DNA from: Candidatus Omnitrophota bacterium
GTDB taxonomy: Bacteria; Omnitrophota; Gorgyraeia; Duberdicusellales; Duberdicusellaceae
NCBI GenBank assembly: GCA_016932855.1
Contig: JAFGCB010000025.1
Span: 13,868 to 77,867, forward strand
Length of the DNA: 64,000 nucleotides
Direction of reading: 5' to 3'
The notes beneath the pieces are model-generated. The model saw nothing but the letters and a program-made list of their open reading frames with translations. It was not told where the DNA came from and searched no databases. The translations under genes and the position numbers were made by a program. Of the stretch, positions 1 to 64,000 are shown piece by piece. Positions within the stretch are counted from its first letter, which is position 1; the number at the start of each line of letters is the position of its first letter.

Positions 1-127
1 CGAAAGGCGAAAGCACGCAGGCGTTTTTATCCAGGATATCCAAGAAAACCGCCAGGCCGAAAAGAGAAGATAATTTTAAACTGGATCCTGCTCAAGCTTT
101 GAAGGTTAACGAAGAGCTTAAGGGTAT

Positions 128-625
128 ATGGAAAGAAAAGTACTTGTAAGTTATTGTCTTTTAGGCAAAAATTGCCGCTTTGACGGAAAGAATCGTTTTA
201 ACGCAGGGCTTGTAAGATTTCTTAATAAAAACAAGGTAAAGCCCGTAGGCGTCTGTCCCGAAGAATTAGGCGGCCTTAAGGGAAAAAGAGGGCCGTTTGA
301 ATTTAAAGGCCGACCTTCTTCAGTTATAAACGGCAAGACCGCAGTTCGGGATATAAAAGGCGCGGACTTTACGGCTAATTTCATAAAAGGCGCTTACGGC
401 GCGCTGAGCATTGCCAGGAAAAACAGGATACGGCTGGCAATTCTTAAATCCAAAAGCCCTTCCTGCGGATGCGACTATACATACAACGGAAGCTTTAAGA
501 AGATTGTAAAAAAAGGCTTAGGTATCACCGCCTACATATTAAAAAAGAACAAAATAAGATTATTTTCCGATAACCAATATAAAAAATTAAGAAGTGCCAT
601 GTGTAATGTGCCGGGTGCGAGGTAG
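128..625 (+). CDS. DUF523-family protein (YbbK/TudS-like), function uncertain
   Basis: 165 aa ORF with a Cys-rich N-terminus (CLLGKNCRFDG) and an SPSCGCDY motif, which I recall from DUF523 proteins. Identification is by memory, not alignment. Confidence 0.45.
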   Translation: MERKVLVSYCLLGKNCRFDGKNRFNAGLVRFLNKNKVKPVGVCPEELGGLKGKRGPFEFKGRPSSVINGKTAVRDIKGADFTANFIKGAYGALSIARKNRIRLAILKSKSPSCGCDYTYNGSFKKIVKKGLGITAYILKKNKIRLFSDNQYKKLRSAMCNVPGAR

Positions 626-702
626 ATAAATATTATGGACGTGCGCACAGCATTAAATAGACAGCGTTTTATATAGGCACTTGGCACTAGACACTATATT
701 AA

Positions 703-1455
703 ATGGATTTCATAAAATTTCTGGGTACGGCCGGCGCGCGATTTGTGATGATAAGACAGCTTCGGGCATCCGGGGGCTTGTGGGTGTCGTATAAAGATAC
801 CAATATTCTCATTGACCCTGGTCCGGGAAGTCTTATTCGGGCTTTAAAATCCAGGCCTAAGCTTGACCCCTCCGCGCTAGACGGCATAATTCTTACTCAT
901 AAGCATCTCGACCATTCAAACGATATAAATCTTATGATTGAAGCAATGACCGGCGGCGGATTTAAGAAGAGGGGGGTAGTTTTTGCTCCCCGGGACTGTT
1001 TTGGAGAGGGCGGCGTTATATTTGATTACGCTTCTAAATTTCCGCAAGAAATCAGACATCTTAAAAAAGGCTCTTTTAAAGTAAAGGACTTTGAATTTGA
1101 AGTTCCTTTAAAGATGAGGCACCCGGTAGAGACTTACGGAATCCGTTTTGAAATAAACGGGAGGAAAGTTTCCTTGATTGCGGATACCGAGTATTTTCAG
1201 GATTTAAGCAAGTATTACAAGGCAGATATTTTAATAATAAATTTAGTTTTTCTGGAGAAGCGAAGTAATATCGCGCATCTTTGTCTTAGCGAGGCAAAGA
1301 AAATAATCTCCGCCATTAAGCCCAAAGAGGCGATTCTTACTCATTTCGGTATGACCATACTTAAAGCAAAACCCCATATTTTAGAGGAGTCGCTTAATAA
1401 AGAGCTAAACAGCAGGATAAGGCTTGCTTATGACGGCATGAGGCTTGATTTTTGA
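703..1455 (+). CDS. MBL-fold metallo-hydrolase
   Basis: HKHLDHSND motif (HxHxDH) and 250 aa size typical of the beta-lactamase-fold hydrolase superfamily. Confidence 0.7.
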   Translation: MDFIKFLGTAGARFVMIRQLRASGGLWVSYKDTNILIDPGPGSLIRALKSRPKLDPSALDGIILTHKHLDHSNDINLMIEAMTGGGFKKRGVVFAPRDCFGEGGVIFDYASKFPQEIRHLKKGSFKVKDFEFEVPLKMRHPVETYGIRFEINGRKVSLIADTEYFQDLSKYYKADILIINLVFLEKRSNIAHLCLSEAKKIISAIKPKEAILTHFGMTILKAKPHILEESLNKELNSRIRLAYDGMRLDF

Positions 1456-1514
1456 TTTTCATGCGGATCGGGGTTTAGGTTGAACTGGTTTTAAGCCGGT
1501 GATAGAATAAACAC

Positions 1515-1880
1515 ATGCCTGAGAGGAAATTTATATTTATAGTTGATGACGATGAGGGTTTTGTCGATATAATCGGCTCTTTTTTAGTTAGAAAAGGTTA
1601 CGCTGTAGAGATCGCCAAGAGCGTAGACAAAGCCCTGGAAAAGCTGCCTAGCCTGGAGCCCGACGCTTGCCTTGTTGATTTGCTTTTGGATGACGGCGAC
1701 GGATTGAAGGTGGTGGAGCAGATAAAGAAGATTCATCCTGCGGCATACATAATAGTTTTGAGCGGACACAGAGAAGACGAAGCGTCTAAGCAAGCTAAAG
1801 AGGCCGGGGCAGACGAGTTCGTCCCCAAGCCCCTAACCACTTCCCAATTAAAAGGCATACTTGATAAAATCTTTACTTGA
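1515..1880 (+). CDS. Stand-alone response-regulator receiver (REC) domain protein
   Basis: 121 aa with an acidic pocket (VDDDEG), a phospho-acceptor Asp context (LVDLLLDDGDG), a conserved Ser/Thr (VLSGH) and a Lys (VPKPL). Confidence 0.7.
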   Translation: MPERKFIFIVDDDEGFVDIIGSFLVRKGYAVEIAKSVDKALEKLPSLEPDACLVDLLLDDGDGLKVVEQIKKIHPAAYIIVLSGHREDEASKQAKEAGADEFVPKPLTTSQLKGILDKIFT

Positions 1881-1892
1881 TTTTCTGTATTT

Positions 1893-2264
1893 ATGAAGCA
1901 AGCGGATGGTTTTTATAAATATTGGTCCTTTTTGATAATTTATACGCTTTTTATTTTTTTTATTTCAACTTTTCCGGGAAATTATTTCCAAAAGGCGCCT
2001 CGGTTTATTTTTTTAGATAAAATAGCCCACATATTTATTTATTCGGTATTAGGCCTCATTTCGTTAAGAGCCTTTCGCGGGGAAAAGGGAATCACAGGGC
2101 GTAATTTATTGTTTTGTCTTATCTACTGTATGTTGGTGGGGGTTTTCGACGAGGCTTATCAAAGCCTTGTTCCTGAAAGGACGGTTGATTTCTTTGATTT
2201 GCTGTCTGATTTTTCGGGAGCATTAATCGGAAGCCTAATATATTATAAATCAGTGACTTTTTGA
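1893..2264 (+). CDS. VanZ-like small membrane protein
   Basis: 123 aa with hydrophobic segments and a DEAYQ...PER...D..D motif resembling the VanZ family. Confidence 0.45.
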   Translation: MKQADGFYKYWSFLIIYTLFIFFISTFPGNYFQKAPRFIFLDKIAHIFIYSVLGLISLRAFRGEKGITGRNLLFCLIYCMLVGVFDEAYQSLVPERTVDFFDLLSDFSGALIGSLIYYKSVTF

Positions 2265-3874
2265 TTAGAGCCATGTCGATAAGCAGATTATTAACCCGGA
2301 AAACGCGCCGAGAGTTTAAAGATTTAACCGAGGTATTGTCCTATCAGGCGGAATACAGCCCTAGTAAGCCTTTCATAATATTCGGCCAGAAGAGGATAAC
2401 TTTTAAAGAACTGGATTTTTCAGCCGGTCGACTCGCCGCTTTTTTATCTCTTCAAGGCGTAGCAAAAGGCGACAGGGTCTGCCTTTGGATGTACAACTGC
2501 CCGGAGTTTGTCATTTCTTATTTCGCGATTCTCAAATTAGGCGCGACTGTGGTCCCGATTAATAATATGTTTAAGCGGGAAGAAGCAAAATATATCATTG
2601 AAGATGCGGAGTGCGGAGTTCTGCTGTTTTCGCCGGAGAAAATCGAAGATTGCCTGAATTTAAACTTAAGGGTAGCAAGCCTTGATAAGATTATATCTTT
2701 TTCTTTCAGCAAGGAAGTTTACCCGGAGGTCGCCGACTTGTATGAGGCAATAGATAATAATGAGGTTCTTGGTGAAAAGGCCGAAATCGACCCTGATGAT
2801 CTTGCTGAAATCCTGTATACTTCCGGAACTACCGGAAAGCCTAAGGGAGCGTGTCTTAGCCACAAGAATCTGATTTCCAATGTTGAAGATTGCCGGGTTA
2901 TTATCAGGGCAACCGCCAAAGATACCTTTATATGTTTTTTGCCTTTATTCCATTCTTTTGCATCTACGGTCTGCATGCTTTTTCCTTTGTATGTAGGCAG
3001 TTCCACGGTAATCTTTAGGGCAATAAGGCCTTTTAAACGGGTCTTAAGAAGTATCCGTAAAAACCGGATAACTATATTCGTGGGAGTGCCTTCCATATAT
3101 TCCCTTTTGAAGGATATGAAGCTGCCTTGGATTTTAACGACGTTGCTTAGGCCTTTATTTATTCCTTTACGCGTATGTATTTCAGGAGCCGCCGCTCTTC
3201 CTGTTAATGTCGCACCTGTATTCGAAAGGAAATTAAAAGTCCCTCTTTTAGAAGGTTACGGCTTAACCGAGACCTCTCCGGTAGCTACTCTAAACCCTTT
3301 GAGGGGAGAGCGAAAACCCGGTTCGATCGGCCTGGCCTTACCTTCAGTAGAACTTAAGGTTGTAAATCGCAGCGGAGAGCCGCTTGAAAGAGGCGAAATC
3401 GGAGAGCTTTTAATAAAAGGGCCTAATGTAATGAAAGGTTATTTTAAGATGGAGCAGGCTTCAGCCGAGGTTATCGAGAAAGGCTTTCTTCATACCGGCG
3501 ATTTAGCCAGAATAGACAACCAGGGTTATGTTTATATTGAGGGCCGGATAAAAGAGATGATAAACGTAAGAGGTTTGAATGTCTACCCTAAAGAGATAGA
3601 GGATGTTTTGTATCAACTTACCTTTGTTAAAGAAGCCGCGGTCGTGGGCGTAAATCACCCTAAGAAAGGGGAGGTTCCTATAGGGTTCGTGGTTCTTAAG
3701 GATAACCAAACAAGCGACTCCGGACAGATTCTTAAGTTCTTAAGAGAGCATTTAGCTCCCTTTAAAGTGCCCTTAAGAATAGAATTCCGCGATAATCTTC
3801 CTAAAAACACCACCGGCAAGATTTTAAAATACGTTCTCAAGCAGCAGCTAGAAGCAGCGTTATTCAGCCGCTAA
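2261..3874 (+). CDS. AMP-dependent synthetase/ligase (acyl-CoA synthetase family)
   Basis: 537 aa with the YTSGTTGKPKG AMP-binding motif and a C-terminal GKILK motif. The start overlaps the upstream stop (ATGA). Confidence 0.85.
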   Translation: MIRAMSISRLLTRKTRREFKDLTEVLSYQAEYSPSKPFIIFGQKRITFKELDFSAGRLAAFLSLQGVAKGDRVCLWMYNCPEFVISYFAILKLGATVVPINNMFKREEAKYIIEDAECGVLLFSPEKIEDCLNLNLRVASLDKIISFSFSKEVYPEVADLYEAIDNNEVLGEKAEIDPDDLAEILYTSGTTGKPKGACLSHKNLISNVEDCRVIIRATAKDTFICFLPLFHSFASTVCMLFPLYVGSSTVIFRAIRPFKRVLRSIRKNRITIFVGVPSIYSLLKDMKLPWILTTLLRPLFIPLRVCISGAAALPVNVAPVFERKLKVPLLEGYGLTETSPVATLNPLRGERKPGSIGLALPSVELKVVNRSGEPLERGEIGELLIKGPNVMKGYFKMEQASAEVIEKGFLHTGDLARIDNQGYVYIEGRIKEMINVRGLNVYPKEIEDVLYQLTFVKEAAVVGVNHPKKGEVPIGFVVLKDNQTSDSGQILKFLREHLAPFKVPLRIEFRDNLPKNTTGKILKYVLKQQLEAALFSR

Positions 3875-4007
3875 ATAATACTTTAAATCCGCCTGCCGGA
3901 CTGCAAAAACTCTTGCAAAATTTCGGTAATTATGATAGATTAGCCTACCTAAAATTTAGTAATCTATTTAGGCATATTTATCTGGGTTAGCTGAGAATTT
4001 ATCAAAA

Positions 4008-5891
4008 ATGAATACCAATACACTTAATCTGCTGGAAAACAGGCTTGATTCGGCGAATGTTCAGAAGCTCAAGGCTTTGGAGAATCCTTCTCTTCTTGAT
4101 TTTGTAGCTGATTTTATTGAGCTTTGTAACCCGAAAGAAGTGTTTGTAAGGACTGATTCTTCATCCGACGCAGAGTATATACGGAAAAAAGCCCTTGAGT
4201 TTGGAGAAGAAAGAAAGCTTGGCTTACCCGGCCATAGTCTTCATTTTGACAGTTTTTTTGATCAGGGAAGGGATAAGAAAGCAACTCAGTATCTTCTGCC
4301 TAAAGGAAAGAGTCTAGGTCATTACGGTAACAGCATTGATCGCCAGGGGGGCCTGGAAGAAATTAGGACCCAGCTTAAAGATATCATGAAAGACAAGTTG
4401 ATGTTTATAGCTTTCTTTTGCCTTGGCCCTCTACATTCCGACTTTTCTATTTTAGCGGTTCAGATAACCGATTCTGCCTATGTGGCCCATTCCGAAGATA
4501 TTCTTTACCGGCCGGGATATGAGGAATTTAAGAACAAAAAGAGCCCGTCATTTTTTCGTTTTGTCCATAGCGCCGGAGAATTGGAGAGTAACGTATCGAA
4601 AAACATAGACAGCCGGAGGGTCTACATTGATTTGGAAGAAAGTACGGTTTACAGCGTTAATACCCAGTATGCCGGAAATACCGTCGGTCTTAAGAAGCTT
4701 GCCTTGCGTTTAGCGATAAATAAAGCTTCGAAAGAAGGCTGGCTCGCCGAGCATATGTTTGTAATGGGCATAAACGATGAAGGCGGCAAAAAAGCTTATT
4801 TTTGCGGAGCTTACCCAAGTATGTGCGGGAAGACCTCGACGGCGATGATTCAGGGAGAGTCTATTATTGGCGATGATATCGCTTATCTCTGGGCTAACAA
4901 TGGCAAAGCGGCCGCGGCTAATGTGGAAAGAGGTATTTTTGGTATTATAAAGGATGTTAATTCCAAAGATGACGCGATTTTATTTAAATCCTTAAGTCAG
5001 CCGGGAGAAGTAATCTTTTCTAATATTTTGGTCGATAAGCATCTTAAACCTTACTGGATAGGTAAAGATGCTGAGCTTCCTTCTTCGGGGATCAACTTCG
5101 CCGGAGAGTGGTTTCCCGGAAAAACCGATGAATGCGGAGAAGAAATCCCACCTTCTCACAAAAACGCCCGTTATACCATACGTCTTTCGGCTTTGGAGAA
5201 TGTCGATCCCAAGCTAGAGGATTCTAGGGGGGTTGAGGTAGAAGGCATTATTTACGGCGGTAGAGATTCAGATACTTCATGCCCGGTTGAAGAAGCGTTT
5301 TCCTGGCAGCACGGGATCATCACTAAGGCCGCAATCCTTGAGTCGGAGACTACTGCCGCTACTCTGGGGCAGGAAGGGGTGCGCGTTTTTAATCCTATGT
5401 CCAATATAGACTTTTTATCGATTCCTTTAGGCAAGTATCTGGATATGAATTTAGATTTTGGAAGAAAGGTTGAAAAACCGCCTTTTATTTTTTCAGTAAA
5501 TTATTTTTTGCGGGACAAGCATAAAGGCTTTTTGAACGATATGGAAGATAAGCGGGTCTGGCTTAAATGGATGCGCTTAAGGGTGGATAGAGCAGTTTCT
5601 TCACTGGCGACCCCTACAGGTTTGATTCCCAGGTACGAAGATTTAAAAGCTTTGTTTAAGAAAGTGCTGGGCAAGGATTATTTTAAAAAGGATTATATTG
5701 AGCAGTTTACTCTGCGTGTCCCTGAGAACTTAGCCAAGATAAAGCGGGTAGGAAACATTTACGCCGGGGCGCAGAATATCCCCCAGGTATTATTCGAGGA
5801 GTTAAAAAAGCAAGAGGAAAGGCTTATTGAGTGCCAGAAGAAATTCGGCGATTACGTAAGCCCGGATATGTTTAAGGAGGAGACTGCATGA
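4008..5891 (+). CDS. pckG: Phosphoenolpyruvate carboxykinase (GTP)
   Basis: 627 aa. GTP-PEPCK kinase-1a motif YPSMCGKTSTAM, IGDDIAYLW, and FIAFFCLGPLHSD matching the PEPCK-GTP family. Confidence 0.85.
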   Translation: MNTNTLNLLENRLDSANVQKLKALENPSLLDFVADFIELCNPKEVFVRTDSSSDAEYIRKKALEFGEERKLGLPGHSLHFDSFFDQGRDKKATQYLLPKGKSLGHYGNSIDRQGGLEEIRTQLKDIMKDKLMFIAFFCLGPLHSDFSILAVQITDSAYVAHSEDILYRPGYEEFKNKKSPSFFRFVHSAGELESNVSKNIDSRRVYIDLEESTVYSVNTQYAGNTVGLKKLALRLAINKASKEGWLAEHMFVMGINDEGGKKAYFCGAYPSMCGKTSTAMIQGESIIGDDIAYLWANNGKAAAANVERGIFGIIKDVNSKDDAILFKSLSQPGEVIFSNILVDKHLKPYWIGKDAELPSSGINFAGEWFPGKTDECGEEIPPSHKNARYTIRLSALENVDPKLEDSRGVEVEGIIYGGRDSDTSCPVEEAFSWQHGIITKAAILESETTAATLGQEGVRVFNPMSNIDFLSIPLGKYLDMNLDFGRKVEKPPFIFSVNYFLRDKHKGFLNDMEDKRVWLKWMRLRVDRAVSSLATPTGLIPRYEDLKALFKKVLGKDYFKKDYIEQFTLRVPENLAKIKRVGNIYAGAQNIPQVLFEELKKQEERLIECQKKFGDYVSPDMFKEETA

Positions 5892-6769
5892 TCTTGGATA
5901 AAGCCGAACTTAAGGGTTTTAAGCTGTTTAAAAGAGGTAAAGTACGAGATGTTTATGATTTAGATGATAAGCTTTTAATGATTGCCACCGACAGAATATC
6001 CTGTTTTGACGTGGTCTTGCCTACTCCGATTCCGGAGAAAGGCAAGATCTTAACCCGGATTTCTTTGTTTTGGTTTTCTTTTCTGAAGGATATAGTCGAT
6101 AACCATCTTATTTCCGACAATCTCCAAGATTTGCCCCCAGCTTTTAAGGAATTTAAAGAAACCTTAAGCGGAAGGTTCATGTTGACCAAAAAATGCAAGG
6201 TTATGCCTTTTGAATGCGTGGTAAGAGGCTATCTTTCCGGTTCAGGCTGGAAAGAGTATAAGGCCAGCAATAGTGTTTGCGGTATTAATTTACCCCGGGG
6301 ATTAGTCGAATCATCGAAGCTAAGGGAGCCTATATTTAGTCCGGCCACCAAGGCTGAATCAGGCCACGATGAAAATGTGGATTTTAACTATATGAAAAAT
6401 AAGATAGGAGCAGAGTTTGCCGAGAGAATGAAAAACTTAAGTTTGTCGTTATACGCGAAAGCCTCGGAATTTATAGAGGAAAAAGGAATAATAATCGCTG
6501 ACACCAAGTTTGAGTTTGGCTTCGACGGAGAAGAATTAATCTTAGTCGACGAGGCCCTGACCCCGGATTCTTCTCGTTTCTGGCCGAAAGAGGAATATGC
6601 CCCCGGAGGTCCCCAGGCAAGCTTTGATAAGCAATACGTAAGAGATTATCTTGAATCGTTAGATTGGGACAAGACCCCTCCCGGACCAGTACTGCCCGAT
6701 GAAGTTGTAACTAAAACCAGAGAAAAGTATTTGGCCGCACTTAAAATAGTTACCGGTAAAACCATTTAG
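5888..6769 (+). CDS. purC: Phosphoribosylaminoimidazole-succinocarboxamide synthase (SAICAR synthetase, long form)
   Basis: 293 aa with a RGKVRDVYDLDDKLLMIATDRISCFD N-terminus typical of PurC. Translationally coupled to the pckG stop. Confidence 0.9.
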   Translation: MILDKAELKGFKLFKRGKVRDVYDLDDKLLMIATDRISCFDVVLPTPIPEKGKILTRISLFWFSFLKDIVDNHLISDNLQDLPPAFKEFKETLSGRFMLTKKCKVMPFECVVRGYLSGSGWKEYKASNSVCGINLPRGLVESSKLREPIFSPATKAESGHDENVDFNYMKNKIGAEFAERMKNLSLSLYAKASEFIEEKGIIIADTKFEFGFDGEELILVDEALTPDSSRFWPKEEYAPGGPQASFDKQYVRDYLESLDWDKTPPGPVLPDEVVTKTREKYLAALKIVTGKTI

Positions 6770-6778
6770 AGATTCGGC

Positions 6779-7969
6779 ATGTTTTCAGAAATAGCCCAAA
6801 GTATAAGTCCTTCAATGACCCTTGCGATTTCAACTAAAGCCAAGGTTATGAAGGCCCAGGGTTTGGATGTTGTTGGATTCGGAGCAGGCGAACCTGATTT
6901 TGATACGCCTTTGCGCATAAAAGAAGCAGCTAAAAAAGCAATTGACCAGGGCTATACCAAATATACTCCGGCTTCAGGCATGCCCCAGCTTAAAGAAGCC
7001 ATAGTAAAGAAATTTAATAAAGAAAACGGTCTTAGCTACCAGCTTGATGAGATATTAGTCGGCTGCGGAGCAAAGCACGTTATTTCTGAAATAATCTTTT
7101 GTTTAGTCAATGCCGGCGACGAGGTAATAATCCCGGCTCCTTACTGGGTCAGTTATCCTGAGATGGTAAAGCTTTGCGGAGGAGTAAGTGTTTTTGTCAA
7201 ATCCACTCAAGAGGATAATTTTAAGATAACCGCCGGGATGCTTAAGGAGAAAATAACTAATAAAACAAAACTTTTAATCTTAAATTCGCCTTCCAATCCT
7301 ACCGGAGCGGTATATAGCCGGGCTGAGCTTAAGGCCCTAGCCCAAGTAATAGAGGAAGAAAAGATTTATTGTATTTCCGATGAGATATACGAAAAGTTAG
7401 TCTATGATAATGCAGAGCATGTAAGCATTGCTGGTTTTTCCAGGGGTTTAAAAGATAAGACCATCGTTATAAACGGAGTATCCAAGGCCTATTCTATGAC
7501 CGGTTGGCGCATAGGTTATGCCGGGGGTGCAAAACAGATAATAAAGATAGCTTCAAGCGTCCAATCTCATACAACTTCAAATCCTACGTCTATTTCGCAA
7601 ATTGCAGCCATTGAAGCCCTCCAAGGCCCGCAAGATGAAGTCGCTGAAATGAAGGGGGAATTCGAAAAGCGAAGAGGCTATTTAGTTGAGAAAATCGGCA
7701 GTATAAAAGGCTTAACCTGCATAAAACCCCAGGGTGCCTTTTACAGCTTTGTGGATATTTCCAAGCTGCTGGGTAAAAAATCTAATGGGGCTGAGATAAA
7801 AGGATCACTTTCCTTTTCCGAAATTCTTTTAAATGAAGCAAAGGTCGCGGTAGTTCCCGGGATTGCCTTCGGAGACGATAATTTCGTGAGGCTTTCCTAC
7901 GCGATTTCAATGGAAACGATGAAAAAAGGTTTGGATAGGATAGAGGAGTTTGTGGGAGGATTAAAATGA
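6779..7969 (+). CDS. Class I pyridoxal-phosphate aminotransferase (aspartate aminotransferase-like)
   Basis: 396 aa with SKAYSMTGWRIGY (PLP lysine context) and a NPTG motif. Confidence 0.85.
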   Translation: MFSEIAQSISPSMTLAISTKAKVMKAQGLDVVGFGAGEPDFDTPLRIKEAAKKAIDQGYTKYTPASGMPQLKEAIVKKFNKENGLSYQLDEILVGCGAKHVISEIIFCLVNAGDEVIIPAPYWVSYPEMVKLCGGVSVFVKSTQEDNFKITAGMLKEKITNKTKLLILNSPSNPTGAVYSRAELKALAQVIEEEKIYCISDEIYEKLVYDNAEHVSIAGFSRGLKDKTIVINGVSKAYSMTGWRIGYAGGAKQIIKIASSVQSHTTSNPTSISQIAAIEALQGPQDEVAEMKGEFEKRRGYLVEKIGSIKGLTCIKPQGAFYSFVDISKLLGKKSNGAEIKGSLSFSEILLNEAKVAVVPGIAFGDDNFVRLSYAISMETMKKGLDRIEEFVGGLK

Positions 7970-7970
7970 G

Positions 7971-8117
7971 GTCACAACTTACGGAATGAAATGACGTAAG
8001 CTGCTTGACCGAACTTAACCCCGCACCTTTGTCTTATTCGCTTCGCGATGAATAGTTCAAAGGCGCGGGGTTTAATCCGACCATATGATTTACGTCACCC
8101 TTAGGGTTCCGTAAAAC
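7971..8117. repeat. About 145-nt nested palindromic element filling the whole intergenic gap. Family termini TACGGAAT...TTACGTCACCC, with an inner 14-bp inverted repeat.
   Basis: Left arm tacggaatgaaatgacgtaagc (7980-8002) is the reverse complement of the right arm tttacgtcaccc...ttccgta (8088-8113). Inner inverted repeat aaccccgcaccttt / aaaggcgcggggttt (8027-8073). Motifs are shared with 42561-42617, 46561-46618 and the valS inserts. Confidence 0.5.
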
Positions 8118-8141
8118 ATGGTTTCATTAAAGGAGGTAATG

Positions 8142-9374
8142 ATGCCGAGGATTTATATTATTGATGTGACTAATCGGGACGGGGTGCAGACTTCCCGAAT
8201 TTGTTTATCCAAATTAGAAAAAACTATAATTAACATTTACCTTAATAACTTCGGAGTCTTCCAGAGCGAATTCGGTTTTCCCTTCACTCACCACGAGATT
8301 AACTATTTAAACGCTAATTTGGAGTTGGCTGAAATGAAAGTTATATCTCCCATGCGTTTGGGCGGCTGGGTAAGGGCTATTCCCGGGGATATCGAATTAG
8401 CCTTTAAGAATGTCCCTAAGATCAAGTATTTGAATCTTTCGATTTCTACATCGGCTCAGATGATAAAGCATAAATTTCAAGGTAAGCTTGCCGAGAAAGA
8501 TGTGATAAAGGCTATGCAAAAATCAGTCAACTTAGCCCTTCAAAAGGGCGGTCGTCAACTGGGCGTTAATGCCGAAGATGCCTCACGAACGGATTTAAAA
8601 TACTTAATCGAGTTTGCTCTGGCTGCGAAAGAAGCGGGAGCTAGTCGAATAAGATATTGTGACACATTGGGTTACGACTCACCATTCTCCATTTACCAAC
8701 GAGTAACGACTCTAGCCGAAAAAGTAAAAATCCCTATTGAGCTTCATTGTCACAATGATTTAGGCCTGGCTGTGGCTAATTCACTTTCAGGGGCAAAAGC
8801 TGCTCTTGATGCCGGAGTTGACGCTTACATAAATACCTGCGTAAACGGGGTTGGCGAAAGAGCCGGTAATGCTGATATTGTTTCGGTAGTACTCGCGATT
8901 ATGTACTCGCAGGGGATTGAAAAAAAATACAAGCTAGGCGAAGGAATAAAATTGGATGTGGCCTGGCGGATGTGCAAATATGCCTCATATGCTTTAAATA
9001 TTCCCATCCCCATAAATCAGCCGGGAATAGGCGCTAATGCTTTTGCTCATGAATCAGGCATTCACGCTGACGGCGCTTTAAAGAACCGGCGTAACTACGA
9101 GCTCTATGATTATGAAGATTTAGGACGCGGCGAGCCTGAGATTATTGATACCGGTAGACAAATTACTGTCGGTGAATACTCGGGGATTAAAGGTTTTAGA
9201 AACGTCTATGCGAAGCTGGCAGTAAAGTTTAGGGATGATAGAGAAGCCGCGGAGGTCTTAGAGCTTGCCCGATACGCCAACGTCCATAATCAAAAGCCTC
9301 TGGTTAATGAGGAGCTTAGATTTATTGCTAAATATCCGAAAATAGCCAAAAAGATTTTTCAGATGTCCTGTTGA
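8142..9374 (+). CDS. LeuA/HMG-CoA-lyase-like DRE-TIM metallolyase (2-isopropylmalate / homocitrate / citramalate synthase family, no regulatory domain)
   Basis: HCHNDLGLAVANS motif and N-terminal IIDVTNRDGVQ. Start moved from 8118 to the ATG 5 nt after the AAGGAGG site; the 8118 ATG lies inside the palindromic element. Confidence 0.6.
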   Translation: MPRIYIIDVTNRDGVQTSRICLSKLEKTIINIYLNNFGVFQSEFGFPFTHHEINYLNANLELAEMKVISPMRLGGWVRAIPGDIELAFKNVPKIKYLNLSISTSAQMIKHKFQGKLAEKDVIKAMQKSVNLALQKGGRQLGVNAEDASRTDLKYLIEFALAAKEAGASRIRYCDTLGYDSPFSIYQRVTTLAEKVKIPIELHCHNDLGLAVANSLSGAKAALDAGVDAYINTCVNGVGERAGNADIVSVVLAIMYSQGIEKKYKLGEGIKLDVAWRMCKYASYALNIPIPINQPGIGANAFAHESGIHADGALKNRRNYELYDYEDLGRGEPEIIDTGRQITVGEYSGIKGFRNVYAKLAVKFRDDREAAEVLELARYANVHNQKPLVNEELRFIAKYPKIAKKIFQMSC

Positions 9375-9444
9375 TGGGGCGCAAAAGGGTTTCCAGCGCC
9401 GGCTTAAGGTTTTTAAAAACTGCCTGTAAACTTCCAACCTCCCG

Positions 9445-10359
9445 TTGATGAAATTTAGAAAAGTATTCTTCATTTATTTTTTGTCTCTGGCGGTTTTCAT
9501 TTTTATCGCTTTTGAACTAAACCTCTGGCAGGCCGATCAACAATTACGTTCAGTAATGAGTTATTATATCCAAAAAAACCTGGAAAAAGGGGATTTTGAG
9601 GCCGCGGTAGTCATAAAGGATCTTACAAAGCGGCGCTTGGGCGATTTTCTTAGGAGACCTATTTATGTTTCTTTGAATGAAAACCAGTCTTTTCCGGCCG
9701 CCAGCTTGATTAAACTTCCTTTGATGGCTTGTTGTTTTAAGGCTGAAAGAGAAGGTAAGATAAATATTAACGATACCTATGTTTTAAAAAAGTCGGATAT
9801 TACCGGCGGCTCGGGAGTGCTTAAAGCTAAGAAGGCCGGTTCAGAATTTTCTTTGTTGGAGTTGATCGAGCTTATGATTTCCCAGAGCGATAATACCGCT
9901 TCCAATATTTTCATAAAGAAATTGGGCTTTGAATATCTTAACGCCTGCTTTAAGGATTTAGGTCTTAAACATACCGTGGTTAACCGGACGGTAATGGATT
10001 TAAATTCCCGAAAGAAAGGCATTGAGAATTTAACTTCGGCTTCGGATTTATCCTATCTTTACGAGGCTATTTATAAAAAAGATTTAGTGGATGCCGAAGC
10101 TTGCGAAACAATGCTTAAATTTTTATCCAATCAAAAAGTAAAGAACCGCCTGCCCCGCTATTTGCCTAAAGATATTACCATAGCTCATAAGACAGGCACG
10201 ATTCGCGGCATAGTACATGACGCCGGCATTGTTTTCAGTCCTAAAAGAGACTATATTATTTGTGTGCTTACCAAAGGTTCTAAAGGATATACCCTGCCCA
10301 AGGATTTCATAGCTGAAGTTTCCGAATTCGTGTATTATTTACTTGCTTATGGAAATTAA
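9445..10359 (+). CDS. Class A beta-lactamase-fold serine hydrolase (secreted or membrane-anchored)
   Basis: N-terminal TM/signal segment, SxxK-like ASLIK, and SDN (SQSDNTASN) and KTG (HKTGT) motifs. Confidence 0.65.
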   Translation: MMKFRKVFFIYFLSLAVFIFIAFELNLWQADQQLRSVMSYYIQKNLEKGDFEAAVVIKDLTKRRLGDFLRRPIYVSLNENQSFPAASLIKLPLMACCFKAEREGKININDTYVLKKSDITGGSGVLKAKKAGSEFSLLELIELMISQSDNTASNIFIKKLGFEYLNACFKDLGLKHTVVNRTVMDLNSRKKGIENLTSASDLSYLYEAIYKKDLVDAEACETMLKFLSNQKVKNRLPRYLPKDITIAHKTGTIRGIVHDAGIVFSPKRDYIICVLTKGSKGYTLPKDFIAEVSEFVYYLLAYGN

Positions 10360-11023
10360 GTATTTCGATGTAGTCTTTGAGGATGAATACCTGATAGTCG
10401 TGGATAAAAAATCCGGCCTCCTGGTCTTACCTACGCCCAAGAACGAAAAACACACCTTAACCAATCTTTTAAACGAGTATCTGAAAAATAAAAAAGAAAA
10501 AGCCTATCCTTGCCACCGTTTGGACCGGGATACTTCGGGTTTGATAGTCTATGCCAAAGATACCAATAGCCAGCAGGCTATCATGAATCAGTTTAAGGCT
10601 CGCACCTTCAGAAAGAAATACCTGGCTATTGTACAGGGGCGTTTAGTGGATTTTTACGGCGTGATTAAAGGTTATATAAAGGTAAAACAGAAGCCGGAAA
10701 AGTTCGCCGTTACTAAATACAGGGTTTTACGCCGCTTTAAGGGATTCAGTATTCTGGAAGTCGAACCTAAGACCGGAAGAACTAACCAGATCAGGATTCA
10801 TTTAAGCCAGATAGGCCATCCCGTGATAGGCGAGCGCAAGTACGCCTTTGCTAAAGATTGGCCGTTTAAATACAAAAGATTGTGTTTGCATTCCTGCTTT
10901 GCGGAATTTAGGCATCCCATAAGCAATGATTTAGTCAGACTTTTTCGTGATATCCCCGCTGATATGCGCGAATTTCTTAAAGAGCGGGGCCTGGATGTCA
11001 GGTTGAACAGAAGGCGGCGGTAA
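10343..11023 (+). CDS. RluA-family pseudouridine synthase
   Basis: HRLDRDTSGLIVYAK catalytic-Asp motif, 226 aa. Confidence 0.85.
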   Translation: MLMEIKYFDVVFEDEYLIVVDKKSGLLVLPTPKNEKHTLTNLLNEYLKNKKEKAYPCHRLDRDTSGLIVYAKDTNSQQAIMNQFKARTFRKKYLAIVQGRLVDFYGVIKGYIKVKQKPEKFAVTKYRVLRRFKGFSILEVEPKTGRTNQIRIHLSQIGHPVIGERKYAFAKDWPFKYKRLCLHSCFAEFRHPISNDLVRLFRDIPADMREFLKERGLDVRLNRRRR

Positions 11024-11033
11024 CTGCTATAGT

Positions 11034-11062
11034 TTGTTTAGGTGACGGTATTTTGTTATAAT
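11034..11062 (+). promoter_or_regulatory. Sigma70-like promoter (TTGTTT, 17 nt spacer, TATAAT) for the small-protein/peptidase/ATP-grasp operon
   Basis: A perfect TATAAT at 11057-11062 with TTGTTT 17 nt upstream. Confidence 0.45.
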
Positions 11063-11083
11063 ATTTAATGTGGGGTTCAATTC

Positions 11084-11119
11084 GCTCAAACAATCCCGAA
11101 GTATCGGGATTGTTTGAGC
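11084..11119 (+). promoter_or_regulatory. Perfect 16-bp stem hairpin (loop agta) in the 5-prime leader, immediately before the SD of the 68-aa ORF
   Basis: gctcaaacaatcccga agta tcgggattgtttgagc, with no mismatches and no downstream T-run. Confidence 0.4.
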
Positions 11120-11138
11120 TCATTGAAGGAGGTATCCA

Positions 11139-11345
11139 ATGAAGGAAGTAGCGTCTCGCAAGGTTAAGATTTTTAAGATTAAGAATCGGCGAGGCTACGC
11201 CGCTGCCTGCTTTAATCATCTTACCGAAGGCAGGACCCCTTACCAGGCCTATGCCAGGATGAGAAAAGCTTTAAAGCGAAGCGGCCTTTCTTTAAAAGAG
11301 GTCGACGCGGCCCGCGCCTCTCGTTTATTGACTACCTTAAGATAA
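11139..11345 (+). CDS. Small basic protein (68 aa), unknown function. Possible substrate or partner of the downstream ATP-grasp/peptidase pair.
   Basis: Strong SD GAAGGAGG 7 nt upstream. The protein is K/R-rich and is the first gene of a tightly packed operon. Confidence 0.45.
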   Translation: MKEVASRKVKIFKIKNRRGYAAACFNHLTEGRTPYQAYARMRKALKRSGLSLKEVDAARASRLLTTLR

Positions 11346-11375
11346 TTAAAAAGCTTTAGCTTAAGGAGGTTAGGA

Positions 11376-11561
11376 ATGGTTACGGGTATCGTATTTATTA
11401 TTGCCGGTATTTTAATCGCCATTTTTCCGGAACTTCTTTCTTTGATCGTGTCGGTTTTTCTGGTTACGCTGGGCGTGGGCATAGTGCTTACGAGCTATCA
11501 CCATAAACGTCTATCGCAGCATTTCGACAATCCTTTCGCAGATTTTATTTTTAGATTCTAA
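11376..11561 (+). CDS. Small two-helix membrane protein (61 aa)
   Basis: Strong SD TAAGGAGG. Hydrophobic IVFIIAGILIAIF and LIVSVFLVTLGVGIVL segments. Its stop overlaps the next start (TAATGA). Confidence 0.5.
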   Translation: MVTGIVFIIAGILIAIFPELLSLIVSVFLVTLGVGIVLTSYHHKRLSQHFDNPFADFIFRF

Positions 11562-12586
11562 TGACTGATAAAAAAATTAAACTCGCAAGAATCAGGGAAG
11601 ATAAATTGCTGAACTGCCGGATCTGCGATTTGCCTTTGCAGATAGAGGGGACTTGGATTGAAAGTTGCGTAAACCAGCTCTATAGTGAGCTTGAAGCCAA
11701 GGGCATAAAATTTAAACCTCTCTGCTATTTGGCTGATGAGTGGCTTACGCCTGACAACGAGCCGGTAGTAGGCATAGCTTTTTTCTTAGCTCACCCCCGG
11801 CTTGTGAAGCTAGAAAAGAAAATGATGCTTGAGGTTGAAGGAGGAACAAAGGATTGGTGCATGAAACTTTTGCGTCATGAAAGCGGCCATGCTTTAAATT
11901 ACGCTTTTAAATTATACAAACGCAGAAAATGGCAGGAGATTTTTGGCAGGTTTTCCCAGGAGTACGCTGATACCTACAGGTTTCGGCCTTATAGCAGAAG
12001 TTTTGTAAGACACTTAGAGGATTACTATGCTCAGTATCATCCCGATGAAGATTTTGCCGAGACCTTCGCGGTCTGGCTTGCTCCCAAGTCAAAATGGCCT
12101 AACCAGTATAAAGGCTGGAAAGCCCTCGGAAAGCTTAAGTATGTGGATAAACTCATGTCCGAAATAAGCAACAAAGAGCCGTTTAAGAAAAAAGGGGAAA
12201 AATACTGGTGTATTTCCCGCCTGAAAATAAAGCTAAAGAATTATTACAAAAAAAAGAAGCAATTCTGGGCCGAATATTTTCCTGATTTTCATGATTCTAA
12301 TTTAAAAAGGATATTTGTCGAGAAAGACCAGGAGCATAAAGATCTGCCTTTAGCTTGCGAGATTATAAAAAAGCACAAGAAGAACATATTAAGCAGCATT
12401 TCTACCTGGACCGGGGAACGCAGGTTTATTATCGATGATCTTTTAAGGATTATAATCGATCGCTGCAGAGATTTAAAGCTTGTCGCGGTTGATTTGGAGG
12501 TTCTCGCAGCTATTAAGATTTCGATCTACATTACGACTTTAATTATGAATTATAGCTATACCGGAAGATTCAGGAAGAAGAAATGA
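11561..12586 (+). CDS. Putative zinc metallopeptidase (HExxH; Peptidase_Mx-like family often paired with ATP-grasp enzymes)
   Basis: HESGH at residue ~106 followed by a downstream E (DEDFAETF) consistent with a zincin. Translationally coupled on both sides. Confidence 0.55.
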   Translation: MTDKKIKLARIREDKLLNCRICDLPLQIEGTWIESCVNQLYSELEAKGIKFKPLCYLADEWLTPDNEPVVGIAFFLAHPRLVKLEKKMMLEVEGGTKDWCMKLLRHESGHALNYAFKLYKRRKWQEIFGRFSQEYADTYRFRPYSRSFVRHLEDYYAQYHPDEDFAETFAVWLAPKSKWPNQYKGWKALGKLKYVDKLMSEISNKEPFKKKGEKYWCISRLKIKLKNYYKKKKQFWAEYFPDFHDSNLKRIFVEKDQEHKDLPLACEIIKKHKKNILSSISTWTGERRFIIDDLLRIIIDRCRDLKLVAVDLEVLAAIKISIYITTLIMNYSYTGRFRKKK

Positions 12587-13593
12587 GGAAACTGAAAATT
12601 CTTTTATTATTCGACAGTCCCTACGCCAAGCCCAGAGGCTACGACTTTAAGGAAGAGTTTAAGGATATTGATTGGGCCACCGAAGGCGACGTCCTGCAAG
12701 CCTTAAGAAAAAGAGGCCATGAAGTCAATATTCTAGGTCTTTATAAAGATATTAATCTTCTTTTGGAAGAAGTCAGGGAAAACAAGCCGGATGTCATATT
12801 CAATCTTGTTGAAGTCTTTGACCAGAAGTCCAGTCTTGATAAGAATGTTGTCTATTTACTGGAGCTGTTAGGAGTACCTTTTACAGGAGCCGATCCCGCC
12901 AGTCTTCTTGTCTGCAATAATAAAGCCTTAAGCAAAAAAATATTAAGTTTTCATAGAATAAAAGTCCCCCATTTTTATACTTTTTACAAGAAGCATAAGA
13001 TTTGGCTTCCCAAAAAGCTTAATCCGCCCTTAATAGTTAAACCTTTGTGTGAGGAAGCCTCGCGGGGGATAGCCCAGGCCTCTATAGTTGATAGCGAAGA
13101 GACCTTGGTTGAGAGGGTTAAGTTTATTCACCAGAGTTTGGATATGGACGCTATAGCCGAAGAATATATCGACGGAAGGGAGTTTTACGTAAGTATTCTG
13201 GGAAATAAGCGAATTAAGGTCTTGCCTTTAAGAGAGATGAAGTTCGGCCAGTTTCCCGAGGATGAGCCCAGGATAGCAACCTACAAAGCTAAGTGGGATT
13301 ATAATTATCGCCAGAAGTGGGGTATAAAAAATGTCTTTGCCGGAAGGCTTGCCAACGGCCTGGAGGCAAAGATATCTTATATATGCAAGAGAGCCTACCG
13401 GGCAATAGATATGAAATGCTATGCTCGCTTTGATATAAGAGTTACCGGCGGCGAAGTCTATATCATAGAAGCCAATGCTAACCCGTCGTTGTTTATGTAT
13501 GACGAGGTTGCCCAGTCCGCTGATAAGGCCGGTATTTCTTACGATAAGCTGCTGGAGATGATAATAAGTTTCGCTTTCCAGAGGCAAAAATAA
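12583..13593 (+). CDS. ATP-grasp ligase (D-Ala-D-Ala ligase / RimK-like fold)
   Basis: 336 aa. Pre-ATP-grasp N-domain and a central K-rich ATP-binding region (LIVKPL...EEYIDGREF...IIEANANPS), typical of Ddl/RimK-like ATP-grasp enzymes. Start overlaps the peptidase stop (ATGA). Confidence 0.75.
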   Translation: MRKLKILLLFDSPYAKPRGYDFKEEFKDIDWATEGDVLQALRKRGHEVNILGLYKDINLLLEEVRENKPDVIFNLVEVFDQKSSLDKNVVYLLELLGVPFTGADPASLLVCNNKALSKKILSFHRIKVPHFYTFYKKHKIWLPKKLNPPLIVKPLCEEASRGIAQASIVDSEETLVERVKFIHQSLDMDAIAEEYIDGREFYVSILGNKRIKVLPLREMKFGQFPEDEPRIATYKAKWDYNYRQKWGIKNVFAGRLANGLEAKISYICKRAYRAIDMKCYARFDIRVTGGEVYIIEANANPSLFMYDEVAQSADKAGISYDKLLEMIISFAFQRQK

Positions 13594-13642
13594 ATTCATT
13601 AGCGCTAATTTTATAAATCCGTAATATTTAGGGAGGTAAACC

Positions 13643-15103
13643 ATGAGCGGGATTTTTGGCGTAGTCTCAAAAAATGATTGTTCGCAGGATTTATTCTATG
13701 GGGTAGATTACCATTCGCACTTGGGAACCGAGTACGCCGGCATGGCTGTTTTGGGCGAGGATTTTGTCCGCCAGATACACAGCATACGCCAGGACCAATT
13801 CAAGTCAAAATTTTATGATGATCAGAAGCTCATGAAAGCGCCTAAGGGCATCGGCGTCATAAGCGCTTTTAACGAGCAGCCTATTTACTTAAATTCCAAT
13901 CTCGGGCCTTTCTATATTGTTACTAACGGTTTGGTGGAAAATAAAGAAAAGCTTGCTCAAGGATTATTTGAAAAGGGGGTATCTTTCAGCGAATTCAGCA
14001 AGAAAACAGTTAATACCACAGAGCTTATCGCCAAGCTCATAAGCCAGGAAGAGGATTTGCTAACGGGCATAGAGAAGATGTTCGAGGTAATCGAAGGCTC
14101 GTGTTCGCTGCTGATATTGAATAAGGACGGCATTTACGCAGCCAGAGACAGGTTAGGTTATACTCCTTTGGCCGTAGGAAAAAAGCTTGATTCCTGGGCG
14201 GTGACAACGGAGACCAGCGCTTTTCCTAATCTGGACTTCGAACTGGTAAAGTTTATCGAGCCAGGCGAAGTAGTGCTTTTGACTGAGCAGGGTATCTTTC
14301 AGAGAGCGCAAGGCAGGTCTGCGAATCAAATCTGTTCGTTTCTTTGGATATATACCGGTTTTCCCGCTTCGAGCTACGAAGGCGTTAACGTAGAAACAGT
14401 CCGGGAAAGATGCGGAAGGCTTTTAGCTAAGAGAGACGCCGATATAGAGGTGGATGTCGTAGCTGGCGTCCCGGATTCAGGAACCGCGCACGCCATAGGT
14501 TATGCCATGGAGTCGAAAAAACCCTATCGGCGGCCTTTGGTTAAATATACGCCCGGATACGGAAGAAGCTATACGCCTCCTTCTCAAGAGACCCGGGATT
14601 TAATCGCCAGGATGAAGCTTATTCCCATAAAAGATATCATTGCCGGCAATAGAATAGTAGTCTGCGAGGATTCTATAGTAAGAGGAACGCAGCTTAAGAA
14701 TTTTACTATCCGTAAGCTTTGGGACGCCGGGGCTAAGGAAATCCATGTCAGGCCCGCCTGCCCGCCTTTAATGTTTCCCTGCCGCTTTAATCTTTCTACC
14801 CGAAGTACCCATGAGCTTGCCGCCCGCCGGGCAATTAAGGCTTTGGAAGGCCGGGAAACAGAGGACGTCGGGGAGTATTTAGAGTACGGGTCTAAAAAAT
14901 ATAAGAAGATGGTAGAGTGGATAGCTAAAGATTTAGAAGTAACAACTTTGCGTTATCAAACTGTTGAGGATATGGTAAAGGCAATAGGCTTGCCGAAAGA
15001 AAAGCTTTGTCTATGCTGCTGGCAGGCAGAGGGCCTTAAAGAAAGTAAGGAAAAGAAGTCAGAAAAAAGTACGCAAAATTCATTTCTATATAAAGGCAAA
15101 TGA
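13643..15103 (+). CDS. Amidophosphoribosyltransferase (PurF)-like protein with Ser replacing the N-terminal catalytic Cys
   Basis: N-terminus MSGIFGV where PurF has MCGIVG. Ntn-GATase features (TNG oxyanion motif) and the C-terminal PRTase motif VVCEDSIVRGTQ. An in-frame TAA two codons upstream fixes the start. Confidence 0.7.
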   Translation: MSGIFGVVSKNDCSQDLFYGVDYHSHLGTEYAGMAVLGEDFVRQIHSIRQDQFKSKFYDDQKLMKAPKGIGVISAFNEQPIYLNSNLGPFYIVTNGLVENKEKLAQGLFEKGVSFSEFSKKTVNTTELIAKLISQEEDLLTGIEKMFEVIEGSCSLLILNKDGIYAARDRLGYTPLAVGKKLDSWAVTTETSAFPNLDFELVKFIEPGEVVLLTEQGIFQRAQGRSANQICSFLWIYTGFPASSYEGVNVETVRERCGRLLAKRDADIEVDVVAGVPDSGTAHAIGYAMESKKPYRRPLVKYTPGYGRSYTPPSQETRDLIARMKLIPIKDIIAGNRIVVCEDSIVRGTQLKNFTIRKLWDAGAKEIHVRPACPPLMFPCRFNLSTRSTHELAARRAIKALEGRETEDVGEYLEYGSKKYKKMVEWIAKDLEVTTLRYQTVEDMVKAIGLPKEKLCLCCWQAEGLKESKEKKSEKSTQNSFLYKGK

Positions 15104-16335
15104 ATATTTATCTTGTAGTAATTCTTTGCCTTATAATCGTCGATTGGCTTTTAGAAACATTTGTCGCGGTCCTTAACTTAAGGAATTTATCACCGCAGCT
15201 GCCTCCGGAATTTTCCGGACTCTACGAACCTTCCAGATATAAGAAATCCCAGGAATATTTAAAGGAATCCACCGGGTTTAGTCTTTTTAAAAACGCTGTA
15301 TTTACAGCAGTTGTCGTGATTTTTATTCTGGCCGGCGGATTTAATTTTGTGGATGTCTTTGTGCGGGGCTTTAAGCAGGGTCCGGTTGTCAGCGGTTTAT
15401 TTTTTGCCGCTATCCTGATGCTAGGCTTTCAGTTTTTTAATCTGCCCTTTGCGGCCTACCGGACATTTGTTATTGAGGAAAAGTACGGCTTTAACAAGAC
15501 CACCATAAAGACCTTTATTTTAGACATAATAAAATCCTTGATTTTAGGGGCCTTGATAGCAGGCACCGCATTTTCGGTTGTTCTATGGTTTTTTGGGAAG
15601 GTCGGCAGGCTCGCCTGGATTTACTGCTGGTTGGTTATCGCCGGATTCGAGCTTTTTCTGGTATTTGTTGCGCCGGTGGTTATTTTACCTCTTTTTAACA
15701 AATTTATTCCTCTTGAAGAAGGCCCGCTTAAGACGGCTATCGAAGAATATGCCAGAAGAGAAAAATTCGCTTTAGGCGGAATCTTTAAAATGGACGCCTC
15801 CCGGCGCTCCGCTAAATCCAACGCTTTTTTTACCGGTTTCGGGAGATACCGAAGAATTGCTTTATTCGATACCCTTATCGAAAAGCACGCGCCCGATGAG
15901 CTTGTAAGCGTTATTGCCCATGAGGTGGGTCACTACAAGAAAAAACATATTATTAAAGGCATAGCTTTATCGATTCTTACCAGCGGATTTATGTTTTTCC
16001 TGCTTTCGTTCTTTATTGAAAACCCGGGATTATTCAAAGCTTTTAAGATGGAAAATCTTTCCATTTATGCCAGCCTGTTCTTTTTCACCTTTTTATACTC
16101 ACCGATTAATCTTATTTTATCGATTTTCGGAAATTCTCTTTCAAGGAAGCACGAGTACGAAGCGGATAGTTTTGCGGTCAAAACCCATAATAAGCCGGAA
16201 GATTTCATAAGAGCTTTAAAGAAGTTGAGCGTGGATAATTTATCAAATCTTAATCCCCACCCTTTAAAGGTATTCTTGCACTACAGTCATCCCCCGGTGC
16301 TTAAGCGAATACAGGCTATAAGGAAAATCAACTAA
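15100..16335 (+). CDS. Ste24-type CAAX prenyl protease / M48A zinc metalloprotease
   Basis: Multi-TM N-terminus, HEVGHYKKKH zinc motif and 411 aa length. Confidence 0.8.
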   Translation: MNIYLVVILCLIIVDWLLETFVAVLNLRNLSPQLPPEFSGLYEPSRYKKSQEYLKESTGFSLFKNAVFTAVVVIFILAGGFNFVDVFVRGFKQGPVVSGLFFAAILMLGFQFFNLPFAAYRTFVIEEKYGFNKTTIKTFILDIIKSLILGALIAGTAFSVVLWFFGKVGRLAWIYCWLVIAGFELFLVFVAPVVILPLFNKFIPLEEGPLKTAIEEYARREKFALGGIFKMDASRRSAKSNAFFTGFGRYRRIALFDTLIEKHAPDELVSVIAHEVGHYKKKHIIKGIALSILTSGFMFFLLSFFIENPGLFKAFKMENLSIYASLFFFTFLYSPINLILSIFGNSLSRKHEYEADSFAVKTHNKPEDFIRALKKLSVDNLSNLNPHPLKVFLHYSHPPVLKRIQAIRKIN

Positions 16336-16420
16336 CCTTAAGTTCGGCATAATATTCTGTTCACAAATGCATCCAAGGAAGCCTCTTTATGATTAAAGGT
16401 ATGAATATGTTGACACTTGG

Positions 16421-16450
16421 TTTTTGTAGGTTAGAATAGTTAATAGATAA
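16421..16450 (+). promoter_or_regulatory. Sigma70-like promoter (TTGACA ... TAGAAT)
   Basis: ttgacacttggtttttgtaggttagaat upstream of the 16474 ORF. Confidence 0.4.
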
Positions 16451-16473
16451 GAGTCGCAAAAGACCCACGAAAG

Positions 16474-17154
16474 ATGAAAAATCGAAAGTCCAAAATAGCC
16501 TTTATGGTTTTTTTAATCAGCTTGGTTTGCGGTATCGCCTTTGCGATAAGGTTTCCTCAATTATTTTCTTTCAATAATAAAAAATCCTTGGATAAGTGGA
16601 GGGAAAAAGTGTTTACAGGCCGGGTTTTATACACAGTTAACCTGGTGGATTCAGGCGGTTATCTTAGCGCCCAGAGTGAAAAGTCAGCTTCGGGTATATT
16701 TTACCGTTTAAGCTTCCACGCCGTAAAAAAACCCATGGTAAGCTGGAAGTGGAAGGTTGTAAAATTCCCGGCCAAAAAGTCTACCGGGGATACGCAGGAA
16801 GGCTGGATAGAGAAGGATGATTATGCTGCTAGGGTCTACATTATTTTTCCCAGTTTTTTGTTTTCAAGGACTAAGTCTTTGGAATACGTCTGGGATAAAG
16901 ATTTGCCGGAAGGTCTCATTCTTACCAGTCCTTTTTTCGAGAATATAAAAATTATTGTCGCTGAATCAGGCGAAAATAATTTAGGTAACTGGGTTTTTGA
17001 GGAAAGAAATATACGCGAAGATTTTAAAAAAGCCTTCGGCAGAGAGCCGGGCGTGGTAGGGGCCGTGGCTATCATGACTGACTCCGATAATACCATAAGC
17101 ACTGCTGAAGCCTGGTATGATGAACTAAGGGTGGGGTATGCAAATGAAGAATAG
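16474..17154 (+). CDS. Hypothetical exported protein (possibly DUF3047-like)
   Basis: N-terminal signal/TM segment. Weak recalled resemblance to DUF3047 (WYDELRVGY C-terminus). Confidence 0.4.
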   Translation: MKNRKSKIAFMVFLISLVCGIAFAIRFPQLFSFNNKKSLDKWREKVFTGRVLYTVNLVDSGGYLSAQSEKSASGIFYRLSFHAVKKPMVSWKWKVVKFPAKKSTGDTQEGWIEKDDYAARVYIIFPSFLFSRTKSLEYVWDKDLPEGLILTSPFFENIKIIVAESGENNLGNWVFEERNIREDFKKAFGREPGVVGAVAIMTDSDNTISTAEAWYDELRVGYANEE

Positions 17155-17563
17155 AAGAACAAAAAAGCTATTGGGCACTCCTTTGCAGAAGAAGATATTG
17201 GTTTTGTTTTTTATTTCGGCAGTAACGCCGGCGGCAATCGTGGCAGTGTGTCTTTACTACCTTATATTTAATTTGTTCGCCGGCCAGCTGGCGATACCGG
17301 AGTTTATCGCCTACAATGTAATCCCGGTCGCAAGGAGGGTAAATTTAATTATCGTGATTTCTTTGCCGATTGTTTTAGGGGTTGCCTGGTTTTTCGCTCT
17401 TAAATTATCGCATAGAATAACCGGGCCTCTTCACAGGCTTGAAAAAGAACTGGATAGTAGAATTTCAGGAAAAAAAGAGGGTTCGATCCATTTGCGTAAA
17501 GAAGACGAGAAAAGCCTGGTTTCTCTGGTGGAAAAAATAAATAAGCTTATAGCTAAGAAATAG
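17138..17563 (+). CDS. Hypothetical membrane protein with a HAMP-like linker
   Basis: Two TM segments followed by an amphipathic HRITGPLHRLEKELD segment. Confidence 0.35.
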   Translation: MQMKNRRTKKLLGTPLQKKILVLFFISAVTPAAIVAVCLYYLIFNLFAGQLAIPEFIAYNVIPVARRVNLIIVISLPIVLGVAWFFALKLSHRITGPLHRLEKELDSRISGKKEGSIHLRKEDEKSLVSLVEKINKLIAKK

Positions 17564-17731
17564 TCAGCATACATCTTCCATTTATGCCTCCCGGCGAGCT
17601 TGACCGCATTTTTTAAAGCTTTATCGATGATTTCAAAGATTAACCAAGAGATTTTCGATCTTGGCGTAAAGTTGGCGCAGGTATGATACTGGGCAACAGC
17701 TAGTTATCCGAAATTAAAAGAGGTTAAACTC

Positions 17732-18229
17732 ATGGATATCAATAAGGCAATAAGAGAACGAAGGTCCATCCGTCAATACCAGGTTATGGTTCCTGGCGAC
17801 GAAGATATCAAGAAAATTATCGAGGCAGGCTTATGGGCTCCCTCCGGGCTAAATAACCAACCTTGGAAATTCAAGGTAGTTAAAGAAAAAGCCCAAAAAG
17901 ATTCTTTGGCCAGGTTTACAAAATATTCGGCTATAATCAGAGACGCCCCCGTGGTTATTTGCGTATTTTTAGACAATTCCTCCACCTATAACCGCGAAAA
18001 AGATATTCTGGCTATCGGTGCTTGTATACAGAACATGCTTCTTTCTGCCTGGGAGCTGGGTTTGGGCACATGCTGGCTTGGCGAAATTTTGAACAAGAAG
18101 GAAGATGTCCGGAAGTATCTTAAGATAGACTCTGATTGCGAGCTTATGGCAGTAGTTACGCTTGGCTATTCTGACGAAGAAGTAAGCCGGGGTTGCCGAA
18201 AAAACCTTAAGAGCTTTATCATAAAATAG
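17732..18229 (+). CDS. Nitroreductase-family protein
   Basis: RRSIRQY N-terminal motif, 165 aa, good SD. Confidence 0.8.
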   Translation: MDINKAIRERRSIRQYQVMVPGDEDIKKIIEAGLWAPSGLNNQPWKFKVVKEKAQKDSLARFTKYSAIIRDAPVVICVFLDNSSTYNREKDILAIGACIQNMLLSAWELGLGTCWLGEILNKKEDVRKYLKIDSDCELMAVVTLGYSDEEVSRGCRKNLKSFIIK

Positions 18230-18451
18230 CTTGAATCGCTGATTGATAAATTTGCAATTAATAATCTTATCAGATATTAAGCACCGCGGTTAAAGTTTGT
18301 CCTAGATAGCCATATTGACATTTTTCCGATACCGCGAGAAAATCAACTTACTCGATAGAGGGGTCGCCACTGAAAAGGGTCGTCTCCCAAGCCCGCTGCC
18401 CCTTCTTTTATTTTGCCACCCCGCCTTTAACGCCCCCATATTTTTAAAATT

Positions 18452-18485
18452 GACTAATTTTCGAGAAAGGGTAATATATTCTTGT
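18452..18485 (+). promoter_or_regulatory. Sigma70-like promoter (TTGACT, 17 nt, TAATAT) upstream of the orphan receiver gene
   Basis: ttgactaattttcgagaaagggtaatat within a 320-bp noncoding region. Confidence 0.35.
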
Positions 18486-18552
18486 TGATAGATAATGTAA
18501 CTTTAATTCAAACGGCCTGTATTTAGGATAAAACCTTTGATTTCACCGGGTT

Positions 18553-18921
18553 ATGCTCAAGCCTAAGATACTTCTTATAGATAATGAGCCGGATTTTGTG
18601 GAACTTACTAAAGTTAATCTGCAGAATTCAGGCTTTGAAGTTTTCGGGGCGTTTAGCGGAAAAGAAGGCATAGATAAATTCGGCCAGGTTCAGCCGGACT
18701 TAGTTCTTCTTGATATCTTAATGCCCGAGATGGATGGCTTTGAGGTGCTGCATAGAATACGCAAGATTTATCCTCAGGCGAAAAATACTCCTATAATCAT
18801 GCTTACCGCAATAAGAGATTCTGATTCCATATTTAAGTCCCTGGACCGTAAGGCAACAGATTATATTATGAAGCCTTTTGTTCTGCAAGACTTGCTGGGA
18901 TTAATAAACAAATATATATAA
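18553..18921 (+). CDS. Stand-alone response-regulator receiver (CheY-like)
   Basis: 122 aa with LLIDNEPDF and DLVLLDILMPEMDG (phospho-acceptor Asp), IIMLTA and a K near the C-terminus. Confidence 0.7.
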   Translation: MLKPKILLIDNEPDFVELTKVNLQNSGFEVFGAFSGKEGIDKFGQVQPDLVLLDILMPEMDGFEVLHRIRKIYPQAKNTPIIMLTAIRDSDSIFKSLDRKATDYIMKPFVLQDLLGLINKYI

Positions 18922-18925
18922 GCTT

Positions 18926-19132
18926 ATGAAGCCTTTGATTTACTTGGTGTTTTTAATTTTTCTATTTTTCTTTGTTTTCTTCGCGAGCAACACCTGGCAG
19001 ACTGAGCATTCAACAGAAACCCGAGAGGGCATCGAGTACGTGGTAACCAGGCACAGCCTAGACTGGGATAATTTTTTTGACTATTTAAAAGATCTACCCA
19101 GAAATATACGCCTGCGTCTACCCACAAGATAA
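18926..19132 (+). CDS. Hypothetical small membrane protein
   Basis: 68 aa with a very hydrophobic N-terminus. Weak support. Confidence 0.3.
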   Translation: MKPLIYLVFLIFLFFFVFFASNTWQTEHSTETREGIEYVVTRHSLDWDNFFDYLKDLPRNIRLRLPTR

Positions 19133-19154
19133 GAGCCGTATACTAAAGGCAGAT

Positions 19155-19505
19155 ATGAAATACTTGGTTTTCGGTTTTCTGTTTATTTTTGTTTTTTATT
19201 CTCGCGGTTTCTCAGCCGAAGAAGGACGTATTGAACGAGCCCTTAACGAAGTTTTAGAGCTTCAAGCCCCTGAATATGAATGGATTCAGACCCTTAGCCC
19301 CGGCGCCGCCTCAATAGTAGTGGCTTTAGGTGAAATTGATGAAAACACTCCCGAAGCCACGGTTAAAATCAAGATTGAGGAAATTCTGGCTAAGATGCAA
19401 AAGATGAGGAAAGAATTAAAGTCTTATGGCATTACCATTGAGAGTTTTTCGCTTAATATAGGATTCCCGCCCTCTCTTACTATTAATTGCAAGTTCGAAG
19501 ATTAA
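19155..19505 (+). CDS. Hypothetical secreted protein
   Basis: Signal-peptide-like N-terminus (MKYLVFGFLFIFVFYSRGFSA). Confidence 0.4.
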   Translation: MKYLVFGFLFIFVFYSRGFSAEEGRIERALNEVLELQAPEYEWIQTLSPGAASIVVALGEIDENTPEATVKIKIEEILAKMQKMRKELKSYGITIESFSLNIGFPPSLTINCKFED

Positions 19506-19552
19506 ATGGTAAAATTCTAGTAATATACCTAATCCTTTTGAGGCTTAGATTT

Positions 19553-20020
19553 ATGAGAGATAAAAAGGCACTCGCTATAAAGGCTTTAGTTTTATTTATT
19601 GCCGTTTTTGTTTTTTATTGGGCAGCCAAGGCAGATGACAGCCATTGGTATTCAAAAAATCTTTTTGAAGTTACATCCGGCGGCGGGAAGAAATACCAAA
19701 TGGCTATTATTACTAAAACCAATGATAAAGACACCTGCGAGCAGATTCTTAACGCCAAAGGCATGGATGTAGGACGCTGGAAGAATATCGGTAATGATTG
19801 TTCTTCCGGTGAGACTAGCGACGAGGCTTTTGTTTCGATTTTTGATAATAAAGAAGTCGCAACTATTTATGTTTCTTTTGTCGATAATTACGGTTATCCT
19901 ACCCGGATTAACTTTATAGAAGCTCCCAAAGAATTTGCTAATCCCATTGCGGAAAATCTTGCCCAATCCCTGAAAGAGCAGGGCATAGAAAACGCCCAGG
20001 TCATTTATCCTCAGGATTAG
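19553..20020 (+). CDS. Hypothetical secreted protein
   Basis: Internal ATG chosen where a signal peptide begins (MRDKKALAIKALVLFIAVFVFYWAAKA). Confidence 0.4.
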   Translation: MRDKKALAIKALVLFIAVFVFYWAAKADDSHWYSKNLFEVTSGGGKKYQMAIITKTNDKDTCEQILNAKGMDVGRWKNIGNDCSSGETSDEAFVSIFDNKEVATIYVSFVDNYGYPTRINFIEAPKEFANPIAENLAQSLKEQGIENAQVIYPQD

Positions 20021-20177
20021 TCTTCGCAGCACAATCAATATCATCCCTATTTTTAAGCGATAAAATACAAAGATTTGCTTGCGGCCGGAGGGTATATATG
20101 CTATACTTATTCAACTGGATTTATCGCTGGGAGGCGGAAAATCCAGTTTTTTATTGTCTTTTGAGACTTTTTTAACT

Positions 20178-21515
20178 ATGCGGAAAATAGCGAAAAAATA
20201 CCCTGTTATTATTGTTTTATGTAATATTTTTCTCGGGTTTTCTTTTTCTGTTAAGGCCGGTTCTTTAGAGGGGTTTTCCGGTATCAAATTAGATATGGCA
20301 GCTGATAGTTTTCCGGTAGGCAGGCTGAATAGGGCCAGGGATATTCTCGATCCGGAAATCGCTGTATTCAAACAGGAACTGTTGAATTTCTCCGAATTTC
20401 ATTTAAAGACGGTGTTTAAGGAGCAGGGCTATTCAGAGGAGAAGATTTCCGAGATTTCAGATTCTTTCCAGGAACTTTTAAGCTTGATAGCCTCCCGCGT
20501 AGATATAGCTGAGATTAAGAACAGGCTGGGCTCATCCGATATAGAAATAGTTAACGACGCTTGTTTAGAGTTAATGTCGATATTAGGAGATTTGGGCTAT
20601 CTTCGCTCAGTTAAGCCGAAAGCACTGATTACAGATATAACTTATGGAATCAGAGGCGGTCAGGAATTTATCGGTTTTCTTGAAGATTCCGAGGTGTATT
20701 CCAAGCAACAAATTTCGAATCGCTTTGTCCGCTGTGTTTCCAAGACTTTTCTGGGCACTTTGCTCTTTGATTTTCTGGGAATCGAGGTAGAGTCGGCTTA
20801 TTTAAACCTGCATTCTTTTATAGCCATGCAGATAGGCAGTGAGATTTTACTTATTGACTTTGATGGCAGAAGAACGGATGTTATTAACACTTATAACTAT
20901 GAAACCAGGGGTAATTTTTTGGTTTTAAAGAGGCTGTTAGATGAAAATGGGTTAAGTACGGCTAAGGTGCCCGGCTTGTCTTATCCTTTTATTTATTTGG
21001 GAAACAGGAGCATGATTACCGCATTTCTAAACTATAATATGGGCCAGGCCTACCGCTGGGCAGGGTGTTTAGATAAGGCAGAAGAACATTTTCATCGAGC
21101 CATTGAATGCAATCCGGAGTGCGCGGAGAGTTATTACGGCCTGGGGCGTATTTACGGAGAATTACAGGATTTTAAAAAAGCTGAGCTTTATTATCAGCAG
21201 GCAGTAGATAAGAGCCCCTGGAATTTTCTTTTCTACGCCGGACTAGGACATGCGCTTTGTAAACTGAACCAGTATCACCGGGGTTTAGAGGCTTTTATGG
21301 AGGCGGTTAGTTTAAACCCCAAGTTCGCCAGAGGTTATTTCGCTATCGGCACTATTTATCAGAGGCTTGGAAGGCAGGATGAGGCTATTTTTTACTGGGC
21401 AAAGGCAGTTTCCCTGGATTTTCATCTGTTTTCATTGCTTTCTTCCTTCGATATTAAAGCTTATGTCATAGAGCAAATGCTAAAATCGCCTGAGCCGGCG
21501 TCTTTTAGCGGCTAG
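20178..21515 (+). CDS. TPR-repeat protein with signal peptide
   Basis: Internal ATG at the signal peptide (MRKIAKKYPVIIVLC...). C-terminal tandem TPRs (AESYYGLGRIYGELQDFKKAELYYQQAVDKSP etc.). Confidence 0.55.
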   Translation: MRKIAKKYPVIIVLCNIFLGFSFSVKAGSLEGFSGIKLDMAADSFPVGRLNRARDILDPEIAVFKQELLNFSEFHLKTVFKEQGYSEEKISEISDSFQELLSLIASRVDIAEIKNRLGSSDIEIVNDACLELMSILGDLGYLRSVKPKALITDITYGIRGGQEFIGFLEDSEVYSKQQISNRFVRCVSKTFLGTLLFDFLGIEVESAYLNLHSFIAMQIGSEILLIDFDGRRTDVINTYNYETRGNFLVLKRLLDENGLSTAKVPGLSYPFIYLGNRSMITAFLNYNMGQAYRWAGCLDKAEEHFHRAIECNPECAESYYGLGRIYGELQDFKKAELYYQQAVDKSPWNFLFYAGLGHALCKLNQYHRGLEAFMEAVSLNPKFARGYFAIGTIYQRLGRQDEAIFYWAKAVSLDFHLFSLLSSFDIKAYVIEQMLKSPEPASFSG

Positions 21516-21609
21516 AAAACGTTTTCATAAAAGTGTATGCACCCCTTGATTTTTCCTTAACGGTATGTTACACTAGTATGGTTAGCTTTTACCACGGTTA
21601 ACCAAAAAA

Positions 21610-21656
21610 TTTAGCAGGATAAAGGAAGTAGAAATACTTCCTTTTTTTATTGCCTT
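21610..21656 (+). terminator. Terminator-like repeat copy 1 (caggataaagg, 8-bp hairpin, T7, attgcct)
   Basis: aggaagta gaaa tacttcct followed by ttttttt. Direct repeat of 21748-21792. Confidence 0.45.
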
Positions 21657-21747
21657 GATTATCTTAAGGCTGGGTAGTTTCGGCAGGTAGAGTAAAGAAA
21701 GCCTTTACAGCCGCCTTTAATAAGGCTGGCCGAATTGAAAACAGGGA

Positions 21748-21792
21748 TTTAACAGGATAAAGGCAGAAGAACTCTGCCTTTTTTTATTGCCT
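21748..21792 (+). terminator. Terminator-like repeat copy 2
   Basis: aggcaga agaac tctgcct followed by ttttttt. Flanks are the same as copy 1, but the stem differs by compensatory changes. Confidence 0.45.
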
Positions 21793-21853
21793 AGCCTATG
21801 GGTAGAGGTTAGGTCCTTTAAATAGATGTTTTCGGAAAAAAAAGGAGGCGAAG

Positions 21854-24800
21854 ATGAAGACGGGGAAAACAAAGACTAAAAAGAATATTTTTTTATGGGG
21901 AATTATTTTTACGGGATTTCTTTTGGCGAATTTAAACTATGCTTATGCCTGGATGCCTAATTCTTTAGGCAATCCTGAGCTTCTTCAGGAAACCAACCAG
22001 CTTGCCCGCATGCAGCAAGTCATGGTTGATCTAGGTTATTTTAGAGTCATAGAAATAAAAAATCACCATATTCAATTGGGTGATAAGCAGCTGGAGGTTA
22101 TAGAAGCCTACAAGCGCGGCGAGGACGGCAAATTACATCATGTTTTGATTTCATCATTGAACGACGATTGCAGGAATCCGTCTCGTTTAGTTCAGGCGGT
22201 TCTTGCTAATGAGGATTTGCGCAATCTCATTACAGGCGCGCGGGGAAATAATGAAATTAAATTTTGGCTTGAGGTAGCATCTGCGTTAGTGGCTAGCAGC
22301 GACGAAGCTCTTATGGCTGAGTATGGTTCAAAACCAATACCTAAGCTTTACAGGGATATCTTAACCCAGAACGGAAAACCGGCACCGGATTATATTCTTA
22401 ATGAAAACAGGCTTCCTAGAGGAGCAATTTTGGTGGCGGTAGCTGATTTAGGGGTTGTAGACGAGGATGTAATTAATTTAGACGATACAGAAGTGGAAAC
22501 AGATTATAATTTCCCGCCTATAATTATTACCGGTAATCGGGAGCCTTTACCTGAAAATAAAGGCGGCTTGCGCCAGAGACACCCCGGGCCTACTCCGAAT
22601 ATTTTAATAGAAGAAATAGCCTTGACCGATTGGAACGTGGAAGCGCAAACCTATACGGTTGAGGTAGGATTTAAGAGCCAGGCTTTAGTATTTTCCAATC
22701 TAAAGGCAAGTGAAATACCCGAATTTGTCGAATTTGCAGAAGTCTATCTTGACTATCTTAACAATAAACAGAATTATATACAGCGAGGAAGAGAAATGCT
22801 GGGTGACAAAACCGATTTTACCAACGCTAAGATTGAAGGCATAATCGGGCTTGTTGATCATCTTAATCAGACAGGCAATGAATTTTTCGCTTCCAGGAAA
22901 GAAAACTTACTTTCGATTTTAGAGGGAAGTTCTGTGCATGACGGTGATTATACTGTCGGTCAATTTTACACTTCTGTTGATCAGACCGATAAGGTTTTCG
23001 CGGTATTTGAAGGCGAAATTCAACTTGTTTTCACCGGCGATGACGGCCAGCAGAAAAAAGTTTCGGTAAGCAGGGAATATGTAGTAGGCCTTCTTGCTCT
23101 TTGCGATATATCCGGCCGGGCAGCGTATCAGAACGATAATTTCTTCACCCAGGATGCCGGAAGAATTGCTGAAGGCCTTTTCGAGAGAGCTAAAGACGGG
23201 GATTATGCGTCTTTAAGCGAGCTCAGTGAGTTATATCATGATCCTGATACGCAGTACCTGGAAAGGCCGGGCGGCCAGGCCAGCGGTGCAGCAGATGGCA
23301 GTTTTCGCGTAGACGGCTCAGGCGCGACAGAAGACAGATGGCAGATTGACTTAGAGAATATAGGTTTTGATGGAATTGCTCTTTACAGAGTCGAAGCTAG
23401 AAGCGCCGGGGACGCAAATCACTTGGATGTGGCAATTGAGGCTGACGCACAGAGTAATATCCCTGCCGGCGCTAACGCGGAAGAGGGAGATTACTTAGGT
23501 AAGGCAGTCCTTACAGCTTCAGGCGCGCTTAACGGCCATGAAATTGTCACAAAAATTAACGGCTTAAGAATTACTGAACAGGGATTTACCTTTGAAGCAT
23601 TCCAAAGAGAAACCCAAGGCTATGTGGATAATGATTATTTTTGGGTAAATGCTCAGGTAGACCGTTCGACTAACCCCGAGAACTTTACCGGTCATGCGAC
23701 AGGCGAGTATAACGTGGGTCACATAAGCCGTGTTTTTGACGTAAGCGTTAATGCTGACAGCGGAGCAATCGAGGAAGTTAAAGAATTCTTAAGAGACAAT
23801 CTTCCTGATATAGATGAGGAAACAGCCATACAGATAGCAGAGGATGCTTACTCGAATATTGCAGCTTTAGTTGAGCGTAAATGGGAAAGCGGCGCTAATA
23901 TAACTTCCGAGGATATATACAATTGTATAGTTAACGCTATTGTGGATAACACTGACTACACCCGCAGCGAAGTCGGGGATATGGCGTCTGATCTTCGGCA
24001 GTTTGCCGACGCCATGTTTGAGCGGATAGTAACAACTAACTATGTTGAGACCCCCCGAGACAGCCGCACTTTACTTGATGATAAAAGAGATATAGGTATT
24101 GTGCTTGGTAAAGCATTTTCCGGAGAGTTAGAAATTCACGCCGTAGGCATTGAGGTAGACGGACGGGTGCAGGTCGGCTTTACAGTTGCAGAGGGAGGAG
24201 TTAAAGTCGGTCCTATGCAAGTAGTTGCCGCACCTACCATTACTTTACCGAAACCGGATATGAGTTTTACAGCTTTTCTTGAAAACGCTCATTTAACCGG
24301 CGCGGTTATAGGCTGGAACAGAAGTGAAAATATCGGTGACTTGAGTCAGAGTTTACTTGCCAGTTCGCAGGGTAAATTTAGTTCATCGCAGCTAGCAACT
24401 TACAGCCGATATTTGCGTGATTACATTGATGAAGCTAAGAATCCATCTTTTGGCTGGTCTGGCTTTGTAGGGTATTTAGGCAGGCCTGCTGAGGGTGATT
24501 ACGGTGTTTCCGGAGACAGGATGTTAAGTCAAGGCCTTGCCAAGGATGCCTATATAGCCACGCTTATCTACGGAAAATCAGCGGGTCTTAACAAAGAGAC
24601 TAAAGAGGGGCTTACTACCTTTTTAAGCTTTTGTTTAAACGATGAACTTGATTTTTCCGTTCCTCATGCGGATATAATAGCTCAGGTAGAGCAGCGACTT
24701 GAGAACCTCAATCGCGAGATAACCCTAAAGGATGTAAAGCAGGCTTTTAGTGAAGCTTTGGTGAATTTAGGTTTAGAAGGTCATGAGGCAGAGCTTTTTG

Positions 24801-25150
24801 AATCAGAGGCTTTTTCGCCTATGGCAAATTTAATTATTAAAGATATAAACACCCTGGTATACTTCGGGGTTAGTTTCATAAACCGGGATAATTCTAATTC
24901 CTTGCAGTTTAACGCGGGTTCTTCAAAAGCTTTTGGAAGCTTACTTCTTTCAACCAACCCCAGAGATAATTTCAACTTCTCAGCAGGGTTTGGCGTAAAA
25001 TTCAGTGATACTACGATCAGGTTTGGGTTGAATAAAGAAGGCAAGGGCCAGATTGATGCAGCAAGAAGTTTTGATAATGGAACAGTTTTAAGCGGCACAG
25101 CAACGCCCGGTCTTTATATGCTTCGTCTCGGTATACCCCTCAATCCATAA
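21854..25150 (+). CDS. Large (1098 aa) secreted/surface protein, unknown function
   Basis: Clean ORF with an SD (AAAGGAGG) and a signal peptide. It is Asp/Gly-rich, and its C-terminal ~200 aa have alternating amphipathic strands, possibly a beta-barrel or anchoring domain. No motif I can name. Confidence 0.6.
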   Translation: MKTGKTKTKKNIFLWGIIFTGFLLANLNYAYAWMPNSLGNPELLQETNQLARMQQVMVDLGYFRVIEIKNHHIQLGDKQLEVIEAYKRGEDGKLHHVLISSLNDDCRNPSRLVQAVLANEDLRNLITGARGNNEIKFWLEVASALVASSDEALMAEYGSKPIPKLYRDILTQNGKPAPDYILNENRLPRGAILVAVADLGVVDEDVINLDDTEVETDYNFPPIIITGNREPLPENKGGLRQRHPGPTPNILIEEIALTDWNVEAQTYTVEVGFKSQALVFSNLKASEIPEFVEFAEVYLDYLNNKQNYIQRGREMLGDKTDFTNAKIEGIIGLVDHLNQTGNEFFASRKENLLSILEGSSVHDGDYTVGQFYTSVDQTDKVFAVFEGEIQLVFTGDDGQQKKVSVSREYVVGLLALCDISGRAAYQNDNFFTQDAGRIAEGLFERAKDGDYASLSELSELYHDPDTQYLERPGGQASGAADGSFRVDGSGATEDRWQIDLENIGFDGIALYRVEARSAGDANHLDVAIEADAQSNIPAGANAEEGDYLGKAVLTASGALNGHEIVTKINGLRITEQGFTFEAFQRETQGYVDNDYFWVNAQVDRSTNPENFTGHATGEYNVGHISRVFDVSVNADSGAIEEVKEFLRDNLPDIDEETAIQIAEDAYSNIAALVERKWESGANITSEDIYNCIVNAIVDNTDYTRSEVGDMASDLRQFADAMFERIVTTNYVETPRDSRTLLDDKRDIGIVLGKAFSGELEIHAVGIEVDGRVQVGFTVAEGGVKVGPMQVVAAPTITLPKPDMSFTAFLENAHLTGAVIGWNRSENIGDLSQSLLASSQGKFSSSQLATYSRYLRDYIDEAKNPSFGWSGFVGYLGRPAEGDYGVSGDRMLSQGLAKDAYIATLIYGKSAGLNKETKEGLTTFLSFCLNDELDFSVPHADIIAQVEQRLENLNREITLKDVKQAFSEALVNLGLEGHEAELFESEAFSPMANLIIKDINTLVYFGVSFINRDNSNSLQFNAGSSKAFGSLLLSTNPRDNFNFSAGFGVKFSDTTIRFGLNKEGKGQIDAARSFDNGTVLSGTATPGLYMLRLGIPLNP

Positions 25151-25564
25151 GCTGGATAAAGGCGTGTAATTATCGCAGCCAGAATCAGCTTGAAAAGGGT
25201 TAAGGCCTGTGAAACAGGATGTTCTCGCAGGCCTTAAACCATTGTTAATTAAAGGGGACGCTTCTATTTTTTCACAATGAATATAAGCGCCCCCTTTTAC
25301 AAAATCCTTCTTTACACCCCCAAAAAAACCATATATAATAAATTTTCGCAAATATTCCCAAGGGTTTTCGTGTCTTTCGATGAATTCCGGAGGTTTTTAG
25401 CAATTGCAGGCACCTCGGCTTTAATAGCCTTAGTGCCGTCACTTGCCAGCGATAACTTAGTAGGCAAGTGATCCCGAGCAAAGCGAGGGAACTTTGAAAG
25501 GCATCTCGCTTCGCTCGATGCCGAAAAAAATAAAGGAAAGGGAACCTGATATTCTTCATTTTTT

Positions 25565-25640
25565 TCGGGAGGTGGCGCAGTCTGGATTAGCGCACTTGAA
25601 TGGGGTTCAAGGGGTCGTGGGTTCGAATCCCACCCTCCCG
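25565..25640 (+). tRNA. tRNA-Pro (anticodon GGG)
   Basis: Manual fold: acceptor CGGGAGG/CCTCCCG, D-stem GCGC, anticodon stem CTTGA/TCAAG with loop ATGGGGT (U33, GGG, G37), T-arm GTGGG TTCGAAT CCCAC, discriminator A. CCA is not encoded. Confidence 0.8.
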
Positions 25641-25726
25641 ACATAGAAAATAAATATTAAAAATCAAAAATCAAAAACTGATTTTTGAGTTTGTCCTTTA
25701 AGGGACATAGCGCAAGGGAGGTTGTT

Positions 25727-26083
25727 ATGGCTTACGAAGGTCAGGAAAGGAGAAAACATAAGCGGATAAAGGTTAGTTTCGTGGTAAGCTACAGGCCGTT
25801 GGAGAAAGAAGATGACGCGGATTTGTCACAGACAAAAAACTTTTCGCAAGGCGGGATGCTGCTTACTACTAATAAGGCCTTTGGTCCGGGAACACTCCTT
25901 AAGATATTTATACGAGTGCCGCTGGTCAAGGGAAAGATTTACCTTATCGGCCAGGTTTTAGAATCAAAGGAAATAGTTAAAAATCTCATTTACGAAACAA
26001 GGATTGCCTTTCAGAATCTTGAAGATGAGATTGAGCGGATACTGCATGAAACCGTAGGGTCGTTTTTAGAAGGGAAAAAGTAA
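25727..26083 (+). CDS. Single-domain PilZ protein (c-di-GMP receptor family)
   Basis: RKHKR (RxxxR) and NFSQGG (D/NxSxxG) PilZ signature motifs. Internal ATG after an AAGGGAGG SD. Its stop abuts the hom start. Confidence 0.55.
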   Translation: MAYEGQERRKHKRIKVSFVVSYRPLEKEDDADLSQTKNFSQGGMLLTTNKAFGPGTLLKIFIRVPLVKGKIYLIGQVLESKEIVKNLIYETRIAFQNLEDEIERILHETVGSFLEGKK

Positions 26084-26084
26084 C

Positions 26085-27374
26085 ATGCTTAAGAAGAGGA
26101 TAGGCATAATAGGCATAGGTACCGTGGGCAAGCCTTTTTTGGTGCAGCTTAAAAAAAGCCTTTCTTACATAAAAGCTAATCTGGAATTGGATATCAAGAT
26201 ATCTAAGGTTTGCGACATAAATCCCGAAATCAAAAAACTTTCCGGCAAGCTTAATATACCTTTTGTTTCTAGGGCAGAGGATCTTATTTCCGATCCTCAG
26301 ATAGACATCGTGATCGAGCTTATCGGCGGGCTTCACCCGGCCAAAGAATACGTTATTTCCGCCCTCTACCAAGGCAAGGACGTAATCACGGCAAATAAAG
26401 CTCTTTTAGCTAATTACGGGGCTGAGATTTTTAACCTTGCATATAAATTAGGACGGACGGTGAAGTTCGAGGCAGCGGTAGCCGGAGGGGTGCCTTTAAT
26501 AAAGAATGTTTCGGAGGTTTTAAGGTTTGGGAAGATCAGAAATGTTTACGGCATCTTAAACGGCACCACTAATTTTATACTCAGCCAGATGAGCAGGTAT
26601 AGCAAGTCTTTTAGTGAGGTTTTAGAAGAAGCAAAGCAGAAAGGCTTTGCCGAAAAGGATTCATCTCTGGATATAAACGGAACAGACTCTCTCCATAAGA
26701 TATCAATTCTTTGTTTTCTCTGTTTCGGCGCTTTTGTCAAATTGAAAGACGTTATAGTCGAAGGCATAGATAAAATCACTCTTGCAGATATCCTTTATGC
26801 CCAAGAGCTGGGTTTTTCCATAAAGTTGCTGGCAATAGCAAAGAAGGATACTTCAAAAATAGAAGTGCGGGTCCATCCTACTTTGATTTCTCAAGATCAC
26901 CCTTTAGCTAAGACCGGCGGCGTGCTTAACGCCATATTTATCAATACCGACATTGCCGGGAATTTTCTCCTTTCGGGTCTAGGCGCCGGCGGTAAGTCTA
27001 CTTCGCTTTCAGTCTTAAGCGATGTTTTAAGCATATGCAATCAGAAAAACCCTTGGGTTTTAAAAGGACAGAAAAAAAGGAGTTTTTTCAGACGCAAGGA
27101 GGATTTAAGCTGTCGGTACTACCTGCGATTTCAAGCCTTAGACCGTCCCGGTGTTTTGGCCAAGATATCCAAGATTTTAGCTGATTTGGGAATAAGCATT
27201 GCTTCGGTGACCCAGAAGGAAAGGGGTCTGCCTTTATCTAAGTCGAAGTTTGTCCCTATAGTCATGCTTACTCATAAGGCCAAAGAGTCCAGTATCGTTA
27301 AAGCCAGGCAAAGAATAGATAAGCTTTCAGATCTGAAACCCCCTATTCAAATAATTCGGATAGAAAGCCTGTAA
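26085..27374 (+). CDS. hom: Homoserine dehydrogenase
   Basis: 429 aa with an N-terminal NAD-binding GIIGIGTVG, NGTTNFIL and a C-terminal ACT-like domain. Confidence 0.85.
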   Translation: MLKKRIGIIGIGTVGKPFLVQLKKSLSYIKANLELDIKISKVCDINPEIKKLSGKLNIPFVSRAEDLISDPQIDIVIELIGGLHPAKEYVISALYQGKDVITANKALLANYGAEIFNLAYKLGRTVKFEAAVAGGVPLIKNVSEVLRFGKIRNVYGILNGTTNFILSQMSRYSKSFSEVLEEAKQKGFAEKDSSLDINGTDSLHKISILCFLCFGAFVKLKDVIVEGIDKITLADILYAQELGFSIKLLAIAKKDTSKIEVRVHPTLISQDHPLAKTGGVLNAIFINTDIAGNFLLSGLGAGGKSTSLSVLSDVLSICNQKNPWVLKGQKKRSFFRRKEDLSCRYYLRFQALDRPGVLAKISKILADLGISIASVTQKERGLPLSKSKFVPIVMLTHKAKESSIVKARQRIDKLSDLKPPIQIIRIESL

Positions 27375-27426
27375 AAGGCTAAAAATTAAAAACCGGCAGA
27401 TAACTTTAAAAAGGCAAAAGTTTAGT

Positions 27427-28530
27427 ATGTCTATGAAGATAGAGGAGTATAAGGGAGTCATAGATAGATATTTCAAATATCTGCCCGTATCCAATAAGAC
27501 CCCGGTGATAAGTCTTTTGGAAGGCGATACCCCTTTAATCCCGGCCTACAAACTATCAAATCAATTAGGCAAGAAGTTTGAGGTTTTTTTAAAGTACGAA
27601 GGTTTAAATCCTACCGGCTCATTTAAGGATAGAGGCATGACCGTCGCTGTGTCAAAGGCTAAAGAGCAGGGTTCGAAAGCGGTAATCTGCGCTTCTACGG
27701 GCAATACCTCAGCTTCAGCTTCAGCCTATGCGGCCAGAGCAAATTTAAAATCAATAGTTCTTATACCTAAAGGCGCGATTGCTTTGGGGAAGCTTGCTCA
27801 GGCCCTGATACACGGAGCGTGTGTCTTGCCGGTAAAGGGAAACTTCGATGACGCTTTCAGGCTTGTCAAAGAGATTTCTCAGGATTATCCGGTACGTCTG
27901 GTCAATTCTATAAACCCCCATCGGATAGAAGGTCAAAAAACCGCCTCCTTCGAGATTTGCGATGCCTTAAAAGACGCTCCTGATTTTCAGATACTGCCGG
28001 TCGGTAATGCCGGCAATATTACCGCTTATTGGAAAGGATATAAAGAATATAAATCCTTGGGAAAAATCCGAAAACTTCCTGTGATGTGCGGTTTTCAAGC
28101 CCAAGGTTCAGCTCCTATAGTCAAAGGACACCCGATTAAAAATCCCAAAACAATTGCAACTGCCATAAAAATCGGAAACCCCGCCAGCTGGAAAAGCGCA
28201 GAAGCGGCAAGGGACGAGTCCAAAGGCCTTATCGATACGGTCAGCGACAGAGATATTATAGAAGCTTATAAGTTTTTAAGCTCTCAAGAAGGTGTTTTTG
28301 TTGAACCGGCTTCAGCCGCGTCAGTAGCCGGGCTTTTTAAGCTTAAAAAGTTAGGTTATTTTTCTAAGAAAAGTAAGTTTTATTTGAGTTATTCGAAAAC
28401 TATTAAGATTGTATGCATTTTAACCGGCCATGGTTTAAAAGACCCCGATATCGCTATTAAAAATATAAAAGAGCCGAAAGCAGTCGAACCCGATTTGAAA
28501 AAAATCGTAAAACTCCTTAAATTGAAATGA
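27427..28530 (+). CDS. thrC: Threonine synthase
   Basis: PLP-lysine motif GSFKDRGM and a GNTSAS glycine loop, 367 aa. Confidence 0.9.
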   Translation: MSMKIEEYKGVIDRYFKYLPVSNKTPVISLLEGDTPLIPAYKLSNQLGKKFEVFLKYEGLNPTGSFKDRGMTVAVSKAKEQGSKAVICASTGNTSASASAYAARANLKSIVLIPKGAIALGKLAQALIHGACVLPVKGNFDDAFRLVKEISQDYPVRLVNSINPHRIEGQKTASFEICDALKDAPDFQILPVGNAGNITAYWKGYKEYKSLGKIRKLPVMCGFQAQGSAPIVKGHPIKNPKTIATAIKIGNPASWKSAEAARDESKGLIDTVSDRDIIEAYKFLSSQEGVFVEPASAASVAGLFKLKKLGYFSKKSKFYLSYSKTIKIVCILTGHGLKDPDIAIKNIKEPKAVEPDLKKIVKLLKLK

Positions 28531-28609
28531 CGATGTCTAGAGTGCAGTTTTTAAACATTTCCCTTTTCTGTTATCTGTGCTCTATTTTCTGTAATCTAAC
28601 GAAGTTATC

Positions 28610-29803
28610 ATGAAGTACATAATTGTTGTTCCTGACGGCGCGGCTGATTATCCTTGCCCGGAGCTTGACGGAAAGACCCCCTTAGAGGTTGCTGATACCC
28701 CTAACATGGATTATCTTTCCAAGGAAGGAATTATCGGGCGGGTAAAAACCATCCCTAAAGGCTTTCCGGCTTCAAGTGACGTAGCCAATCTTTCTCTTTT
28801 AGGATTCGATCCTCAAAAATACTATACCGGTCGCGGCCCGCTTGAAGCAGCGAATATGGGCATAGAGCTCGGATCTAAAGATATAGCCTTCAGGTGCAAT
28901 TTGGTAACCGAGGTTGACGGCAAGCTGGCAGATTACAGTGCCGGTCACATAACCAACAGAGAAGCCCACATATTAATAGATGCTCTTAATAAGGAACTGG
29001 GAACTAAACAGATAGAATTCTTTCCGGGAGTAAGCTACAGGCATTTGATGATTTTCAGAGACGGATACGAGCTTGGTTTTCAGGATGTAAGGACATTCCC
29101 GCCTCATGATATCATGGGGTCTTTGGTAAAAAAACACTTACCTTCCGGAAAAAACGCTAATCTATTGGTAGAACTCATTGATAAATCAAAGCAGGTTTTA
29201 TTTAAGCACGAGATAAATACTGTAAGGGTTGATTTAAAAGAAAACCCGGCTAATTCTATCTGGCTTTGGGGCCAGGGAATAAAGCCTCAAATTCCCTTGT
29301 TTAAAGATAAGTTTGGAAAAACCGGAGCGGTTATTTCAGCGGTGGACTTAATTAAGGGAATCGGAAAGATTATCGGCTTTAAGGTGTTAGAAGTCGAAGG
29401 AGCAACTGGTTTTTATGATACAAATTATGAAGGAAAAGCAAAAGCCGCCCTTAAGGTTTTAGAAGAAGTGGATCTGGTTTATGTCCACATCGAAGCCACT
29501 GATGAGGCAGGTCATAACCAGGATTTGAGAATGAAAATAACCTGCCTTGAGCGGATAGACAGGTTTGTTTTAGGGACCATACTTAAAGAGAGAGATTTGG
29601 AATCTACCAGAATACTCGTTGTCCCCGATCATTTTACGCCTTTATCAAAAAGAACTCATACGCCGGAACCGGTTCCGTTTGTTATAGCGGGAGGCAAGAT
29701 ACCAAAGTCAATAACCGCAAAATTTTCTGAAGAAGAAGCCCAGCGTTCAAGCCTCTATTTTGAACAGACTTCGCTTCTTATGGAATATCTGGTTAAAGAA
29801 TAG
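28610..29803 (+). CDS. ApgM-type cofactor-independent phosphoglycerate mutase family protein. Its position suggests the predicted non-orthologous homoserine kinase.
   Basis: N-terminus IIVVPDGAADYPCPELDGKTPLEVADTPNMDYL is typical of the archaeal-type iPGM / metalloenzyme superfamily. It sits between thrC and lysC. Confidence 0.7.
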   Translation: MKYIIVVPDGAADYPCPELDGKTPLEVADTPNMDYLSKEGIIGRVKTIPKGFPASSDVANLSLLGFDPQKYYTGRGPLEAANMGIELGSKDIAFRCNLVTEVDGKLADYSAGHITNREAHILIDALNKELGTKQIEFFPGVSYRHLMIFRDGYELGFQDVRTFPPHDIMGSLVKKHLPSGKNANLLVELIDKSKQVLFKHEINTVRVDLKENPANSIWLWGQGIKPQIPLFKDKFGKTGAVISAVDLIKGIGKIIGFKVLEVEGATGFYDTNYEGKAKAALKVLEEVDLVYVHIEATDEAGHNQDLRMKITCLERIDRFVLGTILKERDLESTRILVVPDHFTPLSKRTHTPEPVPFVIAGGKIPKSITAKFSEEEAQRSSLYFEQTSLLMEYLVKE

Positions 29804-29876
29804 CGAAGCGCCAGATAGGCCGGTACCGACAACTTAACATATAGCACTAAACATATAAAATAGTTAGAGTAGCATA

Positions 29877-31451
29877 ATGAACAGCGCATTTTTACTTTTA
29901 ATTGTTCTGGCGGCTCTTTTCTTGGGCTATAAAATTTACGGAAGCGTAATCTTTCGGCTTTTCGGTCTAAATGACGCAAGGCCTACCCCGGCCCACGCTA
30001 AAAATGACGGCTTTGATTACGTTCCGGCTAAAAACTGGTTTATTCTTTTCGGGCACCATTTCTCTTCTATTGCCGGCGCCGGGCCGATAGTAGGTCCGAT
30101 ACTTGCTGTTTCGCTTTGGGGCTGGGTGCCTTCGGTGATATGGATTGTTTTCGGTTCGATTTTTATCGGAGCAGTGCATGATTTTTCGGCTTTGATAGTT
30201 TCAGTAAGGTCCGGCGGCCGTTCCATCGCCGATGTTTCCCGGGAAACTGTTTCCAAAAGAGCCCGGGTCCTTTTTTTGATTTTTGTCTGGATCGCCTTAG
30301 CTCTTGTTATTACAGTATTCGCCAGTATATGCGCCGATACTTTTGTTGCCGAGCCGAAAATAGCAACCTCCAGCCTGGGACTTATACCTTTGGCCCTTAT
30401 TGTAGGGTTTTTGATTTACAGAGCTAGACTGCCGCTTTTCCCGGCGACTATCATCGGCATTACCGGCATAATTCTTCTTATTTTTCTGGGGGAGAGGGTT
30501 CATTTTACTTTAGGTATAGATAACTCTAAGAATCTTTGGATGATAATTCTTTTTGTTTATGCCTTTTTCGCTTCAATTATTCCGGTAAATATTTTACTTC
30601 AGCCCAGAGACTATATTTCCAGTTTTCTTTTATTCGCCGGTTTGATTCTGGGCAGCGCAGGCATACTTATAACCAGGCCGCCAATGGTTGGCCCGGCTTT
30701 CGTTTCTTTTAAGAGCTCTCAAGGCAATCTTGTGCCCATGCTTTTTGTTACTGTTGCTTGCGGGGCTATTTCGGGATTCCACTCTTTGGTTGCTTCAGGG
30801 ACGACTTCTAAACAGCTTCCTAATGAATCCGCGGCTAAAAAAGTGGGTTTTGGGGGGATGCTCCTTGAGGGTTTTTTGGCAACAATAGCCCTTATAACTG
30901 TAAGCGTAGCTTTTAGCAAGGCTGGTCCGGTTACTGTTTTTTCGCAAGGGTTCGGCCAGATAACCCGGCCTTTGCTGGGTAATTACGGGGCATTTTTAGC
31001 CACGCTTATTTTAAACGCTTTTATATTAACTACTCTTGATACCGCTACCAGAATAAACCGTTATATAACAGAAGAGCTTCTGGGATTAAAGAACTATTTT
31101 CTTTCCACTCTTTTGGTTGTTTTATTCAGCGCCTATTTGGCCTTTTCAGGGGGATGGAAGATTCTCTGGCAGATGTTCGGTATTTCCAACCAGTTAGTCG
31201 CGGCTTTAGCTTTAATTGTTTTGACGGTCTGGCTTATGAATAAAGGAAAGAATTTCTTTTATCTGTTAATCCCGGCCGTATTCATGCTCTTCGTTACTTT
31301 AAGCGCCTTGTTTTTAAAGCTTTCAGGCTTTATCGCCGATAAGAATGCGGGCTTAATTGTTGTTACTTTATGCTTACTTTTATTAGGAATTTTTGTGGCA
31401 GTAGAAGGAGCCCTGGCTATCGGAAGAAAAAAGAAGGGGATTTATGCCTAA
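29877..31451 (+). CDS. cstA: Carbon starvation protein A family transporter (CstA, short form)
   Basis: N-terminal DGFDYVPAKNW...FGHHFSSIAGAGPIVGPILA...GAVHDF matches the conserved CstA block. Multi-TM. Confidence 0.75.
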   Translation: MNSAFLLLIVLAALFLGYKIYGSVIFRLFGLNDARPTPAHAKNDGFDYVPAKNWFILFGHHFSSIAGAGPIVGPILAVSLWGWVPSVIWIVFGSIFIGAVHDFSALIVSVRSGGRSIADVSRETVSKRARVLFLIFVWIALALVITVFASICADTFVAEPKIATSSLGLIPLALIVGFLIYRARLPLFPATIIGITGIILLIFLGERVHFTLGIDNSKNLWMIILFVYAFFASIIPVNILLQPRDYISSFLLFAGLILGSAGILITRPPMVGPAFVSFKSSQGNLVPMLFVTVACGAISGFHSLVASGTTSKQLPNESAAKKVGFGGMLLEGFLATIALITVSVAFSKAGPVTVFSQGFGQITRPLLGNYGAFLATLILNAFILTTLDTATRINRYITEELLGLKNYFLSTLLVVLFSAYLAFSGGWKILWQMFGISNQLVAALALIVLTVWLMNKGKNFFYLLIPAVFMLFVTLSALFLKLSGFIADKNAGLIVVTLCLLLLGIFVAVEGALAIGRKKKGIYA

Positions 31452-32670
31452 ACATAAGCTTGTTGTCCAAAAATACGGAGGAACGTCTTTAGCTACTCCG
31501 GCGAGAATCGAGAAAGTAGCCGACAGGATAATTTCTTATATAAAGAGAGGCTATGATATTATGACGGTAGTTTCAGCAATGGGCCATACAACTGATGAGC
31601 TTATCGAGCTTGCGAGAAAAATAAATCCTTATCCCAGCGAAAGGGAGCTAGATATGCTGATTTCTACCGGAGAGCAGATTTCTTCATCTCTTTTAGCCAT
31701 GGCTTTGCATAAGCGAAAAGCTGACGCGGTTTCTTTTACCGGCGTGCAAGTAGGGATTCTTACCGACAAATATCATACTAAAGCCAGGATAATTGAAATA
31801 GATGCTTCGCGGATTAAAAAAGCCTTAAGGCAGAACAGGATAGTGGTGGTTGCCGGTTTTCAGGGCAGGACTTGTGATGAAGATATAGCTACTTTGGGAA
31901 GAGGCGGTTCTGATCTTTCCGCGGTTGCCTTGGCTTCAGTTCTTAAAGCGGATGTCTGCGAAATATATACTGATGTTGAAGGTATATATACCGCTGATCC
32001 GCGGGTTGTAAAAGGGGCCAGGAAATTAGATTGCATAAGCTTTGACGAGATGTTAGAATTAGCCTCAAGAGGCGCCCAGGTTATGCAGACCAGGGCCGTA
32101 GAGGTCGCGAAAAAATACAATATCCCTTTGCATGTTCGCTCGAGTCTTTCAAACAAGGAGGGGACCATAATCATGGAAAGAAAGCCTTCATTGGAGGAGC
32201 CGGTAGTAAGAGGGGTGACTTTGACCGAGAGAGAAGCAAAGATTACGGTTTGCCAGGTTCCTGATAAGGCCGGGATGGCCGCCAAGATATTCTCCGAATT
32301 AGCGGCGAGTAATCTAAACATAGATATGATTGTCCAGAACGTAAGCCACAAGAGGATCACCGATATATCGTTTACCGTCGGAAAAGATGAAGCTTACGCG
32401 AGTTTAGCTACCACAAAGAGAGTCGCCAAGAAAATAGGCGCAGCTAATGTATTATATGACGAGGATATAGCTAAAGTTTCTATTGTAGGCATTGGAATGA
32501 AGGCTCACTCGGGAGTCGCTAATGCGATGTTTAAGGCTTTAGCCAAAGCAAAGATAAATATTGAGATGATATCTACTTCGGAGATAAGTATTTCCTGCGT
32601 TGTCAGGCGAAAACAAGGTAAATCCGCGGCAAGGGCTCTGCACAGGGCTTTCGGGCTTGGTTCGTCATGA
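31444..32670 (+). CDS. lysC: Aspartate kinase
   Basis: KYGGTSL N-terminus, 408 aa with C-terminal ACT domains. Start overlaps the cstA stop. Confidence 0.9.
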   Translation: MPKHKLVVQKYGGTSLATPARIEKVADRIISYIKRGYDIMTVVSAMGHTTDELIELARKINPYPSERELDMLISTGEQISSSLLAMALHKRKADAVSFTGVQVGILTDKYHTKARIIEIDASRIKKALRQNRIVVVAGFQGRTCDEDIATLGRGGSDLSAVALASVLKADVCEIYTDVEGIYTADPRVVKGARKLDCISFDEMLELASRGAQVMQTRAVEVAKKYNIPLHVRSSLSNKEGTIIMERKPSLEEPVVRGVTLTEREAKITVCQVPDKAGMAAKIFSELAASNLNIDMIVQNVSHKRITDISFTVGKDEAYASLATTKRVAKKIGAANVLYDEDIAKVSIVGIGMKAHSGVANAMFKALAKAKINIEMISTSEISISCVVRRKQGKSAARALHRAFGLGSS

Positions 32671-34244
32671 AGAGTAAAATTTTGTTGTACGACACTACCT
32701 TAAGGGATGGGGCCCAGTCAGAAGGGATATCTTATTCTTTAAAGGATAAGGTCCGCATTGCCAAAAGACTGGATTCTTTCGGAATTGACTTTGTCGAAGG
32801 GGGCTGGCCTTACTCTAATCCTAAAGACAAGGAGTTTTTCGAATATTTCAAAAAAAGAGGCTTAAGAAAAGCCAAGCTGGTAGCTTTCGGCTCAACGGCT
32901 TATCCTCATGTCAGGGCGAATAAGGACAAGAACCTTTTGAGCCTGCTTAAGTCAGGCACCGAGTTCATTACTCTATTTGGAAAAAGCTGGGATTTGCAGG
33001 TTAAAGACGTATTAAGGACATCTTTGGAGGAGAATTTAAGGATTATACATGATTCAATAAGTTTTCTTAAGAAAAAAGGGCGTCATGTTTTTTTTGACGC
33101 CGAGCATTTCTTTGACGGCTATAAAGAGAATCCTTCCTACGCTATTAAGTCGTTGAAAGTAGCCCAGGAAGCCGGAGCGGATTTCATTATCTTATGCGAT
33201 ACCAACGGCGGCAGCTTAACTTCTCAGGTAACGGCAGTTATAGGAAAGGTTAAAGAAGGGATTAAGGTTGATTTAGGTATTCATACTCACAATGATTGCG
33301 GTCTTGCAGTGGCTAATTCCATAGCGGCGATTGAATGCGGCTGCACTCAGGTGCAAGGGACATTTAACGGCTACGGAGAGCGTTGCGGAAACGCTGATTT
33401 GTCAACGATAATTCCTATTCTGAGAATAAAATTGAATAAAAGCACGATTTCAGACCGGCAGCTAAGAAAGCTTACCGAAGTTTCGCATTTTGTAAGCGAG
33501 GTAAGCAATATGAAGCATCCTGATAATCACCCTTATGTGGGAAGGAGCGCTTTTGCCCACAAAGGAGGAGTCCACATAAATGCTATGGTAAAAAACCCCA
33601 AGGCCTACGAGCATATTGACCCGGACCTGGTAGGAAATCAACGAAGGCTTTTGGTTTCCGAGGTTTCAGGCAAGACCTCGATTGTCATGGCCGCTAAGAC
33701 TATGTTCCATGAACTAGATAAGAAATCAAAGAAGACCGAGAAGATCCACCGCCTTCTTCAAAGATTGGAGAAGCAAGGATACCAGTTTGAGGTTGCCGAT
33801 GCTTCTTTTAAGATTATTCTGGAGAGGCAGCTTAAGAAATATAAAAAGTTTTTTAGTCTTCAGGGTTTCAGGGTGATTATCGAGAAGAGGCAAGACGGCG
33901 CCATTATTTCCGAGGCGGCTATTAAAATGAAAGTTGCCGGCAAGCTGCAGCATACCGCTGCCGAAGGAGACGGTCCGGTCAACGCCCTGGACAACGCCTT
34001 AAGAAAGGCCTTGCTTAAATCTTATCCGGCTTTAGCAAGAATGCATCTGTCCGATTTTAAAGTCCGGGTTTTAGACGAGGAGAGAGGGACGGCTGCCAAG
34101 GTAAGGGTTTTGATTGAGTCCCAGGATGAAGAGGAATCTTGGTCAACCGTAGGGGTTTCCGAGAATATTATTGAAGCTTCCTGGCAGGCTCTTGCAGATT
34201 CCGTGGAGTATAAGCTTCTTAAGGAATCCAAGAAGTTAGAGTAA
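32667..34244 (+). CDS. (R)-citramalate synthase / 2-isopropylmalate synthase family (LeuA-CimA) with C-terminal LeuA-dimer regulatory domain
   Basis: LYDTTLRDGAQ, HTHNDCGLAVANS and 525 aa length are typical of CimA. Confidence 0.8.
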   Translation: MKSKILLYDTTLRDGAQSEGISYSLKDKVRIAKRLDSFGIDFVEGGWPYSNPKDKEFFEYFKKRGLRKAKLVAFGSTAYPHVRANKDKNLLSLLKSGTEFITLFGKSWDLQVKDVLRTSLEENLRIIHDSISFLKKKGRHVFFDAEHFFDGYKENPSYAIKSLKVAQEAGADFIILCDTNGGSLTSQVTAVIGKVKEGIKVDLGIHTHNDCGLAVANSIAAIECGCTQVQGTFNGYGERCGNADLSTIIPILRIKLNKSTISDRQLRKLTEVSHFVSEVSNMKHPDNHPYVGRSAFAHKGGVHINAMVKNPKAYEHIDPDLVGNQRRLLVSEVSGKTSIVMAAKTMFHELDKKSKKTEKIHRLLQRLEKQGYQFEVADASFKIILERQLKKYKKFFSLQGFRVIIEKRQDGAIISEAAIKMKVAGKLQHTAAEGDGPVNALDNALRKALLKSYPALARMHLSDFKVRVLDEERGTAAKVRVLIESQDEEESWSTVGVSENIIEASWQALADSVEYKLLKESKKLE

Positions 34245-34247
34245 GAC

Positions 34248-34598
34248 ATGCCTAACCGACGAAAATTTGTCCGTTTTGAGGTTGAGGATATCCTGGAGGT
34301 AAGGCCGCTTTCGGAAGTCGCCAGGAAATTTAAAAGCGTATCAAAAGACTTCAGCGTAATCGGCATATGCTTTTTTTCCGACTTTAAATGGGAAAAAGGC
34401 CAGGTGCTTTTAATTGAATATTTTTTACCGGAGGATCTTGAGGCCGTAAAGCTCAAAGCCGGCGTTGTTTGGTCTGAGTTTATCGATGATAAAAAAGGAT
34501 TTCTTGTGGGCGTAGAGATCCTGGACCTTGAAGACAAACACGCTGATAAATTCACCAATTACTACTTTCGAAAAGTAAGAGAACGTTTTTTTGAGTAA
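34248..34598 (+). CDS. Single-domain PilZ protein
   Basis: RKFVR (RxxxR) and DFSVIG (DxSxxG) motifs. Starts 3 nt after the cimA stop. Confidence 0.5.
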   Translation: MPNRRKFVRFEVEDILEVRPLSEVARKFKSVSKDFSVIGICFFSDFKWEKGQVLLIEYFLPEDLEAVKLKAGVVWSEFIDDKKGFLVGVEILDLEDKHADKFTNYYFRKVRERFFE

Positions 34599-34664
34599 TT
34601 AGAAATTTCAGCTTTTCAAAAGTCTCCCGCCGCCTGAACAGATAAACCTATTTTAAGCTAAAAA

Positions 34665-35468
34665 ATGTTTATAAGAATAACAGTCTTATTGTTAGTTTTT
34701 CTGGTTATTCTCTTGGGATATTTTAGGTATTATGAAAAGAAATGCATATATTTTCCTACCAAAGAGATTTCAGCTACCCCCAGGGATTTAGGGCTTGAAT
34801 ACGAAGATATTTATTTTCATACCTCCGACGGCATAGGGCTTAACGCCTGGTTCATTACCCGGCCCGATGCTTCTCTTACCATCCTTTTTCTCCACGGCAA
34901 TGCCGGGAATTTGAGCCATAGATTAGAGGTATTGCAAATATTGCATCCTTTGCAAACTAATATATTTATTGTTGACTGGCGGGGCTACGGCAAGAGTCAA
35001 GGCACTCCTTCGGAAGAAGGACTTTATCTTGACGCCTTAGCTTCTTATGATTATTTGGTGAAAGAAAAAGGCATACCCGCGGACTCCATTATAGTCTACG
35101 GTAAGTCCCTGGGCGCCAATATTGCCGTTGATTTAGCTTCGCGGGTCAAGATAAAAGCTTTGATTAGCGATAGCGGATTTACCAGCGCCTATGATATGGC
35201 CAGGCATATTTTCCCTTTCATACCGGTTAAGCTCTTTATTACCGTTAAATTCGACGCCTTAACCAAGATAAAAAACATTTATTGTCCTAAGTTGATAGTT
35301 CATTCTCCGCATGATGAGATGATTCCTTTTTGGATGGCAAAAAAACTTTTTGAAGCCGCTGCGGCCCCTAAAGAGCTTTACCAGCTCGGCGGCTCTCATA
35401 ACGAGATGATGTTTATAAACAGAAAAGAGTTTATAGAGCGGCTCGGTAAGTTCCTGTGCAGTCTCTAA
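34665..35468 (+). CDS. Alpha/beta-hydrolase fold protein
   Basis: N-terminal TM segment, GKSLG nucleophile elbow and an HGNAGN oxyanion region. Confidence 0.7.
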   Translation: MFIRITVLLLVFLVILLGYFRYYEKKCIYFPTKEISATPRDLGLEYEDIYFHTSDGIGLNAWFITRPDASLTILFLHGNAGNLSHRLEVLQILHPLQTNIFIVDWRGYGKSQGTPSEEGLYLDALASYDYLVKEKGIPADSIIVYGKSLGANIAVDLASRVKIKALISDSGFTSAYDMARHIFPFIPVKLFITVKFDALTKIKNIYCPKLIVHSPHDEMIPFWMAKKLFEAAAAPKELYQLGGSHNEMMFINRKEFIERLGKFLCSL

Positions 35469-35523
35469 ATAGCCAGTCCTAAAAACCTTGACTAGGCCTA
35501 CCTTATATTGTAAAGTATTTCCT

Positions 35524-38304
35524 ATGCAATCCCAATACGAACCCAAGAAAACCGAGGAAAAGTGGTATAGTTTCTGGCAGGAGAAGAGTCTGTTCGACGC
35601 TAAGATAAACCCCAAGAAAAAACCTTACTGCATAGTTATACCTCCTCCTAACATCACCGGAATCTTGCATATGGGCCATGCTTTAAATAACACTATCCAG
35701 GACGTACTTATACGCTATAAGAGGATGAAAGGATACGAGTCTTTGTGGATGCCGGGAACAGACCATGCCGGAATCGCCACTCAAAATGTCGTGGAGAGGT
35801 CTTTAGCCCAGGAAGGCCTCAGGAAAGAGGATATCGGCAGAGATAAATTCTTAGAGCGTTTATGGGGCTGGACTGATGAATATGGCTCAACCATAATAAA
35901 TCAGCTTAAGAAATTAGGCACCAGCTGCGACTTTAAAAGAACCCGCTTTACTATGGACGAAGGTTATTCCGAGGCAGTAAAAGAAGTATTTGTCAGGCTT
36001 TACGAGAAAGGCCTTATTTACAAGGGTAATTATATAATAAATTGGTGCCCTAGATGCAAGACTGCCCTGGCTGATGAAGAGGCCCCTCATAAAGAGATCG
36101 ACGGTTGGCTTTATTATATTAAATATCCTGTAAAGGCACAAGGTCGCCCCGTAAAACCGCCTCGCGGCCAGGCGGCAAGCAAAGTCACAAAGTCACCGGT
36201 TCCGGATTATATCGTGGTTGCTACGACCAGGCCGGAGACAATGCTCGGGGATACAGCAGTCGCTATAAACCCTAAAGATAAAAGATATAAATTTTTAAAG
36301 AATTGCGAAGTCACTCTTCCGATAATCGAGAGAAATCTTAAGGTAGTTGAGGATAATATGGTTGAGGTTTCTTTCGGGACAGGTGTGGTTAAGGTTACCC
36401 CGGCTCACGATAAAAATGACTATCTTATGGCGAGGAAGCATGATCTTGAATTTGTGAATATAATGCGGGATGACGCCGTATTAAACGAAAATGCGGCTGA
36501 GTTTGCCGGAATGGACCGCTTCGAAGGACGCCAGGCACTTTTGGAGGTACTTCAAGCCAAGGGACTTTTAGATAAAAAGGAGCCTTATAAGTTGAGCGCC
36601 GGCCATTGCTACAGATGTCATACTATAATTGAGCCCAGGCTTTCAACTCAGTGGTTCGTCCGGATGAAGCCTTTGGCAAAGCCGGCAATAAAGGCAGTCA
36701 GGGATAATAAGGTAAGGTTTTATCCCCAACGCTGGAGAAAAGTTTATCTTAATTGGATGCAGAATATAGAAGATTGGTGTATATCCCGTCAGATATGGTG
36801 GGGGCATAGGCTGCCGGTTTATTACTGTAATAACTGCTTAGGGCAAACCGGCAGTAAATCCCAAATCCCAAAAGGTAATAAGAAAGGGGTTATCGTTTCC
36901 GGGATAAGGCCGGAGAAATGTCCGGAGTGCGGTTCGAAGAAGCTGGTTCAGGAAGAGGATGTTTTGGACACTTGGTTTTCTTCCTGGCTTTGGCCTTTTG
37001 CTACCTTCGGCTGGCCCTTCAATGAGTCACAAAGTCACCCCGTAAAACCGCCTCAGGGCCAGGCGGCAAGTAAAGTCACAAAGTCACAGGATATAAAAAG
37101 GCAGAGAGAAGAGTTTAATTACTTTTATCCTACGGATGTGCTGGTGACTGCGTCGGAGATTCTTTTTTTCTGGGTCGCCAGAATGATTATGGCCGGTCTT
37201 CAGTTTATAGGCAAGGTGCCTTTCAAGGATGTATTAATTCACGGGACCGTAAGGGACATACGGGGGGTAAAGATGTCCAAATCCCTGGGCAATGTAATTG
37301 ACCCTCTTGAAATAATAGATAAATTCGGGGCTGATGCTCTTCGTTTTTCTTTAATGCTTCTGGTTTCCTCCGGGCAGGATGCCTATTTGTCCGAAGAGAA
37401 GTTTCTGGTAGGAAGAAATTTCGCCAATAAACTCTGGAATGCTACACGCTATATTCTTTCCCGCGTACCGCGTACCGCGTGCCGCGTGCCGAGACTAAAT
37501 AGAAAAGATTTAAGTCTGGCTGATAAATGGATACTTAGTGAATTAAATATTCTTATAAAAGAGACAACTTCTAATTTCGAGAAATTCAGGATGGATGAGG
37601 TAGCCAAGTCTATTTACGATTTTTTCTGGCACAAGCTCTGCGATTGGTATATCGAAATAAGCAAGGTAGAAAAAGACAAGAATAAAGAAAATCTGCTTAT
37701 TTTTGTTCTGGATACGGTTCTGCGGCTTTTGCATCCGGTAATGCCGTTTATCACTGAGGAAGTTTGGCAGAAAATAAACTCCTCTAAAAAACAGGGAAGT
37801 CTAATGGTATCGGAGTGGCCGGCCGGGCTAAAAATAAAGGCGCTTAAGTCGGAAATAGACAGCTTTTTAGCGCTTAAGGAGCTTATTATTTCCCTAAGGT
37901 CTTTTAAGAAAGATTTGGGCCTTTACGAGCGCATAGAGATGATGGTAGGTTCAGGGGATAAGAGACGCTCGCGCGTCTTAAAGGACAATCTAGAGTGGGT
38001 GTCATTTCTTGCCCGGGCAAATATCGTTATAGGAAAAACTTCCTGTAAAGAATCTATTTCAACCGCAAATAAGGACTTTGATATTTCCCTGTCCCGTGAA
38101 TTTATAAAAGATGCGGATATTCACAAGAGGAAGATTGAGAAGAAAATAGAAGAGCTGTCAGGAGTAATCACCTCTCAGAAGAATAAGCTTTCTAATTCAT
38201 CATTCGTAAAAAAGGCACCCCAGGAAGTTGTAAGCGGGGTTAGAGAGAAAGTTAAGGTTTGTTTAGACGAAAGAGAAAGGCTTAAGAGGATACGATGGTC
38301 ATAA
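35524..38304 (+). CDS. valS: Valyl-tRNA synthetase, carrying in-frame repeat insertions
   Basis: HIGH-type PPPNITGILHMGH, KMSKS, editing domain and C-terminal coiled coil. Start set at MQSQYEPKK by comparison with the canonical ValS N-terminus. Confidence 0.95.
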   Translation: MQSQYEPKKTEEKWYSFWQEKSLFDAKINPKKKPYCIVIPPPNITGILHMGHALNNTIQDVLIRYKRMKGYESLWMPGTDHAGIATQNVVERSLAQEGLRKEDIGRDKFLERLWGWTDEYGSTIINQLKKLGTSCDFKRTRFTMDEGYSEAVKEVFVRLYEKGLIYKGNYIINWCPRCKTALADEEAPHKEIDGWLYYIKYPVKAQGRPVKPPRGQAASKVTKSPVPDYIVVATTRPETMLGDTAVAINPKDKRYKFLKNCEVTLPIIERNLKVVEDNMVEVSFGTGVVKVTPAHDKNDYLMARKHDLEFVNIMRDDAVLNENAAEFAGMDRFEGRQALLEVLQAKGLLDKKEPYKLSAGHCYRCHTIIEPRLSTQWFVRMKPLAKPAIKAVRDNKVRFYPQRWRKVYLNWMQNIEDWCISRQIWWGHRLPVYYCNNCLGQTGSKSQIPKGNKKGVIVSGIRPEKCPECGSKKLVQEEDVLDTWFSSWLWPFATFGWPFNESQSHPVKPPQGQAASKVTKSQDIKRQREEFNYFYPTDVLVTASEILFFWVARMIMAGLQFIGKVPFKDVLIHGTVRDIRGVKMSKSLGNVIDPLEIIDKFGADALRFSLMLLVSSGQDAYLSEEKFLVGRNFANKLWNATRYILSRVPRTACRVPRLNRKDLSLADKWILSELNILIKETTSNFEKFRMDEVAKSIYDFFWHKLCDWYIEISKVEKDKNKENLLIFVLDTVLRLLHPVMPFITEEVWQKINSSKKQGSLMVSEWPAGLKIKALKSEIDSFLALKELIISLRSFKKDLGLYERIEMMVGSGDKRRSRVLKDNLEWVSFLARANIVIGKTSCKESISTANKDFDISLSREFIKDADIHKRKIEKKIEELSGVITSQKNKLSNSSFVKKAPQEVVSGVREKVKVCLDERERLKRIRWS
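36141..36197 (+). repeat. In-frame palindromic repeat copy A inside valS (encodes RPVKPPRGQAASKVTKSP)
   Basis: Differs from copy B (37024-37088) at roughly 5 of 55 positions. Internal hairpin ccgcct..aggcgg. Ends with aaagtcacaaagtcacc. Confidence 0.55.
37024..37088 (+). repeat. In-frame palindromic repeat copy B inside valS (encodes SHPVKPPQGQAASKVTKSQ), flanked by direct agtcacaaagtcac repeats
   Basis: Same 55-nt core as copy A. Shares gtcaccc and ccgtaaaac with the intergenic element at 8088-8117. Confidence 0.55.
37461..37491 (+). repeat. Coding tandem heptamer repeat (ccgcgtr x4) within valS
   Basis: ccgcgta ccgcgta ccgcgtg ccgcgtg, encoding SRVPRTACRVPRL in a loop that is variable in ValS. 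Confidence 0.6.
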
Positions 38305-39167
38305 ATCGCGAAGTAAAGCAAATAATACAAAGGGCTATCGAGGAAGATTTGGGAAAAAGAGATATCACCACGTTTTACCTGGTAGATCCGGCAATTAAAA
38401 TAAAAGCGAAAATAATTGCCAAGGAAGATCTCGTTTTGTGCGGCTTAGACGTATGCCGTCAGACCTTTAAGCAGGTGGACAACGGCGTAAAATTCAGGAC
38501 CGTCAGGAAAGAAGGTTCGCTGGTGAAGAAGGGCCAAGTCCTGGCAGCTTTAGAAGGCAGAGCCTTTTCTATAATAAAGGCCGAAAGGGTGGCTTTGAAT
38601 TTTCTGATGCATTTAAGCGGCATTGCATCTAAGACAAGGAAGTTTGTGAATATAGCCGCAAAGTACAAGGTTAAGGTATTGGATACCAGGAAGACAATCC
38701 CCATGCTCCGCGTTCTTCAGAAGTCCGCGGTAAAAGCCGCAGGAGGTTTTAACCATCGTAAGGGTCTTTGGGACGAGGTTATAATCAAAGAGAACCATCT
38801 TAAAGCCTGCGGAATAAACATTCATGACAATCGATTCGAAGAAAGCTTAAGGAATATTATTAAGAATATTAAAAAAGCCACGGCAAAGAGGGTGGAGGTG
38901 GAAGTCGAAACATTTCAAGAATTTAAAGTTGCCTGCCGCTGCCGGCCGGACGTAATACTCCTTGATAATTTTACTCCCAAGAAAGCGCGAAAGGCAGTGC
39001 AGTTGAGAAACAAATATTTTCCCGGAATAAAGCTTGAGGCTTCGGGAGGTATTAATCTTGGCAATATAGAAAAATTCGCAAAGACAAGAGTAGATTATAT
39101 TTCCATAGGAAGCCTTACCCATTCGGTTCAAACCAAAGATATGTCGCTGGAAATAGCGCGGGCTTAA
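38295..39167 (+). CDS. nadC: Nicotinate-nucleotide pyrophosphorylase (quinolinate phosphoribosyltransferase)
   Basis: N-terminus IQRAIEEDLGKRDITT, 290 aa, C-terminal LEASGGINL. Confidence 0.85.
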   Translation: MVINREVKQIIQRAIEEDLGKRDITTFYLVDPAIKIKAKIIAKEDLVLCGLDVCRQTFKQVDNGVKFRTVRKEGSLVKKGQVLAALEGRAFSIIKAERVALNFLMHLSGIASKTRKFVNIAAKYKVKVLDTRKTIPMLRVLQKSAVKAAGGFNHRKGLWDEVIIKENHLKACGINIHDNRFEESLRNIIKNIKKATAKRVEVEVETFQEFKVACRCRPDVILLDNFTPKKARKAVQLRNKYFPGIKLEASGGINLGNIEKFAKTRVDYISIGSLTHSVQTKDMSLEIARA

Positions 39168-39244
39168 CCGGTTTTCGGCTGTCGGCTAACGGTTTTCGTT
39201 TTATTGTTGCGGCAACCGGTAAGCCTTAAGTCGTTAACCCCAAT

Positions 39245-41230
39245 ATGGCAGATAAATTTAAATTAGTCACGAGCTTAAAGCCCAAAGGTGATCAGCCTCA
39301 AGCAATAAGCAAGCTAGCCGAAGGCGCAAGTTCCGGGGAGAAGTTTCAGACTCTTTTAGGCGTAACCGGTTCGGGAAAAACTTTCAGTTTAGCCTGTGTT
39401 ATTGAAAAGATAAACCGCCCCACCTTAGTTATTTCGCATAACAAGACCTTAGCCGCCCAGTTATATGCTGAATTTAAGGATTTTTTCCCGAAAAACGCTA
39501 TAGAATATTTTGTAAGCTACTACGATTACTATCAACCGGAAGCCTACATACCGGCTACTGATACCTATATCGAGAAAGACGCTTCCATTAATGAAAGAAT
39601 TGACCGCTTGCGTCTTTCCGCCTCGAGTTCCTTAATGGCAAGACGCGACGTACTGGTCGTAGCTTCGGTTTCCTGCATATATAACTTAGGCTCCCCGGAT
39701 GACTACAAGCAGCTTGTTTTATCTCTTCAACGAGGCCAGGTTCTTTATCGGGATTCTCTTTTGCGGCGTTTGGTGACTCTTCAGTATTCAAGAGCAGATT
39801 TCGAATTTAAAAGAGGCCTTTTCCGTTGTCGAGGCGATATCGTTGATATTTACCCCACCTATAAAGAAACAGCCTTTAGGCTTGAATTCTTTGATGATAC
39901 TCTTGAGGAGATTTCCGAAATAGACCCTATTACATCAAAGAAGATTTTAAGTCTTGATAAGTTGGCTCTTTATCCGGCAAAGCATTTCCTGGTCTCTCAG
40001 GACAGGATAGACCAGGCCCTAAAGACTATTGAGTGGGAGCTCGAGGACAGACTGGGATTTCTCAACAAGCAGAATAAGCTTCTTGAAGCAGAGCGTCTTA
40101 AAAGAAAAACCCGTTATGACATGGAGATGTTGAGAGAATGCGGTTGGTGCCATGGTATTGAGAATTATTCCCGCCATATTTCACAGAGACAGCCGGGCTC
40201 GCGGCCTTACTGTCTCTTGGATTATTTTCCCAGAGATTTCCTGATGATTATTGATGAGTCGCACGCAACCGTCCCTCAGATACGCGGTATGTATAACGGG
40301 GACAGGGCCCGCAAGGAAGTCTTGGTTGAGTTCGGGTTTCGGCTGCCTTCCTGTTTGGATAACCGGCCTTTACGATTCGATGAATTCAAGGGACTTATGA
40401 ATCAGGTTGTTTTTGTATCGGCTACGCCTTCGGAGTATGAAATAAAACTTTCCGGCGGCAAGGTGGTTGAACAGATAATAAGGCCGACCGGCCTTCTTGA
40501 TCCGCAGATAGAGATAAGAACAACCGCTAATCAGATTGACAATTTAATTAAAGAGATAACCCGGCGGGCGAAAAAAAGCCAAAGGACGCTGGTAACCACT
40601 TTGACTAAACGAATGGCTGAGGATTTAACTTTTTATTTAAAGGACGAAGGCATAAGAGTTACCTATCTGCATTCAGATATCGATACAATAGAAAGAGCCA
40701 AGATCCTCACAGATTTAAGAAAGAAAGAATTTGATTGTTTAGTGGGCATTAATCTTCTGCGAGAAGGTTTGGACTTGCCTGAAGTGTCCTTGGTGGCAAT
40801 ACTTGATGCCGATAAGGAGGGTTTTCTGCGGTCCCGTACGTCGCTTATTCAGGTCGTTGGCCGGGCCGCCCGAAACCTGGAAGGCAGGGTAATCATGTAT
40901 GCCGACAGGGTTACCGAGTCTATGCGCATAACCATAGATGAAAGCGCAAGGCGCAGAAAAATTCAAAATGAATACAATAAAAAGTATAAGATTACACCCA
41001 GAACAATAAATAAAGCTATCCGGCAAGGTATAGAAGCTTATTTTAAGGCCGAGGAAATCGTTCAGGATGTCCTGGGGGAAGGAAAGGAAGGCTTCGATTT
41101 ACGCAAACTTATCGACGAACTAAGAAAGCAGATGCTTATTGAGGCCAAAAATCTGCATTTTGAAAAAGCCGCCCAGCTTCGTGATAAGATTTCGCAGCTT
41201 GAGCAATATTTGAAAACTAAAATTAAATGA
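39245..41230 (+). CDS. uvrB: Excinuclease ABC subunit B
   Basis: GVTGSGKT Walker A, beta-hairpin region, C-terminal UVR domain (EKAAQLRDKISQLE). Confidence 0.95.
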   Translation: MADKFKLVTSLKPKGDQPQAISKLAEGASSGEKFQTLLGVTGSGKTFSLACVIEKINRPTLVISHNKTLAAQLYAEFKDFFPKNAIEYFVSYYDYYQPEAYIPATDTYIEKDASINERIDRLRLSASSSLMARRDVLVVASVSCIYNLGSPDDYKQLVLSLQRGQVLYRDSLLRRLVTLQYSRADFEFKRGLFRCRGDIVDIYPTYKETAFRLEFFDDTLEEISEIDPITSKKILSLDKLALYPAKHFLVSQDRIDQALKTIEWELEDRLGFLNKQNKLLEAERLKRKTRYDMEMLRECGWCHGIENYSRHISQRQPGSRPYCLLDYFPRDFLMIIDESHATVPQIRGMYNGDRARKEVLVEFGFRLPSCLDNRPLRFDEFKGLMNQVVFVSATPSEYEIKLSGGKVVEQIIRPTGLLDPQIEIRTTANQIDNLIKEITRRAKKSQRTLVTTLTKRMAEDLTFYLKDEGIRVTYLHSDIDTIERAKILTDLRKKEFDCLVGINLLREGLDLPEVSLVAILDADKEGFLRSRTSLIQVVGRAARNLEGRVIMYADRVTESMRITIDESARRRKIQNEYNKKYKITPRTINKAIRQGIEAYFKAEEIVQDVLGEGKEGFDLRKLIDELRKQMLIEAKNLHFEKAAQLRDKISQLEQYLKTKIK

Positions 41231-41292
41231 TTTATAATTATCGTTTAAGGCCAATTAAGCGCGGGGCGGTGGCCTGAACTTTGAATTTAGCC

Positions 41293-42027
41293 ATGAAATG
41301 TTTATTAATTGATATCGGAAATACCAATGTTAGTCTTGGGTCGACAATAAAAGGCGAATTATTTCGAGCGGAACGAGTGCCGTCCAAGAATATCCTGAAA
41401 AGTTTAAAAGGGTTTATTAAGAAAGAGAAGCCCGGCGCAGCCGTTATCTGTTCGGTAGTGCCGCCTCTTTCCAAAAAAATAAGAAAGTTATTAAAACAAA
41501 AAAGAATAAAACTTTACGAGTGCGGCAGAGAAATTCAGATACCCGTAAAGAATCTTTATAAAATACCCAAAGAAGTCGGGCAGGACAGGCTTATTAATGT
41601 CTATGCCGTAAATCATCTTTACAAGAACGTAAGGCTGGTGATTGATTTAGGCACGGCTCTTACCTTTGATTTTATCTCCAAAGACGGAGAGTATTTAGGG
41701 GGCCTTATTTTTCCGGGATTAAGAGTTTCCTTGGCGGGTCTGCTTAAAGACTGCGCTCTTCTTCCCAAGAAGGTTATTTTGAAGCGTCGCCATACTTTAT
41801 ACGGCCGTTCAACTTCGGAATGCATTACCTCAGGTATGGTTTTAGGCTACAGTTTCTTAATCCGCGGCCTGGCTGAACATTTAAGAAAGAAGAAACGGTC
41901 CTTTAAGATCCTTATCACTGGTGGAGATTGCCGCCTGATTCGCAATGATATTGCCAGGTTTGATTATGTCCAGCCCAATCTTTCCTTAAAAGGCCTGGGT
42001 ATTTTGTGGAAAAACTTGGCAAAATAA
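41293..42027 (+). CDS. coaX: Type III pantothenate kinase
   Basis: LLIDIGNTNV N-terminus. Internal ATG chosen by comparison with CoaX. Confidence 0.8.
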   Translation: MKCLLIDIGNTNVSLGSTIKGELFRAERVPSKNILKSLKGFIKKEKPGAAVICSVVPPLSKKIRKLLKQKRIKLYECGREIQIPVKNLYKIPKEVGQDRLINVYAVNHLYKNVRLVIDLGTALTFDFISKDGEYLGGLIFPGLRVSLAGLLKDCALLPKKVILKRRHTLYGRSTSECITSGMVLGYSFLIRGLAEHLRKKKRSFKILITGGDCRLIRNDIARFDYVQPNLSLKGLGILWKNLAK

Positions 42028-42141
42028 GTATTTTAGCCGCGAAATAATGTAAAATCTGCATAATCCTGCCTAATAAGGCCATAATTATCCGAAATTAACC
42101 AAAATTTACACTTGATTTTATATTTTTTTTGGGTAGAATAG

Positions 42142-42168
42142 TTAGCACTCAAAGCTCAAGAGTGCTAA
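42142..42168 (+). promoter_or_regulatory. CIRCE operator (HrcA binding site) upstream of groES
   Basis: TTAGCACTC-N9-GAGTGCTAA is a perfect match to the CIRCE consensus. A TAGAAT -10 lies immediately upstream. Confidence 0.85.
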
Positions 42169-42266
42169 GATAAATTATTTGATTATCGGGTAAGAAGCAA
42201 CGATGAAGCGATTTACCTGTTCATTATAAACTTGTTTAAATTAAACTTTTATCTAGGAGGTGAAAG

Positions 42267-42554
42267 ATGAATATCCAACCATTAGGAGACCGAGTTTTGG
42301 TCAAGCCGTTAGAGGCGGAGGAGAGAACAAAGGGAGGTATTGTAATACCTGATACAGCCAAGGAGAAGCCCCAGGAGGCAAAAGTAGTCGCGGTGGGCAA
42401 GGGTCGCCGGGACGGCGACAAGGTATTGCCGTTAGAAGTTAAAGTCGGTGATAAAGTTTTATACGGAAAGTATTCGGGGACCGAAATCAGAGATAAAGAG
42501 GGCGAAGATTATCTAATCTTACGCGAAGAAGATATTTTAGCCATCGTAAAATAA
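42267..42554 (+). CDS. groES: Co-chaperonin GroES
   Basis: [14 protein letters not shown]...[13 protein letters not shown], 95 aa. Confidence 0.95.
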
Positions 42555-42560
42555 CAAGGA

Positions 42561-44274
<1,714 letters not shown>

Positions 44275-44286
44275 GAAAGTATATAA

Positions 44287-44317
44287 CTTTAAAAAAGCCC
44301 TCTAGATTTGTCTAGAG
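44287..44317 (+). terminator. Rho-independent terminator after groEL
   Basis: gccctctaga tttg tctagagggc followed by tttttt. A-run upstream, so possibly bidirectional. Confidence 0.8.
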
Positions 44318-44442
44318 GGCTTTTTTATTACCGCGGCTTTTCCGCCTTTTTTCATTGAAAAAATCTATATTTATGCTAAAGTAAGTTTTAATTTAATGTA
44401 ACTTCCTAAGTCAAAAGACCGTTTCTAATTAACCCGTCAGAC

Positions 44443-45300
44443 ATGAATGCAGGGCAAAGCCTTATAACAAATCTTTTAACCTTAGTCTTGGTAGTCGTAG
44501 TAATTTTCTTTGTTGTCGGTGTCAATCTTTCTTTTGAAGGTAAGCCCTGGTTTTTAAAAGACACTCAAGCTGTCGTAATGCAGGATATTTTGGCGGAAGA
44601 GGATAAGTCTGTGGTTGAGAACGAGCCCGAAGAAACTCTGCCTTTTTACCCCGGCGAGAGGCTTACCTACGGGGTAAAGCTTAAAGAGATGCGCATAGGA
44701 AGTGCCGTGCTTACTTTTTTGGGAGAGACAGATCTTGACGGCCGTCCGGCATATTTTATTACTTTCGATACTTTCACTCCTTATTTTAGAGATTCAGAAA
44801 AAATTTATGCTTCCAAAGAAAATTTTCTGCCTTTGAGAGTATCGCGTGAGATTAAACGCAAGGTGGGCTTTAGCACCGAGATTGATGAAGAATATGACCA
44901 AAAAGAGTATAAAGTCAAAATAAGAAAAAAAGGTATACTGGGGACAAAAACCTTTACTATTGATAAATCGTCAGAGATTCATAACGCAATTACAGTAAGC
45001 TATTATTACCGGACCGGCCAAGGTTTTAAAGAAAACCAGAAGTTTTCAATAAATCTGCCGACTAAAGAACTTGAATTGGTGTTTAAGGGAAAGGAAAAAG
45101 TTTCAACTCATTTCGGTCAATGCCGCGCCTACATATTTGAAGGAAACCCTTCGTCGTTTAAGCTCTGGCTTAAAGATGATAAAAATAGAACTCCCTTAAG
45201 AATAGAAGATTCCAATGTTTTCGGATATTCTTTGGTGCTGGAGTCAGTGGAGCAGTTGGAGATTGACGATGTAGGGTCGGGGATTGAGGAAGACCGATAA
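44443..45300 (+). CDS. Hypothetical membrane-anchored protein
   Basis: N-terminal TM segment, otherwise beta-rich. No recognisable motif. Confidence 0.4.
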   Translation: MNAGQSLITNLLTLVLVVVVIFFVVGVNLSFEGKPWFLKDTQAVVMQDILAEEDKSVVENEPEETLPFYPGERLTYGVKLKEMRIGSAVLTFLGETDLDGRPAYFITFDTFTPYFRDSEKIYASKENFLPLRVSREIKRKVGFSTEIDEEYDQKEYKVKIRKKGILGTKTFTIDKSSEIHNAITVSYYYRTGQGFKENQKFSINLPTKELELVFKGKEKVSTHFGQCRAYIFEGNPSSFKLWLKDDKNRTPLRIEDSNVFGYSLVLESVEQLEIDDVGSGIEEDR

Positions 45301-45397
45301 TACAAGGCAGTGTATTTAAGGTTTTTAGCCCCGAATTAGCCGGGGCGAAAGATTAATTCTCCCCGCTGTCGCGGGGGTTATTGAGGAGGTTTTAAAG

Positions 45398-46558
45398 ATG
45401 GCGGAGTGGATAGGTAAAGGCAGACGCGCGCGACGTTGTTATGGATTTGACGAGATAGCTTTAGTTCCCGGGAAAATAACCATAAACCCTGAGGAGGTTG
45501 AGACTTCCTGGCAGTTCGCCGGCAAAAAGTTTGCAGTGCCAATAATCGCAGCGGCAATGGACGGCGTGGTAGATGTCGAGTTTGCAGCGGAAATGTCGCG
45601 GTTAGGGGGGATGGCTATTCTAAATCTGGACGGAGTCCAAACCCGATATGATAATCCCGAGGAAGTGTTAGGGCAAATTATTAAAGCCTCGCCTGAGGAG
45701 GCTACTAACTTGATTCAAAAAATATATACTGCCCCGATAAAAGAGAAGTTGATCTCTAAAAGGATTTCCCAAATTAAAGAAAAAAACGGATTTACCTGTG
45801 TCAGCTGCATTCCCCAGAATGCCCAGAGGTTTGGAGAAATCAGCCAGGAGGCCGGGGTGGATGTTTTTGTTGTTCAATCCACGGTAACCACCAAGACGCA
45901 TATCGCAAAACAATATAAGCCCTTAGACCTTTCAAAATTATGCAGAGAAATGAAAGCCCCGGTAATAATCGGTAATTGCGTAACCTTCGAGGTCACTTTA
46001 GAATTATTGGAGACGGGCTGTGCCGGTGTTTTAATCGGTGTAGGGCCGGGCGCGTCATGTACTACCAGGGGTGTGTTGGGTGTTGGAGTTCCTCAGGTTA
46101 CCGCTACGATTGATTGTTCGGCGGCAAGGGATATTTTTTATAGAAAGACAGGCAAGTACATACCCATTATCACTGACGGCGGCATGCGTACCGGGGGAGA
46201 TGTTTGTAAAGCTTTTGCCTGCGGAGCAGACGCGGTCATGATCGGTTCCAGCCTTGCCAGAGCCAAAGAAGCTCCAGCCAGCGGCTTTCACTGGGGCATG
46301 GCTACTTCGCATTCTAATTTGCCTCGGGGAACAAGAATAAACGTAGGGATTTCCGGTACCCTGGAGCAGATACTTTTTGGTCCAGCCCAGGTCGACGACG
46401 GCTCCCAGAACTTAATGGGAGCTTTAGCCACTTCTATGGGGTGTTTGGGCGTGCGAACGATAAAAGAAATGCATTTTGCCGAAATAATACTTGCTCCTTC
46501 GATACAAACAGAGGGAAAGATATTTCAAGTTGTTCAAAGAGTGGGAATGGGCAAATAA
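45398..46558 (+). CDS. IMP dehydrogenase / GMP reductase family protein lacking the CBS subdomain
   Basis: Catalytic-loop GVGPGASCTTR and 386 aa length. Resembles the CBS-less GuaB-related paralogs. Confidence 0.65.
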   Translation: MAEWIGKGRRARRCYGFDEIALVPGKITINPEEVETSWQFAGKKFAVPIIAAAMDGVVDVEFAAEMSRLGGMAILNLDGVQTRYDNPEEVLGQIIKASPEEATNLIQKIYTAPIKEKLISKRISQIKEKNGFTCVSCIPQNAQRFGEISQEAGVDVFVVQSTVTTKTHIAKQYKPLDLSKLCREMKAPVIIGNCVTFEVTLELLETGCAGVLIGVGPGASCTTRGVLGVGVPQVTATIDCSAARDIFYRKTGKYIPIITDGGMRTGGDVCKAFACGADAVMIGSSLARAKEAPASGFHWGMATSHSNLPRGTRINVGISGTLEQILFGPAQVDDGSQNLMGALATSMGCLGVRTIKEMHFAEIILAPSIQTEGKIFQVVQRVGMGK

Positions 46559-46560
46559 AA

Positions 46561-46618
46561 TCACGGAATTTCTAAACTGCCCTGATCGAAAAAAAAGACA
46601 CTTATTCACGTCACCCCC
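46561..46618. repeat. Short repeat-family copy (cacggaat ... cacgtcaccccc)
   Basis: Termini match the ends of the 7971-8117 element at 8/9 and 9/10 positions, with a different A-rich interior. Confidence 0.4.
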
Positions 46619-46630
46619 TGAATTATCGCA

Positions 46631-46659
46631 TATAACAATATAACAATATAACAATATAT
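46631..46659 (+). repeat. Tandem octamer ataacaat x3 immediately upstream of the dnaE ATG
   Basis: tataacaatataacaatataacaatatat. No SD is visible. Confidence 0.6.
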
Positions 46660-46662
46660 TCG

Positions 46663-49600
46663 ATGGAACATTCAGATTTCGTTCATTTGCACGTCCACAC
46701 ACAATACAGCCTTTTAGACGGAGCCTGTCTTTTAAGCAGATTGCTGCAAAGAGCAAGCGAGCTTAAATTCCCTTCTTTGGCGATAACCGATCACGGAAAC
46801 CTTTTCGGAGCAATAGAATTCTATAGCTTGTGTTTTGAATACGGCATTAAGCCTATTATCGGAGCGGAATGTTATCTCGCGCCGAATTCGAGATTTGAGA
46901 AGAATTCACGAAGCCTGGAGGAGAACCAGTACCACATAGTTCTTTTGGTCAAAGATCACCAGGGCTATAAGAATCTTATTAAGTTGGTGAGCCTCGGCTA
47001 CTTGGAGGGTTTTTACTACAAGCCCCGGATAGACAAGGAGCTGCTTTCTCAGTATCACCAGGGGCTTATTTGTTTATCAAGCTGTCTTAAAGGCGAGATA
47101 CCCCGGAACATTCTTCAAAATAAATTCAGCCAAGCTTTAAAGACCGCCGACGATTATCTTCAAATTTTCGGCAAAGGGAATTTTTATTTGGAGGTTATGG
47201 AGAACGGAATACCCGAGCAGAAGACAGTAAACCACCAAATTTTGAAGATTTCCAAAGATTTAGGTTTGCCCTTGGTAGCCACCAATGACGTACATTACAT
47301 TAATCGCCAGGCTTCTTTTGCGCATGAGGTCCTTGTCTGCATTCAGACCCAGACTACTTTGACTGATCCCACGAGAATGAAGCTTAACAGCGATCAGTTT
47401 TATCTGCGCAGCGCTGAAGAGATGAAAGAGCTTTTCAAGGACTTGCCGCAGGCAGTATCCAATACTCTCGAGATAGCTGATAAGTGTAACTTGGAGCTTG
47501 ATTTTTCCCAGCTTCATCTCCCCAAATTTCCCTTGCCTGAATCAGTTGATGAAAATGTTTACTTGGAGAAACTTTGTGAGGAAAACTTACCTAGGCGCTT
47601 CAAGACGATAACCGCCCAAATGAAGGAAAGACTTTCAGCGGAGCTTAATATTATAAAAAAGACCGGTTTCGCCAGTTACTTTCTTATTATTTGGGATTTA
47701 ATAAAATATGCCAAAGAAAACCATATCCCTGTCGGTCCCGGCAGAGGTTCGGCCGCCGGAAGTTTGGTCAGTTTCACCTTAGGGATAACCGATGTAAACC
47801 CCTTGGCCTACAATCTCATATTCGAAAGATTCCTTAATCCTCAAAGAGTTACCATGCCTGATATCGATATAGACTTTTGTTATGAAAAGAGGCCGCAGGT
47901 CCTGCAGTATGTAGCGAATAGATACGGGGCCGGAAATGTAGCCCAGATTATCACTTTCGGGACCATGCTTTCCCGGGCTGTGGTAAGGGATGTGGGAAGA
48001 GTAATGGATTTCAGCTATTCTGAGGTCGACAGGATCGCCAAGCTCATACCTCACGAGAGCGGTATGACCTTACAGAGAGCGTTAGAGGTTAATCCCGAGC
48101 TTAAATCGATTTACGATAAAGATCAGAGGATAAAAGAGCTTATCGATACTGCTTTTTACTTAGAAGGCCTTTCCCGGCATGCTTCAGTCCACGCAGCCGG
48201 AGTGGTCATAAGCGATAAACCTTTGGTTGAATATGTTCCTTTATTCAGAACTCCCGATGACCAGGTGGTAACCGGTTTTGATATGAAATCTTTGGAAAAG
48301 ATAGGCCTCTTGAAGATGGATTTCTTAGGTCTTAAAACGCTTACTGTAATAGAGGAGACGGTAAAGATAATAAGGCGCACCCAGGGAAAAGCGATAGACA
48401 TAGATTCGATGTTCCTTTCCGATAAGAAAACTTATCAGCTGTTAACTATCGGAAATACCGCCGGGGTGTTCCAGGTAGAAAGTACAGGCATGAAAGAGCT
48501 TCTTAAGAGGCTTAAGCCCGAGAAGTTCGAGGATTTGATAGCGGTACTTGCTTTATACAGACCCGGTCCCATCGGAAGCGGCATGCTGGAGGATTTTATA
48601 CAGAGACGGCATAATCATAAGCCGGTCAATTATTTTCATCCCAGGCTTGAGCCTATCCTTAAAGAAACTTACGGAATAATTGTTTTCCAGGAGCAAGTTA
48701 TGCAGATCGCTTCGGCTCTTGCCGGCTTTACCTTCGCTGAAGCAGATTTATTAAGACGGGCTATGGGCAAGAAAATTTCCGAAGTAATGGAGGAGCAGAG
48801 AAAGCATTTTGTCGATGGTTGTATAAAAAATAAGATTCCGGAATCAATAGCTCAGAAGATATTCGATTTGATGGAATATTTCGCCGGTTACGGTTTTAAT
48901 AAAAGTCATTCTACCGCTTACGCCCTTATTTCATATAGAACAGCATATCTTAAGGCGAACTTTCCGGTTGAATTTATGTGCGCTCTTTTAACCTCAGAGA
49001 AGGATAATACCGATAAATTGGTTGAATACATAAACGAGGCTAAGCGTATGAATATAGAAATCTTACCTCCTGATATTAATCAGAGTTTTGCCGATTTTAC
49101 CGCCGTAGGCAAAACACGTATTAGGTTCGGGCTTCTGGCGATAAAAAATCTGGGAGATGCGGCGGTAAGAAATATTATTGAAAATCGTAGAAATGAAGGA
49201 AAATTCAAAGATATCTTTGATTTCTGCAGCAGGCTTGATTCTAAGGCAACAAATAAGAAGGTAATTGAAAGTCTTATAAAATGCGGGGCAATGGATGATT
49301 TCGGAAAAAGGGCTCAACTTCTGCAGGTTGTGCCGAAAATTTTAGAGTTAGCAAACCGGCTTTCTCGGGAGAAGGCTTCAGGCCAACTATCGATTTTTGG
49401 CGACGCGTTTTTATCAGGAGGCATAGATAAAAAGATGCTCCAGCTGCCGGATATTGAAGAGTGGCCTAAGCAGCAGATTCTCCAATTCGAAAAAGACCTT
49501 TTGGGTTTCTACATTACCGGCCATCCTCTAGCCAAATACCAGCAGCTTATAAAAAGGGCTAGAATTTTAAAGATCCGCGATGTATTCAGCCAATCTTTGC

Positions 49601-50115
49601 CTCGGCAGGATGAGCCGGTTGTCGCCGGTCTTATTGACAAGATTATTTTGACTACTACCCGAAAGTCTAAAGAGTTAATGGCGATTTTACGGATTGAGGA
49701 TGAGGATTCTTTTTTGGAGGCTTTTATTTTTCCTAAGGCATTCGAACAGGTAAGGGATCGTCTTAAGAAAGGAAGTATAATAGCAGCCCAGGGAAGAGTC
49801 AGTCTTAAGGAAGGCGCGCCCCGGCTTCTGGTGAGTAAAATAATCGATCTTGAGGAGGTTTATAGGTGGGTTTCCAAAATCGACCTGTATATAGAAAATC
49901 CAACTCAAGAGGTAGTCGATGAACTCAAAGCAATTCTTAAGACCTCTGTTGGCAGCACTCCCGTTGTTTTTCATTTCCTGCACCCTGAGATTAAATTCGT
50001 AAAGGTAAAACCCGGCAAGGATTTCTATGTTGAGCCTCGGGAGGGTTTACTTGGTCAGCTTTCTTCTTTGCTGGGTGAGAAAAATCTTTCTCTTACCCTG
50101 TCCGCTTCCGGCTGA
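46663..50115 (+). CDS. dnaE: DNA polymerase III alpha subunit
   Basis: PHP-domain N-terminus HLHVHTQYSLLDGA, polymerase core, OB fold, 1150 aa. Confidence 0.95.
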   Translation: MEHSDFVHLHVHTQYSLLDGACLLSRLLQRASELKFPSLAITDHGNLFGAIEFYSLCFEYGIKPIIGAECYLAPNSRFEKNSRSLEENQYHIVLLVKDHQGYKNLIKLVSLGYLEGFYYKPRIDKELLSQYHQGLICLSSCLKGEIPRNILQNKFSQALKTADDYLQIFGKGNFYLEVMENGIPEQKTVNHQILKISKDLGLPLVATNDVHYINRQASFAHEVLVCIQTQTTLTDPTRMKLNSDQFYLRSAEEMKELFKDLPQAVSNTLEIADKCNLELDFSQLHLPKFPLPESVDENVYLEKLCEENLPRRFKTITAQMKERLSAELNIIKKTGFASYFLIIWDLIKYAKENHIPVGPGRGSAAGSLVSFTLGITDVNPLAYNLIFERFLNPQRVTMPDIDIDFCYEKRPQVLQYVANRYGAGNVAQIITFGTMLSRAVVRDVGRVMDFSYSEVDRIAKLIPHESGMTLQRALEVNPELKSIYDKDQRIKELIDTAFYLEGLSRHASVHAAGVVISDKPLVEYVPLFRTPDDQVVTGFDMKSLEKIGLLKMDFLGLKTLTVIEETVKIIRRTQGKAIDIDSMFLSDKKTYQLLTIGNTAGVFQVESTGMKELLKRLKPEKFEDLIAVLALYRPGPIGSGMLEDFIQRRHNHKPVNYFHPRLEPILKETYGIIVFQEQVMQIASALAGFTFAEADLLRRAMGKKISEVMEEQRKHFVDGCIKNKIPESIAQKIFDLMEYFAGYGFNKSHSTAYALISYRTAYLKANFPVEFMCALLTSEKDNTDKLVEYINEAKRMNIEILPPDINQSFADFTAVGKTRIRFGLLAIKNLGDAAVRNIIENRRNEGKFKDIFDFCSRLDSKATNKKVIESLIKCGAMDDFGKRAQLLQVVPKILELANRLSREKASGQLSIFGDAFLSGGIDKKMLQLPDIEEWPKQQILQFEKDLLGFYITGHPLAKYQQLIKRARILKIRDVFSQSLPRQDEPVVAGLIDKIILTTTRKSKELMAILRIEDEDSFLEAFIFPKAFEQVRDRLKKGSIIAAQGRVSLKEGAPRLLVSKIIDLEEVYRWVSKIDLYIENPTQEVVDELKAILKTSVGSTPVVFHFLHPEIKFVKVKPGKDFYVEPREGLLGQLSSLLGEKNLSLTLSASG

Positions 50116-50449
50116 GCCAGCCTTTTCTCTAAAGGTTTCATAAAGAATAATTTTTACGCATCCGTATAACTTCCTATTGTTCAACATGTTATGATTAATA
50201 TTTTTTTCGGTGGTCGGTTAATAGGCGGCTGAATATGAAAAAATCCTTGAAAATAAAAGATTTTCTGCGTTGAAGCACTTTAAATTTGTTATAAGGCAGT
50301 CTGTTTTTTGGGGATAAAAACTTTTTCTTGACATCAATTTAATTAAGTGATATAAAACCTAAGTATTTAATTACCAATGGGTAACATACGATTTCCTGCC
50401 TAGTTTAAAGTCAAGAAATTGCTTTTTCTTTAAGAATAGGGGGTAGAAG

Positions 50450-50722
50450 ATGACTAAAAAAGAGATTGTGCTCAAAATCGCTGATGAGACTAAGTTTAAG
50501 CAGGTTGTTGTCAAAAAGGTAGTGCACCGGGTTTTCGATGTTATGCTTGGTTCGCTTCTTAGGGGTGAGAAAATCGAGATTAGAAACTTCGGAGTTTTTA
50601 AGGTAAAAAAGAGAAAACCCCGTATAGGCAGAAACCCTAGGACAAATCAGCCTGTTCCCGTGCCGGAGCGAAAGACTGTAGTATTTAAACCAGGCTTGGA
50701 AATGAAGCAAAAGATAAAGTAG
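50450..50722 (+). CDS. HU/IHF-family DNA-binding protein
   Basis: 90 aa with the arm motif RNFGVFKV...RIGRNPRTN, and a promoter-like TTGACA ... TGATATAAA upstream. Confidence 0.85.
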   Translation: MTKKEIVLKIADETKFKQVVVKKVVHRVFDVMLGSLLRGEKIEIRNFGVFKVKKRKPRIGRNPRTNQPVPVPERKTVVFKPGLEMKQKIK

Positions 50723-50743
50723 GTCTTTAAAGATAGGCCCTTA

Positions 50744-51991
50744 ATGTCCGCAAGATATAGACTTCCCAGAGGCACAAAAGATTTCCTTCCCCAAGAGGCT
50801 TATGCAGTAAGTTTATTGGAGAATAACTCCCGCAAGATTTTCCGTATCTACGGATACGAAGAAGTAAGACTCCCTTTTATAGAGAATAGCGAAGTTTTCA
50901 TACGCAGCCTCGGCCAAACCAGCGAGATAATCGAAAGGCAGATTTTTAAAATAGAAGCAAAGGATAATCTTTGTTTACGTCCAGAGGCAACGGCCCAGGT
51001 GGTGCGCAGCTATATAGAGAACGCTTTTTATCAGCACAAGCTTTCCAAGCTGTTTTACATAGGGGCGATGTTTAGAGGTGAACGTCCCCAGAAGGGAAGG
51101 CTTAGGCAATTTCATCATATCGGCGCCGAAGCAATAGGACAAAGTTCACCTTTTCTGGATGTTGAAGTCATAAGCTTAGCTAGGGATTTATTGCTGGAAT
51201 TAGGGGTAGATAAATTCGAGCTAAAAATAAATTCTCTAGGCTGCGTCGAGGATAAGGAGAGGTTAAAAGCTCTCTTGCGCGAAAAGTTGTCCAGTAAGCA
51301 TGGGCGTTTATGCGAAGATTGCCAAAAGAGGTTTTCGGTTAATATATTACGGGTTCTTGATTGCAAAAAGCCTGCCTGTAAGGAGCTAGTGGCTTCGCTC
51401 GATATTGGCAGAAGCTATTTATGCAAGGATTGCAGCGGATATTTTGACACGATTTTGGATATGCTAAAATCGCTTTCTATAGATTACAGCCATGTGGCAA
51501 CTTTGGTAAGAGGTCTTGATTACTATACTCGGACAGTGTTTGAATTTACTTCCCCGCTTTTAGGGGCTCAAGATGCTGTGGGCGCCGGCGGCAGGTACGA
51601 TAACCTGGTTCAAGAGCTCGGCGGTCCTTCCAGGCCGGCTTGCGGTTTTGCTTTAGGCTTAGAAAGAATACTTTTGCTTCGGGGCAAAGAACCAAAGCCC
51701 CGCCTCAGAGCTTTTGTTGTCTATGCCGCCCAAGATTTGCAGAAACAAGCCTTTATGGTTTTGAGATCCCTGCGACAGGCAGGAATTTCTTCGGATATGA
51801 GCTTTGATTTTACCTCTCTTAAATCCCAGCTGCGCTTGTGCCAAAAACTTGAGGCTGATTTTGCGGTTATTCTTGGTCCGGATGAGATGCGGGATAAAAT
51901 ACTTATATTAAGGGATATGAAGGCTTCGGTTCAGGATAAGATTGAGATTAACGATTTAATTAAACGGCTTAAGCCTAAAGAACAGGATTAG
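50744..51991 (+). CDS. hisS: Histidyl-tRNA synthetase
   Basis: Class II motifs (RGTKDFLP, FRGERPQKGRLRQFHH) and a C-terminal anticodon-binding domain. Confidence 0.9.
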   Translation: MSARYRLPRGTKDFLPQEAYAVSLLENNSRKIFRIYGYEEVRLPFIENSEVFIRSLGQTSEIIERQIFKIEAKDNLCLRPEATAQVVRSYIENAFYQHKLSKLFYIGAMFRGERPQKGRLRQFHHIGAEAIGQSSPFLDVEVISLARDLLLELGVDKFELKINSLGCVEDKERLKALLREKLSSKHGRLCEDCQKRFSVNILRVLDCKKPACKELVASLDIGRSYLCKDCSGYFDTILDMLKSLSIDYSHVATLVRGLDYYTRTVFEFTSPLLGAQDAVGAGGRYDNLVQELGGPSRPACGFALGLERILLLRGKEPKPRLRAFVVYAAQDLQKQAFMVLRSLRQAGISSDMSFDFTSLKSQLRLCQKLEADFAVILGPDEMRDKILILRDMKASVQDKIEINDLIKRLKPKEQD

Positions 51992-51996
51992 AATAA

Positions 51997-53385
51997 ATGT
52001 TAAGAACGCATACTTGCGGTCAATTAAAAAAGGAAGACCTGAATAATGAAGTGGTTCTTTGCGGTTGGGTAGCAGCCCGTCGGGATCACGGAAAAATAAT
52101 TTTTATTGATATTAGGGATAGATTCGGTTTAACTCAGCTTGTTTTCGTAAAGGGCGTTTCTTTAGAGTCTTACCAAGAAGCCGAGAAGCTAAGAAATGAA
52201 GATGTTATAAGGGTTGAAGGAAAAGTGGCCTTACGTCCAAAGGGCACAATTAATCCTAAGCTGCCTACCGGTGAGGTCGAAGTCACGGCTTCGAAATTGA
52301 CAATTTTGAATAGAGCAGAGGATATGCCTTTTCTGGTAGAGGATGAAGTGGAAGCTTCGGAGGAGATACGGCTTGCTCACCGGTTTTTGGATTTAAGGCG
52401 GAAGAAACTGATTGATAATTTGACCCTTCGGCACGAGGTTATCCAGAGTATGAGAGGTTTTTTGAACCAGAATGCTTTTTTGGAGATTGAAACACCTTTT
52501 CTTACTAAGTCTACCCCTGAAGGGGCCAGAGATTTTTTGGTTCCCTCGCGCTTAAACCCGGGTTGTTTTTACGCCCTCCCCCAGTCGCCTCAGCTTTTCA
52601 AGCAGATACTTATGGTTTCAGGCATGGACCGGTATTATCAGGTTGCCAGGTGCTTTAGGGACGAAGATTTACGAAAGGACCGGCAGCCCGAGTTTACTCA
52701 GATAGATTTGGAGATGTCTTTTATTGAAGAAGATGACGTTTATGCTGTAATGGAGAAGCTTTTACATTCTGTATTCAAGAATGTTTTAGGCGAAGAGCTT
52801 AAGATTCCTTTTCCCAGGATGACTTACCACCAAGCCCAGGATAAGTATTCCAGCGATAAGCCGGACTTGGAGTCAGGGGAGAAATTCCGTTTTCTTTGGG
52901 TTGTGGAGTTCCCTCTTTTTAAATATAACGAAGAGGAGAAGCGCTGGGACAGCGAGCACCACCCTTTCACCGCCCCCTTTAGGGAGGATGAACCTTTGCT
53001 GGGAGAGGATCCCTCAAGAATAAGGTCACGTTCTTACGATCTAGTTTTAAACGGACAAGAAATAGGCAGCGGTTCAATAAGGATACATACCCTTGATTTA
53101 CAGAAAAAGATATTTGAACTTCTTAATATAAGTCAAAACGAAGCTCAGGAAAAGTTCGGTTTTTTGCTTAAAGCCTTAAAGTATGGCGCTCCTCCTCATG
53201 GAGGGTTTGCTTTAGGCCTGGACAGGCTTTTGGCAATATTAACCGATTCTTCTTCTATAAGAGAAGTAATCGCTTTTCCCAAAACACAAAAAGGGGCTTG
53301 TCTTTTAACTGAGGCTCCTTCCAGAGTTTCTGGCTGGCAGTTGAAGGAGCTTAATATTGAGACGATTAATACAGATCAAGGCTGA
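51997..53385 (+). CDS. aspS: Aspartyl-tRNA synthetase, short archaeal/eukaryal-type form lacking the bacterial GAD insertion
   Basis: 462 aa with an OB anticodon-binding domain and class II motifs (FRDEDLRKDRQPEFTQIDLEM, GSGSIRIH, GLDRL). Confidence 0.9.
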   Translation: MLRTHTCGQLKKEDLNNEVVLCGWVAARRDHGKIIFIDIRDRFGLTQLVFVKGVSLESYQEAEKLRNEDVIRVEGKVALRPKGTINPKLPTGEVEVTASKLTILNRAEDMPFLVEDEVEASEEIRLAHRFLDLRRKKLIDNLTLRHEVIQSMRGFLNQNAFLEIETPFLTKSTPEGARDFLVPSRLNPGCFYALPQSPQLFKQILMVSGMDRYYQVARCFRDEDLRKDRQPEFTQIDLEMSFIEEDDVYAVMEKLLHSVFKNVLGEELKIPFPRMTYHQAQDKYSSDKPDLESGEKFRFLWVVEFPLFKYNEEEKRWDSEHHPFTAPFREDEPLLGEDPSRIRSRSYDLVLNGQEIGSGSIRIHTLDLQKKIFELLNISQNEAQEKFGFLLKALKYGAPPHGGFALGLDRLLAILTDSSSIREVIAFPKTQKGACLLTEAPSRVSGWQLKELNIETINTDQG

Positions 53386-53440
53386 AAGCCGGTAAATTTA
53401 ATAGCGTAAGTACAGGCGTTGGTTTAACCAAGGAGGTAAT

Positions 53441-53977
53441 ATGAAGAGACTAGTGATTTTTTCGGTAGCGGGTATTTGTTTTTTCCTGCTTTGGGGTTGC
53501 CGGGTCAGGACTTATACCGTCGAGAAGCCCAGGGTTGATCTGGAAATAACCGGAAACCAAGGTTATCTCCAGGGCCAAGGCCAGGAAGGTCAGGCTGAAA
53601 AGAGGACCCGGCTTGGACCGACGCGCAAGATTAGCGTCGTTGAAGTGGAGCTGAAAGAGCCTAAAACCGAACAGGAAGTGGATACAGCACCGGTTGAAGT
53701 CCAAGAAACCGCTTTAGACGAGTCAATTATCTTAGAAGAGCCTGAGTCTTTTGTTCTTGAGGAGGAAATCGAAGAGGATGCGGAATATGCGCCGGCGGAA
53801 AAGGCGCCGGAGTACAAGATTTATACCGTAGAAAAAAACGATACGCTTCAAAAAATATCTTATAAATTTTATAATACCACCCGGCGCTGGGAGAAAATAT
53901 ACAAGGCTAATAAGGATGTTTTGAAGGGCCCGGATAAAATTTATCCCGGCCAGGTACTTAAGATACCCGTTGAATAA
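53441..53977 (+). CDS. LysM-domain lipoprotein
   Basis: Lipobox-like LLWGC, a low-complexity acidic linker and a C-terminal LysM (YTVEKNDTLQKIS...IYPGQVLKIP). Confidence 0.6.
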   Translation: MKRLVIFSVAGICFFLLWGCRVRTYTVEKPRVDLEITGNQGYLQGQGQEGQAEKRTRLGPTRKISVVEVELKEPKTEQEVDTAPVEVQETALDESIILEEPESFVLEEEIEEDAEYAPAEKAPEYKIYTVEKNDTLQKISYKFYNTTRRWEKIYKANKDVLKGPDKIYPGQVLKIPVE

Positions 53978-53983
53978 CGACTA

Positions 53984-54919
53984 ATGGAAGAGTTCGTAAA
54001 GATTGAGGATGCTTCGCGTTTGGCTGCGATAGTCGGGCCCTACGATACGAATATAAAGATAATTGAAAAGAATTTCGATGTCGAGATCTTTCTCGATAAA
54101 GAAGGGCTTTCGATAAGATCAAATTCACCTGAGGCAATTAAAAAAACCAAAAAGCTTTTAAGTCGAGTTCTAAGCCTTAACGGCGAGATTACCCAAGAAA
54201 CCGTATTTAGCTATATTAAGGCAGTCAAAAATAACGATTCGGAGGAGTCAGTCCAGAGGATCGAAGTTCCTTCTAAACGAAAGTTTGTGTATCCTAAGAC
54301 CCAGGCTCAGCAGGTTTATGTCGAGGCGATTAAGAGCTTTGACCTTGTTTTTTCTATAGGTCCGGCCGGCACGGGCAAGACTTATTTAGCGATGGCTATG
54401 GCGGTCAATTATTTGACCGGGGGTAAAGTCCGAAGGATTATTTTAACTCGACCGGCTATTGAAGCCGGTGAATCCTTGGGGTTTTTGCCCGGGGATATGT
54501 ATGAGAAGCTAGGGCCGTATTTGAGGCCTCTTTACGACGCTCTTTATGACATGATGGAAATCGACTCTATTGAGGATTATCTGGAAAGCGGGGTAATTGA
54601 AGTGGTGCCCCTGGCTTATATGAGGGGAAGGACTTTAAATAATGCCTTTATTATTCTTGATGAGGCCCAAAACTGTTCTTCTGAGCAACTGAAAATGTTT
54701 TTGACCAGGCTGGGTTTCGATTCGAAGACAGTAATAACCGGTGATATCACCCAGTCGGATTTACCGGGAGGAAAGCCTTCAGGCCTGATTGATACTTTGG
54801 ATATCCTTAAGTCAATAAAACAAATAAAGTTTATAAATCTTTCAAATAAAGACGTAGTGCGCCATGATCTTGTCCAGAAAATAATAAAAGCCTACGAGAA
54901 GCTTACGAAACGCAATTAG
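53984..54919 (+). CDS. phoH: PhoH-family ATPase
   Basis: GPAGTGKTYLA Walker A, 311 aa. Confidence 0.9.
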   Translation: MEEFVKIEDASRLAAIVGPYDTNIKIIEKNFDVEIFLDKEGLSIRSNSPEAIKKTKKLLSRVLSLNGEITQETVFSYIKAVKNNDSEESVQRIEVPSKRKFVYPKTQAQQVYVEAIKSFDLVFSIGPAGTGKTYLAMAMAVNYLTGGKVRRIILTRPAIEAGESLGFLPGDMYEKLGPYLRPLYDALYDMMEIDSIEDYLESGVIEVVPLAYMRGRTLNNAFIILDEAQNCSSEQLKMFLTRLGFDSKTVITGDITQSDLPGGKPSGLIDTLDILKSIKQIKFINLSNKDVVRHDLVQKIIKAYEKLTKRN

Positions 54920-54927
54920 CTTAGCTG

Positions 54928-56295
54928 ATGAAAAGAATTAAAAATATCGCGATCGGGAGAATGATTATTGCCGGTTTATTTATTTTAAGCGCGGGGGTAG
55001 TATTCTATCTTAACGATATTAATATAACTTTTCTTATTGTTTTATTTTTCCTGACCTATTATATCAAAGGCCTGCGCAAAAAGACGGATCCCGATTATTT
55101 AGCCTTAAGTTTCTTATTTACGTTGAGTTTTGCCTGTTTGATTTGGGGTAAAAACTTAGGTCTTGATCCTTATTCTTCAACGGTCATAGCCTTGGCTATC
55201 TTGGTTAATGTTTTATATATGGATTCAGAGTTCAGCTTCGCTTATTTATTTTTTATCTGTATCCTTTCCAGCGTTATCTTCGAATACGACTTTAAAATCT
55301 TTATTATTTATCTGGTTGCCGGATCTACGGCAATTTTCTTAAGTATTAATGTCCGCAAGAGATTCGACATCATTAAGGCCGGATTTCTAGCCGGGTTTAT
55401 GCAGTTTTTGATGGTTGCCGGCTTTATGTCTTTTTCTGCGCCTTTTAGTTTTGTTCAGCCTTTGCGCTTAAGCCTTTTAACCGGCATGATTTCTTCAGTG
55501 GTAGTGATTGGATTCCTTACGATATTCGAGCATTTATTAGGTGTGGTTACTAATATTTCTCTTTTAGAGCTATCGGATTTTAACCATCCTTTGCTTAGAC
55601 GGATGATTTTGGAGGCCCCGGGGACATATCAGCATTCGTTGGTAGTGGCGAATTTAGCAGAAGCAGCCGCTGAAGCAGTGGGAGCTAATTCCCTTTTGGC
55701 CCGAGTCGGCGCTTATTATCATGACATAGGCAAGATTTCCAAATCCGAGTATTTTTCAGAGAATCAAATGCTTTCGGGGTATAAGGATAAGCACAAAAAT
55801 TTGACACCAGCCATGAGTAAGCTGATAATAATGAATCATGTAAAAGAAGGTGTTGAGCTTGCCAAGAAGTATAACTTAAACAAAAAGATAATTGATTTTA
55901 TAAGTCAGCATCACGGCACGACCCTGGTTTACTATTTCTTTCGGCGGGCTCAGGAAATAAAGCCCACCGAGACAGAGTCGGAAGATGTTTACCGATATCC
56001 CGGTCCTAAGCCTATGTCAAAAGAAGTGGCTTTGGTCCATCTAGCTGACACTATTGAGGCAAGTTCCCGGGCTTTAGAAGAGGCGACCCCGGCCAGGATA
56101 AAGGAAATGGTTAGGGAGGCTATCTTGAATAAGTTTTTAGACGGCCAGCTTGACGAGACCGAGCTTACCTTAAGAGATTTAGAGAAAGTGGCTGAAATTT
56201 TCACCCGGATGCTTAACGCCATGTTTCATACAAGAGTTGACTACCCTAAGCCCCAGGACCCCGATGCCAACAACAAGCCTTCTTCGAGTGAGTGA
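54928..56295 (+). CDS. 7TM receptor with intracellular HD-GYP-type (HDIG) phosphohydrolase domain (YqfF-like)
   Basis: Seven hydrophobic segments, then HSLVVANLAE...YYHDIGK (HD motif). Confidence 0.8.
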   Translation: MKRIKNIAIGRMIIAGLFILSAGVVFYLNDINITFLIVLFFLTYYIKGLRKKTDPDYLALSFLFTLSFACLIWGKNLGLDPYSSTVIALAILVNVLYMDSEFSFAYLFFICILSSVIFEYDFKIFIIYLVAGSTAIFLSINVRKRFDIIKAGFLAGFMQFLMVAGFMSFSAPFSFVQPLRLSLLTGMISSVVVIGFLTIFEHLLGVVTNISLLELSDFNHPLLRRMILEAPGTYQHSLVVANLAEAAAEAVGANSLLARVGAYYHDIGKISKSEYFSENQMLSGYKDKHKNLTPAMSKLIIMNHVKEGVELAKKYNLNKKIIDFISQHHGTTLVYYFFRRAQEIKPTETESEDVYRYPGPKPMSKEVALVHLADTIEASSRALEEATPARIKEMVREAILNKFLDGQLDETELTLRDLEKVAEIFTRMLNAMFHTRVDYPKPQDPDANNKPSSSE

Positions 56296-56317
56296 ATAAT
56301 CAATCCTAAATTTATTC

Positions 56318-56797
56318 TTGTCTTCAGTGAAAGTCGAAATAATAAATAGCCAGAGAATAATAAAGATACGTAAATCCAGCCTTAAACGATTTATCGCCAG
56401 GATTTCCGACGCTTTGGGTTTTAAAGAAGGCCGAATTTCGTTCGTTTTTACCGACAATAAGAATATCCGGTCCTTAAACAAGAAATATTTCGGCAGAGAC
56501 CATCCCACCGACGTAATCGCCTTTTCCTTAGACGATGCATGCGATCCCCTTAATACCCTGGGTGAGATAGTTATTTCAACCGAGCAAGCCCGGGAGAACT
56601 CAGGAAAGTTCCGAACGAGCATTGAAGAAGAATTATTGCTTTACGTCTTGCACGGATTGCTGCATATCTTGGGATTCGAGGATAAGACTAAAAGCGGAAA
56701 AAATAAAATGAAGAGAATCCAAAAGCATCTTTTTAATTTTCTAAATCTTAAAGAAGAAGTCATCTCCGATTCCTTTATAGCGGGCTCTTCGCTCTAG
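56318..56797 (+). CDS. ybeY: rRNA maturation endoribonuclease YbeY
   Basis: HGLLHILGFED zinc-binding motif, 159 aa. The phoH-7TMHD-ybeY gene order is conserved. Confidence 0.9.
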   Translation: MSSVKVEIINSQRIIKIRKSSLKRFIARISDALGFKEGRISFVFTDNKNIRSLNKKYFGRDHPTDVIAFSLDDACDPLNTLGEIVISTEQARENSGKFRTSIEEELLLYVLHGLLHILGFEDKTKSGKNKMKRIQKHLFNFLNLKEEVISDSFIAGSSL

Positions 56798-56879
56798 TTT
56801 ATAAATTATTTTCTTCATTTATCTCACCGTAAACGTTTCATTTTTTTTTCGAATATTTGAGAAAAAGGGTTGACAGGTT

Positions 56880-56908
56880 TTTTAAAATTTGTTACATTAA
56901 ATATTGTA
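56880..56908 (+). promoter_or_regulatory. Sigma70-like promoter TTGACA, 17 nt, TACATT
   Basis: ttgacaggttttttaaaatttgttacatt lies about 45 nt upstream of a strong SD and the lysine-rich micro-ORF. Confidence 0.5.
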
Positions 56909-56953
56909 AGGAAAATGTTTTAAAAGTTATTCATCCAACAAAAAGGAGGTGAG

Positions 56954-57004
56954 AATGGCAAAGAAGAAAGCAAAGAAAAAGGCAACAAAGAAAAAGAAGA
57001 AATA
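56954..57004 (+). CDS. Lysine-rich micro-ORF MAKKKAKKKATKKKKK (16 aa)
   Basis: AAAGGAGGTGAGA ATG with ideal spacing, its own promoter upstream and an intrinsic terminator about 90 nt downstream. Confidence 0.35.
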
Positions 57005-57091
57005 AGACAGCGATCACCTTGAGTTAGAAGCACTAGAAAAAGACAGCGACGAAAAAAAAAGAGAAGACAACAAAGAAAGTTATTAATAAAA

Positions 57092-57120
57092 GCCTGCCTG
57101 TAAAACGGCAGGCTTTTGTT
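57092..57120 (+). terminator. Rho-independent terminator closing the micro-ORF unit
   Basis: gcctgcc tgtaaaac ggcaggc followed by ttttgtt. Confidence 0.7.
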
Positions 57121-57482
57121 ATCAGATCTACCGAAAAGGGAACGCTTTATTTTTAATTGTGTAAATGAAAAAGTAAACTCCTTAAAGACAGAAGGCTTCG
57201 GTATAAAGGCCAATAATATTCAGGTTTGTAACTATCTGTTCAGCAAGTAGTTGCGAAGACTGTTTCCATAGGGTTTCCTGTTGATTTCAAATCGGGCTTT
57301 TTTCGAATTTCGCGGCGTTTTGGACTTCTCTGCAGCATTCTTATTTGTGTTTCAGTTTTGCTTAATTTTCAATTGACTTATACCTCAGCAATAGGTATTC
57401 TAGTATTCGTTCTTATCAGATTGAGGAATCTTAACACACCTTTTTGAATGCTTTTCATGACAAATTTACCGGCGAGATTGCT

Positions 57483-60284
57483 ATGAATTCGAGCTATATA
57501 TTGATTAAAGGCGCAAAAGAGCACAACTTAAAGAACTTAGATCTAAAAATCCCTAAGGATAAGCTTATTGTATTTACGGGGCTTTCGGGTTCGGGAAAGT
57601 CTTCCTTGGCTTTTGACACGATTTATGCGGAAGGGCAGCGCCGCTATGTGGAAAGCCTATCCAGCTATGCCCGGCAATTTCTAGAGAAGCTGCAAAAGCC
57701 CGACGTGGACCATATAGACGGTCTTTCACCGGCCATAGCTATTGAGCAGCGTTCATCTTCGGGATCTCCCCGGTCTATCGTTGCCACTCAAACCGAAATT
57801 TACGATTATCTTCGTTTGTTTTTCGCCCGGGTCGGCAAGCCCTATTGCTGGAAGTGCAAGATCCCAGTCGACGCCCAAAGCCCGCAGGAAATCATAAATC
57901 GGGTTCTTGATTACCCTAATAAAACAAAGATCCATATTTTATCTCCCGTTGTAAAAGGCAAAAAAGGTAAATTCAAAGAACTTTTTACCCGCTTTAAAAA
58001 AGACGGATTTGTGCGGGTAAGGATCGACGGAAAAATTTATAATTTGGAAGAGGACATCGAACTCGAAAGATATAAGCTACATACCATAGAACTGGTAGTT
58101 GACCGGGTCGTCATAAGCCCGGTTGCAAAAAATAGAATTGCTTCGTCGATTGAGATGGCCTTAAAGATTAGCAAAGGCGAGCTTATTATATTGCGGCAGG
58201 ATCAGGACCGGGAGGAACTTTTTAATACCAAATTTACCTGCCCGAAATGTAAGACAGCCATGCCAGAACTGCAGCCTCGAACATTTTCTTTTAACTCGCC
58301 GTACGGAGCCTGCGAGGCTTGCAATGGATTGGGCACGAAGTTAGAATTTGATCCCTACCTCATAGTCCCGGATAGAAAAAAGACCTTACGCGAAGGGGCA
58401 ATAGAGGCTTGGAAAAGGGGCGGTCGGGGCTATATCTTATATTACAGGAGTCTTTTAAGAGAATTAGCCAGTGAACTTGAATTTAGTCTTGACGTTCCCT
58501 TTTATAAGTTACCCAAGGGGATAAAGAACGCCATTCTTTACGGAGCCAAGGTCGAAGTCTGGGGTAAGCCTTTTGAAGGCGTTATACCTCACCTTAATCG
58601 GCTGTTCAATAACTCAGACAGTGATTACCTCAAGGCAGAGATTTCAAGATTTATGAATAAAACCGCCTGTCCGGCGTGTCAAGGGGGGCGGCTTAAAAAA
58701 GAAAGTTTATCAGTATATGTCGGAAACAAAAACATCTGGGATATAATGAAGATGTCGATAGCCAGGGCTTTTGAATTTTTTGACGGTTTTGTCTTGACTA
58801 AAACCCAGGAAGTGATAGCAAGCGGCGTCGTAAAAGAAATCAAAAAAAGGCTTAACTTTTGTCTGGCGGTGGGCTTAGGTTACATTACTTTAGATAGATT
58901 GAGTTCCACTCTTTCCGGAGGAGAAGCGCAGCGTATACGTCTTGCGACCCAGGTCGGCTCAGCTCTTTCGGGAGTGCTTTACGTCTTGGACGAGCCTACA
59001 ATCGGCCTTCACCAGCGGGATAACCAGAAGCTGATAAATATCTTTAAGCAATTACGAGACTTAGGCAATACGGTTATTGTGGTTGAGCATGACGAGCTTA
59101 TTATAAAGAATTCTGATTGGATTGTTGATCTCGGCCCGGGAGCAGGCAAGCGCGGAGGTTCGGTTGTTTACTCCGGACCGACTTCCAAGATAGATTCTTC
59201 TTCGTCGCTTACGGCCTCTTACCTCAAAAATGAGCGGTCTATACCGCTTCCTTCGGAAAGGAAAGACTATCGAAGCAGGCCATTTATTTTTATAAAAGGC
59301 GCCCGTCAGCACAATCTTAAAAGCATCGATGTTAAGATTCCCTTAGGGGTTTTTGTTTGTGTCACCGGAGTTTCAGGTTCAGGCAAGTCTACGCTAATTG
59401 AAGAGGTGCTTTTTAAAGCGATGAGTAAGTTTCTCTATGGTTCGCGGGAGCAGCCCGGCAGCCATGGTGATATTAAACATAAAGAACTGATAGATAAAGT
59501 TGTGATTGTTGACCAGTCTCCTATCGGCCGCACGCCCCGTTCAAACCCCGCGACTTACACCGGAGTATTTACCTATATACGGGATATTTTTAGCAAACTT
59601 AGCGAGGCAAAAATCCGGGGTTTCAAGCCCGGCCGGTTCAGTTTTAATGTTAAAGGCGGAAGATGCGAGGCTTGCGAGGGGGACGGGGTTAAGAAAATCG
59701 ATATGCATTTTTTACCGCCGGTTTATGTAAGGTGTCAGGTTTGTGGGGGTAAAAGATTTAACGAGCAGACCTTGAGCGTAAAATTTAAGGGCTATTCTAT
59801 TGCTGATGTTTTGGAGATGTCGGTAGACGATGCGGTGGAGCTTTTCGAGAATATCCCCCAAGTAAAAAATATACTCGATACTCTTAAGAGCGTAGGCCTA
59901 GGTTATGTTGAATTGGGCCAGTCGGCAACAACCCTTTCGGGCGGGGAAGCCCAAAGGGTTAAGCTTTCCCGATATTTACGACTCAGGTCTACCGGCCGGA
60001 CTCTTTATATTTTAGATGAACCTACAACCGGTCTGCATTTTGAGGATGTAGAGAAATTGCTTTACGTTTTAAGCCGCTTGGTAGATAAAGGCAATACAGT
60101 AGTTTTGATTGAACACAATCCGGATGTTATAAAATGCGCGGATTATATAGTTGATTTAGGCCCCGAAGGGGGAGATGCAGGGGGCTATCTTTTAGCCAGC
60201 GGTTCCCCGGAAGAACTAATAAAGGTAAAAAATTCCTATACCGCCAAGTTTCTTAAGGCCAAGTTGTCAGGTAAGATAAAATAA
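57483..60284 (+). CDS. uvrA: Excinuclease ABC subunit A
   Basis: Start set at [18 protein letters not shown] by comparison with the UvrA N-terminus. Two ABC modules ([24 protein letters not shown]) and zinc fingers. Confidence 0.95.
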
Positions 60285-60475
60285 AGGGCCGAGTTTATTT
60301 TGAGGCAATTTTCAGTAATTTTCAGAAGGTCTTCGGCAGAATTAGCCGGCTTTCGAGGTTTTAGTTTTTAGTATTGAACCGATATTTTAATAGGAGTAAA
60401 ATTTAAGCATTGCCTGGAAGGTTTTAGAAGCCAGGCAGAAGTCTCGCAGGCAGGATAAGAAACCTAATCTTTGTA

Positions 60476-62902
60476 ATGAATAGACTAAAATTAATAGGGC
60501 TGGTAATCGTAGCGTTTTTGGCTATAGAAACGAGCGGGGTTTTTGCAAATGAAGATGAAGATTTTTATGTCGCTCAGAAAGCTTTTAGTGAAGGTTTCTA
60601 TGACGCCGCCGAAGGCCTTTTCCGGAAATTCATCTCGATGTATCCTCAGAGCACAAAGGGTGATGAAGCTAAATTGATTATTGCTAAAAGTTTGTTTTAC
60701 AAAGAACGCTTCAGCGATGCCGAAAAGATTTTACAGGAATTAATCGCTTCCGAAACAGCCGGTTCAGCAAAGAGCAAAGCCCTTCATTGGCTGGGAGAGA
60801 TTAATTTTCAGGCGAAAAAGTACGAAACTGCTGTGGAGTTTTTTAAAAAGGCCAGAGAAGACAAAAGTGACCCGTCGACATTTTGGTGGTCTACTTATTC
60901 GTTGGGATTCTCCTATCTGGAGCTGGATGACAAGGATGAGGCCTACGAAGTTTTTACGGACATTATAAAAAATTCACCTGAGGGCGAGGTGCGGCAGAAG
61001 GCCTTTTACGCTCTTTGCAAATCGTATTATAAAGATAAAAAATACGATTCCCTCCAAGAGTTAGCCGTATCCTGGCTTGAAGAGTTTCCCGCTTCAGCGC
61101 TCCGCGATTATATCTATTTTTATCTAGGTGAATCACAATATTTTTTCCGAGAATTCTTAAAAGCCAGCGAGTATTACAAGCAGGCTCTCGCTGTTTCCAA
61201 AGACGAGAGCTTAAAGGATTCAATTTTTCAAGGTTTGGGATGGAGTTGTCTTGAAAAGGAGAATTTTTCCGAAGCAAAAGATTGGTTTTTTAAAATTTCT
61301 TCTCAGGAGATTAAGCTTTATTCTTTAGGAAGTCTTTATTTTAAGCTACACGATTATAAAGAGGCCCACGACTATTTCGATAAGTTTATTGAAAGTTATC
61401 CCCAAAGCTCCTTTATTTATAAGGCATATTTGGGTGAAGCCGAATCATTGTACAATTTGGGCAGGATTAATGACGCTTTTTCTTATTACAACAAGATAAC
61501 CGAGGCAAAAGATTCGCTTGTCGATAAGAAGATCCTTGAAGAAGCCTACTATAGCCTCGGCTGGTGCTATCTTAAAATGAATGATTATCGAAAAGCGATT
61601 GATCAGTTCAAAAAACTTACTTTTTCGAAAGAAGCTATCATAAAAATAAGTGCTCAAATAAATATCGGCGATGTTTATCAGGAGTCGGGAAATCTAAACG
61701 AGGCTTTGGAAGTCTATGAACAAGTTCTTAGGGAATTTTCCGATAATCTTTATTCGGATTATATCCAGCTTCAGATCGGTCTATGTTTATTAAAGAAAGA
61801 CGACCTTGAAGCCGCACTTTTAGCCTTTGATAGTTTGGTAAAGAATTTCCCGTCATCCAAACTCGAGCCCGAAGCTCTTTATTATGCTGCTTTATGTCAT
61901 GCTTCTTTGGGGAATTTTCAGGAGGCAGCAAGAATTTTAGAGGATTCGATCGCCAGGTTCGGTCAGAGCAAAACACTTAAAAAAATGTATCTGCTTATCA
62001 CGCAGGTTTATATAGAAAACGGGGACAGCGATAACGTCTTGCGGGTTTTCAGCGAGGCAGCCAAGAAGTTTTCCGGCGATAGTGAATTTTTAGAGAGAAT
62101 GCAGGTTCAAAAAGGATTATTTTATATTGATCAAGGCCAGGAAGACTTGGCCAAAAAAGAGTTCGAGAAATTCTTAAAGACTTTTCCCGATTCAGAGTTA
62201 AAAGAGAGAATCTTCCTTTATTTAGCAAATATCTATCACAAAGAGCAAGATTATTCACGGGCCAAAACTTATTATAATCAGATCCTTAAAAAGGGTTCTG
62301 CCAGTAAGTATTCCTATCAAGCTCGCTTGGATTTGGCTCAAATTATTTGGGAAGAAGGAAACCATGAAGACGCTCAGGCTATTTTAAAAGATAATTTGTC
62401 TTTATCTTCTTCCAAGGAAGTTATTGTGCAGACAAAGCTGATGCTTATCGAGTTTATGTTAAGTCAGGGCAGTTTCACCAAGGCTCTAGAGTTCTGCGAT
62501 AATTTAATAGAAGCCTATCCAGATTCAAAAGGTTTTTTTTATTTTAAAAAGGCGCAGATTTACGAAGATAACGAGGATTACCAGCAGGCTTACCAGAACT
62601 ATCTAAAGGCTCAGGAAGCTCAATTTGATTCGCCCCAACTGCGGTTTTCCAAGGGTTACGCTTTAGAGAAGATGGGAAATTCAGGGGAGGCAATTAAGAA
62701 TTTCTTGGAGGGTATATATATATTTCCCGATGATAAGAAAAACATCATAAAAAGTTATTTGAGGATAGCAAAATTATATGAAAAGCTTGGTCAGCCTCGG
62801 GAGGCATCCAAAGCTTATAGGAAAATAATAGATATGGATGTCGAAGAGGCTAAGTATGCCCGGGAGAAGCTGGAAGAATTGGAAGAATCCAAGAAAGACT
62901 AG
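60476..62902 (+). CDS. Large TPR-repeat protein with signal peptide (YbgF/Tol-Pal-associated-like)
   Basis: Signal peptide, then more than 15 TPR-like repeats over 808 aa, directly upstream of tolQ/exbD. Confidence 0.6.
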   Translation: MNRLKLIGLVIVAFLAIETSGVFANEDEDFYVAQKAFSEGFYDAAEGLFRKFISMYPQSTKGDEAKLIIAKSLFYKERFSDAEKILQELIASETAGSAKSKALHWLGEINFQAKKYETAVEFFKKAREDKSDPSTFWWSTYSLGFSYLELDDKDEAYEVFTDIIKNSPEGEVRQKAFYALCKSYYKDKKYDSLQELAVSWLEEFPASALRDYIYFYLGESQYFFREFLKASEYYKQALAVSKDESLKDSIFQGLGWSCLEKENFSEAKDWFFKISSQEIKLYSLGSLYFKLHDYKEAHDYFDKFIESYPQSSFIYKAYLGEAESLYNLGRINDAFSYYNKITEAKDSLVDKKILEEAYYSLGWCYLKMNDYRKAIDQFKKLTFSKEAIIKISAQINIGDVYQESGNLNEALEVYEQVLREFSDNLYSDYIQLQIGLCLLKKDDLEAALLAFDSLVKNFPSSKLEPEALYYAALCHASLGNFQEAARILEDSIARFGQSKTLKKMYLLITQVYIENGDSDNVLRVFSEAAKKFSGDSEFLERMQVQKGLFYIDQGQEDLAKKEFEKFLKTFPDSELKERIFLYLANIYHKEQDYSRAKTYYNQILKKGSASKYSYQARLDLAQIIWEEGNHEDAQAILKDNLSLSSSKEVIVQTKLMLIEFMLSQGSFTKALEFCDNLIEAYPDSKGFFYFKKAQIYEDNEDYQQAYQNYLKAQEAQFDSPQLRFSKGYALEKMGNSGEAIKNFLEGIYIFPDDKKNIIKSYLRIAKLYEKLGQPREASKAYRKIIDMDVEEAKYAREKLEELEESKKD

Positions 62903-63129
62903 TCTTGTCGAGGAAATCAGACAGTTTCTGCCGGCAGTCACGCCATTGGCGTGAATAAGCGGTCCTTACTTGAATTCTTCGGGGTTAAAGATTAATTTGG
63001 TTCTATCCCGAAAATCAAGGATATTTAAAAAAGGTTTCTCGTTTAGGAGGCAGATTAGCCCGCTTAAATGGGTTATGGCGGTCAGTTTATTTATTTTTTA
63101 AGTTATGAGTTCATTAAAGGAGGTTTGAG

Positions 63130-63762
63130 ATGTTTAATCTAGTGTTAAAAGGCGGTTGGCTCATGTGGCCCATAGTGTTATGTTCTATATTTTCCCTGGC
63201 AATTATAATTGATAAATTTCTATACTTCGTAAAAGCAAAGGTTAATTCCGAAGATCTATTTTCAAGTATATTAAGCTTGATAAAACGAGCCAATTTCAAG
63301 GAGGCTATAGAGTTATGTGAGGAAAAGCAGACGCCTCTAACCAACACTTTAAAGGTAGCCCTTCTCAATTATGATCAACCTAAAGAGTTGATCAAGGAAT
63401 CGGTAGAGGAAGTTTCTCTATATGAAATTCCTAAGCTTGAGAAAAATCTGAATTTTTTAGCTACCATCGCCCACATATCTCCGCTTTTAGGCCTTTTAGG
63501 GACTGTTACCGGCATGATACGCTGTTTTTATATAATTCAGGAAAAAACAGCTGCTTATGGGTCTGTTAATCCCGCGGATTTAGCCGGCGGAATTTGGGAA
63601 GCCCTTCTGACTACGGCTTTCGGGTTAGCAGTAGCTATACCTTCATATATTGCCTATAATTATTTCGTAAGCCGGGTTAATTTCAGTGTTTTGGAGATGG
63701 AGAAAACCGCAACCGAGCTGGTCAGCGTATTGACGGAACGAAAGGACAGTTATGAAGTTTAG
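63130..63762 (+). CDS. MotA/TolQ/ExbB proton-channel protein
   Basis: Three TM segments, GLLGTVTGMI motif, 210 aa, SD AAAGGAGG. Confidence 0.85.
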   Translation: MFNLVLKGGWLMWPIVLCSIFSLAIIIDKFLYFVKAKVNSEDLFSSILSLIKRANFKEAIELCEEKQTPLTNTLKVALLNYDQPKELIKESVEEVSLYEIPKLEKNLNFLATIAHISPLLGLLGTVTGMIRCFYIIQEKTAAYGSVNPADLAGGIWEALLTTAFGLAVAIPSYIAYNYFVSRVNFSVLEMEKTATELVSVLTERKDSYEV

Positions 63763-64000
63763 AAAGCACATCAAAGAAGAATTCGGCTTGCGGCAGTTTG
63801 ACATTGCCCCCCTTATCGACATAATTTTTATTCTTCTTATATTCTTTATGCTTACTTCTAGTTTCATGATCCAGCCCGGGATAAGGGTTGATTTGCCAAG
63901 AACAGTAACCCATCAGGCGCTTCAAGTAAAGAGGGTAAGTATAACCGTATCTTCCGAGGATGTATTGTATTTGGGAAGCAAGGTCGTAACTGACAAGGAG
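63752..64000 (+). CDS. ExbD/TolR biopolymer transport protein (truncated by window end)
   Basis: ATG overlaps the TolQ stop. N-terminus IAPLIDIIFILLIFFMLTSSF is typical of ExbD/TolR. Confidence 0.8.
   Translation, partial: MKFRKHIKEEFGLRQFDIAPLIDIIFILLIFFMLTSSFMIQPGIRVDLPRTVTHQALQVKRVSITVSSEDVLYLGSKVVTDKE

Follow-up and report, generated by a model that had tools for sequence, protein, structure and literature searches.

In a Candidatus Omnitrophota MAG, two small open reading frames (ORFs) lie directly ahead of genes for an HExxH metalloprotein and an ATP-grasp protein. Do these four genes form a peptide-modification system, as the initial annotation had proposed, with the small proteins as the obvious candidate substrates of the enzymes, or is the functional unit a smaller part of the locus? 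The reading developed here, which is given an even chance of being right, is that the unit is a two-gene, translationally coupled cassette of a zinc hydrolase and a Ddl-like ligase, whose substrate would be a metabolite or the product of a gene located elsewhere. It draws on four observations: the two genes are linked, their catalytic motifs are intact, the residues that give Ddl its specificity have been lost, and the small genes are not conserved.

The four genes and their leader

The two small ORFs, the HExxH and ATP-grasp proteins, a hairpin with a perfect 16-bp stem, and a TGnTATAAT box, all of which had been picked out at the outset, are present in the sequence at the positions first noted. 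The features are numbered here from the first letter of the window, i.e. the whole 64,000-nt stretch of DNA that was analysed:

11054-11062, + strand: TGtTATAAT, an extended -10-like element read from the sequence, upstream of the hairpin and s68
11084-11099 / 11104-11119, + strand: hairpin in the leader of s68, 16/16 pairs and a loop of 4 nt
11139-11345, + strand: s68, a 68-aa basic protein of a small family so far encountered only in Omnitrophota; an independent gene upstream of the pair
11376-11561, + strand: m61, a 61-aa two-helix membrane peptide (DUF3096); a lineage-specific upstream neighbour
11561-12586, + strand: peptidase, 341 aa, a gluzincin-like metallohydrolase; core member of the conserved pair
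11876-11890, + strand: HESGH, peptidase residues 106-110, the zinc-binding/catalytic HExxH, read from the sequence; family-invariant
12038-12067, + strand: H160-P-D-E-D-F-A-E167-T-F169, second invariant motif of the peptidase, with the predicted third zinc ligand (Glu)
12583-13593, + strand: ATP-grasp ligase, 336 aa, a Ddl-like amide ligase with a remodelled substrate pocket; core member of the pair

The m61 and peptidase genes share TAATG, with a 1-nt overlap inside TAATGA, and the peptidase and ligase genes overlap by 4 nt (ATGA). Between s68 and m61 there is no overlap but a gap of 30 nt, and m61 has its own AAGGAGG Shine-Dalgarno sequence. Thus, translational coupling, which had been claimed for all four ORFs, holds by overlap for three of them. 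By sequence comparison both small ORFs are real genes rather than chance ORFs, because s68 has 57 homologues with an invariant core and copies of m61 are present in four loci. None of the four proteins matched a PADLOC defence model, and a protein search of a plasmid collection returned nothing. Two genes upstream, the window lineage carries a class-A beta-lactamase/PBP-like gene.

The extended -10 element consists of TATAAT at 11057-11062 with a TG at 11054-11055. No good -35 element was found for it, and a two-hexamer promoter scan omitted this site because no -35 fits. A comparable sequence, TGgTAAAAT, lies ahead of s68 in the closest relative, L080. The hairpin folds with -35 kcal/mol, compared with -17 +/- 3 for shuffled sequences (z = -5.8; 0/200 shuffles as good), and occurs only once within the 64-kb window. 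It was rejected as an intrinsic terminator, since no T-run follows it on either strand, and as a conserved regulatory element, since it was not found in L080, L002, L007, L009, or L010, the closest relatives checked. An Rfam search with the leader and hairpin gave only sub-threshold chance matches (rimP leader, 25 bits versus a gathering score of 47). The hairpin, which had been noted as a leader element of the operon and is missing even from the closest relatives, is thus peculiar to this genome. It probably serves either as a stem that stabilises the 5'-UTR or as a palindrome bound by a protein.

Conservation of the pair and of its neighbours

In 73 of 75 genome loci the peptidase and ligase genes lie side by side in the same orientation, among them a gammaproteobacterial MAG at 43% identity and Pirellulaceae at 39%. 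The same adjacency is seen at 33-40% identity in metagenome and assembly contigs (L076, whose peptidase clusters with Pyrinomonadaceae proteins, L084, and L085) and in about 52 of the 57 informative loci of an independent metagenome clade. The pair is spread over Omnitrophota, where both proteins are 60-75% identical, Acidobacteriota, Planctomycetota (Pirellulaceae), and Gammaproteobacteria. The genes beside it are functionally unrelated by Pfam. No third gene family or small ORF recurs in 155 loci (two independent locus sets), and the same holds for mur, dcw, and van genes. A Pfam search that covered the genes around the pair in the window and ten neighbours from six related loci revealed no van-like genes. 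In the search for a third gene as a possible substrate, a CBM_11-like lipoprotein and MnmA, present in 24/75 Omnitrophota loci, were rejected as lineage synteny only.

It is very unlikely that the two enzymes have unrelated functions and are linked by synteny alone. Next to a minority of the peptidase homologues there is indeed no ligase (L077-L079, L117, L131, L160, as well as L088-L090, which are short homologues), and no peptidase-ligase fusion was found among the best 150 representatives, so that gene order is what ties the two enzymes together. However, the adjacency persists over at least four phyla, in which all the other neighbours vary, and it survives in L153, in which the order of the two genes is inverted. 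In addition, the genes overlap by the 4-nt ATGA in 90 of 138 pairs, and the gap is 30 nt or less in 120 of 138.

The small genes are distributed quite differently from the pair. The s68 protein (18 K/R versus 4 D/E, counted by eye on the translation) belongs to a family of 57 homologues with 48-80% identity. It adjoins the pair in none of the 75 genome loci, accompanying it only in the closest relatives (L080, where the s68 stop overlaps the peptidase start); its more distant homologues are solitary, in unrelated gene contexts, and it was not found in 80 further metagenome loci. It is a gene of its own, which here happens to lie upstream of the pair. The m61 peptide has two hydrophobic segments and passes the gathering threshold of DUF3096 (26.0 bits versus 23.3), the family that had been suggested for checking it. 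In only 4 of the 75 genome loci, all of which also retain rluD upstream, is m61 present, with copies that are 54-62% identical and directly abut the peptidase gene; it is missing from L080 and from all 80 metagenome loci. Consequently, m61 lies outside the conserved module.

This distribution bears on the peptide-modification reading, in which the ATP-grasp protein would tail or cross-link s68 or m61 and the zincin would mature the product. The genes are indeed contiguous here, with the TAATG and ATGA overlaps, and a small gene overlaps the peptidase start in L080 or abuts the peptidase gene in four related loci. Nevertheless, this reading is considered extremely unlikely. The four-gene architecture did not survive the neighbourhood comparison (s68 in 0/75 loci, m61 in 4/75, neither in the 80 further loci), and neither small protein is co-conserved with the enzymes. 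The RimK-type tailing that had been suggested finds no match in the ligase, which has no hit to RimK (PF08443) at E<=1; in the alignment of s68 no conserved C-terminus was found, its last residue varying among R, K, L, and V. Graspetide-like maturation fares no better: no conserved Thr/Ser/Asp/Glu core motif was found in the s68 alignment, no precursor ORF recurs in the 155 loci, and s68 is predicted to fold into a compact beta-beta-beta-alpha-beta domain, HicB-N/dsRBD-like, with a pLDDT of 92. No RimK, TTL, or graspetide-ligase model was matched by the ligase, all of whose best matches are to Ddl. What stands of the original proposal is an uncharacterised ligase/peptidase module, widespread and tightly linked, within a four-gene unit that is not itself conserved. 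On the best reading, s68, m61, and the hairpin are local, lineage-specific neighbours of the pair and not its substrates. A lineage-specific role for s68 or m61 may exist in the window lineage and in L080, because in these a small gene overlaps or abuts the peptidase start.

The ligase and the zinc hydrolase

On sequence grounds the ligase is a member of the ATP-grasp carboxylate-amine ligase superfamily. It matches Dala_Dala_lig_C (79 bits) and also ATP-grasp_3 (31 bits), one of the models for which it had been earmarked, RimK being the other, and its best PDB match is the Ddl 3r23 (E 1.8e-24). However, its scores reach no more than about half of any curated Ddl/Van HMM cut-off: 123 bits versus 243 for the best NCBIfam Ddl model, PRK01372, and 102 bits versus 246 for TIGR01205. 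It is about 25% identical to E. coli DdlB, the reference used for residue numbers, whose sequence as aligned is self-consistent in length and key positions. K97, K144, E180, E187, K215, R255, D257, E270, and N272 (DdlB numbering) are all retained without change, both by the window protein and by distant members of the family. In contrast, E15, S150, Y216, G276, S281, and L282 are replaced; family-wide, E15 is unconserved and the other changes include S150A, Y216W, S281D/E, and L282E/D. The omega-loop keeps its lysine-aromatic pair as K215-W216 and is longer than that of DdlB, and an insertion of about 12 residues follows strand 1.

Because the Ddl HMM cut-offs are missed and the D-Ala-binding residues are replaced, the ligase is judged not to be an orthodox D-Ala-D-Ala ligase (EC 6.3.2.4), the case that the initial annotation had named as fatal to its own proposal. 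No canonical ddl is present within the 64-kb window. JGI labels several family members D-Ala-D-Ala ligase, a name that should not be given to this ligase family in genome annotation.

Could the pair instead be a peptidoglycan-precursor module, i.e. a divergent D-Ala-D-X or D-amino-acid dipeptide ligase with a zinc dipeptidase, as in VanA/VanX or Ddl/DdpX? Ddl is by far the closest characterised relative of the ligase, the K215-W216 pair is retained, and the beta-lactamase/PBP-like gene lies two genes upstream in the window lineage. However, the residues for D-Ala1 (E15, S150, and Y216) and for the D-Ala2 carboxylate (S281 and L282) are replaced family-wide, and the hydrolase is an HExxH zincin, whereas VanX and DdpX belong to MEROPS M15 and do not have the HExxH helix. 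Nor do mur, dcw, or van genes recur nearby, and the pair is also present in Gammaproteobacteria and Acidobacteriota, which generally carry a canonical ddl. Such a module is therefore regarded as improbable.

The hydrolase has the two features of a zincin, an invariant HExxH and a conserved downstream candidate ligand. R105, directly before HExxH, is invariant, as are H160, P161, D164, A166, E167, and F169 of the second motif, which we take to be a Glu-helix from its resemblance to those of anthrax LF and MtfA. Across 87 representatives with 35-55% identity, RHExxH and Y.Q.HP.ED.AE.F are invariant. The catalytic domain lies in the N-terminal part (residues ~30-200); the helical domain that makes up the C-terminal part (~220-335) is poorly conserved and is missing from the short, unpaired homologues; the family comprises 2091 clusters at 50% identity, nearly all of ~340 aa. 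Peptidase_Mx (PF15887), the Pfam family proposed at first, is matched just below threshold (26.0 bits versus a gathering threshold of 27), with only about 75 of the 236 model positions aligned. All 31 aligned homologues match it at E<1e-3, and most have a precomputed PF15887 assignment. TIGR04549 gives 23 bits versus a cut-off of 75. PDB sequence and profile searches with the peptidase found nothing, and Foldseek against the PDB gave no match below E = 5; the peptidase is without a solved structural relative. It is presumably cytoplasmic, because N-termini, read by eye, show no evident signal peptide.

A proposed mechanism and its known counterparts

For the two-gene cassette, we infer a single substrate for both enzymes, as well as the direction and chemistry of each step. 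The ligase would convert a carboxylate to an acyl-phosphate and join it to an amine other than D-alanine. In Ddl, the S281-L282 loop holds the carboxylate of D-Ala2. The acidic loop that replaces it in the alignment to DdlB (D/E-E/D), together with loss of the E15/S150/Y216 triad, suggests a nucleophile that is cationic or carboxylate-free. The zinc enzyme would hydrolyse an amide bond of the molecule that the ligase uses or makes, either removing the group added by the ligase or trimming the substrate so that the ligase can extend it. The substrate itself would be encoded elsewhere or be a metabolite.

A more specific proposal is a reversible protein-tagging cycle. Some conserved housekeeping protein, with its gene elsewhere, would receive an amino acid from the ligase at one of its termini or on a side chain, and the gluzincin would take this residue off again, much as in tubulin tyrosination/detyrosination or in the action of RimK on ribosomal protein S6, of which the cycle would be the bacterial analogue. 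The unusually high identity of both proteins across Omnitrophota (60-75%) would fit a conserved macromolecular substrate, the module consists strictly of two genes with no substrate gene nearby, and the hydrolase has an extra C-terminal helical domain absent from the short, unpaired homologues. However, Ddl-clade ATP-grasps are known for small-molecule substrates, the Ddl omega-loop that closes the active site is kept and even lengthened, and no RimK or TTL model is matched; the cycle is thus regarded as improbable. Equally improbable is a broader bacterial "write/erase" system, in which a conserved cellular protein or metabolite would be tagged with an amino acid or amine by the Ddl-derived ligase and freed of it by a dedicated gluzincin. 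If true, prokaryotes would have in the pair their own version of the tubulin tyrosination cycle or a means of making a new glutathionylspermidine-like regulatory conjugate, and such a system would be present in thousands of lineages and be nearly universal in Omnitrophota.

The association of ATP-grasp ligases with peptidases is an established theme; peptides, conjugates, or protein tags have proved to be what several such pairs make or edit. The present pair is large and broad (~2,100 clusters at 50% identity), strongly conserved, and without a characterised member. A literature search found no published account of it; a 2009 amidoligase survey, the likeliest source, lay outside the reach of that search, and a paper on CA_C2195 (PMC4000134) was rejected as a prior account, since it concerns an unrelated M28-like protein. 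For the two-gene cassette, a unit of two soluble enzymes, of which the ligase has lost D-Ala specificity, provides a clean, testable target.

The ligase has the fold and catalytic machinery of the Ddl/VanA ATP-grasp family; its companion, however, is a zincin rather than mur/fts genes. The likeness to RimK and to graspetide (microviridin-type) systems is superficial, an ATP-grasp close to small ORFs and a peptidase: the ligase lies in the Ddl branch, not the RimK branch, and the pair has no conserved precursor or substrate gene, leader/core motifs, or conserved acidic C-terminus. For the hydrolase, the minimal gluzincins that may be nearest are anthrax lethal factor/Pro-Pro endopeptidase (M34, ATLF-like) and MtfA (M90). 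With the Peptidase_Mx/TIGR04549 [quoted passage not shown] of Bacteroides (PDB 4l7a), only ~70 residues around the active site align. In Bacteroides these are secreted lipoproteins with links to TonB/SusCD import, whereas the peptidase of the pair has no evident signal peptide, a distinct C-terminal domain, and a linked ATP-grasp.

As a pair, the two enzymes may share their logic with VanA/VanX, the TTL/carboxypeptidase cycle, and glutathionylspermidine synthetase/amidase. VanA/VanX and Ddl/DdpX resemble it in the genetic linkage of a Ddl-type ligase with a zinc hydrolase by which the same type of bond could be cleaved. However, the partner here is a 341-aa HExxH gluzincin with an extra helical domain, and there are no van regulatory or resistance genes. 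E. coli Gss combines both activities in a fusion, with a CHAP cysteine hydrolase as the amidase, whereas the pair consists of separate, coupled genes with a zinc hydrolase, and no sequence relationship was detected. The likeness proposed here is that of an ATP-grasp-type amide ligase coupled to a hydrolase for the same bond, and the acidic pocket residues of the pair's ligase would suit a cationic amine.

Layout of the locus and its leader

The initial annotation described a four-gene peptide-modification operon, composed of small proteins, a peptidase and an ATP-grasp ligase, behind a hairpin. The DNA belongs to a MAG of Candidatus Omnitrophota (Omnitrophica). All four ORFs are found at the positions given, and the leader contains both the TATAAT box and the perfect 16-bp stem.

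11054-11062: TGtTATAAT box
11084-11119: hairpin, perfect 16-bp stem
11139-11345: s68, basic protein of 68 aa
11376-11561: m61, membrane peptide of 61 aa
11561-12586: peptidase (HExxH protein), 341 aa
12583-13593: ATP-grasp ligase, 336 aa

For the peptidase (JW734_03040), s68 (JW734_03030) and the ligase, NCBI has 100% identical entries, all three on a single contig. In Pfam, m61 matches DUF3096 above threshold, the ligase matches Dala_Dala_lig_C (79 bits), and the HExxH protein scores 26.0 bits for Peptidase_Mx against a threshold of 27. Translational coupling, proposed for all four ORFs, is seen at the m61/peptidase junction, which shares TAATG, and at the peptidase/ligase junction, which shares ATGA. 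Between s68 and m61, however, there is a gap of 30 nt, and a separate Shine-Dalgarno sequence precedes m61, so that overlap couples just three of the four ORFs.

The hairpin has a folding energy of -35 kcal/mol (z = -5.8 versus shuffles), occurs once in the window and has no match in Rfam. It is absent from the closest relatives, that is, from L080 (the locus nearest to this one) and from the four loci that carry m61 (L002, L007, L009 and L010). In the s68 leader it is a feature specific to this genome, where it possibly serves as a 5' stabilizing stem or a palindromic binding site; it lies outside the conserved module.

ORFs of at least 100 aa in the window (1-64000) are almost all on the plus strand, and those on the minus strand mostly lie within or overlap longer plus-strand ORFs; thus, the genes appear to run in one direction along most of the 64 kb. 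Upstream, a gene resembling class-A beta-lactamases (Beta-lactamase2, and weakly Peptidase_S11; 9445-10359) overlaps the start of an RluD-type pseudouridine synthase gene (10343-11023) by 17 nt, an arrangement also kept in L007 and L080. Downstream, positions 13643-15103 encode a GATase_7, a PurF-like class-II glutamine amidotransferase whose N-terminus (MSGIFG) has Ser at the usual position of the nucleophilic Cys (MCGI...). This gene is missing in L080 between the ligase and a Ste24-like M48 peptidase.

The peptidase-ligase pair and its neighbors

Relatives of the peptidase were collected from 75 genome loci, 73 of which have an ATP-grasp gene directly downstream on the same strand; one of the two exceptions (L061) stops at a contig edge. 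A gammaproteobacterial MAG (L074, 43% identity) and a Pirellulaceae genome (L075, 39%) are among the 75. A divergent clade supplied 80 metagenome loci as a second, independent set; here the two genes are adjacent in about 52 of the 57 loci with enough downstream sequence. In one of these (L153, 4279-6409) the order is inverted, with the ATP-grasp gene upstream, yet the genes are still adjacent, which independently supports a functional link between them. Of the 138 pairs across all loci, 90 overlap by ATGA and 120 are spaced by no more than 30 nt. Single look-ups revealed pairs with 4-nt overlaps in L076, whose peptidase groups with proteins of Pyrinomonadaceae (Acidobacteriota), L084 and L085, and a pair separated by 3.5 kb in L086. 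An abundant Auribacterota lineage (L077-L079, 7072-7764) has a peptidase homologue without the ligase; an IS200/Y1 transposase lies alongside, and a polysaccharide deacetylase overlaps the start of the homologue (protein found on 90 contigs). A full pair is also present in L087, a locus classed as viral.

In neither set did all-against-all clustering of the neighboring ORFs reveal a third family that recurs, and in the second the next most frequent families occur in at most 7 loci. A CBM_11-type lipoprotein-like ORF of ~202 aa lies immediately upstream of the pair, ~620 nt from the peptidase, in 24 of the 75 loci (Omnitrophota loci L001, L008, L011 and L028, and 20 others), usually preceded by MnmA; this seems to reflect synteny within the lineage and not membership in the module. 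Other neighbors (DHFR, C-N hydrolase, DHDPS, transporters, MscL, glycosyltransferases) are mutually unrelated. Since adjacency is kept with no third recurrent family, the functional unit is the two genes. Coincidental synteny of peptidase and ligase is very improbable, given that their adjacency persists across phyla while every other neighbor changes.

The small genes do not share this conservation. s68 is beside the pair in none of the 75 loci, and m61 is present in 4, precisely those that keep rluD upstream. m61 is a two-helix DUF3096 peptide confined to a small clade. s68 represents a genuine protein family, with 57 homologues (48-80% identity, all Omnitrophota where named) and an invariant core, KIFKIKNRRGYA..NHLTEG..RM.KA. 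In L080, where m61 does not intervene, the stop codon of s68 overlaps the start of the peptidase gene. The more distant members neighbor BacA, a PilZ/STAS protein, NifU or TrpRS, and neither peptidase nor ligase is found near them. In an AlphaFold model, s68 folds confidently (pLDDT 92) into a compact domain built on a beta-beta-beta-alpha-beta core, and the C-terminus varies among homologues. These lone contexts, the folded model and the variable C-terminus misfit a dedicated ligase substrate or RiPP precursor. A four-gene RiPP or tailing system, in which s68 and m61 would be substrates, is scarcely credible when neither gene is co-conserved with the pair. The more eye-catching parts of the initial annotation (the hairpin, the four-gene operon and small proteins as substrates) are not sustained.

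The zinc hydrolase and the ligase

At 50% identity the peptidase family has 2091 representatives with E<1e-3, of which 584 reach E<1e-30. Full-length proteins (~340 aa) make up most of the best 150 matches and the remainder seem to be fragments or shorter variants; among these 150 no fusion protein is visible. Residues invariant in 87 representatives of 35-55% identity are W61, F74, L81, R105, H106, E107, H110, F128, G129, V149, Y156, Q158, H160, P161, D164, A166, E167, F169, W179, Y183 and K191, comprising an RHExxH helix and a Y.Q.HP.ED.AE.F motif. The HExGHA and E-D-F-A-E-x-F motifs presumably resemble those of LF, PPEP and MtfA. The AF2 model has a pLDDT of 80.9. The C-terminal 140 residues are weakly conserved; since short homologues (~200 aa, catalytic domain only) lack an adjoining ATP-grasp gene (L088-L090), this domain may be specific to the ligase-linked subfamily. 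L088-L090 are IMG/VR contigs classed as viral (match at 4001-4590). Reading the N-termini by eye revealed no signal peptide in either enzyme, and both are probably cytoplasmic.

The closest characterized relatives of the ligase are D-alanine--D-alanine ligases (Ddl; best PDB match 3r23, E 1.8e-24), with ~25% identity to E. coli DdlB, but its scores are half or less of each curated Ddl/Van HMM cut-off. In an alignment to a DdlB sequence entered by hand, whose numbering is used here, the ATP-grasp catalytic residues K97, K144, E180, E187, K215, R255, D257, E270 and N272 are invariant in the family. Residues that define D-Ala recognition are replaced family-wide, including in distant members: E15 is lost, S150 is A, Y216 is W, G276 is S, C or N, S281 is D or E, and L282 is E or D. 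The family also has ~12 residues inserted behind the first strand and an additional invariant Arg following D257, and its omega-loop (RIAT..KW..Y) is conserved and longer. With catalytic residues kept and D-Ala recognition lost, the ligase looks catalytically competent but is not an orthodox Ddl. The acidic replacement of the loop that binds the D-Ala2 carboxylate suggests that the nucleophile may be cationic or may have no free carboxylate. The same loss of D-Ala-binding residues makes it unlikely that the pair is a peptidoglycan dipeptide ligase/dipeptidase module.

A possible ligation-hydrolysis couple and known systems

The two genes form a conserved, translationally coupled unit in which both enzymes retain intact catalytic motifs and the ligase has lost Ddl specificity residues; no co-conserved substrate gene lies beside them in either locus set. 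There is perhaps an even chance that the two enzymes share a substrate and work as a couple: the ligase would form an amide bond via an acyl-phosphate, and the zinc enzyme would hydrolyze an amide of that molecule, whether to undo the ligation or to ready the acceptor. A reversible protein-tagging cycle is improbable, given that Ddl-clade enzymes use small molecules as substrates and the ligase keeps the omega-loop.

The pair is an ATP-grasp ligase plus peptidase cassette, a recognized type. We found no publication on it, although an earlier in silico mention is possible in a 2009 survey of amidoligase-peptidase contexts. The family is abundant, well-defined and easy to approach experimentally. 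The ligase belongs to the Ddl branch of the ATP-grasp superfamily, yet it failed the tests for Ddl itself. Tests for RimK, graspetide and Van membership were also negative; the suggested analogy with RimK-type tailing or graspetides is not borne out. The hydrolase, a zincin, matches Peptidase_Mx marginally and differs from the Bacteroides lipoproteins on which this family is defined. The proposed couple of ligation and amide hydrolysis would share its logic with glutathionylspermidine synthetase/amidase, with VanA/VanX, and with TTL/carboxypeptidase cycles.

What the first reader, a model, noticed from the sequence alone, without database searches (positions are those of the whole stretch)
13643..15103. 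PurF homolog whose nucleophilic Cys1 is replaced by Ser
Domain order and motifs match glutamine PRPP amidotransferase (TNG oxyanion loop, FLWIYTGFP, VVCEDSIVRGTQ PRPP loop). The mature N-terminus reads SGIFG rather than CGIVG, and an in-frame stop two codons upstream excludes a longer N-terminus. Class II Ntn amidotransferases need Cys1 for glutamine hydrolysis. This protein could be ammonia-dependent only, could use a Ser nucleophile, or could be a regulatory or neofunctionalised paralog. purC is in the window but no canonical purF is.
Basis: partly seen in the sequence, partly recalled or inferred. Interest (0 to 1): 0.55.

Follow-up and report, generated by a model that had tools for sequence, protein, structure and literature searches.

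The report
Cysteine-less PurF paralogue, glutaminase-dead
This Omnitrophota gene encodes a well-conserved relative of PurF, the first enzyme of purine synthesis, that has lost the parts needed to use glutamine but kept the sugar-phosphate transfer site; it probably makes the same product from free ammonia, and this has never been tested.

Summary
ORF 13643-15103 (+) encodes a 486-aa two-domain PurF homologue that starts MSGIFG, with TAA two codons upstream.

Ser is not a sequencing error. 118 of the 120 closest homologues have it, and 81 independent loci encode it with AGC or AGT.

The loss goes beyond Cys1. The other residues of the PurF glutamine site are also gone: Arg26 is Leu, the Arg73 loop is deleted, and the Asp127 position is variable. 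The oxyanion Asn is replaced in 17 of 120 close relatives. Deeper relatives, including Bacteroides and archaeal proteins, carry Gly, Thr or Ala at the Cys1 position. A Ser nucleophile is therefore unlikely.

The PRPP loop, the flexible loop and the four Fe-S cysteines are conserved as in true PurF. The predicted fold matches B. subtilis PurF (TM 0.80-0.85).

In a Planctomycetota subclade (about 72% identical) the gene lies in a purF-purM-purF' operon next to a genuine Cys-type purF. There it is a paralogue linked to purine synthesis.

Best reading: an ammonia-dependent phosphoribosylamine synthase with a dead glutaminase domain, analogous to CPS1 and to the untested crenarchaeal PurF'.

I could not determine whether this genome also has a canonical purF. 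Interest is moderate.

The parts
13630..13636 (+). Ribosome-binding site AGGGAGG, 6 nt before the ATG
   Evidence: Read directly from the sequence.
13637..13639 (+). In-frame TAA stop two codons upstream of the start; it rules out a longer N-terminus or a propeptide carrying Cys
13643..15103 (+). Complete ORF (486 aa plus stop) of the Cys-less PurF paralogue
   Evidence: ORF. (E = 1e-54 to B. subtilis PurF). (100% identical protein P0001, named amidophosphoribosyltransferase, Candidatus Omnitrophica MAG).
13646..13648 (+). Codon AGC = Ser2, at the position of the Cys1 nucleophile
   Evidence: Aligns with Cys1 of 1ao0. Ser in 118 of 120 homologues. AGC or AGT in 81 loci.
13646..14317 (+). N-terminal Ntn-type (class II glutamine amidotransferase-like) domain, residues 2-225. 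The glutamine site is dismantled: L27 replaces Arg26, the Arg73 loop is deleted and T125 replaces Asp127. It contains the subfamily-invariant motif DYHSHLGT (nt 13706-13729).
   Evidence: Pfam GATase_7, E = 5e-13. Residue mapping. Mean conservation 84% among 120 homologues. In the AF2 model a strand starts at residue 2.
14318..14842 (+). Type I phosphoribosyltransferase domain, residues 226-400. It holds the GVPDSG loop (14465-14482), the flexible loop (14537-14620) and the PRPP loop IVVCEDSIVRGTQ (14654-14692).
   Evidence: These residues are conserved across the whole Cys-less clade, identical to canonical PurF. Mean conservation is 91%.
14333..14335 (+). Cys231, aligned with Fe-S ligand Cys236 of B. 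subtilis PurF
   Evidence: 120 of 120 conserved.
14780..14782 (+). Cys380, aligned with Fe-S ligand Cys382 of B. subtilis PurF
15008..15019 (+). Cys456-x-x-Cys459, at the position of Fe-S ligands Cys437 and Cys440 of B. subtilis PurF
   Evidence: both 120 of 120. (88-90% across the clade, 92% in canonical). The correspondence to Cys437/Cys440 is inferred from the alignment offset.
15038..15100 (+). Poorly conserved Lys/Ser-rich C-terminal tail, residues 466-486
   Evidence: Conservation 29%. pLDDT below 50.
5888..6769 (+). purC (SAICAR synthetase), 7 kb upstream. It shows that the genome encodes at least part of de novo purine synthesis.
   Evidence: Pfam SAICAR_synt, E = 1.6e-74.

Best explanation
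The gene encodes a glutaminase-dead paralogue of glutamine-PRPP amidotransferase (PurF).

The N-terminal Ntn domain is kept as a folded module under selection, but it can no longer bind or hydrolyse glutamine. The phosphoribosyltransferase site, the flexible loop that closes over PRPP, and the [4Fe-4S] ligands are all kept.

The most likely activity is the second half-reaction of PurF alone: free NH3 + PRPP gives 5-phosphoribosylamine + PPi. This feeds purine synthesis without spending glutamine. In genomes that also have a Cys-type PurF it would act as an ammonia-dependent isozyme.

Shown: loss of the glutamine site, retention of the PRTase site, clade-wide conservation, and operon linkage to purF and purM in close relatives. 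Inferred: the product (phosphoribosylamine) and the nitrogen donor (free ammonia).
For: (1) Glutamine site. Ser2 replaces Cys1, Leu27 replaces Arg26, the Arg73-Tyr74-x-Thr76 loop is deleted, and Asp127 is a variable V/T/A position.

(2) The same losses occur across the whole clade, where position 2 is S, G, T or A.

(3) PRTase and loop residues are 85-100% conserved across the clade, nearly all of them 90% or more, and identical to canonical PurF. They are C231, R254, D278-S-G, K301, R308, Q315, R318, K325, D343-S, V-R-G-T and C380. C456 and C459 are kept in 88-90% of the clade.

(4) The whole-chain fold matches B. subtilis PurF: TM 0.80/0.85, model pLDDT 85.

(5) Purifying selection is strong: 72-79% identity over 120 homologues. 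The N domain is 84% conserved and the PRTase domain 91%.

(6) In 12 Planctomycetota loci, whose proteins are about 72% identical to this one, purM lies directly upstream of the gene. In 11 of them a canonical purF precedes purM, giving the order purF - purM - this gene. There the first copy passes TIGR01134 (502 bits against a cut-off of 350), purM scores 428, and this type scores 204. Other loci have carAB upstream. purC is nearby in the window.

(7) Published biochemistry, cited in PMC3261824: E. coli PurF C1S and C1A mutants lose glutamine-dependent activity but keep NH3-dependent activity.

(8) Precedent: human CPS1 has a Cys-to-Ser dead glutaminase domain and uses free ammonia (PMC4655335).
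Against: No activity has been measured for any member of this clade.

A purely vestigial N domain would be expected to drift or be lost. Here it is strongly conserved, with a subfamily-invariant DYHSHLGT motif, which hints at a function beyond scaffolding.

Outside the one Planctomycetota subclade, gene neighbourhoods are unrelated to purine metabolism.

Why a cell with a working PurF would keep an NH3-dependent copy is unexplained. I could not establish whether the window's genome has a canonical purF.
Confidence: 0.5

Rival explanations
1. Neofunctionalised phosphoribosyltransferase. The remodelled N-domain pocket binds a new ligand, either a different nitrogen donor or acceptor or an allosteric effector, and the enzyme makes something other than plain NH3-derived phosphoribosylamine. 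This would parallel beta-lactam synthetase, an AsnB homologue without Cys1 (from my own knowledge, not checked here).
For: The N domain is almost as conserved as the catalytic domain (84% against 91%). Pocket-region residues D22, Y23, S74 and N124 are specific to the clade and conserved in 85-98% of it. DYHSHLGT is invariant in the subfamily. Most neighbourhoods are not purine-related. A different Cys-less PurF-like clade occurs on a bacterial contig whose cluster-mates are labelled Patescibacteria.
Against: The PRPP site and the flexible loop are unchanged from canonical PurF. In PurF these enclose PRPP and leave room only for NH3, which argues against a bulky new acceptor (the enclosure is structural knowledge, not tested here). 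Where linkage exists, it is to purF, purM, purC and carAB. H24 of the motif is not conserved clade-wide.
Confidence: 0.2
2. Non-catalytic regulatory or structural paralogue. It would form mixed oligomers with canonical PurF, or act as a PRPP or nucleotide sensor.
For: It sits in one operon with a genuine purF in 11 loci. PurF enzymes are oligomers with inter-subunit nucleotide sites (the 1ao0 and 1ecb titles show nucleotide complexes). Dead-domain paralogues often regulate their active relatives.
Against: Every PRTase catalytic motif is conserved across a deep clade, which is unusual for a pseudoenzyme. Most loci show no nearby purF. The gene is kept in a 1.14-Mb Omnitrophota chromosome (L021), where dispensable partners are less likely to survive.
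Confidence: 0.15
3. A functional glutamine amidotransferase that uses the N-terminal Ser as the Ntn nucleophile, as penicillin acylase does.
For: Ser is 98% conserved in the subfamily. It would be exposed by Met removal (general rule for small second residues). N95-G96 is present in this protein.
Against: The glutamine-binding residues Arg26, Arg73 and Asp127 are absent. N95 is replaced by S, D, C, A or Y in 17 of 120 close homologues that still have Ser2. Deeper clade members have Gly, Ala or Thr at this position. The E. coli C1S mutant has no glutamine-dependent activity (PMC3261824).
Confidence: 0.05
4. Artefact: a sequencing error (TGC read as AGC) or a decaying pseudogene.
For: AGC is one substitution away from TGC.
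Against: Ser occurs in 118 of 120 homologues and in 81 independent assemblies, with both AGC and AGT. The ORF is intact, has a strong RBS, and is 72-79% identical to homologues over its full length.
Confidence: 0.01

Closest known systems
Glutamine PRPP amidotransferase PurF, B. subtilis [4Fe-4S] type (PDB 1ao0, 1gph; TIGR01134)
   Same: Same two-domain architecture and fold (TM 0.80-0.85). The PRPP loop, the flexible loop and the four Fe-S cysteines are the same. About 29% identity.
   Different: It has no Cys1 and none of Arg26, the Arg73 loop or Asp127. It scores 223 bits against the curated cut-off of 350. It forms a separate monophyletic clade in which no member has Cys.
PurF' of Crenarchaeota (Brown et al. 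2011, Biol Direct 6:63; PMC3261824)
   Same: A PurF paralogue without the N-terminal Cys, encoded near a genuine purF and other pur genes. It is proposed, but untested, to be an ammonia-dependent PRPP aminotransferase. In Planctomycetota relatives of the window protein the arrangement is the same.
   Different: PurF' was described only for Crenarchaeota and often has Ala or Val. I could not obtain PurF' sequences, so whether it belongs to the same clade is untested. The clade here is mainly bacterial (Omnitrophota, Planctomycetota, Bacteroides) with some archaeal members.
E. coli PurF C1S and C1A mutants (Mei & Zalkin 1989, as cited in PMC3261824)
   Same: The same single change at the nucleophile. 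The mutants keep NH3-dependent phosphoribosylamine synthesis and lose the glutamine-dependent reaction.
   Different: These are laboratory point mutants with an otherwise intact glutamine site. The natural protein has lost the whole site.
Carbamoyl phosphate synthetase 1 (CPS1)
   Same: An ancestral glutaminase domain is retained but inactive because of a Cys-to-Ser change. The enzyme takes free ammonia, and the dead domain is kept as part of the architecture (PMC4655335).
   Different: It has an unrelated fold (class I triad amidotransferase) and different chemistry. This is an analogy of evolutionary logic only.

Membership tests
PurF, glutamine PRPP amidotransferase (EC 2.4.2.14; TIGR01134 equivalog) | N-terminal Cys nucleophile (Cys1 after Met or propeptide removal) | tested here: not met
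   Ser2 aligns with Cys1. A stop two codons upstream excludes a propeptide. Cys13 is not in a CG[IV]xG context.
PurF, glutamine PRPP amidotransferase (EC 2.4.2.14; TIGR01134 equivalog) | Glutamine-binding residues Arg26, Arg73 (with Tyr74 and Thr76) and Asp127 | tested here: not met
   Arg26 is Leu27, the Arg73 loop is deleted, and Asp127 is T125 at a variable position.
PurF, glutamine PRPP amidotransferase (EC 2.4.2.14; TIGR01134 equivalog) | Oxyanion-hole Asn-Gly | tested here: inconclusive
   N95-G96 is present in this protein. However, the Asn is replaced in 17 of 120 close homologues and is not conserved across the clade.
PurF, glutamine PRPP amidotransferase (EC 2.4.2.14; TIGR01134 equivalog) | Type I PRTase PRPP-binding loop, PPi loop and flexible loop | tested here: met
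   GVPDSG, K301...GRS...Q315..R318...K325 and EDSIVRGT are present and conserved clade-wide.
PurF, glutamine PRPP amidotransferase (EC 2.4.2.14; TIGR01134 equivalog) | Score at or above the curated family cut-off | tested here: not met
   223.1 bits against 350. The genuine purF in L040 scores 501.9.
PurF, glutamine PRPP amidotransferase (EC 2.4.2.14; TIGR01134 equivalog) | Two-domain Ntn + PRTase fold | tested here: met
   AF2 pLDDT 85.2. Foldseek TM 0.80/0.85 to 1ao0_A over the whole chain.
PurF, glutamine PRPP amidotransferase (EC 2.4.2.14; TIGR01134 equivalog) | Formation of 5-phosphoribosylamine from PRPP | not testable with these tools
   Needs an enzyme assay or complementation.
B. subtilis-type [4Fe-4S] PurF subgroup | Four Cys ligands (Cys236, Cys382, Cys437, Cys440) | tested here: met
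   C231, C380, C456 and C459 align with them and are conserved. Cluster binding itself is not testable here.
Cys-less PurF paralogues (PurF' sensu Brown et al. 2011) | PurF homologue lacking the N-terminal Cys | tested here: met
Cys-less PurF paralogues (PurF' sensu Brown et al. 2011) | Coexists and clusters with a genuine purF and other pur genes | tested here: inconclusive
   Met in 11-12 Planctomycetota loci. Not seen in the window or in Omnitrophota loci. The rest of this genome could not be searched.
Cys-less PurF paralogues (PurF' sensu Brown et al. 2011) | Same phylogenetic clade as the crenarchaeal PurF' proteins | not tested
   No PurF' sequences were available. At least three separate Cys-less clades exist in the representative set.
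Ntn hydrolases with a Ser nucleophile | Nucleophile and oxyanion hole conserved throughout the family | tested here: not met
   Position 2 is S, G, T or A across the clade, and the oxyanion Asn is variable.

The most novel reading that the evidence does not exclude
In Omnitrophota, possibly including the 1.1-Mb reduced genomes, this protein is the only PurF-family enzyme and the sole entry into purine synthesis. It would be a naturally glutamine-independent PurF. The former glutamine pocket (D22, Y23, S74, N124, plus His24 and His26 in this subfamily) would have been rebuilt into an ammonium-capture site that feeds NH3 through the ancestral interdomain channel, giving a far lower Km for ammonia than canonical PurF has.
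Probability: 0.15. Interest if true: 0.7.

Novelty: new variant of a known kind. Interest (0 to 1): 0.45.

Why it matters
Databases name these proteins 'amidophosphoribosyltransferase' as though they were ordinary PurF. The family cannot use glutamine by the known mechanism. It is very large, with close relatives in at least 529 species genomes, and it reaches into human-gut Bacteroides and into archaea.

If it is an ammonia-dependent PRA synthase, three things follow:
- Purine synthesis in many anaerobes has a glutamine-independent entry step that saves ATP.
- Metabolic reconstructions that count it as purF hide whether a genome has one or two routes.
- It gives a natural, class II counterpart of the CPS1 story (a dead glutaminase domain retained), which would be useful for studying how ammonia channels are reused.

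If it does something else, a widespread PRPP-dependent reaction is still unknown.

Tried and rejected
1. Sequencing error or pseudogene: rejected.

2. A hidden Cys nucleophile from an upstream start or a propeptide: rejected. There is a stop at 13637-13639, and Cys13 is not in a nucleophile motif.

3. A canonical purF elsewhere in the window: none.

4. A canonical purF in Omnitrophota genomes. My third homologue search, seeded with the Planctomycetota purF, returned only Planctomycetota proteins. The question stays unresolved.

5. A riboswitch or RNA element upstream, in the window, a Bacteroides locus and two other loci: none found. Promoter and terminator scans were at chance level.

6. A conserved neighbourhood across the family. 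Apart from purF-purM in one subclade, DUF1846 in 8-10 Omnitrophota loci and RluA, the neighbours are scattered. Distant members gave unrelated contexts.

7. Literature on a bacterial Cys-less PurF (terms: PurF-like, purF2, Bacteroides purF, Omnitrophota purine): nothing found except the crenarchaeal PurF' note.

8. Taxon names for the representative sequences: almost none on record.

9. The afdb50 fold library was not available.

10. The idea of a twin-His ammonium site was weakened, because His24 is not conserved clade-wide.

Full report
**1. The observation**

The window has an ORF at 13643..15103 (+) of 486 aa that starts MSGIFGVVSKNDC. AGGGAGG lies at 13630-13636. An in-frame TAA at 13637-13639 is separated from the ATG by one codon. 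No longer N-terminus or Cys-bearing propeptide is possible.

phmmer against PDB sequences gives B. subtilis PurF (1ao0) at E = 1.2e-54 over residues 3-394. Ser2 falls on Cys1. Pfam sees only GATase_7. NCBIfam TIGR01134 (purF equivalog) scores 223 bits, well below its curated cut-off of 350. The quoted motifs (VTNG, CSFLWIYTGFP, IVVCEDSIVRGTQ) are all there.

purC is at 5888-6769. A genuine purF used as a tblastn query hits nothing else in the 64 kb.

**2. Not an error, and not a one-off**

An identical protein (P0001) is on record from a Candidatus Omnitrophica MAG. The 120 best homologues are 72-79% identical over 95-100% of the query, and 118 of them have Ser at position 2, the other two Asn.

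A scan of one genome per GTDB species found at least 529 genomes with a relative. The best 80 are Omnitrophota, Planctomycetota (Phycisphaerae, Sedimentisphaerales) and a few other MAGs. In 81 of these loci the Ser codon is AGC (60) or AGT (21). Each is one step from a Cys codon, but both synonymous forms occur.

**3. The glutamine site is gone as a whole**

I mapped the residues known from E. coli and B. subtilis PurF onto the protein (established structural knowledge; alignment):

| Canonical residue | In this protein |
|---|---|
| Cys1 | Ser2 |
| Arg26 | Leu27 (117 L, 3 M among close homologues) |
| Arg73-Tyr74-x-Thr76 loop | deleted |
| Asp127 | T125, a position that is V/T/A among close homologues |
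| Oxyanion Asn | N95 here, but S/D/C/A/Y in 17 of 120 close homologues that keep Ser2 |

An exhaustive search of 50%-identity representatives found 970 clusters at E < 1e-30. The relatives down to about 40% identity start M[S/G/T/A]G[FIL]FG...GTDYHSHLGT.

In a neighbour-joining tree these form one clade, separate from canonical PurF and from at least two other Cys-less or atypical clades. No member of the clade has Cys.

The clade includes the 470-aa 'amidophosphoribosyltransferase' of Bacteroides (MGGFFG..., 46% identity). It also includes proteins on archaeal contigs (52% and 50% identity). Because Gly and Ala occupy the nucleophile position in these relatives, a Ser nucleophile is an unlikely explanation for the family.

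**4. What is kept**

Across the whole clade the PRTase-domain residues are 85-100% conserved, nearly all of them 90% or more, and identical to canonical PurF. They are C231, F233, Y237, R254, D278-S-G, K301, R308, Q315, R318, K325, D343-S, V-R-G-T, H368, P374-P and C380. C456 and C459 are kept in 88-90% of the clade. They include the flexible loop that in PurF closes over PRPP, and the four Cys that align with the [4Fe-4S] ligands of the B. subtilis enzyme.

Among the 120 close homologues, mean conservation is 84% for the N domain and 91% for the PRTase domain. Only the last 21 residues are free to vary.

The N domain is therefore not decaying. It keeps structural glycines plus the clade-specific D22, Y23, S74 and N124, and in this subfamily an invariant DYHSHLGT.

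An AlphaFold2 model (pLDDT 85.2, pTM 0.85) starts its first strand at residue 2, as Ntn folds do. Confidence is low only in the flexible loop and the tail. Foldseek places the whole chain on B. subtilis PurF (TM 0.80/0.85), then on the plant and E. coli enzymes. GlmS matches only the N domain.

**5. Genomic context**

In the window the gene follows a Peptidase_Mx-like gene and an ATP-grasp gene. It overlaps the start of an M48 peptidase gene by 4 nt. Promoter and terminator scans are at chance level, and no Rfam element lies upstream.

I called ORFs in 83 loci and clustered them. In 12 loci that form one Planctomycetota subclade of the protein tree, purM lies directly upstream of this gene. 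In 11 of them a second PurF-family gene lies two to three genes upstream, preceded in 8 by a thioesterase gene. A membrane-protein gene follows this gene in 11 of the 12.

The resulting order is thioesterase - purF - purM - this gene - membrane protein. The upstream copy has a propeptide ending ...KKENCGLFGIFG and the motif LQHRGQESAG. It passes TIGR01134 (501.9 bits), and purM scores 428. The Ser-type copy in the same operon scores 203.6. It is 29% identical to its neighbour and 72% identical to the window protein.

In these organisms the Ser-type protein therefore coexists with a true PurF and is co-located with purine genes. Elsewhere I saw carA-carB directly upstream. DUF1846 is upstream in 8-10 Omnitrophota loci and RluA in about 8. 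More distant members have unrelated neighbours.

Whether the window's own genome has a canonical purF remains open. The remaining homologue search, seeded with the Planctomycetota purF, returned only Planctomycetota sequences.

**6. Mechanism**

The simplest reading is a PurF that has given up its glutaminase half-reaction and carries out only PRPP + NH3 giving phosphoribosylamine + PPi. The support is as follows:
- The PRTase site and the closing loop are unchanged. In canonical PurF these leave room only for ammonia (structural knowledge).
- E. coli PurF C1S and C1A mutants lose glutamine-dependent activity but keep ammonia-dependent activity (Mei & Zalkin 1989, as summarised in PMC3261824).
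- The gene is linked to purF and purM.
- The hosts come from ammonia-rich, energy-limited anoxic habitats, where avoiding the ATP cost of glutamine would pay (inference).

Human CPS1 is an exact evolutionary parallel. Its ancestral glutaminase domain is retained but dead because of a Cys-to-Ser change, and the enzyme takes free ammonia (PMC4655335).

The main weakness is that the N domain is conserved more strongly than a mere scaffold would need. This leaves room for a new ligand-binding role, either a new donor or acceptor or an allosteric effector. It also leaves room for a partner or regulatory role with canonical PurF. I rate these readings at 0.5 (NH3-dependent PRA synthase), 0.2, 0.15, 0.05 (Ser-nucleophile glutaminase) and 0.01 (artefact).

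**7. Comparison with what is known**

The protein works like PurF, but it fails three defining tests for membership of the glutamine-dependent PurF equivalog: Cys1, the glutamine-binding residues and the curated score.

The closest described concept is PurF' of Crenarchaeota. These are Cys-less paralogues next to purF, proposed but never shown to be ammonia-dependent (PMC3261824). I could not test whether PurF' belongs to the same clade.

I found no paper on the bacterial family. I found no solved structure other than canonical PurFs.

**8. Verdict**

This is a real, conserved and widespread variant of a known enzyme kind, mis-named by annotation and biochemically untested. It is not a singular anomaly of this genome, and its general idea has been anticipated in archaea. 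I therefore score interest as moderate (0.45) and novelty as a new variant of a known kind.

Noticed in passing
L040 572-5134; also L016, L020, L025, L033, L035, L064, L065, L077, L083, L009: A conserved Planctomycetota operon: YbgC-like thioesterase - canonical purF (with propeptide) - purM - Cys-less purF paralogue - uncharacterised polytopic membrane protein of about 345 aa with no Pfam or NCBIfam hit.
   Followed up: partly
L002 8411-9925, and 8-9 further Omnitrophota loci (e.g. L048, L050, L051, L056, L057): A DUF1846 (UPF0371) gene of about 505 aa lies directly upstream of the Cys-less purF paralogue, on the same strand, in 8-10 loci. The function of DUF1846 is unknown.
   Followed up: no
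L090 1299-6297 and L092 2991-9386: Two archaeal contigs carry clade members (52% and 50% identity) immediately downstream of the DNA polymerase D large subunit (DP2) gene. In both, a TctA gene follows on the opposite strand.
   Followed up: no
L095 3607-5007 and L096 3626-5026: A different Cys-less PurF-like clade (MAGLFGLS...) lies on a bacterial contig among translation genes (L20, IF3, SmpB). A member of a related cluster is labelled Patescibacteria, a group that usually lacks de novo purine synthesis. This suggests that some Cys-less PurF-like proteins have non-purine roles.
   Followed up: no
L087 9374-13899 (Bacteroides): The Bacteroides homologue has an unusually long upstream intergenic region of about 630 bp with no Rfam match. 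A peptidase M20 gene and gcvT (glycine cleavage T protein, part of an ammonia-releasing system) follow it.
   Followed up: partly
window 11561-16335: Four tightly packed same-strand genes: a Peptidase_Mx-like gene (weak hit), a D-Ala-D-Ala-ligase-like ATP-grasp gene (4-nt overlap with the previous gene), the purF paralogue, and a Ste24-type M48 peptidase gene (4-nt ATGA overlap). This is probably one transcription unit. The pairing is not conserved in other loci.
   Followed up: partly
window 4008-6769: The GTP-type PEP carboxykinase gene overlaps the start of purC by 4 nt. This is an unusual pairing of a gluconeogenic gene and a purine gene.
   Followed up: no
window 45398-46558: An IMPDH/GMP-reductase-family protein of only 386 aa, short enough that the usual CBS insert is probably absent. 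No CBS hit appeared in Pfam at E <= 1e-5.
   Followed up: no
window 25566-25641: A single tRNA gene on the + strand (Rfam RF00005, 59.8 bits). Small minus-strand ORFs listed across it are probably spurious.
   Followed up: no
PMC3261824 (Methanocorpusculum labreanum Mlab_0150): The paper reports a Ser-for-Cys PurF copy in a methanogen and calls it a recent duplication. Given the archaeal members of the clade found here, it might instead belong to this old Cys-less family.
   Followed up: no

What the first reader, a model, noticed from the sequence alone, without database searches (positions are those of the whole stretch)
21600..21800. Two tandem terminator-like hairpin modules with compensatory stem substitutions
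Copy 1 is tttagcaggataaagg-AGGAAGTAgaaaTACTTCCT-ttttttt-attgcct. Copy 2 is tttaacaggataaagg-AGGCAGAagaacTCTGCCT-ttttttt-attgcct. They lie 138 bp apart. The flanks are conserved while the stems differ by paired changes that keep the base pairing, which suggests the RNA structure is under selection. Possibilities are duplicated small-RNA 3-prime ends, a tandem sRNA gene pair, or a duplicated attenuator in the leader of the 1098-aa secreted protein gene.
Basis: seen in the sequence. Interest (0 to 1): 0.5.

Follow-up and report, generated by a model that had tools for sequence, protein, structure and literature searches.

The report
Two copied terminator hairpins in tandem
Two near-identical 47-base "stop transcription" hairpins sit 138 bases apart between two genes of an uncultured Omnitrophota bacterium; they are real but most likely ordinary transcription terminators that were copied once, and there is no evidence yet that they mark a new RNA family.

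Summary
Two modules, 47 and 46 nt (21609-21655 and 21747-21792, + strand), share ATTTA[G/A]CAGGATAAAGG...CCTTTTTTTATTGCCT. Each encloses a perfect hairpin of 10 or 9 bp followed by seven T. They are the best intrinsic-terminator shapes in the window, which has only four strong ones in 64 kb.

"Compensatory" reduces to one clean double change (A-U to C-G) and one apex re-registration. Similarity stops at the module edges.

No third copy exists in the window, in 18 kb more of the same genome, or in syntenic loci of relatives. Exact-flank scans of genome, metagenome and viral collections gave only unrelated generic terminators. Rfam gives nothing. Both flanking genes are lineage-specific; the 1098-aa protein is an ORFan among 1.84 billion representatives. 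This rules out comparative tests.

Best reading: two paralogous Rho-independent terminators in series. They end the upstream five-gene operon and gate read-through into the ORFan gene, which has no promoter-like site of its own after the second terminator.

Not excluded: a ~68-nt small RNA from a weak promoter-like site ending at terminator 1, or a factor-controlled double attenuator. Low interest: a new member of a known kind.

The parts
21609..21655 (+). Module 1 (47 nt): ATTTAGCAGGAT + hairpin + T-run + ATTGCCT
   Evidence: Covariance model R1 scores it 73.4 bits.
21621..21648 (+). Terminator 1: 10-bp stem AAAGGAAGTA/TACTTCCTTT, loop GAAA, seven T at 21642-21648
   Evidence: -11.2 kcal/mol.
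21747..21792 (+). Module 2 (46 nt): ATTTAACAGGAT + hairpin + T-run + ATTGCCT
   Evidence: R1 scores it 70.8 bits.
21759..21785 (+). Terminator 2: 9-bp stem AAAGGCAGA/TCTGCCTTT, loop AGAAC, seven T at 21779-21785
   Evidence: -11.5 kcal/mol.
21546..21574 (+). P1, a weak sigma70-like site: TTGATT, 17 nt, TGtTACACT (8 of 12 plus an extended-minus-10 TG). It would start an RNA near 21581.
   Evidence: It is the best site in the spacer but falls below the 9/12 cut. Function is inferred, not shown.
21579..21604 (+). 5' hairpin of the putative ~68-nt unit-1 RNA (9 bp, 8-nt loop)
   Evidence: Fold of 21578-21652 gives -22.4 kcal/mol, z = -4.6, much of it from the terminator.
21679..21734 (+). Predicted three-way junction between the two terminators (unit 2 body)
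   Evidence: z = -1.7 for 21660-21790, so not significant. Prediction only.
20079..21515 (+). Upstream gene: TPR protein (478 aa), last gene of a tightly packed run that starts with a response regulator at 18553. A promoter-like site lies at 18315.
21854..25150 (+). Downstream gene: 1098-aa secreted ORFan. GGAGG at 21844-21848. No sigma70-like site between terminator 2 and the ATG.

Best explanation
The two modules are paralogous Rho-independent (intrinsic) terminators. One roughly 47-nt terminator-bearing segment is present twice, acting in series on + strand transcription in the 338-bp spacer between the TPR gene and the ORFan 1098-aa gene.

Mechanism. RNA polymerase arrives from the upstream response-regulator-to-TPR operon, and possibly from the weak site P1. 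It transcribes the AAAGG...CCUUU hairpin followed by UUUUAUU and releases the RNA near 21645-21650. Polymerases that escape meet the second copy 138 nt later, so the two leak rates multiply.

No promoter-like site lies in the 65 nt between terminator 2 and the ribosome-binding site of the 1098-aa gene. That gene would therefore receive only the read-through fraction, and the pair would work as a double insulator or attenuator.

Shown: the hairpins, the T-runs, their orientation, their paralogy and their uniqueness. Inferred: that termination happens there, which transcripts end there, and that the downstream gene depends on read-through.

The helix base and U-tract are conserved because termination needs them. 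The apex was free to change as long as it stayed paired.
For: - Both sites meet the terminator scan and are the top two sites in 20000-23000.
- A stricter scan finds only four strong sites in 64 kb (21621, 21759, 44295, 57091) and none in 18 kb more. These two are therefore not background.
- All credible genes are on the + strand, and the hairpins have a T-run only on +.
- The reverse strand has only CCTTTATCC after the stem.
- Paralogy is confined to the module: the flanking spacers are no more alike than shuffles, p about 0.2.
- Pairing is kept despite 5-6 changes in the apex.
- Exact-flank hits elsewhere are ordinary terminators. This shows that AAAGG...CCTTTTTTTAT is a generic terminator shape.
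- The spacer has no sigma70-like site of 8/12 or better except P1, which lies upstream of terminator 1. Several operon starts in the window have sites of 9 to 11 out of 12.
Against: - There are no transcript data.
- The 16 flank positions that termination does not need (ATTTARCAGGAT and GCCT) differ at only one base, while the apex differs at 5 of 14 (p = 0.07 by Fisher; 0.008 if both evolved at the apex rate). This hints at an extra sequence-specific role, or at apex hypermutability.
- Terminator 1 lies 105 nt after the TPR stop codon, rather far for a plain gene terminator, and P1 fits neatly into that gap.
- An alternative sigma factor could drive the 1098-aa gene from a site I cannot recognise.
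Confidence: 0.5

Rival explanations
1. One or two small-RNA genes (sibling sRNAs). P1 would drive a ~68-nt RNA (about 21581-21648) made of a 5' hairpin, an A/U-rich single-stranded linker containing CAGGAUA, and terminator 1. Unit 2 would be a second RNA of ~130 nt, or a ~205-nt read-through isoform. The shared 3' module (AUUUA, hairpin, U-tail) would be a chaperone-binding or stability platform kept by selection.
For: - P1 (TTGATT-17-TGtTACACT) places the start exactly at the foot of a 9-bp hairpin.
- The 75-nt stretch folds with z = -4.6.
- Strong terminators are rare in this genome, and one of the other two closes a tiny independent transcription unit.
- The outer flanks are better conserved than the apex.
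- There is no coding potential in the spacer.
Against: - P1 matches only 8/12, and sites of that quality are common by chance (shuffles).
- Unit 2 has no site of 8/12 or better, and its fold is not significant, z = -1.7.
- No Rfam family matches: the best + strand hit is FopS at 20 bits against a gathering score of 56, and PrrB/RsmZ scores 11.4 against 44.
- No homologue was found in relatives or in public collections.
- Linker complementarity to 50 translation-start regions is no better than for shuffled linkers.
- No Hfq or CsrA gene was found in the window.
Confidence: 0.25
2. A factor-controlled double attenuator. An RNA-binding protein or a trans RNA would recognise the shared 5' flank AUUUARCAGGAUAAAGG, which overlaps the 5' base of both stems. 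It would block hairpin formation at both terminators at once and so switch on the 1098-aa secreted protein.
For: - The conserved element overlaps the 5' arm of both terminators while the upper stems differ, as in protein-dependent antitermination sites.
- There is no promoter-like site after terminator 2.
- Two sites in series would give steep control.
Against: - No candidate RNA-binding regulator lies nearby. The neighbours are a bare receiver domain, three small proteins with no family match, and a TPR protein.
- The conserved 3' flank ATTGCCT is left unexplained.
- No stable alternative pairing exists. The best antiterminator-like fold is -5.6 kcal/mol in unit 1, and the partners in the two units differ.
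- No known aptamer or leader family matches.
- The flank-versus-apex contrast is only p = 0.07 once terminator-essential positions are removed.
Confidence: 0.15
3. Two copies of a dispersed or mobile terminator-like repeat (REP- or MITE-like) that happen to lie side by side.
For: - The repeat has sharp boundaries and no flanking similarity.
- Only about 82 kb of the genome could be examined.
- The locus lies in a variable island next to tRNA-Pro.
Against: - No third copy was found by mismatch search, by regex or by covariance model in the window, in L029/L030 or in the relatives.
- No true hit was found in 185,579 species genomes, the JGI metagenomes or IMG/VR.
- There are no terminal inverted repeats beyond the hairpin itself.
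Confidence: 0.07
4. The paired changes need no selection on RNA. Template switching within a quasi-palindrome during replication copies a mutation from one arm onto the other, so a recently duplicated hairpin diverges fast at its apex while keeping complementarity.
For: Changes are concentrated in the palindromic apex, while the flanks are nearly identical. This is what recency plus a hairpin-specific mutation process would give. It rests on established knowledge of quasipalindrome template-switch mutagenesis and was not tested here.
Against: - It explains how the copies diverged, not what they do, so it is compatible with every functional reading.
- It cannot be tested with two sequences.
Confidence: 0.3

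Closest known systems
Rho-independent (intrinsic) terminators, including tandem terminators
   Same: A hairpin of 9-10 bp with a 4-5-nt loop, a run of seven U, an upstream A-tract, an intergenic position and co-orientation with the genes. Two in series to lower read-through.
   Different: The two copies are paralogues that share 12 nt upstream and 4 nt downstream of the functional core. Plain terminators do not need this. The organism otherwise uses very few such terminators.
Tandem sibling sRNAs (for example OmrA/OmrB, PrrF1/PrrF2; from general knowledge)
   Same: Adjacent, co-oriented units in one intergenic spacer, each ending in a terminator. They have a conserved block and a divergent remainder.
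   Different: A (weak) promoter-like site exists for the first unit only. The conserved block is the terminator region rather than a seed. There are no homologues in other genomes and no target signal.
Hfq-binding 3' module of enterobacterial sRNAs (U-rich stretch, terminator hairpin, poly-U tail; from general knowledge)
   Same: AUUUA lies 7 nt upstream of the hairpin, followed by the hairpin and a U7 tail.
   Different: No Hfq gene was found in the available sequence. The pattern is low in information and also fits any terminator.
Protein-dependent antitermination sites and tandem leader terminators (RAT/BglG, ANTAR, tandem T-box leaders; from general knowledge)
   Same: A conserved sequence overlaps the 5' arm of a variable terminator. 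It is repeated upstream of one gene.
   Different: No cognate regulator gene, no matching consensus or Rfam family, and no stable antiterminator fold.
CsrB/RsmY/RsmZ-type sponges
   Same: CAGGAU motifs next to a terminator. A sub-threshold PrrB/RsmZ hit (11.4 bits).
   Different: Only two GGA motifs per unit, the score is far below the gathering score of 44, and no CsrA gene is in the window.

Membership tests
Rho-independent terminator | Stable G+C-containing stem-loop (stem of 5 bp or more, loop of 3-8 nt) | tested here: met
   10 bp with loop 4 (-11.2 kcal/mol) and 9 bp with loop 5 (-11.5 kcal/mol).
Rho-independent terminator | U-run directly after the stem | tested here: met
   Seven T at 21642-21648 and 21779-21785.
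Rho-independent terminator | Intergenic, downstream of and co-oriented with a transcription unit | tested here: met
   The spacer is 21516-21853 and all genes are on +.
Rho-independent terminator | RNA 3' ends map to the U-run | not testable with these tools
   No transcript data are available for this MAG.
Trans-acting sRNA gene / sibling sRNA pair | Own promoter for each unit | tested here: inconclusive
   Unit 1 has TTGATT-17-TGtTACACT (8/12 plus TG). Unit 2 has nothing of 8/12 or better.
Trans-acting sRNA gene / sibling sRNA pair | Conservation of the RNA in related genomes, or membership of a curated family | tested here: not met
   Rfam gave nothing. No copy was found in the relatives' syntenic loci or in the public collections.
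Trans-acting sRNA gene / sibling sRNA pair | Seed complementarity to target mRNAs | tested here: inconclusive
   The best duplexes with 50 start regions in the window are no better than for shuffled seeds. The rest of the genome could not be seen.
CsrB/RsmZ-type sponge RNA | Many (5 or more) GGA motifs in loops or single strands, and a match to the family model | tested here: not met
   Two GGA motifs per unit. PrrB_RsmZ scores 11.4 bits against a gathering score of 44, E = 4.7.
Transcription attenuator / riboswitch leader | Terminator lies between the promoter and the regulated ORF | tested here: inconclusive
   No sigma70-like site lies after terminator 2. P1 and the operon promoter lie upstream. 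Promoters of other sigma factors cannot be recognised.
Transcription attenuator / riboswitch leader | Mutually exclusive antiterminator structure, a known aptamer, or a leader peptide | tested here: not met
   Only weak A/U-rich alternative pairings were found (-5.6 kcal/mol in unit 1, with different partners in unit 2). No Rfam aptamer matched. No ORF with a ribosome-binding site was found.
Dispersed repeat (REP/MITE-like) | Many copies scattered in the genome | tested here: not met
   Only the two adjacent copies exist in 64 kb plus 18 kb. The whole MAG was not available.

The most novel reading that the evidence does not exclude
The shared 47-nt module is a functional RNA platform specific to this Omnitrophota lineage. 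Either it forms the common 3' end of two sibling small RNAs, or it is a binding site through which one factor opens both terminators and switches on the ORFan secreted protein. Either case would be the first regulatory RNA element described in this uncultured phylum.
Probability: 0.25. Interest if true: 0.4.

Novelty: new member of a known kind. Interest (0 to 1): 0.17.

Why it matters
If the plain reading holds, it matters little. It is an example of a duplicated terminator in a genome that otherwise uses few intrinsic terminators. It also gives a hint about how a lineage-specific secreted protein is kept at low expression.

If the outer flanks prove functional, this would be an entry point to RNA-based regulation in Omnitrophota, a phylum without cultured model organisms. 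My literature search found no described small RNAs for it. Because the element is confined to one MAG, its general significance would stay limited either way.

Tried and rejected
1. Rfam at gathering thresholds and at E up to 10 on the spacer, and at E up to 0.5 on the whole window. Only tRNA-Pro was found. The sub-threshold hits (Spy1786666 on the minus strand, FopS, L20 leader, PrrB/RsmZ) align mainly to the terminator hairpin.

2. Orthologous spacers through the flanking genes. This was impossible: the TPR protein has only generic TPR hits, and the 1098-aa protein has no homologue at all.

3. Synteny through homoserine dehydrogenase. Relatives at 70-74% identity keep tRNA-Pro, PilZ and Hom, but carry other genes, or a contig end, where the modules would be. 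No module was found.

4. Exact-flank scans of genome contigs (9 hits), metagenome contigs (13 hits) and viral contigs (1 hit). All are single hits in unrelated taxa, none has both outer flanks, and most are generic terminators.

5. Extension of the repeat beyond 47 nt, or a 138-nt tandem unit. Neither is supported (TRF found nothing).

6. CsrA sponge idea. There are too few GGA motifs and no CsrA gene in the window.

7. Seed-target search. No signal.

8. Intrinsic antiterminator. Only weak alternative pairings.

9. Small ORFs. A 22-aa GTG ORF and a 51-aa minus-strand ORF, neither with a ribosome-binding site.

10. By eye only: sigma54-like and sigma28-like sites, an integron attC-like reading (ATTTAAC ... 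GTTAGGT), and pairing of the U-tract with the A-rich ribosome-binding site of the 1098-aa gene (I4-I6). I rejected all of these as low-information coincidences.

Full report
**What is there**

The 338-bp spacer between a TPR-protein gene (20079-21515) and a 1098-aa ORF (21854-25150) holds two copies of a 47/46-nt module, at 21609-21655 and 21747-21792 on the + strand.
- The flank pattern matches exactly twice in the window and never in 100 shuffles.
- The start-to-start distance is 138 nt.
- Each module is ATTTA[G/A]CAGGAT, then a perfect hairpin, then a T-run that reaches seven T, then ATTGCCT.
- Hairpin 1 is AAAGGAAGTA-gaaa-TACTTCCTTT. Hairpin 2 is AAAGGCAGA-agaac-TCTGCCTTT.
- The hairpins fold at -11.2 and -11.5 kcal/mol.

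**How special it is**

The consensus terminator scan finds no more sites in this window than in shuffles: 24 against 22 expected, and 30 against 23 expected. A stricter scan leaves four strong sites in 64 kb: these two, 44295 and 57091. It finds none in 18 kb of extra sequence from the same genome. The pair is therefore not background.

The repeat does not extend beyond the module.
- The spacers upstream and downstream of the two copies are no more similar than shuffled sequence, p about 0.2.
- Tandem Repeats Finder reports nothing.

No third copy was found.
- Flank searches with up to 3 mismatches find nothing more.
- A covariance model of the module scores 73 and 71 bits on the two copies. 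Its next best hit is 16 bits in the window, in the 18 kb of extra sequence and in relatives' loci.

**The 'compensatory' claim**

On the most parsimonious alignment (A2) the copies differ by six events:
- one flank substitution (G/A);
- one double change that keeps a pair (A-U to C-G);
- a T-to-A substitution plus a 1-nt deletion, which together re-register the apical pair;
- one loop substitution.

With two sequences the formal covariation statistics are empty: 257 of 500 shuffles do as well.

An alignment-free check is more telling. Only 1.5% of random five-substitution variants of the apical 14 nt keep a hairpin of -11 kcal/mol or better. Pairing has therefore probably been selected, as expected for any working terminator.

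Differences cluster in the apex: 5 of 14 positions against 1 of 33, p = 0.006. But 17 of the 33 conserved flank positions are the helix base AAAGG/CCTTT and the U-tract, which termination itself constrains. Against the other 16 positions the contrast is p = 0.07. The module edges were also defined by where identity ends, which inflates flank identity.

**Origin and context**

The window comes from a metagenome-assembled 'Candidatus Omnitrophica bacterium' (protein name; sample SRR13394437). All credible genes in 64 kb, and in the 18 kb beyond, are on the + strand.

Upstream lies a tight run of genes: response-regulator receiver, a 68-aa ORF, then proteins of 116 aa, 177 aa and the TPR protein. 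A 10/12 promoter-like site sits at 18315.

The 1098-aa protein has a signal-peptide-like N-terminus and a GGAGG ribosome-binding site. It has no homologue in 5.8 billion clustered proteins or in 1.84 billion representatives read by HMMER. The TPR protein has only generic TPR hits.

In a relative with 70% identical homoserine dehydrogenase, the same anchors (nitroreductase ... tRNA-Pro, PilZ, Hom) enclose different genes and no module. The whole segment of about 18300-25560 is therefore a lineage-specific island, and comparative analysis of the spacer is not possible.

**Searches elsewhere**

- Rfam gives only tRNA-Pro in the window. Sub-threshold hits on the spacer align to the terminator hairpin.
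- The pattern CAGGATAAAGG-N10-24-CCTTTTTTTAT found 9 loci in 185,579 species genomes, 13 in the metagenome collection and 1 in IMG/VR.
- All of these are single hits in unrelated taxa, and none carries both of the outer flanks ATTTAR and ATTGCCT. Most are plain terminators of the form AAAGG...CCTTTTTTT.
- This shows two things. The inner half of the 'conserved flanks' is a generic terminator shape, and no family with these flanks exists in the collections. The source genome itself is not in them.

**Function**

The shown part is two intrinsic-terminator structures in series on the coding strand.

For promoters, a permissive scan finds one site worth naming. P1 is TTGATT-17-TGtTACACT at 21546-21574, matching 8/12 plus TG.
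- Nothing of 8/12 or better lies between the terminators, or between terminator 2 and the ATG.
- Several operon starts in the window have sites of 9 to 11 out of 12.

My best reading (confidence 0.5) is that the pair ends transcription from the upstream operon (and from P1, if it is active) and lets only a small read-through fraction reach the ORFan gene.

The sRNA reading (0.25) rests on three points:
- P1 places a start at the foot of a 9-bp hairpin. This would give a tidy ~68-nt RNA (z = -4.6).
- The outer flanks are unusually well conserved.
- Strong terminators are rare here, and the one at 57091 closes a mini-gene with its own promoter.

Against the sRNA reading:
- P1 is weak.
- Unit 2 has no promoter-like site, and its fold is not significant.
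- No homologues exist.
- No seed-target signal was found.
- No Hfq or CsrA gene is in the window.

A factor-controlled double attenuator (0.15) would explain a conserved element that overlaps the 5' arm of both stems. However, no regulator candidate lies nearby and no stable antiterminator fold exists. The element also matches no known aptamer family, and the conserved 3' flank is left unexplained.

A dispersed repeat (0.07) is unlikely but cannot be excluded, because only about 82 kb of the genome was visible.

Quasi-palindrome template switching could produce paired apex changes without RNA-level selection. It is compatible with every functional reading.

**Verdict**

The thing is a duplicated intrinsic terminator: a new member of a known kind, confined to one uncultured genome. 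There is a mild, unresolved hint that 16 flank bases are conserved beyond what termination needs. Interest is low (0.17) unless transcript data show a small RNA or regulated read-through.

Noticed in passing
window 56870-57125: A mini transcription unit. It has a near-consensus promoter-like site (TTGACA-17-TGtTACATT), a strong ribosome-binding site AAAGGAGG and a 16-codon ORF at 56956-57006 encoding MAKKKAKKKATKKKKK. A strong bidirectional terminator follows at 57091-57114. The ORF is too short for the ORF lister.
   Followed up: partly
window 25152-25243: At the stop codon of the 1098-aa gene lies CTGGATAAAGGC, a 1-mismatch echo of the module's 5' flank. About 45 nt later comes a 12-bp hairpin, GGTTAAGGCCTG...CAGGCCTTAAACC, whose 18-nt loop holds ACAGGATGT. 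No T-run follows it.
   Followed up: no
window ~18300-25560, compared with L028 1-4900: The segment between the nitroreductase gene and tRNA-Pro(GGG) is a variable island. It carries the response regulator, three small unknown ORFs, the TPR protein, the modules and the ORFan. A relative (GCA_042562545.1) has a 585-aa minus-strand gene and a T2SSE-type ATPase between the same anchors. JGI contigs of a closer relative break just upstream of tRNA-Pro.
   Followed up: partly
window 21854-25150: The 1098-aa ORF has a signal-peptide-like start and no detectable homologue in 1.84 billion representative proteins. It also has no Pfam or NCBIfam match.
   Followed up: yes
window 1-64000, L029, L030: Every credible gene over about 82 kb is on the + strand, and GC skew is positive in all 2-kb bins. 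Canonical intrinsic terminators are very rare: four strong ones in 64 kb.
   Followed up: partly
window 21665-21673 and 21721-21729: The 9-mer TAAGGCTGG occurs twice within the stretch between the two terminators. GGGTAG follows each module, at 21672 and 21800, but at different distances. The meaning is unknown and both may be chance.
   Followed up: no
window 44295-44322: The strongest terminator in the window is a 12-bp stem, AAGCCCTCTAGA...TCTAGAGGGCTT, with T-runs on both strands (-19.4 kcal/mol). It lies 20 nt after the gene that ends at 44274 and is followed by a promoter-like site at 44355.
   Followed up: no

What the first reader, a model, noticed from the sequence alone, without database searches (positions are those of the whole stretch)
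21854..25640. Giant (1098 aa) secreted protein of unknown function adjacent to tRNA-Pro(GGG)
This is the largest ORF in the region after dnaE. It has a signal peptide, is acidic and Gly/Asp-rich, and has no motif I can recognise. It ends in about 200 aa of alternating amphipathic strands (possibly a beta-barrel, a porin-like anchor or a sorting domain). It sits directly upstream of a tRNA gene, the classic landing site for horizontally acquired cargo, yet no integrase is present. Downstream of its stop there is an 8-bp hairpin (aaggcctg..caggcctt) with no T-run.
Basis: partly seen in the sequence, partly recalled or inferred. Interest (0 to 1): 0.5.

Follow-up and report, generated by a model that had tools for sequence, protein, structure and literature searches.

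The report
Orphan exported protein beside tRNA-Pro
This is a real gene for a large exported, acidic protein from an uncultured Omnitrophota bacterium that has no detectable relative among about 15 billion known proteins, so its function stays unknown and it is an ordinary "dark-matter" gene rather than demonstrable imported cargo.

Summary
The ORF (21854-25150, 1098 aa), its Sec-type signal peptide, its acidity (pI 4.6), tRNA-Pro(GGG) (25566-25642) and the downstream hairpin are all real. The C-terminal beta-amphipathic stretch covers about 100 aa, not 200, and 1098 aa is not giant for this phylum. GenBank lists the protein as MBN2120029.1, a hypothetical protein of a Candidatus Omnitrophica MAG.

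It is a strict ORFan. It matched nothing in Pfam, NCBIfam, PHROGs, PADLOC, PDB sequences, phage, plasmid or viral collections, a 5.8-billion-cluster word search, or an exhaustive phmmer search of 1.84 billion representatives. Two AlphaFold2 runs failed (pLDDT 34-36).

It is the last of four consecutive exported genes. The 445-aa protein's N-domain has no homologue; the two small ones match no family.

In relatives, tRNA-Pro(GGG) is a recombination hotspot. One carries a 9.3-kb integrase element bounded by a 42-nt repeat of the tRNA's 5' half; others carry duplicated tRNA fragments. The window has no integrase, no att repeat and native codon usage, and the tRNA's conserved promoter lies between the gene and the tRNA.

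Best reading: a fast-evolving, lineage-specific envelope or surface protein in a synteny-break region. Recent acquisition is not shown. Interest is low to moderate.

The parts
21854..25150 (+). CDS of the 1098-aa ORFan exported protein (GenBank MBN2120029.1, locus tag JW734_03100)
   Evidence: ORF list. Identical gene in the NCBI MAG and in an independent Logan assembly of SRR13394437. No homologue.
21842..21848 (+). Shine-Dalgarno AAGGAGG, 5 nt before the ATG
   Evidence: Read from the sequence.
21854..21949 (+). Codons 1-32: Sec-type signal peptide with a K-rich n-region, a 16-residue hydrophobic core and AYA|W
   Evidence: Translation. Read by eye; no predictor was available.
23762..24028 (+). 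Residues about 637-725: the only segment AlphaFold2 models with moderate confidence (helical bundle, pLDDT 70-86)
24851..25147 (+). Residues about 1000-1098: C-terminal all-beta-looking module of about eight short amphipathic strands, 41% G/S/T/N and 12% aromatic, ending ...LRLGIPLNP
   Evidence: Period-2 hydrophobic moment and composition. No family hit at E<=10.
21609..21662 (+). First terminator-like unit upstream of the gene (CAGGATAAAGG, 10-bp hairpin, TTTTTTTATTGCC)
21747..21799 (+). Second copy of the same unit, with stem changes that keep the pairing. It ends 55 nt before the ATG.
   Evidence: The whole intergenic region folds with z = -4.5.
25194..25243 (+).
   Evidence: (I1).
25251..25298 (+). 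Second hairpin (AAAGGGGACGCTTCTATT...AATATAAGCGCCCCCTTT) ending in TTTT; the probable intrinsic terminator of the gene
   Evidence: Inferred; it is weaker than the scan's terminator criteria.
25311..25339 (+). Near-consensus promoter TTTACA-17-TATAAT, conserved with relative L003 and assigned to the tRNA. It marks the right-hand limit of the ORFan cluster.
25566..25642 (+). tRNA-Pro(GGG)
   Evidence: ARAGORN. Rfam RF00005, 59.8 bits.
20178..21515 (+). Upstream neighbour: exported 445-aa protein with an ORFan N-domain and C-terminal TPR repeats (MBN2120028.1)
19553..20020 (+). Upstream neighbour: 155-aa protein with a signal-peptide-like N-terminus; no family hit and a singleton cluster
19155..19505 (+). 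Upstream neighbour: 116-aa protein with a signal-peptide-like N-terminus; no family hit and a singleton cluster

Best explanation
SHOWN
- This is a genuine protein-coding gene with a strong ribosome-binding site.
- Two terminator-like hairpins upstream and one or two downstream set it apart as its own transcription unit.
- It has no detectable homologue, repeat, paralogue in the window, or known motif.
- Its composition is native to this genome.

INFERRED FROM SEQUENCE
- The product is exported through Sec, with the signal peptide cut after Ala32.
- The mature protein is about 117 kDa and acidic, with mixed alpha/beta content. It ends in a module of about 100 aa made of short amphipathic beta strands.

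INFERRED FROM CONTEXT AND FROM THE BIOLOGY OF THE PHYLUM
- It acts in the cell envelope or on the cell surface of this Omnitrophota bacterium.
- It is most likely a structural or contact (adhesin-like) protein, held at or in the outer membrane by its C-terminal beta module.
- The co-located exported TPR protein may be a periplasmic partner.
- Exposure at the surface would drive fast divergence. Together with the thin sampling of this lineage (the nearest relatives have only 61-66% identical homoserine dehydrogenase), that would explain why no relative is detectable.
- The gene lies in a region where synteny breaks at tRNA-Pro(GGG). That site is a recombination hotspot in relatives, but the gene is not demonstrably recent mobile cargo.
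For: - **Real gene:**
- **Export signal:** all four consecutive genes from 19155 to 25150 have signal-peptide-like N-termini and acidic pI.
- **ORFan status:**. The N-domain of the TPR neighbour is also ORFan. All four are singleton 90% clusters.
- **C-terminal beta module:**
- **Own transcription unit:**
- **Native composition:** synonymous codon-usage distance is 0.094, like dnaE (0.105) and other long genes. GC is 0.437, within the window's range. The tetranucleotide deviation is reproduced, and exceeded, when the same protein is re-encoded with window codon usage, as for dnaE.
- **Synteny break at the tRNA:** downstream, tRNA-Pro(GGG)-PilZ-hom-thrC-apgM is conserved. Upstream differs in every relative.
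- **Phylum context:** large, poorly conserved, domain-poor ORFs proposed as adhesins are described in Omnitrophota (PMC10066038). Most long Omnitrophota proteins carry a signal peptide or TM helices, and hypervariable loci are common (bioRxiv 10.64898/2026.06.07.730766).
Against: - No positive evidence of function exists.
- Both AlphaFold2 models are unusable (mean pLDDT 36 and 34), and Foldseek returned only noise (best E 0.03, TM <= 0.26).
- The C-terminus lacks the terminal aromatic residue typical of BAM substrates.
- About 100 aa is short for a monomeric membrane barrel. A soluble beta-sandwich would give the same pattern.
- No outer-membrane, adhesin, S-layer or sorting-domain model matches.
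- The signal peptide was read by eye only.
- There are no expression data.
- The partnership with the TPR protein is a guess, and two terminators separate the two genes.
Confidence: 0.45

Rival explanations
1. The gene is cargo of an old, decayed integrative element. The four exported ORFan genes (about 19.1-25.3 kb) would have arrived with an element that used tRNA-Pro(GGG) as its attachment site. The integrase and att repeats were later lost, and the DNA drifted to the host's composition.
For: - The same tRNA is an active integration site in relative L004. There, a perfect 42-nt direct repeat of the tRNA's 5' half bounds 9.3 kb carrying a Phage_integrase (E 9e-38), DnaB_N+AAA_25 and a second integrase. 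The element lies on the tRNA's 5' side, the same side as this gene.
- L003 and L036 carry a second, partial tRNA-Pro copy. Contigs of all three close relatives begin at or within about 170 nt of a tRNA-Pro sequence.
- The ancestral upstream neighbour gpsA, seen in L004 and L037, is absent from the window.
- None of the four genes matches a family outside the TPR repeats, and the big protein and the TPR N-domain have no homologue.
Against: - No tyrosine recombinase is found in 64 kb.
- No tRNA-fragment repeat is found. The longest off-target matches are 15 nt or less and lie in A-rich flanks.
- Codon usage and composition are native.
- No phage, plasmid or viral homologue is found.
- The conserved tRNA promoter lies between the cluster and the tRNA. 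In L004 the element abuts the tRNA within 10 nt.
- No discrete insertion boundary can be drawn, because gpsA is missing altogether.
Confidence: 0.25
2. The protein is a soluble periplasmic or fully secreted protein, such as an enzyme, binding protein or matrix component. The C-terminal beta stretch would be an ordinary soluble beta-sandwich domain, not a membrane anchor.
For: - It has a signal peptide but no further hydrophobic helix, no lipobox and no known anchor or sorting motif.
- The C-terminus ends in Pro, without a beta-signal aromatic.
- The module is only about 100 aa.
- About 9% of long Omnitrophota proteins are signal-peptide-only (bioRxiv 10.64898/2026.06.07.730766).
Against: - No catalytic motif is present: no HExxH, GDSL or Walker A, and only one isolated GxSxG.
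- No enzyme or binding family matches.
- The low-charge, G/S/T/N-rich and aromatic-rich C-terminus with period-2 hydrophobicity is more typical of membrane beta strands. This point is weak.
Confidence: 0.25
3. The ORF is not a functional gene: either a spurious or decaying ORF, or an assembly artefact.
For: No homologue exists anywhere, so purifying selection cannot be measured. There are no expression data.
Against: - 1098 open codons at 42% GC arise by chance at about 1e-30.
- The SD is strong.
- The codon-position GC pattern is coding-like (GC1 0.54 > GC3 0.40 > GC2 0.38), and synonymous usage is typical.
- The signal peptide is canonical.
- The sequence is identical in two assemblies.
Confidence: 0.03

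Closest known systems
Large, poorly conserved, domain-poor exported ORFs of Omnitrophota (and of Patescibacteria and Nanohaloarchaeota), proposed as adhesins or host-contact proteins (PMC10066038; bioRxiv 10.1101/2023.11.21.568195; bioRxiv 10.64898/2026.06.07.730766)
   Same: Same phylum. It has an N-terminal export signal, few or no annotated domains and very poor conservation. It sits in a variable genomic neighbourhood.
   Different: At 1098 aa it is 10 to 100 times shorter than the 'giant' class (10,000 aa or more). It has no TM helices beyond the signal peptide and no repeats. It has none of the adhesin-type domains (laminin_G_3, dockerin) reported for some giants. It shares no sequence similarity with any of them.
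tRNA-linked integrative elements and genomic islands, as exemplified here by the 9.3-kb element in relative L004
   Same: The gene is adjacent to the very tRNA, and on the same 5' side, that an integrase element uses in L004. The gene content is lineage-specific and upstream synteny is broken.
   Different: The window has no integrase, no att direct repeat, no compositional anomaly and no mobile-element genes. The gene is separated from the tRNA by the tRNA's own conserved promoter.
Outer-membrane-anchored surface proteins with a C-terminal beta domain (type V autotransporters, trimeric autotransporter anchors, small 8-stranded OMPs)
   Same: It has a Sec signal peptide, a large passenger-like N-terminal part and a C-terminal stretch of short amphipathic beta strands, rich in Gly, Ser, Thr, Asn and aromatics and preceded by helices.
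   Different: No Pfam or NCBIfam autotransporter, YadA-anchor or OMP model matches, even at E<=10. There is no C-terminal aromatic beta-signal. The module is shorter than any monomeric barrel I know of (own knowledge). The structure could not be predicted.
T9SS cargo proteins with an Ig-like C-terminal sorting domain of about 80-100 aa
   Same: The size and all-beta character of the C-terminal module, and the N-terminal Sec signal.
   Different: No hit to the curated CTD models. T9SS is known from the Bacteroidota and related phyla, not from Omnitrophota (own knowledge). No other protein in the window shares the module.

Membership tests
Any curated protein family (Pfam-A, NCBIfam, PHROGs, PADLOC) | A score above the family's curated cut-off | tested here: not met
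   Full length: the best hit is PF23786 at 13.8 bits against a cut-off of 27. NCBIfam, PHROGs and PADLOC gave 0 hits. Five fragments at E<=10 gave only hits of 12-13.5 bits.
tRNA-linked genomic island or integrative element | An integrase (tyrosine recombinase) in or beside the island | tested here: not met
   tblastn of two L004 integrases against the whole window: best E 0.012 over 36 aa. Serine recombinases and transposases were not screened.
tRNA-linked genomic island or integrative element | A direct repeat of part of the tRNA (attL/attR) bounding the island | tested here: not met
   The window has no tRNA-derived repeat; matches are 15 nt or less and lie in A-rich flanks. The positive control L004 has a perfect 42-nt repeat at 356-397 and 9697-9738.
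tRNA-linked genomic island or integrative element | Composition or codon usage that deviates from the host | tested here: not met
   Synonymous codon-usage distance is 0.094, typical for long genes. The tetranucleotide deviation is explained by amino-acid composition.
tRNA-linked genomic island or integrative element | Absent from the same site in related genomes, at a site used by mobile elements | tested here: inconclusive
   No homologue exists anywhere, and upstream flanks differ in L004, L037 and L038. However, the three closest relatives have contigs that stop at the tRNA, and gpsA is missing from the window. An empty site could therefore not be shown.
Outer-membrane beta-barrel proteins (BAM substrates), including autotransporter and YadA-type anchors | A match to an OMP, autotransporter or anchor model | tested here: not met
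   No such Pfam or NCBIfam hit, even for the isolated C-terminal 117 aa at E<=10.
Outer-membrane beta-barrel proteins (BAM substrates), including autotransporter and YadA-type anchors | A C-terminal beta-signal ending in an aromatic residue | tested here: not met
   The protein ends ...GLYMLRLGIPLNP.
Outer-membrane beta-barrel proteins (BAM substrates), including autotransporter and YadA-type anchors | Amphipathic beta strands in sufficient number to close a barrel | tested here: inconclusive
   About eight short period-2 strands fall in about 100 aa. The AF2 models have pLDDT below 50 there. No barrel predictor was available.
T9SS, PEP-CTERM or LPXTG sorting-signal proteins | A match to a curated sorting-domain model or motif | tested here: not met
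   NCBIfam gave 0 hits for the C-terminal fragment at E<=10. There is no LPxTG or PEP motif.
RTX / T1SS giant adhesins | GGxGxD nonapeptide repeats, tandem Ig-like repeats, and no N-terminal signal peptide | tested here: not met
   There is no GGxGxD motif and no internal repeat. An N-terminal Sec signal is present.
Omnitrophota 'giant' ORFs | Length of 10,000 aa or more | tested here: not met
   1098 aa. Threshold taken from bioRxiv 10.64898/2026.06.07.730766.
Sec-exported proteins | An N-terminal signal peptide with n, h and c regions and an AxA-type cleavage site | tested here: met
   MKTGKTKTKKN-IFLWGIIFTGFLLANL-NYAYA|W. Judged by eye; SignalP and DeepTMHMM were not available.

The most novel reading that the evidence does not exclude
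The protein founds a new family of Omnitrophota surface proteins. On this reading, its C-terminal module of about 100 aa and eight strands is a previously undescribed minimal outer-membrane anchor or sorting domain. The co-located exported ORFan proteins, including the TPR protein, would form a dedicated assembly or contact apparatus for attachment to a host or partner cell. The cluster would have been delivered or shuffled through the 5'-half tRNA-Pro(GGG) integration hotspot.
Probability: 0.1. Interest if true: 0.55.

Novelty: new member of a known kind. Interest (0 to 1): 0.22.

Why it matters
If it is a surface or contact protein, it would add to the poorly understood set of envelope proteins through which ultra-small, probably host-dependent Omnitrophota interact with partners. 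It would also show how quickly such genes diverge beyond recognition. As things stand, its main value is as a well-documented example of a long, clearly real gene with no detectable relative among about 15 billion proteins. That makes it a useful test case for single-sequence structure predictors. The more concrete by-product is the evidence that tRNA-Pro(GGG) is a recombination hotspot in this lineage, with integration through the tRNA's 5' half. Nothing here opens a long-standing question to direct test.

Tried and rejected
SEQUENCE SEARCHES, ALL EMPTY
- Pfam, NCBIfam, PHROGs and PADLOC, both full length and as five fragments at E<=10.
- PDB sequences at E<=10.
- The 5.8-billion-cluster word-index search.
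- Exhaustive phmmer over 1.84 billion representatives.
- tblastn against phages and plasmids, a viral-contig scan, and tblastn against all 37 fetched relatives' loci.

WEAK NEGATIVE
- The C-terminal 113 aa alone, searched at E<=10, returned nothing. It did not recover the protein itself either, so that negative counts for little.

STRUCTURE
- AlphaFold2 single-sequence runs on the full length and on residues 740-1098 gave mean pLDDT 36 and 34.
- Foldseek against PDB gave only noise. The best hit was PUR-alpha at E 0.03 with rmsd 14 A. I rejected it.

REJECTED LEADS
- The 'Baseplate_wedge' hit scored 13.8 bits against a cut-off of 27.
- The shared DLGY[FL]R stretch between the big protein and the TPR neighbour had E 9.7.
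- The 26-nt match of 18957-18982 to L007, L010 and L035 is T-rich low complexity.
- The tetranucleotide outlier signal was rejected as evidence of foreign DNA after the re-encoding control.
- 'CAGGATAAAGG' is not a genome-wide motif; it is essentially local.

NOT ACHIEVED
- I could not define an insertion boundary. gpsA, the ancestral upstream neighbour in L004 and L037, is absent from the window, and the closest relatives' contigs stop at the tRNA.

Full report
OBSERVATION

The ORF is real. It runs 21854..25150 on the + strand, starts with ATG and encodes 1098 aa. AAGGAGG lies 5 nt upstream of the start. It is the second-longest ORF in the window, after dnaE at 46663..50115 with 1150 aa. At 42% GC about 6% of codons would be stops, so 1098 open codons arise by chance at roughly 1e-30 (my arithmetic).

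The N-terminus, MKTGKTKTKKN-IFLWGIIFTGFLLANL-NYAYA|W, has the three regions of a Sec signal peptide. I judged this by eye. The protein has pI 4.6 and is net negative almost throughout. Gly (8.7%) and Asp (7.2%) are only mildly enriched.

The claimed 200 aa of amphipathic strands shrinks to about 100 aa. Only residues 1000-1098 have a period-2 hydrophobic moment above the helical one. They are 41% G/S/T/N (25% elsewhere), 12% aromatic and low in charge. Residues 900-1000 score as helical.

tRNA-Pro(GGG) lies at 25566..25642, which is 415 nt after the stop codon rather than directly adjacent. The AAGGCCTG..CAGGCCTT hairpin exists and lacks a T-run. A second hairpin follows at 25251-25297 and ends in TTTT. 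It is the likelier terminator.

WHAT IT IS

GenBank holds the protein as MBN2120029.1, 'hypothetical protein JW734_03100', from a Candidatus Omnitrophica MAG on a 184,839-bp contig. An independent Logan assembly of SRR13394437 carries the identical gene.

Nothing matches it:
- No Pfam, NCBIfam, PHROGs or PADLOC family, either full length or as five fragments at E<=10.
- No PDB sequence at E<=10.
- No phage, plasmid or viral-contig match.
- Only itself in the 5.8-billion-cluster search.
- Only itself in an exhaustive phmmer search of 1.84 billion representatives, which stand for about 15 billion proteins.

It has no internal repeat and no paralogue in the window. It has no catalytic, calcium-binding or sorting motif, and it ends ...GIPLNP.

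AlphaFold2 without an alignment failed twice. Mean pLDDT was 36 for the full length and 34 for residues 740-1098. Only a helical segment at about 637-725 reached pLDDT 70-86. Foldseek against the PDB gave no hit at E<=0.001, and its top hits have rmsd of about 14 A. Function cannot be read from homology or from fold.

CONTEXT

The gene is the last of four consecutive + strand genes: 19155-19505, 19553-20020, 20178-21515 and 21854-25150. All four begin with signal-peptide-like N-termini, are acidic, and form singleton clusters.

The third gene carries C-terminal TPR repeats. Its 289-aa N-domain is also without homologues.

A 338-nt structured spacer (z = -4.5) separates the big gene from the TPR gene. 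The spacer contains two copies of a unit of about 50 nt, CAGGATAAAGG-hairpin-TTTTTTTATTGCC. The stems differ between the copies but keep their pairing. No good sigma-70 promoter follows them.

Flanking genes on both sides are ordinary housekeeping or regulatory genes:
- Upstream: M48 peptidase, DUF3047, nitroreductase and a response regulator.
- Downstream: PilZ, hom, thrC and apgM.

WAS IT HORIZONTALLY ACQUIRED?

Downstream synteny, tRNA-Pro(GGG)-(PilZ)-hom-thrC-apgM, is conserved in relatives. Upstream of the tRNA, every relative differs.

L004 carries a 9.3-kb element:
- It has a Phage_integrase (E 9e-38) that ends 10 nt before the tRNA.
- It also has DnaB_N+AAA_25 and a second integrase.
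- It is bounded by a perfect 42-nt direct repeat of the tRNA's 5' half, at L004 356-397 and 9697-9738.
- Left of the far repeat lies the end of gpsA.

L037 has gpsA directly before tRNA-Pro(GGG). L038 has rluA and no tRNA.

In the three closest relatives the tRNA-Pro is duplicated, or the contig stops inside it:
- L003 has a full tRNA plus a 3' fragment that carries a 62-nt insertion.
- L036 begins inside that same fragment.
- L002 begins at the last 18 nt of the tRNA.

The locus is therefore a recombination hotspot, and integration on the 5' side does occur in this lineage.

The window itself carries none of the hallmarks:
- It has no tyrosine recombinase and no tRNA-derived repeat.
- GC is 0.437, within the window's range of 0.37-0.48.
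- Synonymous codon-usage distance is 0.094, like dnaE and other long genes.
- A tetranucleotide deviation (z about 2.8) is reproduced and exceeded when the same protein is re-encoded with window codon usage, exactly as for dnaE. It therefore reflects amino-acid composition.
- The promoter TTTACA-17-TATAAT at 25311-25339 is conserved with L003. It lies between the gene and the tRNA, so the cluster sits outside the tRNA transcription unit.
- gpsA is absent from the whole window, so no discrete insertion can be outlined.

Ancient acquisition followed by amelioration cannot be excluded. Recent acquisition is not supported.

MECHANISM

- **Shown:** this is a real gene that appears to be transcribed independently, and it encodes an ORFan protein of native composition.
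- **Inferred from sequence:** the protein is exported through Sec and cleaved after Ala32. The mature protein is acidic, about 117 kDa, of mixed alpha/beta content, and ends in a module of about eight short amphipathic strands.
- **Inferred from context and the literature:** it has an envelope or surface role, most plausibly structural or contact (adhesin-like). It would be held at the outer membrane by the C-terminal module. Fast divergence and sparse sampling of the lineage would explain the lack of relatives. Omnitrophota are reported to carry large, poorly conserved, domain-poor ORFs proposed as adhesins (PMC10066038). Ninety-four per cent of their long proteins carry a signal peptide or TM helices, and hypervariable loci are common (bioRxiv 10.64898/2026.06.07.730766).

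I give this composite reading 0.45. The rivals are decayed island cargo (0.25), a soluble periplasmic or secreted protein without an anchor (0.25), and a non-functional ORF (0.03).

COMPARISON AND NOVELTY

The protein works most like the class of lineage-specific exported ORFs of Omnitrophota, but it belongs to no defined family. It fails the tested criteria for the following:
- OMP, autotransporter and YadA-type anchors: no model hit and no terminal aromatic.
- T9SS, PEP-CTERM and LPXTG sorting signals.
- RTX adhesins.
- Omnitrophota giant ORFs, on length.
- A tRNA-linked island: no integrase, no att repeat and no compositional deviation.

It is best filed as a new member of a known kind, namely uncharacterised exported ORFans of candidate phyla.

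VERDICT

The island idea is true of the locus in relatives but unproven for this gene. The barrel or sorting-domain idea remains open.

A specialist would not be surprised by an ORFan envelope protein in an Omnitrophota MAG. A complete absence of relatives for a 1098-aa protein is mildly notable. Interest is 0.22.

Noticed in passing
L004:356-9738 (contig CAZMYR010000035.1): An intact 9.3-kb integrative element with two tyrosine recombinases, a DnaB_N+AAA_25 protein, a retropepsin-like protease and small lipoproteins. It is bounded by a perfect 42-nt direct repeat equal to the 5' half of tRNA-Pro(GGG), through the anticodon. The element therefore sits on the 5' side of the intact tRNA and supplies its 5' half. 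From memory, this is the reverse of the usual polarity, where the 3' end is targeted.
   Followed up: partly
L003:328-449 and L036:1-123: A second, 5'-truncated copy of tRNA-Pro(GGG) lies downstream of the intact gene. It carries a 62-nt insertion made of two hairpins in the T-arm. The copy is identical in two different assemblies, and contigs of the close relatives break at these duplicated tRNA pieces.
   Followed up: partly
window:25346-25565: The tRNA-Pro promoter (25311-25339) is conserved with L003. In the window, however, about 225 nt separate it from the tRNA, against about 55 nt in L003. The extra leader of about 170 nt folds into three or four strong hairpins (z = -3.1; the whole 415-nt gap gives z = -5.3). 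It matches no Rfam family and nothing in the relatives' loci. It could be an unknown co-transcribed RNA or a recombination scar.
   Followed up: partly
window:21516-21853: Two copies, 138 nt apart, of a terminator-like unit of about 50 nt (ATTTARCAGGATAAAGG, hairpin, TTTTTTTATTGCC). Stem changes between the copies keep the pairing. They sit in a highly structured spacer (z = -4.5), and no clear promoter lies between the second copy and the big gene. This could be tandem small RNAs or an attenuator controlling the gene. There is no Rfam match, and the motif is local to this spacer.
   Followed up: partly
window:18925-19131: An uncalled 68-codon ORF (MKPLIYLVFLIFLFFFVFFASNTWQ...) with a hydrophobic N-terminus lies in the gap between the response-regulator gene and the first ORFan gene. 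It could be a fifth small exported or membrane protein of the cluster.
   Followed up: no
window:20079-21515: The mechanical ORF of the TPR neighbour starts at a TTG and gives 478 aa, as in the Logan gene call. The NCBI protein starts at the internal ATG at 20178 and gives 445 aa. The ATG start places the signal-peptide-like sequence at the N-terminus and is the more plausible one.
   Followed up: partly
window:1-64000: Every ORF of 150 aa or more that looks like a gene is on the + strand. GC skew is positive in 63 of the 64 1-kb bins, so the window lies on one replichore with extreme co-orientation of genes.
   Followed up: no
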